From assembly GCF_028641065.1 (NCBI RefSeq), contig NW_026576619.1:310001-374000 (forward strand): 64,000 nt of DNA, in the 5' to 3' direction. The notes below the pieces were generated by a model that did no database searches, had not been told where the DNA came from, and saw only the letters and a list, made by a program, of their open reading frames with translations. Of the stretch, positions 1 to 64,000 are shown piece after piece (position 1 is the first letter of the stretch; every line of letters begins with the position of its first letter). Origin of the DNA: Leucoraja erinacea (lineage: Eukaryota). The position numbers and the translations under genes were made by a program.

Positions 1-142
1 CTGAGTGATAACGTTTTCACACCAAGGTTGGTGGGTGAATGGAACGAGCTGCCAGACCTACGGGCAATATCTTCACCGGGGTTGGGGGGGGGAGGGGGTG
101 TGGATTAATTAACTCCGTCCTCTCTCTCCCCACTGCTGTCAG

Positions 143-2008
143 GGATCATCGTGTACGGCCTAGCGCGGCTCTGCTCCTCGTCGCTTGACCCGTTCGGCAA
201 GAGGAAGGAGGAGGTGGAGATTCACCTGCGGTTCGTCACTGACTCCATTCACCTCTTTGTGCTGTTCCTCATCAACCTGCTGGTGGTCGCCACTTACCTG
301 CCCCCTGAGCTCTTGAAACTGCTGCCGTTACTGACGGCCGGCTTCAGCCTGGCCAGGTGAGTTCACCCCCTCCCTCCTTATCCCCCCCTCCTCCCCCCCC
401 CCACACAACCCCCACACAACCCCCACCCCCCCCCCCACACAACCCCAGCCCCCCCCCCACACACAACCCCCCCACACAACCCCCCACCCACCACTGGTTT
501 CAGACTGGCCCAGTGAGTCTACCCCCTCTTCCTCCTTATCCCCCCCTCCTCCCCCCCCCCACAACCCCCCCCCCCACCAACCCCACAGTGTACCCCCACA
601 CACAACCCCCCCCACCCACTGGCTTCAGCCTGGCCCGGTGAGTTCCCCATACCCCCTCCCTCCTTATCCCCCCCACACACAACCCCCTCACACACAACCC
701 CCCCCCTATCTTATTCTTCCCTCCCCCCCCCACACAGATTCCAGTGATCCCACATTCCCCCCCCCACCTCCGGCTCTCAGGTGGCTGGGCCAGGTCTCCC
801 CCCACCCCCCCCCTCCTTCCCCTCGCCTCCCCCCCACCTCCCCCCCCCCCCCCCCCCCCACATTCAGTGTGTGTAACACCCCTCCCCCCACCCATAACCA
901 CCACACACCCCTCTCCCTCCATCACCTTCTTCCAGGCCCCCCCCCCCCATAGTCACCTCGCCCCTATCCCCTCCTCCCCTTTCACACTCCTCCACCCTCT
1001 CCCCTTCTCCTCCCCTCCCCTCCTCTCCCCTCCCTCCCCCCCCCTCCTCTCCCCCCCTCCCCTCCTGTCCCCCTCCCTCCCTCTCTTCACCTCCCCTCCC
1101 TCTTCTGGCGCCTCCTCCTCCCTTCTCACCCCTCCTCCCCTCCCACATTCCTCCCTCTCCCTCCCCTCTCCTCCCGTCTTACCCCTCTCCCCTCTCACCC
1201 CCCTCCTTCCCCTCTCCCCCCCCCCCCCTGGGGGCCCCCTCACTCTCACCCCACCATCTCCCTCATGTGCTGTGAACCCGGGTTGGGGGGGGGGGTGGGT
1301 GGGGGGGGTGTGTGAATGGACGGGGTAGAGGTGTCCTCACCTTGGGTCTGACGGCTGTAACTCTCATTACAGGCTGATCTACTGGGTGTGGGGGGGGGGG
1401 GGGGTGAAGGGGAGAGGGAGTGTGTGAATGCACGGGGTAGAGGGGTCTTCACCTTGGGCCTGACGGCTGTAACTCTCATTACAGGCCTGATCTACTGGGG
1501 GGGAGGGGGGGGGTTGTGTGGGGGGGTTTTTGTGTGGGTGGGTGGGGGAGGGGGGGTTGTGTGGGTGGGGGGGGGGGGGTGGGGGGGGAGGGGGGGAGGG
1601 GTTGGGGGGGGGGTGGGGGAGGGGGGGCAGGGGTGTTAGGGTGGGTTGTTTTGGGGGGGGTGGTCGGTTGGGTGGGGGGGGGTGGGGAGGGGGGTTTTCA
1701 GGGTGGGTGGGGGGTGGGGGGGGGGGGTTGAGGGAGGGGTGTGAATGCACGGGGTAGAGGGGGGTCTTCACCTTGGGCCTGACGGCAGTAACTCTCATTA
1801 CAGGCTGATCTACTGGGTGACATTCGCCATCAGCAGCACATTCCGGGGATTCGGTTATGGCCTCTCCTTCTTCCCGATCCTCGGCCTCCTGGTGTGTAAC
1901 CTCAGCTACATGTTCGTGCTGGCTCCCGATCAAATGTTCGCCACGGGGACCGGAGACTGGGAGGAAGAGACGGAGGCAGCGGCCCCACGTCAGCGATTCT
2001 GGGGATGA
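143..2008 (+). CDS. TMEM79: Transmembrane protein 79 (mattrin), last two coding exons: 143-356 and 1804-2008; the gene begins upstream of the window
   Basis: The spliced translation GIIVYGLARLCSSSLDPFGKRKEEVEIHLRFVTDSIHLFVLFLINLLVVATYLPPELLKLLPLLTAGFSLAR/LIYWVTFAISSTFRGFGYGLSFFPILGLLVCNLSYMFV...RQRFWG* matches the recalled TMEM79 C-terminus. Splice signals: AG at 141-142, GTGAGT at 357, cattacAG at 1796-1803. The phase-2 junction is in frame, and the gene is adjacent to GLMP/CCT3 as in human. Confidence 0.95.
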
Positions 2009-2059
2009 ACCGCTGCCTGACCCGGTATAACTGCCCATCCAGTTTATCAACGTATATGA

Positions 2060-3000
2060 AGGAACTGCAGATGCTGCTTTACACCGAGCATAGACACAAA
2101 ATGCTGGAGTAACTCAGGGGGGCAGGCGGCATCTCTAGAGAGGAGTGGGTGACGTTACTGGTCGAGACCCTTCTCCATCTACCTCGGGCATCTTACACCC
2201 CAGCGCTATGAATATTGACTTCTCTAATTTCAAGTAATCCTTGCGAATCCTCTCTCTCCATCTCTCCCCCATCTCCAACCAGTAAATGTTACCTTTTATG
2301 CCTCGTGGTCTATTCCAATAATCTATTCTAAGATAGACACAAAATGCTGGAGTATCTCAGCGGGACTGGCAGCATCTTTGGAGGAAGGAATTGGTGACGT
2401 TTTTGGGTGGGGCCCTTTGCCTGAAGAAGGGTCTCGACCAGAGACGTCACCCATTCCTTCTCTCCAGAGATGCTGCCTGTCCCGTTACTCCAGCATTTTT
2501 GTGTCTAACTTCGGTTTAAACCAACATCTGCAGTTACATCCCACACTATTACCTACTATACATTTTCCTTGAACTACATCCCCTTTGATCTCTCGTTTGC
2601 ACACCTTGCCCTTTCATGTCTCTATGCCTCACTCTCCCCTGACTCTCAGTCTGAAGAAGGGTCTCGACCAGAGACGTCACCCATTCAAGTTCAAGTGAGT
2701 TTATTGTCATGTGTCCCTGTATAGGACAATGAAATTCTTGCTTTGCTTCAGCACAACAGAACATAGTAGGGATTAACTACAAAATAGATCAGTGTGTCCA
2801 TATACCATAATATAAATATATACACACATGAATAAATAAACTGATCAAGTGCAAATAACAGATAATGGGTTATTAATAATCAGAGTTTTGTCCGCGCCAG
2901 GTTTAATAGCCTGATGGCTGTGGGGAAGTAGATATTCCTGAACCTGCTTGTCCCTCCAGAGATGCTGCCCGTCCCGCTGAGGTACTCCAGCATTTTGTGG
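2060..3000. mobile_element. Cluster of short non-autonomous Penelope-derived (hammerhead-motif) elements in both orientations, plus a Penelope 3' remnant
   Basis: Repeated AGACACAAAATGCTGGAGTAACTCAG...CTGAAGAAGGGTCTCGAC..AC GTCACCCATTCC units (2421, 2651). The segment at ~2185-2240 encodes LHPSAMNIDFSNFK*, the same terminus as the Penelope ORF fragment at 15.8-16.1 kb. Confidence 0.75.
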
Positions 3001-3357
3001 GTAATGATTGGGAATGAGCAGCCATGATCACATTGAATGGTGGTGCTGGCTAAAAGGGCCGAATGGCCTCCTGCATCTATTGTCTATCTTTACATAGTTA
3101 TTTTTGTGTTATTGCTTTTATGGACTCGTTAATCTGAGGCAAGTAAGAATGTAATTGCCTCATTGTGGATAAATATGATAATAAAACGCTGTGACTTTAA
3201 TCTTGAGCTCTCTGTCCTGATGTCAAGGTTTTTAGCTTTCATCTCTGAACGTTCTAGTTCAGTTTATTGTCACGTGTAGCGAGGTACAGTGAAAAGCTTT
3301 TGTTGCTGGCTATCGATGGAGTCGATGGAAGGGGAGTTGGATTGGATTGTGTGATGT

Positions 3358-3620
3358 TTAGTTTAGTTTAGTTTAGAGATACAGCGCTGAAACAGACTGG
3401 CACATTAACACTAGGGACATTTTTTTCTACATTTACCAAACGAATTAATCTACATACATAAACGTCTATGGAGTGTGGGAGGAAACCAAAGATCTCGGAG
3501 AAAATCCACGGGGAGAACGTGTAAACTCCGTACAGACAGCGCCCGTAGTCGGGATCGAACCCGCGTCTCCGGCGCTGCATTCACTGTAAGGCAGAAACTC
3601 TATCGCTGCGCCACCGTGCG
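3358..3620 (-). mobile_element. tRNA-derived SINE (HE1-like)
   Basis: The minus strand starts GCACGGTGGCGCAGCGATAGAGTT (A box) and contains GGTTCGATCCC (B box), a body with GTACGGAGTTTACACGTTCTCCCCGTG, and a (CTAAA)n tail at ~3358-3375. Confidence 0.75.
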
Positions 3621-3721
3621 GCTGGGCTGGGGAGACTCAGATCTCATTATAATCACGTGGGGGTCAATGTAAGACCCCCCACCCTGAGGAAACTGTCTGA
3701 GGGTAGATAGACGGCAACTGT

Positions 3722-4170
3722 CCCCCTCCCACAGCGCGGCGCTCCCTCACTCCCGCCCCTCCCACAGCGCGGCGCTCCCTCACTCGCCGCCCCTCCCACA
3801 GCGCGGCGCTCCCTCACTCCAACCCCCCCCCCTCCCACAGCGCGGCGCTCCCTCACTCCCGCCCCTCCCACAGCGCGGCGCTCCCTCACTCCCCGCCCCT
3901 CTCCCACCTCCCACAGCGCGGCGCTCCCTCCACTCCCGCCCCTCCCACAGCGCGGCGCTCCCTCACTCCCCGCCCCTCCCACAGCGCGGCGCTCCCTCAC
4001 TTGCGGCACTCTCCCTCCCACAGCGCGGCGCTCCCCCTCCCCGCCCCCCCTCGATCCCACAGCGCGGCGCTCCCTCCTCACTCCTCCCTCCCACAGCGCG
4101 GCGCTCCCTCACCGCCACGCCTCCACAGCGCGGCGCTCCCTCACTCCCCACAGCGCGGCGCTCCCTCACT
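3722..4170. repeat. CpG-rich minisatellite, ~30-bp unit CCCTCCCACAGCGCGGCGCTCCCTCACTCC, about 14 copies; a shorter copy lies at ~5400-5550
   Basis: Directly visible tandem units; this array is the source of the RERRAVG-repeat ORFs. Confidence 0.9.
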
Positions 4171-4413
4171 CACGCGCCCCTCCCTCCTCCCGCCCGGGAG
4201 TTGTCAGGGCCGTGAGCCGGGAAGTTAGTGTCGGTAAATCCGTGAGCGCCGGGCAGCGCCAAAACGGGGGCGGGGAACAGCAACTCTCCCCGCCCGGAGG
4301 AAGCGAGCGAGGGAGGGAGGGAGGGAGCGAACGAGGGAGGGGGAGAAGGAGGGAGGGAGCGAGGGGGAGAGGCGAGAGGAGGAAGGACTGGTCTCCGCGG
4401 GGCTGGCGGACCG

Positions 4414-7400
4414 ATGGCAGCTACGGAGCGGATGCCCGAGCGCCGCAGGCAGTGCATGTTCCGCCTCGAACTTCCAAAACTGCCCGTTCCGCAAACTAGC
4501 GCGGAAAGTCCGGGGCAACAACGTTTATGGTGAGGACTCGGCCCGGGACAGGTCGGGACAGGTCGGGTCGGGAGAGGGTGGGGAGGGGAATGGTAAGGGG
4601 GGGGGGGGGCGGGAGACGGTCGGGTGGGTCCGTGGCCCCGGGGGTCGGGCGGTGGGTCCGTGGCCCCGGGGGTCGGGCTGGGCTCTGTCCTTGACGACCC
4701 ACCGTCAGACCCGCAACAAACGCGGCCCGGTTTTGCGGAAGTTTGTCCCGCTGTGACGTGGCCAACCCGGCCTGTTGACAAAACATGCAGGTGAAACTCA
4801 GCGGTTGATGCAGCTTCTGTGGAGCCAAGGAAATAGGCGACGTTGCGGGGCCGGTGACGGAGCAGCAGCCGGTCCCTGGGCAGTTTTCCTGCACACCTCC
4901 TCTCCCCCCCCCCCCCACCTTCAGAGCGAGTCGAGGGGGGGGGGGGGGGTGAGGTTTGGGAGTTTGTTTTGCCCCCCCCCCCAGGGCCTCTGTGCAGAGC
5001 TGTGACCCCCTCCCCTCCGTTTAAAAACCCGCCCCCCCTAGAGCTGAGCGGGGGATCCGTGAACTACCCCCCCTCCCCCTCCCCCCCAACCCTCACCCCC
5101 CCCCTCCCTCACCCCCCTCCACCTCACACACTCACCCTCCCCTCTCCCCCTCCCTCCCTCCCCTCTCTCACCCCACCCCCACTCCTCCCAATCCGTCCTC
5201 CCCTCACCCCCCCCTCCTCCCCCCCCACCCTTCCTACCTCCCCCACTCTCCCTACTCCCCTACCTCACCCCCCCACCCCCCTCCCTCCCTCACCCCCCCC
5301 CCCACTATCCCCAATCCTCCTCCCCTCACCCCCCCTACCCTCACCCCCACTCTCCCTACCCCATCCTCCCCCCCCCCCCCCCCCCTCCCTCCCTCACCCC
5401 CCTCCCGCCCCTCCCACAGCGCGGCGCTCCCTCACTCCCGCCCCCCCCACAGCGCGGCGCTCCCTCACTCCCACAGCGCGGCGCTCCCTCACCGCCACGC
5501 CTCCCACAGCGCGGCGCTCCCTCACTCCCACAGCGCGGCGCTCCCTCACTCCCGCCCGGGAGTTGTCAGGCCGTGAGCGGGAAGTTAGTGTCGGTAAATC
5601 CGTGAGCTCCGGGCAGCGCCAAAACGGGGGCGGGGAACAGCAACTCTCCCCGCCCGGAGGAAGCGAGCGAGGGAGGGAGGGAGGGAGGGAGGGAGCGAAC
5701 GGGGGGGGGGGAGAAGGAGGGAGGGAGCGAGGGGGGAGAGGCGAGAGGAGGAAGGACTGGTCTCCGCGGGGCTGGCGGACCGATGGCAGCTACGGAGCGG
5801 ATGCCCGAGCGCCGCAGGCAGTGCATGTTCCGCCTCGACTTCCAAAACTGCCCGTTCCGCAAACTAGCGCGGAAAGTCCGGGGCAACAACGTCTATGGTG
5901 AGGACTCGGCCCGGGACAGGTCGGGACAGGTCGGGTCGGGAGAGGTGGGGAGGGGAATGGGAAGGGGGGGGGGGGCGGGAGACGGGCGGTGGGTCCGTGG
6001 CCCCGGGGGTCGGGCGGTGGGTCCGTGGCCCCGGGGGTCGGGCTGGGCTCTGTCCTTGACGACTCACCGTCAGACCCGCAACAAACGCGGCCCGGTTTGC
6101 GGAAGTTTGTCCCGCTGTGACGTGGCCAAACCCGGCCTGTTGACAAAACATGCAGGTGAAACTCAGCGGTTGATGCAGCTTCTGTGGAGCCAAGGAAATA
6201 GGCGACGTTGCGGGGCCGGTGACGGAGCAGCAGCCGGTCCCGGGGCAGTTTCCTGCACCACCTCTCCCCCCCCCCCACCTTCAGAGCGAGTCGAGGGGGG
6301 GGGGGGGGTGAGGTTTGGGAGTTTGTTTGCCCCCCCCCCCAGGGGCCCTCTGTGCAGAGCTGTGACCCCCTCCCCTCCGTTAAACCCGCCCCCCCTAGAG
6401 CTGAGCGGGGGATCCGTGAACTACCCCCCCTCCCATCTCCCCCAACCCTCACCCCCCCCCTCCCTCACCCCCCTCCTCCACCTCACACACTCACCTTCCT
6501 TCCCCCTCCCCCCCCACCCTCCCTCTCTCACCCCACCCCCACTCTCCCAATCCGTCCTCCCCTCACCCCCCTTCCTCACCTCCCCCCCACCCTTCCCTAC
6601 CTCACCCTACCTACCTCACCCCACTCTCCCTACCTCAACCCCCCACCCCCCCTCCCTCACCCCCCCCCCCACTATCCCAATCCATCCTCCCCTCACCCCC
6701 CTACCTCACCCCCACACTCTCCCTACCTCACCCCCCCACCCCCCCCCTCCCTCACCCACCCCCCCCCCCCACTCTCCCAATCCATCCTCCCCTCAACCCC
6801 CCCCCCCCCCTCCCGGGGAGGCTCCGGCCATGTCCTCGAGTCTGACCACTTCTCTCCCGCCATTGCAGACGTGCCGACGGTGCCCGCGGGGAGTGTGTCT
6901 GACCGGTGGAGCCCCTTCAACACGGTCTCCGGGACTTTCCCGCCACCCGAGGCGCTTTCTCCCGCCCACCCTTTCCCGTCGCTGCCGCCGCAGCCGCTGC
7001 CACTCGGCCCACAGACCGGCGGCTTCCCCGTCCACCGGGCCCACGTGGAACTCAACCGGGCGCCGAGTGACTCGAGTGTGGGTGAGTTTACAGATGTAAT
7101 GCTGACAGATTTAAGGCCACATTTAGAGTTCCGGGCACCATGTTATAGGGAAGATGTTGTCAATCGGTTCAGAGGAGATTCACGAATAAGTGACGTTTCG
7201 GATCGAAATCCTTCTTCAGACTGACGGTGACGTTTCGAACATTATCTGCATGGTGTCAGATTAGGAGAAGGGGAGATGCAACAAGACCTTGTACACCAGT
7301 CACTGAAAGTAAACATGCAGGTATAGCAGGCAGTGAAGAAAGCTAATGGCATGTTGGCCTTCATTGCGAGGACTTGAGTTTTGGATCAAGGAGGTCCTAC

Positions 7401-9334
7401 TGCAGTTGTACAGGGCCCTGGTGAGACCGCACCTGCAGTATTGTGTGCAGTTTTGGTCTCCTAATTTGAGGAAGGACATTCTTGCTATTGAGGGAGCCCA
7501 GCGTAGGTTCACCAGGTTAATTCCCGGGATGGCGGGACTGTCATATGCTGAGAGAATGGAGCGGCTGGGCTTGCATTCACTGGAATTTAGAAGGATGAGA
7601 GGCTATCTTATAGAAACATATAAAATTCTTCAAGGATTGAACAGGCTAGAGGCAGCAAAAATGTTCCCGATGTTGGGGGAGTCCAGAAACAGGGGTCACA
7701 GTTTAAGAATAAGGGGTCGGCCATTTAGAACTGAGATGAGGAAAAACTTCTTCACCCAGAGAGTTGTGAATCTGTGGAATTCTCTGCCACAGAAGGCAGT
7801 GGAGGCCGATTCACTGGATGTTTTCAAGAGAGAGTTATATTTAGCTCTTTGGGCTAAAGGAATCAAGGGATATGGGGAAAAAACAGGAACGGAGTACTGA
7901 TTTTAGAAGATCAGCCATGATCATATTGAATGGCGGTGTTGGCCCGAAGGGCCGAACGGCCTGCTCCTGCGCCTATTTAACTTTCTATCTTTCCCTCTGA
8001 ACTCCATTATCCTGCCTTCTCCCCATATCCCCCGACACCCATACTAGTTAAGAATCTGTCCAGCATTTTGTGTCTAACTTCGATTTAAACCACTGCAGTT
8101 CTTCCCGACACATACTAATCAAGAATCTGTTAAAGTCAGTTTTTAAAATAACAATTATCGTGGCATCCACAGCCGTCTGTAGCAATGAATTCCACAGATT
8201 CACCACCCTCTGGCTAAAGAAATTCAAGCAGCGAGTCGTACAGCATGGAAACAGGCCCTTCGGCCCAACTTGTCTACACCGACCAACGTGCCCCACCTAC
8301 ACTAGTTCCACCTGCCCGCGTTTGGCCCATTTTCCTTCAAACCTATCCTATCCATGTACCTGTCTAACTGTTTCTTAAACGTTGGGATAGTCCCAGCCTC
8401 AACTACCTCCTCCGGCAGCTCGTTCCATACACCCACCACCCTCTGTGTGGAAAAAAAGGTACCCCTGAGATTCATATTAAATCTTTCTCCCTTCACCTTA
8501 AACCTATGACCTCTGATCCTCGGTTCCCCAACTCTGGGCAAGAGACTCTGTGCGTCTACCCGTTCTATTCCTCTCATGATTTTATACACCTCTATAAGAT
8601 CACCCCTCATCCTCCTGCGCTCCATGGAATAGAGACCCAGCCCTGTTCAACCTCTCCCTGTAACTCACACCCTCTAGTCCCGGTAATATCCTCGTAAATC
8701 TTCTCTGCGCCCTTTCTAGTTTGACAACATATCTCAGCCGACGCGGTGCCCAGAATGGGAGACAATTCTCTAAACGTTGACGTGTTTTTTAGCCAGAGGC
8801 GAATCGTTCCTATTGAGGGAGGGGGTCGGTGGAGGTGGAGAGGGGGGGGGTGGAGAGGGGGGGGGGAGGAGAGTGGGAGGGGGTGGGGGTGGAGAGGGGG
8901 GGGGGGGGTGGGTGGTGGGGGGGGGGGGGGGGGGGCTAAATCTCCAGCGGCTGCGACCCGTTGCAGTGATTCCCGGAGTGGATCTGATCCGATCGTAAAC
9001 AAAACCCAGCTGCTGACGGTCCACGTGACAATAACAAACTAATCCCGGGAGGGGCAAACGGAGAAAAAACACCGGGACATTCCGGTAAAATAGTGACGGG
9101 GGTTGTCAAGACTCCACAGTTCCGCGGTGGGAAGGGGGGAGGGGAGTGGGGGTAGAGAGGGTGTGGGAGAGAAGGGGGGGGGAGTGGGGGGTAGAGAGGG
9201 TGGGGAGAGAAGGGGGGCGGTGCAAGGGGGGGGGGGTCAGTGTGAAGGGCCACAGTCTCCCTCCCTCTGACGCCCTCTCCCTCTCTCCCGCTGCAGACAT
9301 GGAGGTGGATCCGGAGACCGGGGAACGCGCCTGA
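4414..9334 (+). CDS. Putative unidentified multi-exon protein-coding gene with a duplicated 5' part. Candidate exons: 4414-4529 / 5783-5897, 4709- / 6074-, ~6820-7081, 9297-9357 (stop at 9332-9334), 3' exon ~9965-10680
   Basis: Islands of complex sequence bounded by splice signals lie inside low-complexity tracts. The donor G|GTGAGT at 7081/7082 joins a strong polypyrimidine acceptor (ctgcAG|9297) in frame, giving ...ELNRAPSDSSVDMEVDPETGERA*. There is a further donor CAG|GTGAGT at 9357 and AATAAA at 10661. The 5' reading frame cannot be resolved and I do not recognise the protein. Confidence 0.5.
7247..7985 (+). mobile_element. CR1-type LINE 3' fragment (RT C-terminus plus 3' UTR)
   Basis: ORF 7346-7900 (LYRALVRPHLQYCVQFWSP...RGYLIETYKI...RGHSLRI...NFFTQRVVNLWNSLP) is the canonical CR1 ORF2 end. 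Confidence 0.92.
8110..8740 (-). mobile_element. CR1-type LINE 3' fragments
   Basis: ORF 8302-8625: RRRMRGDLIEVYKIMRG...RGHRFKV...[17 protein letters not shown]. Confidence 0.9.
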
Positions 9335-10618
9335 CTCCGTTTCCCAGCGTCGCTCAGGTGAGTCTGTTCCCCCCTCCTCCCACTATCCCCTTTCCCCTCG
9401 CTACTCCCCCCCCTCTCCCCCCCCCCCCCTCCCCCCCCCTCCGTCCCTCTCCGCCCCTCCCTGCTCCTCCACCTCTCTCCCCCTCCTCCCCCAGGGATCC
9501 CCCCCAGCAGGGACCAGGAATCCCCACCCACTCTTCCAGGAATGCCCCCCCCCCTGACGGTGCCCCCCCTCTCCCTCCCCCACCCCACCCACCCATGGCG
9601 GTGCCCCCCCCCTCTCCCCCCCCCCCCCCCCCCCCCCTCCCCCGCAACCCTCCCCCCTCCCCCCCCACCCCCCCCCCCCCCCCCCCCCCCCCCCTGACGG
9701 TGCCCCCCCTCTCCCTCCCCCCCCCACCCATGGCGGTGCCCCCCCCCTCCCCCCCCCTCTCCCTCCCCCCCACCCCACCCATGGCGGTGCCCCCCCCCCA
9801 CCCCACCCAAGGCGGTGCTCTTCCCCCCCCCCCACAGTTGACATCTCTCCACTGTTTCTCCAGAGATGTTCCCGGACCCGCTGAGTTAATCCCGCGCTTT
9901 GTGTTTTATTTTAGTGAACCCGCATCGATACTTCCCGGTCTCCACAGCGACTTCCTCCCAACAGGTGGAAACTGCGCAGGTGCGTTGTCCAGGTGACGCT
10001 GCCCCCACGGGCCGGATCGGCCGGAGGCCGAACTGACCAGTGACTGGGATCCGACTGTGCCGGGAAGGGAGGGGGGGAGTGAGAGGGGGGGGGGAGGGAG
10101 GGAGGGGGGAGTGAGAGGGGAAGGGGGGCAGTGAGAGGGGGGGAGGGTGGGGGGAGGTGGGGAGTGGGGGCAGTGAGAGAGGGGGAGAGTGGGAGGGGGG
10201 CAGTGAGAGAGGGAGGGTGAGTGAGGGGGAGGGGGGAGAGGAGGCAATTTTGAGAGGGAAGGTGTAGAGGAGGGCGGGGGCAGTTTTGAGAGGGGGGAGG
10301 GAGTGGAGAGAGAGGGCAGTGAGAGAGGGAGGGGGGCAGTGAGAGAGGGAGGGGGGCAGTGTGGGGGAGGGAGGGGGCAGTGGGGGAGGGGGTGAGGGAG
10401 GGAGGGAGAGGAGGAGGGAGGGGGGAAGAGGAGGCAGTGAGGAGGGAGGGGGGCAGTGGGGGAGGGGGATAGGGAGGGCGAGAGGGATAGGGGGAGTGAA
10501 GGGAGGGGAGGGGGGGGGGGGGAGCGGAAGCGGCCGGTGACCGCGCTCGCAGGCCACGGCGCCTGGGGGGGCAACAGCGAGGACCGCGAGAGGCGCCTCT
10601 ATTCGCGGAGAGTTTTTT

Positions 10619-10666
10619 TTTATTGTAAAACAGGAGTTTGTACAGAGACTCTGAAACTGGAATAAA
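10619..10666. terminator. Two opposed polyadenylation signals: AATAAA on - at 10619-10624 (GLMP) and on + at 10661-10666 (unidentified gene)
   Basis: TTTATT and AATAAA occur in the only AT-rich island of a GC-rich region; GT/T-rich sequence follows the + signal. Confidence 0.6.
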
Positions 10667-10972
10667 GTTTTGTGCTTTGGTTGGTTCCCGCGGTCCGAGC
10701 TGCTGTTTCTCGCGGGTCCCGCGTTGTTGGACCCTTCTCCGCTCGGACACGACGCCGACTGGCCGGACAACCCCCGGCATCGGGGACAGTGGGGGGGGGG
10801 GGGGGGGGGGGGGATGGAGGGGGAGCCCTTGGTGGTCGTTGCATCTGCGACAGTCGGGGCGGGGGTTATGGGGGGGGGCGGGGGGGGGGGGGGCGGGGAG
10901 GGTGGTGTCTGAATCACCGGGGTCCGTTTCCAGCATAGACCGGAGGTCAGGCAGCGGCAACGGCGGCGGCCG

Positions 10973-13900
10973 CTAGTTGATGGGCCGGTAGCCGGTGAGA
11001 TCTCGCCGCCGGCGGACAATGTTGACGACCAGACATCCCACCAACAGCCCGAGCGCCGGTAACCCGAGCCCCACCGCCATCAACCCCCCGCCACAACCAG
11101 CACCGAGAACCAGTCCCGTGGCGGCTCCCCCTGGTCCCGATCAGCCGCCGACCTGCGGTGCGGGGGGGAGAAACAGCGGGTGACGTGGATCCGCCGGCAG
11201 AAGCCCCGCTCCCTCAATCCCCCCCAACCACCCATCCCCCCCCCCCACCCCTCTCTCCCCACCAACCCCTCTTTCCCCCCCCCACCCCCCCCCTACTCCC
11301 CCCCCTTCCCCTCCCCACCTCTCTTCCCCCCCCACCCCTTCTCCCCCCCCAACCCCTCTCCCCCCCCCAACCCCTCTTCCCCCCCCACCCCCACTCTCCC
11401 TCACCCCTCTCTACCTCCATCTTTCTTCTTCCCCACCCCACCCCTCTCTCCCTCCCGCGCCGTCGCACCCCGGAAAAGCCGGCACATTCCCACCCCCCCT
11501 CCCCCCCCCCCCAACTTTCGCCTCTGCCCATCCCCTCTCTCTGGTCCCTACCCCCCGACCACCTGTCTCCGCTCCACCCCCCCCCACTCCCCGAGTCCCC
11601 CCCCCCTCCACTCACCAGCTGAGGTAGAGGTGCTCTCTGTACAGCCTCTGTCCCGGGCTGCCGAAGGACACGTTGAGCGCGGCGAGGCGGGCGGTGCGGG
11701 GCCCGGGTTCGGTGCCGATGAAGGCGAAGGCGATGCTGGCGACGGGGAGACGCTGCCGGGATTCGCGGGGGCCGCAGCGCCGAGTTGTGGGTCTGCATGG
11801 AGTCGCTGCGGCGCGGTCGTCGGGCGCCATAAGCCACGGGTTTCCACTGAAGGAAACTGGAGACGCGACTGGCGTTGTCTCGGAACGATAGCAGCTCTCT
11901 GATACCTGGGGGGGGGGGGGGGTAGATCCTTCAGTGAGGTCCCCATCACCCCCCCCCCCCTCCCCTCACCACCCCCTCCTCCATCACACCACCACCCCCC
12001 CCTCCATCATCTCACCCCCCCCCTCCATCACCCCCAATCATCACAACAACACCTATCACCCCCCCCTCCATTCACCCCCCCCTCCATCACCCCCCTCCAT
12101 CATCTCACCCCCCCTCCATCACCCCCCCCATCCATCACGTTCCCCCCTCCATCACCCCCCCCCCCCCTCCATCACCCCCCCCCCACTCTCACTACCCCCT
12201 CCATCATCTCACCCCCCTCCATCACCCCCCTCCATCACCCCCCTCCATCACCCCCCCCATTTCCCCCTCCATCACCCCCCCCTCCATCACACCCCCCAAC
12301 CCCCATCACGTTATCCCCCCTCCATCACTCCCCCTCCTACCCCCTCTCATCGCCAGCAGCTACTGGGGGAGGGGGCGGAGCAGATCCTTCAGTGAGATCA
12401 AAGGGCGGGAGGTGGCGCCGGGGGTTGGGAGGGAGATGAAGGGGGCAGTGGGCGGGGAGAGCTGGATAGGGGGAGGGGGAGTGTGTGGGAGGAGGGGGAA
12501 TGAGTGGGAGGGAGGTGCGAGGAGGGGAGGATGAGGGGAGGGGGGAGGAGAGGGGAAGGGGAGGGGAGGGGGGGAGGAGGGGGAGGGGGGAGGGGGAGGG
12601 GGAGGGGGAAGGTGAGAGGGGGGGTGGGAGGTGGGTGGAGAGAAGGTGAGAGGGGGAGGGGGTGGGAGGTGAGAGGGGGGGAAGGCGGGCGGTACCTTGA
12701 AGACGCACCCCGGGCGTGTGTATCTCTCATCGTCGATGGCGGAGCGGACACGCAGCCGCCGCTCGCTGCCCGCTCCCTCCAACACCAGCAGCTCCAGACC
12801 GAAGCGGGAGAAGTTACCCCGCGGCCGCAGCCCCTCGATGCTGAACTCCAGCTTGGAGCAGTTGGCCGAGTGGAGGAGACGAGGCAGCTCCGGGTCCCGG
12901 CCCGATCCCTCGAACGCCGCGATCTGACAGCGACAGAAACCTGGGTCATCACGGGGAGAGACGGCCTCTAAACGGCCTCGACCCCCGTCCCGTCACCCCC
13001 ACCTCCTGACCGGGGGTCAGTCACAAAGTGTAGCCCTCTCTACCCCGTCCCGTCACCCCCCCCCCCCCCCCACCCGGGGGGTCAATCACAAAGTGTAGCC
13101 CTCTCTACCCCGTCCCATCGACCCTGATCCCACTGAGAATCAAACGTCATAGGTTCACGGTGAAGGGGAAAGGATTTAATTGGAATCTGAGGGGTAACTT
13201 TTCCACACAGAGGGTGGTGGGTGAATGGAACGAGCTGCCAGAGGCGCTGGTTGAGGCTGGGACTGTCCCAACGTTTAAGTAACATGTGGATTGTTAGGGC
13301 AGGTTTGGAGGGATATGGACCGCAGTCAGGTGGGACATGTAGATGGGGCATGTCGGCTAGGGTGGGCAAGTTGGGCCGAAGGGCCTGTTTCCACGCTGTA
13401 TCACTCTGTGACTGATCCTGACTGCGGCTGCTGCCTGTTTCAAGACCCCCCTCACCCCCCTTACCCTGAAGGTGACGCTGGCGTTGGCGAAGAGCGGCGC
13501 GGACACGTTGCGGCCACGTAGTTGGGCGGTCAGCGCGTTGTGGTCCAAGGTGGCGTTAGCATCGTCCCACGTGAAGTCCTGCAGCAGGTAGGGCGGGTAG
13601 AAACTGTCCGGCGGCGCCCGCGACAGGTCGGCCGTGTCATTCACATCATCATATTCCCAGAGCTGGGGGAGCGAGAGAGAGAACGGAGTCGCTACAGACA
13701 CATTGACTCTTCCCCCTCCCCGGGGGCTCAGCCTATCCTGCCTCCCCCCGTTCCCTGATCTCCCCACTCCTTGTTTCCCAGCCTCTCTTACCCTCCCCCA
13801 ATTTCCCCGGATACCAGTCCCCCCATTCTCTGAACCGCCCCCCCCCCCCCCCACCAAGCTCCCCCGCCGCCCCCATTCCCCGGCCCCTCCCGTCCCCACG

Positions 13901-16900
13901 CTCATACGGTCAGATGGGATAGGAGCAGATTTAGGCCATTCGCCCCATCGAGTCTACGGCCATTCATTCATGGCTGATCTATCTCCCTCCTAACCCTCCT
14001 AACCCCATTCTCCTGCCCTCTCCTCGTCGTCCCCCCCAATTTCACCCTTCCCCCACCCTCCCCCCCCACCCACCCCCCTTCCCTAATTCTCCCCCATACC
14101 CTTCCCCCCACCCACCCACTCCCCCCATTCTCCCCCCCGCCCACCCCCTCCCCCCCACTCCCCCCCTTTCTCCCCCCCCCCCCCCCCCCCCCCCCCGCCC
14201 ACCCCCTTCCCCACCTCCCCCCCCCCATCCCTTACCCGGGAGAAGACGATGGCGGTGGAGTAGCGCACGGCGGCGGCGGGTTCGATACGCAGGGCCCCGC
14301 TGGGATGGGGCAGCTGCAGGCTGGTCCAGTTGATGTATAGGGATGTATTGGGGCTGTTGGTGTGGACAAGTAGCACGGTGGGGGCACCGAGCGAACTCCA
14401 CACATAGTGGATGGTGTCGGCGCGGCCCACGGCCCGGACGTGGAGCACGTTGGGGGCGGCGGCCGAACTGTTCCTTCCTGGGTTGTACTCGAACGTCACC
14501 TGTCAGCGGATGTTCATCAGTTCATTAGTGATAGGAGCAGAATTAGACCATTCGGCCCATCCAGTCTACTCCCCATGGCTGATCTATTTTTCCGGATCGC
14601 CTTTCTAAAATGGAAATTCTTCATCATCACAAATTTCTAAAAGAACGCCTTAAAATCTGAGGTTTTAATTCTCTGGTCCAGAAGACTCTCTCACTAGGTG
14701 GAAACATGTAGCTCTTAGGGCCCATGAATCAACTCTATTCAGGCCTGGGGTACTGATTTTCTGTAGCCATTTCATATTGAGGTTGGTCCATCAAGGGCCA
14801 AATTATCTCTGCATCTATTTTGCCATTGATTCTAAAATAAATTCTCATCATACATTTGAACGTCCTTAAATCTGAGGTTTAAACATCTCACTTACTAGTG
14901 CTCACATTCTCCACATCCACTCTGCTATGTATTTCATTACAGCCATTTTATCTCTGGGCCGATTATATATCCCGACCTAAACAACCCACGTCAGATTACT
15001 TATCCCATTCTACACATTTTAATCTATATGGGATAGTCCCAGACTCAACTACCTCCTCTGGCAGCTTGTTCCACACACCAACCTGTGTGAAAACTTTACC
15101 CCTCAGGTTGGTATTAAATATTTTCCCCTTCACCTTAACCATATAACCATATAATAATTACAGCACGGAAACAGGCCATCTCGACCCTTCTAGTCCGTGC
15201 CGAACACATAATCTCCCCTAGTCCCATATACCTGCGCTCAGACCATAACCCTCCATTCCCTTCCCATCCATATAACTATCCAATTTATTTTTAAACCTAT
15301 GTCCTCTGGTCTATTTTTGGTAGAGTCCAGCATCTGCAGTTTGTTCCTGCACATTCTGTCTACATTGACATCCAAATCACAAACAGATCCATCCCTGCAG
15401 AACACCACTGGTCACTGAGTATTGACCTCCCACTATAGCCCTCAGCTTCATTCAGTCAGGCAGTCTCGTGATGGGGAGGGTGGACTGTGGTCACATTAGG
15501 AGGGGGAGGGGGTCAGTACTGACCACAGAGTCTCAACGTGATCTCACCCGCCAGTGTGAGTCAGCAGTCACATCTTTCCGGATAAAACTTCCTCATTTTG
15601 GACACATACCACAAGTGTCACAAATCACATGTTGAATGCGATTAGTGTAAAACTGGCATAATGGCCAGCATGGACATTGTGGGCCAAAGAGTCTGCTCCT
15701 GTGGTGTTGGGTTCTAGGACATTATCGCTGGATGATAAGTCGAGGGCAACGCTGACCAGACATGGGGTAACACCTGTCCCTATATCTCATCCCACGACTC
15801 TGTCCAAGGACCCTGTCAGTCTTCTCAGGTGAGGCAGAGGTTCACTTCACCTCCTCCAACCTGATCTACTGTATCCGTTGTTCCAGGTGTGGACTCCTGT
15901 ATATCGACGAGACCAAGCGCAGGCTTGGTGATCGTTTTGCTGAACCCTCCACTCAATCCGCCTAAACCTGTTTCAACTCCCCCTCCCATTCCCACACTGA
16001 CCTTTCTGTCCTGGGCCTCCTCCACTGTCAGTGAGACCCAACACAAATTGGAGAAACAGCACCTAATTTTTCGCTTGGGCAGCTTCCATCCCAGCGGTAT
16101 GAACATTGACTTCTCTAATCCTTGCTTTCCCTCTCTCTCCATCCCTCCCTCATCTTAATTCTCCAACTAGTTTCACTGACCTCCTGATTAAATATTACTG
16201 ATCTTAAGCCTCATTGTCACCTTCCCACAGCTAATAATGAACCATTCGACATTGCCTTGGTCACCGTCTCCTTTGATATGTATTTTCACATATTACCCTT
16301 CCTTATCTCTATGACTCCCTTTCCCCTGAGTCTCAGTCTGAAGAAGGGTCTCGACCCGAAACATCATCCATTCCTTCTCTCCAGGGATGCTGCCTGACCC
16401 ACTGAGTTAGTCCAGCTTTTTGTGTCTAACTCTCCACTAACTCTGTCAAGTGGCAGAGAATAAGGGGGCGGCCATTTCGGAATGAGATGAGGAAAGTCTT
16501 TTTCACCCAGAGAGTTGTGAATCTGTGGAATTCTCTGCCACAGAAGGCACTGGATGTTTTCAAGTTATATTTAGCTCTTAGAGCTAACGGAATCAAGGGA
16601 TATAGGGAGAAAGCAGGAACGGGGTACTGATTTGGATGATCAGCCATGAACACATTGAATGGTGGTGCTGGCTCGAAGGGCCGAATGGCCTACTCCTGGA
16701 CCTATTATCCACGTTTCTATGACCAGTGACTCACTCTCGTATCCCCCAGACTGAATAATCAGATAACAATCAGATTATCAGCACATCCATTGAATACAAG
16801 CTCAGACCTGTTGTAACAAGAGTTGCAGGCGGGGACGAGGGAAGTGCCGTCAGAGCCAGGGTACTCACCAGCCCCGGGAATAGGACAAGGCGGTTGACAT

Positions 16901-17173
16901 ACAGCCCAGGAACCACCGAACCGACAGGTTACATCTACACAAACTTCCCCCTGATCTGAAGAAGGGCCTCGACCTGAAACATCACCCATTCCTTCTCTCC
17001 GGAGATGCTGCCTGTCCCCTTCTGCTCGGGCGAAGGGTTTGTTAACACCCTCGCCAGCCCGTACCCCCCGCCAGCCCGTACCCCGTTACCTGTCTGCGGT
17101 ACGAGTCGTGTGGCCGCACCAAGCCGGGGATCAATGCAATTAAACAACACATCAGCATTGTAACAGGCGCCAT
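10973..17173 (-). CDS. GLMP: Glycosylated lysosomal membrane protein (NCU-G1/C1orf85). Exons: 17090-17173, 14236-14499, 13465-13662, 12696-12923, 11616-11905, 10973-11152. Exons 5-6 carry frameshifts, probably consensus errors
   Basis: Signal peptide exon MAPVTMLMCCLIALIPGLVRPHDSYRRQ; NVLHVRAVGRADTIHYVWSSLGAPTVLLVHTN; LWEYDDVNDTA...FANASVTFR; PRLLHSANCSKLEF...IDDE; FLQWKPVAY; YLSW; a TM helix and the C-terminal lysosomal motif GYRPIN*. All junctions are GT-AG, and the gene lies between TMEM79 and CCT3 as in human. Confidence 0.93.
13135..13415 (+). mobile_element. CR1 LINE 3' fragment in GLMP intron 3
   Basis: GGGGTAACTTTTCCACACAGAGGGTGGTGGGTGAATGGAACGAGCTGCCAG...GGGCCGAAGGGCCTGTTTCC is the same CR1 tail as elsewhere in the window. 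Confidence 0.8.
15790..16430 (+). mobile_element. Penelope-like element 3' fragment: GIY-YIG endonuclease remnant plus terminal region with a hammerhead motif
   Basis: Translates (with indels) as QVRQRFT..TSSNLIYCIRCSRCGLLYIDETKRRLGDRFAE...HKLEKQHLIFRLGSFHPSGMNIDFSN, followed by CTGAAGAAGGGTCTCGACCCGAAAC at 16338-16362. Confidence 0.88.
16450..16720 (+). mobile_element. CR1 LINE 3' fragment
   Basis: TTTCACCCAGAGAGTTGTGAATCTGTGGAATTCTCTGCCACAGAAGGCA is near-identical to 7750-7800. Confidence 0.85.
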
Positions 17174-17300
17174 GTCTGCTACATTTCCACCATCAGCTGA
17201 CTTCCGCCTTTCCTTTGCACCGCCCCTTTGGGCTGAGCTCTTAAAGGGACCGGCTCGGGGTCATCTTTGTATCTGCAACATGCTCTGAATGTAGCGAGAG
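17174..17300 (-). promoter_or_regulatory. Probable GLMP 5' UTR / proximal promoter
   Basis: Immediately upstream of the GLMP ATG (context CAGACATGG); contains an ETS-type GGCGGAAGT and an adjacent CAGCTG E-box at ~17193-17208. Confidence 0.4.
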
Positions 17301-17559
17301 GAACAAAAGAAGCCGCTTCACGGGGTCTCATGGGCAGCACAGACAAGGCAGACTTCAGAACCCTTTTACCCAAAGATAGACACAAAAAGCTGGAGTAACT
17401 CAGCGGGTCAGGAAGCATCTCTGGCGAGAAGGAATGGGTCACGTATCGGGTCGAGACCCTTCATCAGACCGTTTTCCCCAAGGGGTGTAAATATCCAATG
17501 TCCAGACTCGAGGGCATCGCTGAAAGAGGAAAGTTTAATGGAGGTGGGTCTTGGAGGGG

Positions 17560-17700
17560 AGGATGGTTCTCAAACTGCGGGGCATCCAGGACAATACAGC
17601 TCACCCCCTCCATGACACACTGGCCGACCTCAGCACCAGACTGGTTCCAATATGCAGCACAGAACGCCACAGGCGATCCTTCTTCCCTGAGGCTATCATT
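17560..17700 (+). mobile_element. Rex1/Babar-like LINE 3' remnant
   Basis: Encodes IQDNTAHPLHDTL...TERHRRSFFPEAI, similar to the HPL...R.R.SFFP.AI C-terminus typical of this clade. Confidence 0.55.
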
Positions 17701-18569
17701 TTGTGTCTTTTTTTGGTAAACCAGCACCTGTAGTTTTCTGTTTCTACTGTGAATCTTGGAATGGGACATCAGTTTTCAGAGTCTATTGTTTGAACGATGT
17801 GGCAGTGTACCTGGGCCTCAGTATTGGAGATGCTGCCCTCTGAGACGGCAAGTCATGTTATCCACTCCATCTGCATTTCTTAGATTTCCAGATATCAAAA
17901 CAAGAACATTTTTTTCAACCACTGATTAATTCAAGATATTTGAGCTTTGGTCATTTGCCAGTCCTTGCCCTTTGTCCTGCCATTGTTACTTGTCCTTGCC
18001 TCAACGTTCACAAGGCCACCTCGTTCATTCTTTGCTCATTTACCCCACAAAATTAGTTTATTGTTGTTCTGTGCCAGTCCTTTCTTCAGCATTTGTGGGT
18101 GTTCATAGATTAACTGACCTTGGTAAAATTATCCCATGTGTGTCGGATAGTGCTAGTGTATGGGTGACCACGGACTTGGTGCGCTGAGGGGCCTGTTTCT
18201 GTGCAGTATCGTGCAGTTACAAACCCTGCCACTCACCAACACACTAATTCCCACGTATTGTGAATGTTTGCCTTGCTTGCTCGAGAACAAAATAATTAAG
18301 TTTAAGCAGACTGTTACAATGCAGATTAAAAGGATGCTTTAAAAACCCACCAGGAAGGTGGGATCAGTCAGTCTGAAGGTTTGTAAAGCAGCAGAATGGC
18401 TGAATGGCCTGCTTGTGCAGTGTGGGTGGCAGTAGTGAATGGCCTGCTTGTGCAGTGTGGGTAGCAGTAGTGTAGACCACAGGACGATGGATCCTGCCCT
18501 CATCAGTAAACGTTAATCTGATCGGCCCTGCTGTCTCCCACTCCGCTCCGCCCACACCCACTGCCTGCA

Positions 18570-19145
18570 GGAGACTGACCCCATCCCAGCCTCAGCCCCT
18601 CACTCCCAACCCCCACTCTCAGCCTCACCCCGACCTCCCCACACCCACCCCACCCCTCCACTCCCACCTCCCTGCACCCAGCCCAACACTTCACCCCCAC
18701 TCCCAGCCAAACCCTCACCTCCCCACCCCCACTCCCACCCCACCCCTCCACTCCCACCTCCCTGCACCCAGCCCAACCCTCACCCCCCACTCCTAGCCAA
18801 ACCCTCACTCAGCCACTCCCCCAAACCCCACACCCAGCCGAACCCTCACCCCACCCAGCCCAACACCCACCCCACCCCTCCACTCCCACCTCCCTGCACC
18901 CAGCCCAACCCTCACCCCCCCACTCCCAGCCCAACACCCACCCCACCCCTCCACTCCCACCTCCCTGCACCCAGCCCAACCCTCACCCCCCACTCCCAGC
19001 CAAACCCTCACTCAGTCTCACACCACCTCCTCACCCCCCACTCCCAGCACAACCCCCACCTCCCAACCCAACACCCACCCCACCCCTCCACTCCCAACCC
19101 CCACTACACACACACACAGATACACACGCACACACACACACAGAC
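18570..19145. repeat. C-rich minisatellite (CCCACCCCTCCACTCCCACCTCCCTGCACCCAGCCCAACCCTCA... units) followed by a (CA)n microsatellite
   Basis: Visible tandem units. Confidence 0.8.
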
Positions 19146-19199
19146 CCCACCACACATTCAGGAGAGGTAATGAAGACACAAACATTAATTGGTCAAATC

Positions 19200-19205
19200 T
19201 TTATT
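19200..19205 (-). terminator. CCT3 polyadenylation signal AATAAA
   Basis: TTTATT on +, ~210 nt downstream of the CCT3 stop, followed on - by a (TG)-rich tract. Confidence 0.7.
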
Positions 19206-19415
19206 GAAAGCCAATGGGCAGAAGGGAGGTGAAGCTGCAGCAGGTGGCCACGGATAGATGGGAAATGATGGGCAGCTGAAGTAGCAGCTGTGTTGCCCGC
19301 CGCCCACTCCACCATCCTGTCAAACATCCTTTAACAATAAATACCGGGGAGTGTGGGCTTGGGGGGGAAGGGGGGGTGCCCTGGTCCTCCTGGGTCACAT
19401 GGGTCCCTGCTAGTT

Positions 19416-22400
19416 CTACGCAGCGTCCCCTTCACCACCTTGGTTGTTGTCCTTCTTGCTCTTGTGGCCAGACACAATGTCGTCAATGCGCAGCAACAGG
19501 ATGGCAGTCTGTGGTCAGACAGAGGCAGAGTGAGGCAGAGGCACAGGCAGGGTGAGGAGACAGGGGCAGACAAGGGCAGGGTGAGGAGACAGGGGCAGGG
19601 TGAGGAGACAGGGGCAGGGTGAGGAGACGGGGGCAGGGTGAGGAGACAGAGGCAGGGTGAGGAGACGGGGGGGGCAGGGTGAGGAGACATGGGGGCAGGG
19701 TGAGGAGACAGGGGCACAGGGGCATGAGGAGACGGGGGCAGGGGAGAGGAACGGGGGCAGGGTGAGGAGACGGGGGCAGGGGTGAGGAGTTAGGGGCAGG
19801 GTGAGGAGACAGGGGCAGGGTGAGGAGACGGGGGCAGGGTGAGGAGACAGAGGCCTGGACAGGGGCAGGGTGAGGAGACGGGGGCAGGGTGAGGAGACGG
19901 GGGCAGGGTGAGGAGATGGGGGCAGGGTGAGGAGACAGGGGCAGGGTGAGGAGACAGGGGCCCGGTTCAGGGTGGAGGAGACGGGGGGCCACCAGGGTGA
20001 GGAGACAGGGCACAGGCAGGGTGACGGGGGAGACAGGGGCAGGGTGAGGAGACGGGGGGGCAGGGTGAGGAGACGGGGGCAGGGTGTGATGACAGGGGGA
20101 GGGGACAGGGGCAGGGTGAGGAGACAGGGGCAGGGTGAGGAGACAGGGGCAGGGTGAGGAGAGGCAGCCACGGGGGGCAGGGACAGGGGGCAGGGTGAGG
20201 AGGGCAGGGTGAGGAGACGGGGGCAGGGTGAGGAGAGGGGGCAGGGTGAGGAGGGGGCAGGGTGAGGAGACAAGGGGCAGGGTGAGGAGACAGGGGCAGG
20301 GTGAGGAGAGACGGGGGCAGGGTGAGGAGACGGGGGCAGGGTGAGGAGACGGGGGCAGGGTGAGGGTGAGGAGACGGGGGCAGGGTGAGGAGACGGGGGC
20401 AGGGTGAGGAGACGGGGGCAGGGGGACGGGGGAGGGTGAGGGAGGGGGCAGGGTGAGGAGACGGGGGCAGGGTGAGGAGACGGGGGCAGGGTGAGGAGAC
20501 GGGGGCAGGGTGAGGAGACGGGGGCAGGGTGAGGAGACGGGGGCAGGGTGAGGAGACGGGGGCAGGGTGAGGAGACGGGGGCAGGGTGAGGAGACGGGGG
20601 CAGGGGAGGAGACGGGGGCAGGGTGAGGAGACGGGGGCAGGGTGAGGAGACGAGGGGCAGGGGTGAGGAGGGGGCAGGGTGAGGAGACACAGGGGCAGGG
20701 TGAGGAGACGGGGGCAGGAGGGAGGAGACAGGGGCAGGGTGAGGAGACGGGGGCAGGGGGAGACGGGGGCAGGGAGGAGACGGGGGGCAGGGTGAGGAGA
20801 CAGGGCAGGGTGAGGAGACAGGGGCAGGGTGAGGAGACAGAGGGCAGGGTCAGACAGGGGCAGGGTGAGGAGAGGAGGACAGGGCAGACAGGGCCAGGGT
20901 GAGGAGACAGGGCCAGGAGGGTGAGGAGGGCAGGGTGAGGAGATGGGGGCAGGGTGAGGAGAGAGGGGCAGCAGGGTGAGGAGGAGAGGGGGCAGGGTGA
21001 GGAGATAGGGGCAGGGTGAGGAGACGGGGGCAGGGTCAGACACGGGGGCAGGGTGAGGAGACAGGGGGGGGCAGGGTGAGGAGACGGGGGCAGGGTGAGG
21101 AGACAGGGGCAGGGTGAGGAGACAGGGGCAGGGTGAGGAGACAGGGGCAGGGTGAGGAGACAGGGGCAGGGTGAGGAGACAAGGGCAGGGTGAGGAGACA
21201 AGGTCACACTGGCCCAGGCTGGGGATCTCCCACCCACAGCTGCCCCCCTGCCCACAGCTGGCTGACACCAGGGGCCCGGTACCTCAGCTCATCATCGCAG
21301 CACCAGATGTCACCATCTTGCCTTGCAACTATGAATGTGCCATTAGTACTTCCCTGACAGCCCAGCTCTGTTGCAGGGCACCCACCCCCAGCCAACGACT
21401 CTACATCTGCCACTTGCCCAGCCCTACTGCTGGACACTCCCTCCACCCATCTGACATTAGTGCCGCCCTAACGACCCAGCCATGTTGTCAGGCACCACCC
21501 ACCAAACCACTTTATGAATATGCCTTTAGCGCCTCACCTCCACCGAGGTTTTGAACGTCTGTGACTTGACCGTCAGCGGCTCCCAGATGCCGAGTTCCTT
21601 CATGTCAGCCAGGGACCCGGTCTCTCCGTTCACTCCCCATGTCTGGCAACCTTCCTGTGTGTGCTTAGCCTGTAACATGGCATCAAACCGTCAACACAGT
21701 GCCAGAGACAGATCCAGACATGTATGGTGTGGGCACTGGGAACGGTGTGGGCACTGGGAAGGAACGGTGTGGGCACTGGGAACGGTGTGGGCACTGGGAA
21801 GGAACGGTGTGGGCACTGGGAACGGTGTGGGCACTGGGAAGGAACGGTGTGGGCACTGGGAAGGAACGGTGTGGGCACTGGGAACGGTGTGGGCACTGGG
21901 AACGGCGTGGGCACTGGGGAAGGAACGGTGTGGGCACTGGGAAGGAACGGTGTGGGCACTGGGAAGGAACGGTGTGGGCACTGGGAACAGTGTGGGCACT
22001 GGGAACGGGTGTGGGCACTGGGATCAGTGTGGGCACTGGGATCAGTGTGGGCACTGGGAATGGTGTGGGCACTGGGAATGGTGTGGGCACCGGGAACAGG
22101 GAACGGTGTGGGCACCGGGAACGTCGTGGGCACTGGGAACAGGGAACGGTGTGGGCACGGTGTGGGCACTGGGAAGGAACGGTGTGGGCACTGGGAACAG
22201 TGTGGGCACTGGGAACGGTGTGGGCACCGGGAAGGAACGGTGTGGGCACTGGGAACGGTGTGGGCACTGGGAAGGAACGGTGTGGGCACTGGGAAGGAAC
22301 GGTGTGGGCACTGGGAAGGAACGGTGTGGGCACTGGGAACGGTGTGGGCACTGGGAAGGAACGGCAGACACAGAAAGGGTATTATTCCTGGTAGTGGAAC

Positions 22401-25400
22401 AGTTTACGGGCAAGTCGGGTCATGGTGTGGCAGAGTCTGAGCGGAGAGAAGGAGTGAGCGTTAGAACAAGTGAACTGAACAGGCAGAGACTGCACTGAGA
22501 TCAGTCACGGGCTGTATGGACAATGCCATTGGAGCCTTACCCTAAGCGAGGTGAGCAGGCGGATGGTGCTGGCTCCACAGTTCTGGATGAGAGTTCTGGG
22601 AATGACCTCCAGGGCGTTAGCCACTGCACGGTAAGGCCACTGCTCCACACCAGTCATGGTCTTAGACTTCTCGATCAGGGTGTGTGCCACAGCCATCTCC
22701 ACAGCCCCACCGCCGGGCACCAAGCGTGGGTCCAGCAACACATTACGGGTCACTTGCATCGCGTCCTGCAGGTTCCGCTCCACCTCCTGCAACCACATCC
22801 ATCACTGACCGACTGACTAACACCAGCCCCAACCCACCCCCAGCGGGTTCCCCACTGCCCACCGCGCAATGTAACCAGTGCCTTCACTTCCTTCCCCTCC
22901 CACCTCTTCCCACAGCTCCAGCGTGCACCCCCCCACCCTCATCCATCTTCCCCCACCCTTATCCATCCCCCCCCACCCTCATCCACCTCCCCCCACCCCC
23001 ATCCATCAGTGTCCAACTCAGATCCCTCAAGCCCAACTCACTCTATTGTTAACCACAGGGACAATGCTTACCGCCAGGATCTCCTTGCTGGCTCCACGCA
23101 GGAGAATGGTACAAGCTTTGGGGTCCTTGCATTCGGTGACAAAGGCAAAATATTCATCGCCGATCTTCTTGACCTCAAACTGCCCGGCTCTGGTTCCAAT
23201 ATCCTCCTCAGTCAGCTCGTCAGTCCGGCTAGCCACTCGTGCACCGCATGCCCTGCACCACAAACAGCACCACTGTCAGATAGCAACAGCACCCTGGGGA
23301 CCAGTGCCCCTGGATAGCAACAGACTAAACCTGGGGACCAGTGCCCCTGTCAGATAGCAACAGCACCCACTAAACCTGGGGACCAGCACCCACTGTCAAA
23401 TAGCAACAGCACCCACTGACCCTGGGGACCAGTGCCCCACTGGCGGATAGCAACAGCACCCACTGACCCTGGGGACCAGCACCCACTGTCAGATAGCAAC
23501 AGCACCCACTGACCCTGGGGACCAGTGCCCCTATTGGATAGCAACAGCACCCACTGACCCTGGGGACCAGTGCCCCACTGTCAAATAGCAACAGCACCCA
23601 CTGACCCTGGGGCCCAGTGCCCACTGGCGGATAGCAACAGCACCCACTGACCCTGGGGCCCAGTGCCCCACTGGCAGATAGCAACAGCACCCACTGACCC
23701 TGGGGACCAGCACCCACTGTCAAATAGCAACAGCACCCACTGACCCTGGGGCCCAGTGCCCCTGTTGGATAGCAACAGCACCCACTAATTCTGAGGACCA
23801 GCACCCAGTGACGAACATAATGTGTCTGGACAAGAACCAAAACCTGGACCCAGACTGTGATCCAAACATGCAGCTTGCTCACACGGGCGGTTGTGGTAAG
23901 AGGATTTGTGGGAGAGCTGGTTAAGCATAGCAGAAAGACGAGGAAAGGCAGGTGGGTCATGTGATAGGAGCAGAATTAGGCCATTCAGCCCATCAAGTCC
24001 ACTCCGCTATTCAATCATGGCTGACCAATGACTACCTCCTCACCCCATTCTCCTGCTTTCTCTCCATAACCCCCGACACCCGTACTAATCAAGAATCCAT
24101 CTACCTCTGTGTTTAAAATATCCAGTGGGATGTTTTCTTCCTGTACTAGATGTGAAATATCAAATTCTCATCTCACTTTTAACCCAGGATCAGCACACAC
24201 TAGCTACCTGTGTTTAATTGTCCTTAAGATACACCTGCAGACAATTCAGGTTAGGGCAACATCACAAAGGCAAGTAGTGCACACTGGTGTGGGTGTGTGA
24301 ATGAAAGCAGGGTCCAGCGGTCTCACAGTACCTGGCAATGCGGTTACTATCACTCTTCCTGATGCGACGGATTGCAGTGATGTTTGCCTTCATGAGGTAA
24401 TGAATGGCTAGGTCTGAAAGGCAAAAGGAGACCAAAGCTGAAGGTGTGTTGGTGGGCCCTACAATATTATTTCCCCATCAAAGAGCCCCAAATCTGAGCC
24501 TTTCCTTTGTGGGAGACCCAAATAGTGATGAATTATTGCACCGAGCCCAGTCTCCAGGCTCATGTCACCGTGACATAATAGACAGTTGAACAGGTACATG
24601 ATAGGAAAGGATCAGATATGGGCCACACGCGATCAAGTGTGTCCAGTGTTACTTGATGGGCCAGACTCGGGTGTATATATACCTGTCACTTGCGTGTATC
24701 AGCTTCACTCACCGACACGTGGTCAATATGTGGACATCACTTGGGGGTTTGCTAAACCTCAAGCAGCTGGACTATTTAAAACAGTCCCACCAAAAAGTGT
24801 TCTGCAGTAGTAGGCTGCGCATAGTAATGGAGTGGTCATACACACTGTACACAGTAATGGAGTGGTCATACACACTGTACACAGTAATGGAGTGGTCATA
24901 CACACTGTACACAGTAATGGAGTGGTCATACACACTGTACACAGTAATGGAGTGGTCATACACACTGTACACAGTAATGGAGTGGTCATACACACTGTAC
25001 ACAGTAATGGAGTGGTCATACACACTGCACACAGTAATGGAGTGGTCATACACACAACCAGTTAGGACAACACCTCACTGACTCGCTGTCTTCCACAACA
25101 AGGCCACCCGTCCTGAACTGGGGCAAGTGCGGTCGGTCAGCTCTCGGCACTGGGCTGGACTCTGATCCCTACACCGGGACTCTAGTTAGGACAACACTAG
25201 TACAGCTACTTTTTACACAGACGTTGGGCTGAGCATTTTGTACTAAGGAAGTGGGGATGTCTCCACCACAAGATTAGACACCACTATGTGCTGCGCACTC
25301 TACCTGAGATGCCCTTCTCAGTGAAGAGGAGATCAGGTTTCAGACGGATGATATCCTCACAGATTTGCTGAATATAATTTTCCTCCATCTGCAGGATGTG

Positions 25401-28400
25401 AGTGAAGTCCTCCTCACGAGTGATCTCAATATCAGTCTGGAACAGAAGATCAGAGATAGGGTCAACAACATTCCAAACAACAAACGTCCTCACACAACTG
25501 AGGTACGGAGAGAAGGAGATGGAGAGGGCAGATGCAGAGACATGGGGAATATTGTGTAACACATGCAGGTGACCAGCTCCACCTCCACTCCACCAGTCAA
25601 CATGATCCATCTCCCCCCCCCCTCTAACATCTAGAAACCCTTGGCCTTGGTTTGAAGGTGCCCATTGATGCCTCTCCAGGACGGACAACAGCAGAGGTTA
25701 CACATGCTCACTGTGGGCCGTTGTCATAGACGTCCCACCCCTTGACCATCACACCTGGTCCTAGACCCCATCACCAGATATGACAGGCATTCAACAATTG
25801 ATCAGCTCATTAAAACAAGGTCACCCCTCACTCTTTTAAACTGCTGATGATTATTGCAGGTGCTTGGAGAATTGGTTGGGGCAGTGGGAGATAATATGCT
25901 CCCATACAATGAAATACCGGCAGTCACAGATTATTGAAGAAAGAGAGGGTGGACTAAAGTGGTCAACACAGCCCGTGGATAGTTCAGAAAGTCAACGCTC
26001 AGTTCCACACGTAATCCTTGACCACAGGTATGGGGAGGGCAGAGACTAATTTTTGAAAGAGAAAGTGCTGGAGAACTCAGCAGGTCAGGCAGCATCTGTG
26101 GAGGGAATGGACAGACAATATTTTCGGAGATCAGTTTGACACAAAACATAATTTGCCCATTACCCTCCACGGATGCTGCCCGGCTCACTGAGTTCTCCAG
26201 CACTTTGTATCTGTCTTTGGTATAAACCAGCACCTGTAGTTCCTTTCTGCACACTTGCTTTGTCTTGTACACCCTACTGGAAGATTCTGACATAGTTCCT
26301 CAGCCCAGCCAGGGCTCCAAAGATGGAGAGAGGAACAGACAGTTAATACCTGGCTCTCTCCCTTCTTGTACTCCAGCGAGCAGTCCAGCAGCAGGATGCG
26401 GGGACTCTTGATGTGCCGGCGCATGCGGGAATGCGTGACATCCTTATTCAGCATCACTCCCCGCAGCACGCACGAGTCATGGATGAAGCCGCCAGGAACC
26501 TGTTAACAGGGAATAAACGTCACTGCCAGCTTCTGGACAAACCAACACCGGGAACAGCCGAGCAAATACAAACGCTAACCCAATGTCCAGATGGGAACAA
26601 AGCTTGCACCGACCGTTCCCATCGGTACAGAACAAAGAAATATTGGAAATGTTACAGCAAAATCTAATCCATCACCTAGACTCCCCATTTAGATTGTATT
26701 CCCATTGACCTTGGTTTGGAAGAGATTCACTGATGGAGTACCCAGGCCTCTGGGTAGAGAATTCCAAAGACAACATGCACCTGTTCAGGTGTAACGTGGG
26801 GCAGAAAACCACAGGCAGAGGAAGCACACACACCCACCTTCTCAATTTTGGCATACTTCTTAATGTCAATTTCCTTGCGGCCATTTTCATCCAACTCAAC
26901 AGTCTTCACCGCATCGAGGGCGATGCTGCAAGCCAGGTCAAGCTGCAAGTTATTCACCTTGGTGTTGATGGCACTGTTGATAATCTTCAGCATCAGATCC
27001 CGGTTATTGATGTCAACAGGGGTGCTAGAAAGAAAGAGAAACACCTTAAGTGCCTGTGGCAGCTGATCTCCTAGCAACTGGATTGTGTTCAACTGAACAT
27101 AAAGCAGTTAATCTTCAGAGACGTGCAGTAAAACACCAAGGACAAAGCAACATTTAAATTCCTTGACGCAATGGAACCAGGTGTTGAATGTAGCACAGCC
27201 AGAAAGGGTCACCTGAAGCTTTACCTGTATATTGGAGCAGTTGCAAAAGACCCGAGTCATTAGTTAAAGCAGAAGCAAGTAGCCTGGTGCTTTGGCCGAT
27301 TGTTGTAGTTCAGACATTTATTGGTTGTAAAGTATTTTGTGAAAGGCTCCAGCTGATTGCAAGTTTTTTGTTCCACAGCTGAAATAAAGTTAGTCACACT
27401 GCATGGAAACAAGACCTTCGACCCAACTAACGACAAATTGCCTGCGTTGGTTAGTCCCACCTGCCCGCAGTTGACCCATTTTTCTGTCCATGTACCTGCA
27501 CAAATATAGTTTAAATGTTATTGTACCTGTTTTCACTACATCCTTGGGCAGCTTATTGCACCCTCTCATCACCCTCTGTGTGAAGGGTTGCTCCTTAGGT
27601 TACCTTTAAATCTTTCCCCTCTCACCATAAACCTAGTTTTAGACTGCCATAACATCTCCATGCCCCTCATGATTTTACGTAGTCTTTCTCCATAACCAAG
27701 TACCTGAGTTCCTCCAACGTGGTGATCATGTCCTCCAGTGCCTGGTGATAAGCTCCAATGATGACTGAGGGGTGCATCTGCTGCTCCAGGTACTGCTCAG
27801 CTACCGACAGCATCTCTCCAGCTGCAAGAAAGCACAACGTGCAGTTACTCAACTATAAACACACTTTCCCACTACACGAGGAGGCTCCTCGTCCTGTAAC
27901 TGGATCATGACCACATGAGGTTATGCACACAGTGAATGAAAGAACACTTTGCCTTACGAGGGCCAGACAGCTGTAGTTATGACCAGGGTCACACCCTCAC
28001 CCTCACCTCAAGGCCTGTATCATAGTTCCTGGCCAGCACTCCGAGCCTAACGACACCCCTCACACCACTGAAAGCAAGCCTAATCACTGAGCCAATGGAT
28101 GGGCGATGGATCGCCACTGATCAGCCTCCATCCCTGGCCACCACTATCGTAGCCGGTACAACCCACACAACATGAACAAAGACCATTAGTGCAGAGTGTG
28201 TTCTACGTACCGAGGATGATGACGGAGGTGGTCCCATCGCCAACCTCTTCATCCTGGGTGCGGCTAATCTCAATCATGGACTTGGCTGCTGGATGCTGCA
28301 CCTGGATCTGAGAGATTGTACAGAATCGTCAGTCCCAACCTGGAGATGAACCAACAGACTGGGGAGATGGACACGGATGAACCAGGAGTGGGGAGAGACT

Positions 28401-31000
28401 GGGGGATGAACCAGGAGTGGGGAGAGACTGGGTGATGAACCAGGAGTGGGGAGACTGGGGGTGATGAACCAGGAGTGGGGAGAGACTGGGGGATGAACCA
28501 GGAGTGGGGAGAGATGAAACAGGAGTGGGGGTGATGAACCAGGAGTGGGGAGAGACTGGGGTTGATGAACCAGGAGTGGGGGAGATGAACCAGGAGTGGG
28601 GAGAGACTGGGGGGATGAACCAGGAGTTGGGAGACTGGGGGATGAACCAGGAGTGGGGAGAGACTGGGGGATGAACCAGGAGTTGGGAGAGACTGGGGAG
28701 TGATGAACCAGGAGTGGGGAGATGAACCAGGAGTGGGGAGAGACTGGGGGTGATGAACCAGGAGTTGGGGAGATGATGCTGTCAGAACAATACACCGGGG
28801 AGGAAGGCTGAGGTCTAATGAGATCTCGCACCAGGCACAGCTCTGGGAAGTGCGATGCTTTTGGGAAATCGCCACTCCCTATCAGGTGCCACAGGCTGCT
28901 GCACATTGTGAAACCACACCGTCCAGGGAGGAAATGTCAGGTTTGAGTAGGCACCACTGCACTGGCAGCCATCGTCATACAGCCCAGAAACAGGCCCTTC
29001 AGCCAACCCATCCATGCCAACACAGATGGGATTGTCAGTCAACCTCTGGCCTACGTCCTACCAGGGAAGTTACATTCAAGTAAATTAACTGGGAATTTTA
29101 ACCTGGGAGCTTAGCTGTGTGACTCTAACTCCAGTGTGGTGTGGAGCTTCCACAGGGGTGAAACACGCAAGTAGAGGTTAATTGCCCCCATTTTATGGTT
29201 GGAATCTGAAGGAAGTTAATGGGAATTGGGGGGGAGGGAGGAAATTGGTGGTTATAGGGTAGCACGGAGTCAGCGGGCCGAAGGGCCCTCTTCCATGCCG
29301 TAAAAGTGACTGGTGTTGCAAATCAGTTCATCGAGCACAACTTGAAGCCACAGCCATTCCATGCTCCAGCTCCACACAATAACATTAAGTAGCAAAGACA
29401 TTTGGGATTCCAGATTCATTGGTGTCAATAGGTGAAACCTATCCAGGTTGTGGTGAGAGCTGGAGGCAGGCACGGATGATTCACCAATAGGACCTACCTC
29501 TCGCAGAATGGCATTGCCATCGTTTGTCATAACGATGCCACCCATCGGATCCAGCAACATCTGGGGAAGCAGACATTACATTAGACGGTTTTCCAACTCT
29601 GCAAGACATTGCAACTGGCAGCATGTTCCAATGTGGGTAATTCCATTACAATTTAACTAGCCCATTTCTTTAGTAAACAAGCACTACACTCATTTCTGAC
29701 TCGACATTAAAAGAGGGCAAAACGAGTGCATATCTTACCTTCATCATAGCTCTTGGTCCCAGGCATGTTCGAATAACGTCTGCAATAGACTGAAAAACAC
29801 AAGGAATCAAGATGACACAGAACACAGATAATCGCAGATTGAGTAACCCATTGATCAGCCCAGTCTATGCCCATGTACAACCTCACACCCGTTACTAATC
29901 CCTTGCCATTCCTCCTCAAACAGGCCTGGGAACGCAGGACATCATATCCAAGCCTGGACAACCCATTGATTAGGGAAGTGCAACTACTGGAGCAGCATCC
30001 TTACATTCGCAAGCTCGATTCTGATCTCCAGTTTTGCCTGTGCGGAGTTTGCATGTTCTCCCCATGGCTGCACAAGTTTTGCCTGGGTTGACGGTTTCTT
30101 ACATATCCCAAAGACATGCAGGCTGACAGGTTAACTGGCCACTGTAAGTCATCTTGATTGTGTAGGGGAGGGGTTGTGTCTGGGCGTTGTGGGAATGTGG
30201 GGAGAATGGGATGGCGTAGAATTACTGAATATGGATGGTCAGCATTGTCTCGATGGGCAGAAGGGCCCGGTTCTGTGTTCTATCTCTCTCTCTAAGACAG
30301 ATACTTGAAGAAAAGTGACAGCTCCCTCACCCAGTCTAAAGAATACACCCCCCCCCCCCCACCACAGGTGTTAACACCCAACTCGCCTACTGAGGTGTCA
30401 TTTTGCCCATTCCACCCATGGGGAGTGGAACTACACACATGGATGTTAAACCTAATGAATCTACACCCAGCCCAAACCTAGTTAAATGGAACTATATCTG
30501 TGGTGCCCTCAATAGCAGAGCAATTGTATCCATACCACCCTTGGGTGCCAGATCCGACTGTACCTACATCACATACCACCCTTGGGTGCCAGATCCCACT
30601 GTATCTATACCACAGACCACCCTTGGGTGCCAGATCCCACTGTATCTATACCACAGACCACCCTTGGGTGCCAGATCCCACTGTATCTACACACCACAGA
30701 CCACCCTTGGGTGCCAGATCCCACTGTATCTATACCACAGACCACCCTTGGGTGCCAGATCCGACCCCCAGCCCCACCCAACCCTCACCTTGGCCGCGCT
30801 GATGTTGCCTTGCTGCACTCTGCGGCCCGATTCACGCTTCACGTTCTGACCTGTGGGAGAGACACGGACAACGGGTGAGACACAGACCCAGGACCGGGGG
30901 GAGACCGTGTCGCTCGGGCCCAGGCGGGAGGGGGAGGCCGCTGCATCCGGCCGGCAGCGCCGCGGGCCCCGACCCTCACTCAACACAATGACCCTGCCGC
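19416..31000 (-). CDS. CCT3: T-complex protein 1 subunit gamma. Exons: first exon unresolved (30980-~31000, or distal 31571-31601), 30789-30850, 29739-29789, 29498-29560, 28211-28307, 27704-27821, 26838-27024, 26350-26499, 25304-25436, 24332-24413, 23072-23252, 22541-22786, 21538-21669, 19416-19508
   Basis: A continuous spliced frame: QNVKRESGRRVQQGNISAAK/SIADVIRTCLGPRAMMK/MLLDPMGGIVMTNDGNAILRE/IQVQHPAAKSMIEISRTQDEEVGDGTTSVIIL...CSLEYKKGESQ/TDIEITREEDF...KKIGDEYF...EVERNLQDAMQV...TAILLLRIDDIVSGHK. All introns are GT-AG with matching phases. Confidence 0.98.
19520..21200. repeat. ~1.7-kb G-rich minisatellite, ~18-19-bp unit (CA/CG)GGGGCAGGGTGAGGAGA, in the last CCT3 intron
   Basis: Directly visible; source of the SPHPAPVSSPCP-repeat ORFs. 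Confidence 0.95.
21725..22365. repeat. Minisatellite GGTGTGGGCACTGGGAA(GGAA)C, 18/22-bp units, CCT3 intron 12
   Basis: Directly visible tandem units. Confidence 0.95.
23262..23810. repeat. Minisatellite with a ~45-bp unit ATAGCAACAGCACCCACTGACCCTGGGGACCAGTGCCCCACTGTCAG, CCT3 intron 10
   Basis: Directly visible tandem units. Confidence 0.93.
24821..25055. repeat. Near-perfect 30-bp tandem repeat ACAGTAATGGAGTGGTCATACACACTGTAC, 8 copies, CCT3 intron 9
   Basis: Identical units in register across lines 24841-25021, with no spacers. Confidence 0.97.
28340..28780. repeat. Minisatellite GATGAACCAGGAGTGGGGAGAGACTGGGG, CCT3 intron 4
   Basis: Directly visible tandem units. Confidence 0.93.
30525..30765. 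repeat. Minisatellite with a ~41-bp unit CCACCCTTGGGTGCCAGATCCCACTGTATCTATACCACAGA, ~6 copies, CCT3 intron 2
   Basis: Directly visible tandem units. Confidence 0.93.
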
Positions 31001-31499
31001 CCCCCCCCCCCCCCCCCCCCCCCCGGCACCGAGCCCATCCCCACCCCCGGCACCGGGCCCATCCCCACCCCCGGGCCGGCACCGGGTCCATCCCCAGGCC
31101 CCGGCTCATTCCCAGGCCCCGTCCCACCCCCCCCCCCCCCCCCCGCACTCATTCGAACCCCAGGTCCCCATCCCCATCGCCGGCATCCCGAGCCCCATCC
31201 CCGTCCCATCCCCCGGTCCCAGTTTCATCCTCCCCCGGTCCCGGTCTCATCCCCAGGTCCCGGTTTCATCCCCAGGCCCCGGTTTCATCCCCAGGCCCCG
31301 GTCCCCGGACAGTTTCATCCCCCAACACATCCCCACCGGTGTCTCATCCCCAGGCCCAACATGGCGGCCCCGACTTCATTGTGCGGAACCTTCATCCGGC
31401 GCCGCGCTGTCTCATCCCCAGGTCCCCGTCCTGACGGTCACCCGGCTCCGCCCATCGTCCCAGGCCCCAGCGCCGGCCCGGCCCCGGTCCCATCCGCGG

Positions 31500-31935
31500 G
31501 TCCGTGGTGACGCGTAGGGGTTTCATCGAGGGCTGGATTGGCCATCCCCGGAGGAAGTCGGCAGACTCACGGGTGCACAACGGCCTGTCTGGCGCCAACA
31601 TGGCGGGCCTGGAGCCTTGGGCTGGGGCCTTCGCCGGGGCCGGGCTCCCTGGCGCTGCCGCCTGACGGGGCCGGCTCTAGCCAATCGTTGCCCGCCGCAG
31701 CGCCGGCCCGGGCCAATCGGGAGCCGGGGTCCGGGGCTGACGCGTAAGGGGCGGGACGGGGCTGGGGCCAATGAGGGCAGAACGGTGCCGAGGGCGGGGC
31801 TGGCTCTAGGGGCGTGGCTGGCTCTAGAGGCGGGGTTGGCGCCGGGGGCGGGGCTGGCGCCGGGGGCGGGGCTGGCGCCGGGGGCGGGGCTGGCGCCGGG
31901 GGCGGGGGCTGGCGCCGGGGGCGGGGCTGGCGAGC
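31500..31935. promoter_or_regulatory. CCT3 CpG-island promoter: CCAAT boxes, a GC-box array, YY1-like and CRE-like motifs
   Basis: CCAAT at 31681, 31713 and 31768 and ATTGG at 31537; TGACGCGTA at 31508 and 31738; an 18-bp tandem unit TGGCGCCGGGGGCGGGGC (Sp/KLF box) at ~31837-31932; AACATGGCG at 31358 and 31597. Confidence 0.7.
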
Positions 31936-32157
31936 ATTCTCGGTGGGGCTGCAGATGCTGCAAGTCTAAGATAAAGAGGCAGAGAATGCGGAAATAGCCA
32001 GCAGGGCCGTCAGCATCTATGGAGACTGTGTTTTATTGCCAGTGAACAATGGAATTCGTACTTGCAGCAGCACAAGAGAATATGTAGACATAGTACACTG
32101 TAGACAATATAACAAACAAGAAAAAAAGTTGTGTGTGTGTATATTCTGTATCTTGTA

Positions 32158-32550
32158 TAATCTTTACTGTGGACCAGGAGTGGGGAGACTGGGTGATGAT
32201 GAGGATCTTTACTGTGGACCAGGAGTGGGGAGACTGGGTGATGATGAGGATCTTTACTGTGGACAGTGGGGAGTGGTGAAGGAGACTCGGGTGTGACGGA
32301 GGATCTTGACTGTAGGACCCCCAAGTGGGGAGACTGGGTGATGATGAGATCTTTACTGTGGACCCGGACGGGGGAGACTGGGTTGTGATGAGGATCTTTA
32401 CTGTGGGCACCGGAGTGGGGATGGTGGGTGATGGGAGGATCTTTACTGTGCGCAAGGAGTGGGGTGACTGGGTTTGAGGAGGATCTTTACTGTGGACCAG
32501 GAGTGGGGAGACTGGGTGATGATGAGGATCTTTACTGTGGACCAGGAGTG
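32158..32550. repeat. Minisatellite with a ~45-bp unit GATCTTTACTGTGGACCAGGAGTGGGGAGACTGGGTGATGATGAG, between CCT3 and SSR2
   Basis: About nine visible units, with degenerate ones in the centre. Confidence 0.9.
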
Positions 32551-32574
32551 GACAGTGGGACTGCTGGTGAAGCA

Positions 32575-32782
32575 AAGTACTCGCGTCAACGTGGCGCCCT
32601 CTGATTGTAGCGCACCCCCAAGTGCAAAGCAGCTCGGGAGATGTAGTCCTTCCCGCGGTTTCCGCCACGGCGGAGGTGACGTTGTGAACTACATCTCCCA
32701 GGGGACACTGCTCCCGGAGCGGGTGGGGCTGGGACGTCAGGCGCAAGCGCAGTGGTGCTTCTTTTGGCCGAGCGCAGCGAGG
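32575..32782 (+). promoter_or_regulatory. SSR2: SSR2 proximal promoter and non-coding exon 1 (donor at 32783)
   Basis: CpG-rich; two divergent ACTACATCTCCC motifs (32636-32647 on -, 32688-32699 on +); pyrimidine tract CTTCTTTT near 32758; GAGG|GTGAGT donor. The next exon starts AG|ATG. Confidence 0.7.
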
Positions 32783-33904
32783 GTGAGTGAGTGGCGGCGG
32801 CGGTGGGGGAGTGAGGGATTGGGGGGGGGGTGGATTTGAGGGAGGGGAGGAGAGGGAGGGGGTGGGGGGGGGGGAGGGGGGGGGATGGGGGGAGGGAGGG
32901 TAAAGGGGGTGGATTGGGGGGGGTGAGAGGGGGGGAGGGTAAAGGGGGTGGATTGGGGGGGGGAGGGGGGAGGGGGGGGGGGGGTAAAGGGGGTGGATTG
33001 GGGGGGGGGGAGTGAGGGTAAAGGGAGTGGATTGGGGGGGGAGTGAGGGTAAAGGGAGTGGATTGGGGGGGGGTGAGGGTAAAGGGGGTGGATTGGGGGG
33101 GAGGGGGGTAAAGGGGGTGGATGGGGGGAGGGGAGTGAGGGTAAAAGGGGTGGATAGGGGGGGAGGGAGGTTAAAGGGGGTGGATTGGGGAGGGGTCTCC
33201 CTCCCTTCAAAACAGCCACGTTGTTGAACCTTCACCTGGTTCAAGCAGATGCCCACTGCTGGAGGGGGGGGCAGCACCTTGTGGGGGAGGGACAGGGAGA
33301 GGTGTGGACACTGCCCTGTGGGAGGAGAGGGGCTGGGGAATGGTATCCCCCTCCCTCCCCCACCTCACCGTGTGTTCACCTCACAGCAGCTGAATTAGGC
33401 CATTCGGCCCATCGAGTCGACTCCACCATTCTGTCGTGGCTGATCTATCTTTCACTGTAACCCTTGTTGACCTGTGAGGGGCATGATTAAGGGCATTGGT
33501 CTGTGGGAGGGGCAGGGGCTGAGGGGATGTCAGAGGGGAGGGGGCACTGATAATCACGGAGTCACCAATAACAGCGTTCCAGAAATGAACAATAAATGCA
33601 GTCGCCTTCAGTGAGGTTGTCATAAAGAATAGGAGCAGAATTAGGCCATTCGGCCCATCAAGTCTATTCTGCCATTCAATCATGGCTGATCTATCTCTCC
33701 CTCTTAACCCCATTCTCCTGCCTTCTTGTAACCCCTGACACCCGCACTAATCAAGAATCTGTCTAGGGTTGGGGGCGGTGAGACAGACGTGTGTAAGTCG
33801 GTGATGGGTGTGCGTTCAGGTGGCTGGGGGAAGGATGGGTGTAGGTCTGACCACACCATGGGGCTGCTGAGACTCTCCCCTCTGTGTGACTGCTCTCCCC
33901 ACAG

Positions 33905-36314
<2,410 letters not shown>

Positions 36315-36624
36315 GGCGACTGGATCATTAGCAGAGCTCGTGACCCTGTTGTACACCGGAGCTGTGATAGGCTTGATGCGCTGAGTGTGTACGTGTGCAT
36401 GCACACGTGTGGTTCTGTCTGTGCACACGCGAGTCTGTGTGAACGTGTCGAATGGCGAATGACATGTTTATTTTTGAAGCACAAGAGGACTGCAGGACCA
36501 ACAAAAGAATGAATCACTTCCATAAACAATGCCAGAGTGTAGTTTCTGGTTTTGCAGTTGATCATTATGCTCTGTTGGTACAACACGGTTACGAATAGTT
36601 CATTGTATAATTCAGTTTTTTTGT

Positions 36625-36630
36625 AATAAA
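36625..36630 (+). terminator. SSR2 polyadenylation signal AATAAA
   Basis: ~310 nt after the stop, with a U-rich upstream element and T-rich downstream sequence. Confidence 0.7.
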
Positions 36631-62815: not shown

Positions 62816-63546
62816 CATCTCCCGTAAATCACTGATCTCCACCACTCTATGGACCTACTTCCACACCCCCCCCATGTTCATTCTCCAGCCCAGCCCATCC
62901 TACCCTCATACCCAGACTCGCTCCACCCCCTCTAGACACCTCATCGCCCCCCTCTGACCACCAGTGTCTCCACTCCGCCACACGTTGCCCGAACCACGGT
63001 CGCCCCATCTCCCCATAATCACTCCATCCTCATTCCGTCTCCTTACTCATCCAACCCTTCCGCGCCGCCTGCCCCTCCCCCTCCCTTTTTCATCACCCTC
63101 TCCAGTCTACCGAGCCCCACCCTCTCTACAGACCTCTATTCTCGGAGCTCCAACCCTGGCGAAACAACCTAACCCCTCCTCCCCTCTGCCGCCCCCCGCC
63201 CCCCCCCCCCCTCCTCTCTCCACCCCCACTACCCCCCCCCCCCGACAACTCCCGATAGATAGCCCCCTCATGTCACCGACTGGCAGACCAGACCCTCTCT
63301 CCTTTGCTCCGCATGGGATGACCGTGGTGACTCCGGCATGTAAACTACAGGTGCCTCCTCGCCAGAAAGAGACGCTCGATTTAGACTGAAGCGCAAATCC
63401 CTAAATTAACAGCAGAGAACATTCGAGATTGAACATTTAAAATAGACCGTGAAGAAGCTTCGGACCCAGCTCCGATTATTTAAACCGCGGAGTGTGGGGG
63501 GGGGGGGGGGGGGGGGGGGGGGGGTGACATTTGTCCTTTGATTTAC

Positions 63547-63845
63547 CTTGGAGAGTGAATTAATTCTCGCTCCGGTGAAAATCGTATCGGGAGCAGTTAA
63601 CCCGCTGGGCCGGCGTTCCAGTTAGTGACAGTTCTCGGTACAGGTGAACTAGAGCACAGACTGGTCCGCTCTGGGCTGGGCTAAGCTGGGCTGGGCTAAG
63701 CTTGTCTGAGCTGCGTCCTTCACACCCGCCGGCGAAACGCTTTCTGCCGCAATGCAGCCGCCACTCGCTCACCGAGTCCCGTCTGAACTACTTGACGAGC
63801 CGCAGAGCAGCCGCGTGTGTTCCTCCGCCTTTGTCCAGACCTCCC
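63547..63845 (-). other. MLLT11: Probable non-coding first exon(s) of MLLT11 (candidate donors at 63773/63772 TCG|GTGAGC and 63547/63546 AAG|GTAAAT)
   Basis: A CpG-rich island upstream of the coding exon with two donor-like sites on the - strand. Confidence 0.4.
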
Positions 63846-64000
63846 CCCTCATCTCCCCTATCCCTCACTCTCCTCTCCCCCACTCCTCCCACCTCTCCCC
63901 TCTCCCTCACTCTCCTCTCCCATCCCTCTCCTTCATCTCCCCCACCCCTATCTCCTCTCCCCCACCCCTATCTCCTCTCCCCCACACCTATCTCCTCTCC

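What the first reader, a model, noticed from the sequence alone, without database searches (positions are those of the whole stretch)
15790..16430. Abundant short elements carrying a Penelope-type minimal hammerhead ribozyme, linked here to a GIY-YIG remnant
Seen: the motif CTGA(A/T)GA-A-GGGTCTCGACCC-GAAA-CGTC recurs throughout the window (+: 2421, 2651, 16338, 16957, 40536, 48551; -: ~7192, 17440, 38120, 61741; further decayed copies). At 15790-16430 it directly follows a GIY-YIG ORF end (LIYCIRCSRCGLLYI.ETKRRLGDRF). Established: Penelope-like elements carry minimal type I hammerheads with a palindromic stem III that act as dimers, and an extra A after A9 is a known tolerated variant. Inference: the ~100-250-bp elements that look like SINEs are non-autonomous Penelope derivatives (retrozyme-like), present at roughly one per few kb, many inside introns and UTRs of housekeeping genes.
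Basis: partly seen in the sequence, partly recalled or inferred. Interest (0 to 1): 0.7.

Follow-up and report, generated by a model that had tools for sequence, protein, structure and literature searches.

The report
Penelope stubs carrying minimal hammerhead motifs
The motif is a known kind of miniature self-cutting RNA sequence at the end of a Penelope-type jumping gene, and the roughly million short copies in this fish genome are likely by-products that the element's enzyme copied from uncut RNA, not a separate ribozyme-driven element.

Summary
Observation confirmed. Window 15769-16431 is a broken, 5'-truncated end of a Neptune-type Penelope-like element (GIY-YIG remnant, ~220-nt 3' UTR, minimal type I hammerhead motif, tail), lying antisense in what is likely GLMP intron 1; its helix III palindrome is mutated. 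Sister subfamilies encode RT plus endonuclease, and one full-length partial tandem was found. Short copies (680 in 1.2 Mb sampled) are 95-135-nt solos with their own target-site duplications or head-to-head pairs. They match the long elements in consensus and age, rarely form tandem arrays and decay neutrally, so 'retrozyme-like family' is not supported. Their 3' ends fall at two sites (Penelope 'tail'); their 5' ends pile up 1-6 nt before the hammerhead core at an initiator-like TCAGT, not at the cleavage site. Likely they are run-off cDNAs from uncut RNAs beginning there. Against the simplest version: 17 of 19 near-full-length copies read through that edge. Helix I is only 2 bp, no covariation is seen and cleavage is untested. 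Hammerheads in vertebrate Neptune elements are published; this scan reported the same family and the run-off reading before on other DNA of this genome.

The parts
15769..16431 (+). 5'-truncated, decayed copy of a Neptune-type Penelope-like element (subfamily A); no TSD found
   Evidence: 606 of 663 aligned bases match the 20-copy subfamily consensus, which includes this copy; TSD search negative
15769..16119 (+). Frameshifted end of the ORF: end of the cysteine linker and GIY-YIG endonuclease with CCHH residues; YIG changed to YID; stop codon region deleted
   Evidence: this fragment alone has no Pfam hit, sister copies hit GIY-YIG below cut-off
16120..16335 (+). Pyrimidine-rich 3' UTR, ending in the initiator-like TCAGT shared by all subfamilies seen
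16336..16367 (+). Minimal type I hammerhead motif: helix I 2 bp, CUGAAGA, extra A, helix II GGGU/ACCC with CUCG loop, GAAA, helix III mutated (ACAU for ACGU); predicted cut after 16365
   Evidence: sequence
16368..16431 (+). Leader/tail segment ending at the shorter of the two 3' end sites (+93 from C3)
16955..17018 (+). Solo stub, starts at -1, helix III mutated; antisense in GLMP intron 1
17365..17469 (-). Solo stub, starts at -2, core mutated (A14, H17); upstream of the likely GLMP start
2330..2686 (.). Head-to-head pair (2330-2402 -, 2421-2551 +) followed by a same-strand copy (2559-2686); both + cores carry the same GAAA>GAGA change
7184..7224 (-). Only window copy with intact core, helix II (one A-U for G-C) and helix I; truncated at +35
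37041..37178 (.). Head-to-head pair without core, one arm with the long tail; downstream of the first SSR2 AATAAA
38051..38200 (-). Copy with 63 nt of 3' UTR, core mutated (A6)
40453..40764 (.). Head-to-head pair (40453-40527 -, 40531-40666 +) plus a decayed same-strand stub
48549..48642 (+). Solo stub, starts at -2, intact core but helix I lost
61342..61770 (.). Head-to-head pair (61342-61528) and a solo core fragment (61730-61770 -, starts at -2)
11217..17173 (-). Host gene, NCU-G1/GLMP family; the headline copy lies between its likely first exon (ATG at 17173) and the next, antisense to the gene
   Evidence: Pfam PF15065 exons; first exon inferred from a signal-peptide-like ORF ending at a GT

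Best explanation
The motif is the minimal hammerhead sequence in the end repeat of Neptune-type Penelope-like retrotransposons, and the short repeats are likely run-off cDNA by-products of those elements, copied from uncut RNA. Shown: autonomous subfamilies with RT + GIY-YIG carry the motif in both end repeats, 164 nt before the ORF start; short copies have the same consensus and age as long copies, their own TSDs, two 3' end sites about 35 nt apart, and a fixed 5' edge 1-6 nt before the core. Inferred: the RT starts internally at the two tail sites (shown in vitro for an anole element, PMC11167929), copies 95-135 nt, and runs off the 5' end of an RNA that begins at TCAGT, probably a transcription start; the product is pasted alone or joined head to head with a second cDNA. 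The source RNAs may come from any promoter-bearing pseudo-LTR, in trans. Long copies come mostly from longer (tandem read-through or circular) templates or need a template jump. The hammerhead is predicted to work, if at all, only with protein help in the full element; in the stubs it decays neutrally.
For: RT motifs, DKG, CX4CxxC linker, GIY-YIG in one frame; L119 is a direct partial tandem of about 3845 bp. 680 tail-bearing copies in 1.2 Mb; 3' ends cluster at +85-98 and +122-134. Of 198 core-bearing copies 131 are solos or pair arms whose match to the element falls to background between -1 and -6; 61 continue into a UTR; 6 are tandem. Same edge (-3/-2, mixed flanks) in an independent contig set and RNA run. 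5' starts at +27 to +29: 4 of 436. TSDs >=7 bp in 19 of 65 solos, 1.2 in shuffled controls. Short and long consensus equal; nearest neighbour of the same class 107 of 198, null 113. 94 of 134 head-to-head pairs have one long-tail and one short arm, the published Penelope pattern. CpG decay in the core equals that in the tail.
Against: Of 30 young copies holding the ORF start, 19 reach the core and 17 of these (one is the query locus) read through into the upstream copy; only 2 stop at -2/+2, so a monomeric mRNA starting at -3 is not the usual template of long copies. No extra cap-derived G: 4 of 29 AGT-starting solos have G at -4. RNA reads show no pile-up of starts at the edge (fragmented libraries, weak test). 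TCAGT conservation could serve helix I or a splice acceptor instead; its reading as an initiator is a recalled consensus. One long copy (L197) begins at the predicted cleavage site.
Confidence: 0.6

Rival explanations
1. The short copies are by-products of the same element, but the fixed 5' edge is set by an RT pause, a bound protein, exonuclease trimming or an endonuclease cut on a longer RNA or cDNA, not by a transcription start.
For: Long copies mostly read through the edge (17 of 19); no cap G; both subfamily consensuses fold into a hairpin that pairs the core with the sequence behind the cut site and starts a few nt inside the edge.
Against: A pause should stop long copies too; the edge is the same for both 3' start sites (examples); TCAGT is kept across subfamilies whose UTRs do not align.
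Confidence: 0.2
2. The stubs are a self-propagating non-autonomous mini-element with an internal promoter, mobilised in trans by the Penelope protein (SINE-like).
For: Fixed ends and own TSDs; about two short per UTR-bearing copy; D. virilis Penelope has an internal promoter (PMC2377424, passages).
Against: No private variants, no clustering of short with short; both subfamilies A and B yield stubs that mirror their long copies.
Confidence: 0.12
3. They are retrozymes: tandem units processed by dimeric hammerheads into circles and reinserted.
For: Intact minimal motifs are abundant (45 in 1.2 Mb, 0-1 in 5 shuffles); 76 of 680 copies have a same-strand neighbour within 40 nt; retrozymes related to pseudo-LTRs are reported in vertebrates, one chondrichthyan included (bioRxiv 2026.07.22.740005).
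Against: Copies are not cut-site-to-cut-site units; 5' ends avoid the cut site; only 2 close same-strand pairs of intact cores among 58; double-hammerhead fold about 21 kcal/mol above the predicted minimum.
Confidence: 0.05
4. The motif only looks like a hammerhead and is kept for another role (promoter or protein-binding site).
For: No covariation beyond independence in helix II; helix I 2 bp; no Rfam hammerhead match at E<=1.
Against: All conserved core letters, the extra nucleotide, the G-C closing pair and the palindrome match the published consensus, at the expected place; A-to-B changes keep pairing (U-A to U-G twice) and a cleavable triplet (GUC to GUU).
Confidence: 0.03

Closest known systems
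Minimal type I hammerheads in pseudo-LTRs of metazoan PLEs (Cervera and De la Pena 2014, PMC4209133; parts 1-2 of 4 of the text read, supplements not seen)
   Same: Core, extra nucleotide after A9, G10.1-C11.1, palindromic helix III, place in the pseudo-LTR, most motifs as single dispersed copies tied to truncated elements; reported for Xena, Poseidon and Neptune of fishes.
   Different: Helix II only 4 bp and helix I 2 bp (2 bp as in D. virilis); about 37 strict motifs per Mb in my sample, roughly 80,000 if extrapolated, against about 4,000 in coelacanth and 9,000 in Xenopus (other descriptor); fixed 5' edge of the stubs not described in what I read.
EN+ Penelope-like elements, Neptune type (Craig et al., bioRxiv 2021.04.23.441226, 12 passages; Arkhipova et al. 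2013, PMC3846280, 9 passages)
   Same: RT + C-terminal GIY-YIG, DKG, CX2-5CxxC linker, CCHH, partial tandems, inverted 5' copy, 30-40-nt tail on one end, TSDs, solo pseudo-LTRs, initiator-like motif in the pseudo-LTR.
   Different: Extreme excess of 95-135-nt stubs; leader is non-coding (ATG 164 nt after C3), whereas the A. vaga pseudo-LTR and the anole hammerhead overlap the ORF start; the rotifer paper ascribes solos to recombination or deletion, here many have their own TSD.
Poseidon-Ac of Anolis (Frangieh et al. 2024, PMC11167929; parts 1-2 of 4 read, supplements searched with no hit)
   Same: Two internal RT start sites that define the tail; uncut RNA is the template; no reads ending at the hammerhead cut; hammerhead needs protein.
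   Different: Other clade; tested in vitro there, not here.
Non-LTR retrozymes (Cervera and De la Pena 2020, PMC7229834, 12 passages; Li et al., bioRxiv 2026.07.22.740005, parts 1-3 of 5)
   Same: Short, non-coding, type I hammerhead, related to PLE pseudo-LTRs.
   Different: Retrozymes are tandem repeats of 150-450 bp with a motif in each unit, processed to circles; these copies are solos or head-to-head pairs with PLE-type ends.

Membership tests
EN+ Penelope-like element, Neptune type | One ORF with RT and C-terminal GIY-YIG | tested here: met
   729-844-aa frames hit RVT_1 and GIY-YIG, both under Pfam's cut-offs; shown for sister subfamilies (about 80% DNA identity to the window copy over the endonuclease); the window copy holds only the end
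EN+ Penelope-like element, Neptune type | DKG motif, CX2-5CxxC linker and CCHH in the endonuclease | tested here: met
   features named
EN+ Penelope-like element, Neptune type | Pseudo-LTRs as partial tandems or inverted copies, optional 30-40-nt tail | tested here: met
   L119 direct; L117, L125, L127, L135 inverted; 17 tandems; two 3' end clusters
EN+ Penelope-like element, Neptune type | RT phylogeny within Neptune | not tested
   No labelled reference set; nearest named relatives are uncharacterised shark and ray proteins at 64-73% identity
PLE minimal type I hammerhead | Conserved core, extra nucleotide, G10.1-C11.1, palindromic 15.2-16.2 | tested here: met
   Consensus of both subfamilies; not met by the copy at 16338
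PLE minimal type I hammerhead | Formable helix I | tested here: inconclusive
   2 bp paired in 90-92% of 61 UTR-bearing copies, third and fourth pairs 5% and 3%; not the predicted fold
PLE minimal type I hammerhead | Covariation in helices | tested here: not met
   Pairing equals independence in 199 helix II sequences and 9 aligned copies; copies are dead and closely related, so the test is weak
PLE minimal type I hammerhead | Self-cleavage as dimer or with protein | not testable with these tools
   No end pile-up at the cut site in 3 RNA runs, a weak test
Non-LTR retrozyme | Tandem array with an intact motif in consecutive units | tested here: not met
   2 same-strand distances under 200 nt among 58 intact cores; head-to-head 268, same-strand neighbours 76, of 680
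Non-LTR retrozyme | Unit-length linear and circular RNAs | not testable with these tools
   No suitable library
Non-LTR retrozyme | Own lineage apart from the autonomous element | tested here: not met

The most novel reading that the evidence does not exclude
The million stubs are the Penelope counterpart of retroviral strong-stop DNA: they map the element's transcription start to the first bases of the hammerhead, and long copies rebuild their pseudo-LTR by a template jump (or a circular template) across that edge, which most near-full-length copies complete. That would give a testable model for how Penelope end repeats and partial tandems arise, with the hammerhead uncut during copying.
Probability: 0.3. 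Interest if true: 0.62.

Novelty: new member of a known kind. Interest (0 to 1): 0.35.

Why it matters
As a ribozyme finding it is ordinary: such motifs are published for fish Neptune elements. It matters for annotation (about 5-6% of sampled bases, that look like SINEs or MITEs are Penelope ends) and because the ends of so many copies are a natural record of where the RT starts and stops, bearing on the open questions of how pseudo-LTRs form and what the hammerhead does. The young subfamily (copies 97-99% alike, frames over 800 aa) would suit in vitro work.

Tried and rejected
Rfam scan: no hammerhead model matched at E<=1. Spliced-leader idea (CAG|U just before the core, as in D. virilis): solo flanks share no upstream exon and no clear match to the element body; no GT..AG joint ending there among the 15 joints listed (123 not shown): unsupported. 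Cap-G signature: absent. Selection against active ribozymes: G>A excess at core CpGs is matched by a tail CpG: rejected. Independent palindromic MITE (junction with an extra A, 4 loci): flanks are shared too, so it is a passenger in a larger repeat. Sequencing-run search: no RNA holder listed; laid runs are of coded organisms that may not be this species, strandedness unknown, so strand ratios (near 1:1 on the stub, about 4:1 on the ORF in X21; about 3:1 on the stub in X23/X24) were not used. Orientation test in introns: only 5 copies placed, 4 antisense, too few. PDB sequence search: nothing. One search had helix I mis-registered and was redone. Literature: no paper with 3 of 'Penelope-like, solo pLTR, strong stop, hammerhead'; 'Penelope + strong-stop' gave 1 unrelated listing; searches for chondrichthyan Penelope gave listings only, not read. 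Repbase and Dfam could not be searched, so the family may already be named there; bioRxiv supplements were closed and may list it.

Full report
Observation. The motif is real: 10 matches at up to 3 mismatches, none in 100 shuffles, and 37 related fragments in the window. The window is G000:C1438:310001-374000 of a 2.19-Gb genome; the nearest named protein relatives are from sharks and rays. Positions below are counted from C3 of the core.

The linked element. Window 15769-16431 matches the consensus of 20 related loci (itself included) at 606 of 663 bases: end of a cysteine linker, a frameshifted GIY-YIG domain with YIG changed to YID, a 3' UTR of about 220 nt, the motif and a tail to +93. Other copies extend into RT motifs. 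A protein search gave 112,346 first-look candidates. A younger subfamily B has frames of over 800 aa with DKG, YIDD, CX4CxxC and YIGET; locus L119 is a direct partial tandem of about 3845 bp with the ORF start at +164, and several loci carry an inverted 5' copy. These are the features given for Neptune-type elements (passages). No RT tree was built. At least six UTR types converge on TCAGT plus the core. The headline copy lies antisense between the likely first and second exon of a GLMP gene, so that gene's pre-mRNA does not carry the hammerhead strand.

The motif. Both consensuses have CUGAAGA, an extra A, a 4-bp helix II closed by G-C, GAAA, palindromic ACGU and GUC or GUU, as in the published minimal motif. 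A strict descriptor found 45 hits in 1.2 Mb against 0-1 in five shuffles, all of this family type. Helix I is 2 bp. The hammerhead fold is not predicted: helix II pairs have probability near 0 in both consensuses, a competing hairpin dominates, and the double-hammerhead lies about 21 kcal/mol above the minimum. There is no covariation beyond independence; A-to-B changes are one-sided and keep pairing. Rfam finds no hammerhead. In the window only 7219 and 48551 pass the descriptor; 16338 has lost the palindrome. Core CpGs decay like a tail CpG. Low in vitro activity and protein dependence are reported for related motifs, so weak folding does not exclude a role in the full element.

The short copies. 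In 120 arbitrarily placed 10-kb stretches (richer in small chromosomes than the genome) there are 680 tail-bearing copies, 0.57 per kb; 0.37 per kb in the 20 large-chromosome stretches: about 0.8-1.2 million by extrapolation, pair arms counted singly. 268 are head to head, 14 tail to tail, 76 have a same-strand neighbour; 94 of 134 pairs have one long-tail and one short arm. 3' ends cluster at +85-98 and +122-134, like the two internal RT starts of the anole element. Of 198 copies with a recognisable core, 71 are solos, 60 pair arms, 6 tandem, 61 UTR-bearing; in solos the match is 85% at -1, 72% at -2, 62% at -3, 41% at -4, 35% at -5 and background beyond (a few copies may be misclassed). The same edge shows as loose ends with mixed flanks in a contig set and an RNA run. 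Only 4 of 436 starts fall at +27 to +29, the cut site. 19 of 65 solos have exact TSDs of 7 bp or more, against 1.2 in controls, so many are insertions in their own right. Short and long copies share consensus and divergence in both subfamilies and are intermixed. Close tandem pairs of intact cores are rare (2 among 58).

Mechanism. The simplest account is internal RT initiation at the tail sites on an uncut RNA whose 5' end lies just before the core, with run-off and insertion alone or as a head-to-head pair. TCAGT fits an initiator consensus (recalled; an initiator-like TCACT is noted in a rotifer pseudo-LTR; D. virilis has an internal promoter). Against it: no cap G, no start pile-up in fragmented RNA libraries, and 17 of 19 near-full-length young copies that reach the core read through it (30 examined of 40 listed), against 61 of 198 overall. 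Long copies therefore come from longer or circular templates or need a template jump; a pause or cut at the edge remains possible. One long copy starts at the predicted cut site, which may be chance.

Comparison. It works like, and by the tested features is, a Neptune-type Penelope element with the known minimal hammerhead. It fails the retrozyme tests that could be run (tandem units, own lineage; definitions). I wrote the run-off idea down before looking at earlier notes; one search showed that this scan had reached the same reading several times on other DNA of this genome (119 notes fit the look-up). Those notes are not independent support. My searches found no paper that states the run-off model, but Repbase, Dfam and closed supplements were not seen.

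Verdict. Real, abundant, a new member of a known kind. Interest 0.35; the fixed 5' edge and the read-through of long copies are the parts worth testing.

Noticed in passing
L197 (G000:C12:56126258-56129784): A young copy holding the ORF start begins at the predicted hammerhead cut site (+28); 1 of 30, possibly chance.
   Followed up: no
L200, L214, L219: Three of 30 ORF-start-bearing copies begin at +132 to +139, right where the long tail ends.
   Followed up: no
L101:9535-9549 region, L098:8351-8365, L099:9773-9787: Subfamily B head-to-head pairs share one junction inside the near-palindrome that spans helix II and GAAA.
   Followed up: partly
L065, L093, L098, L137: One palindromic pair with an extra A in the core is carried inside a larger, unrelated repeat with shared flanks.
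   Followed up: yes
subfamily consensuses, +2 to +44: Both subfamilies are predicted to fold the core against the sequence behind the cut site, a possible off-switch hairpin; a minor cluster of 5' starts lies at +40/41.
   Followed up: partly
window 37658-37729 (-): tRNA gene, anticodon TCC (Gly), 63.6 bits.
   Followed up: no
window 11217-36314 and 60653-61072: GLMP (-), a CCT chaperonin subunit (-), SSR2 (+) and a WRNPLPNID-domain ORF (-).
   Followed up: partly
window 4778-4849 and 6143-6214: Identical decayed fragments 1365 bp apart, suggesting a local duplication.
   Followed up: no
L044:6131-7438: A 436-aa frame that looks like the endonuclease start of a LINE ORF2 (recalled, not scanned).
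   Followed up: no
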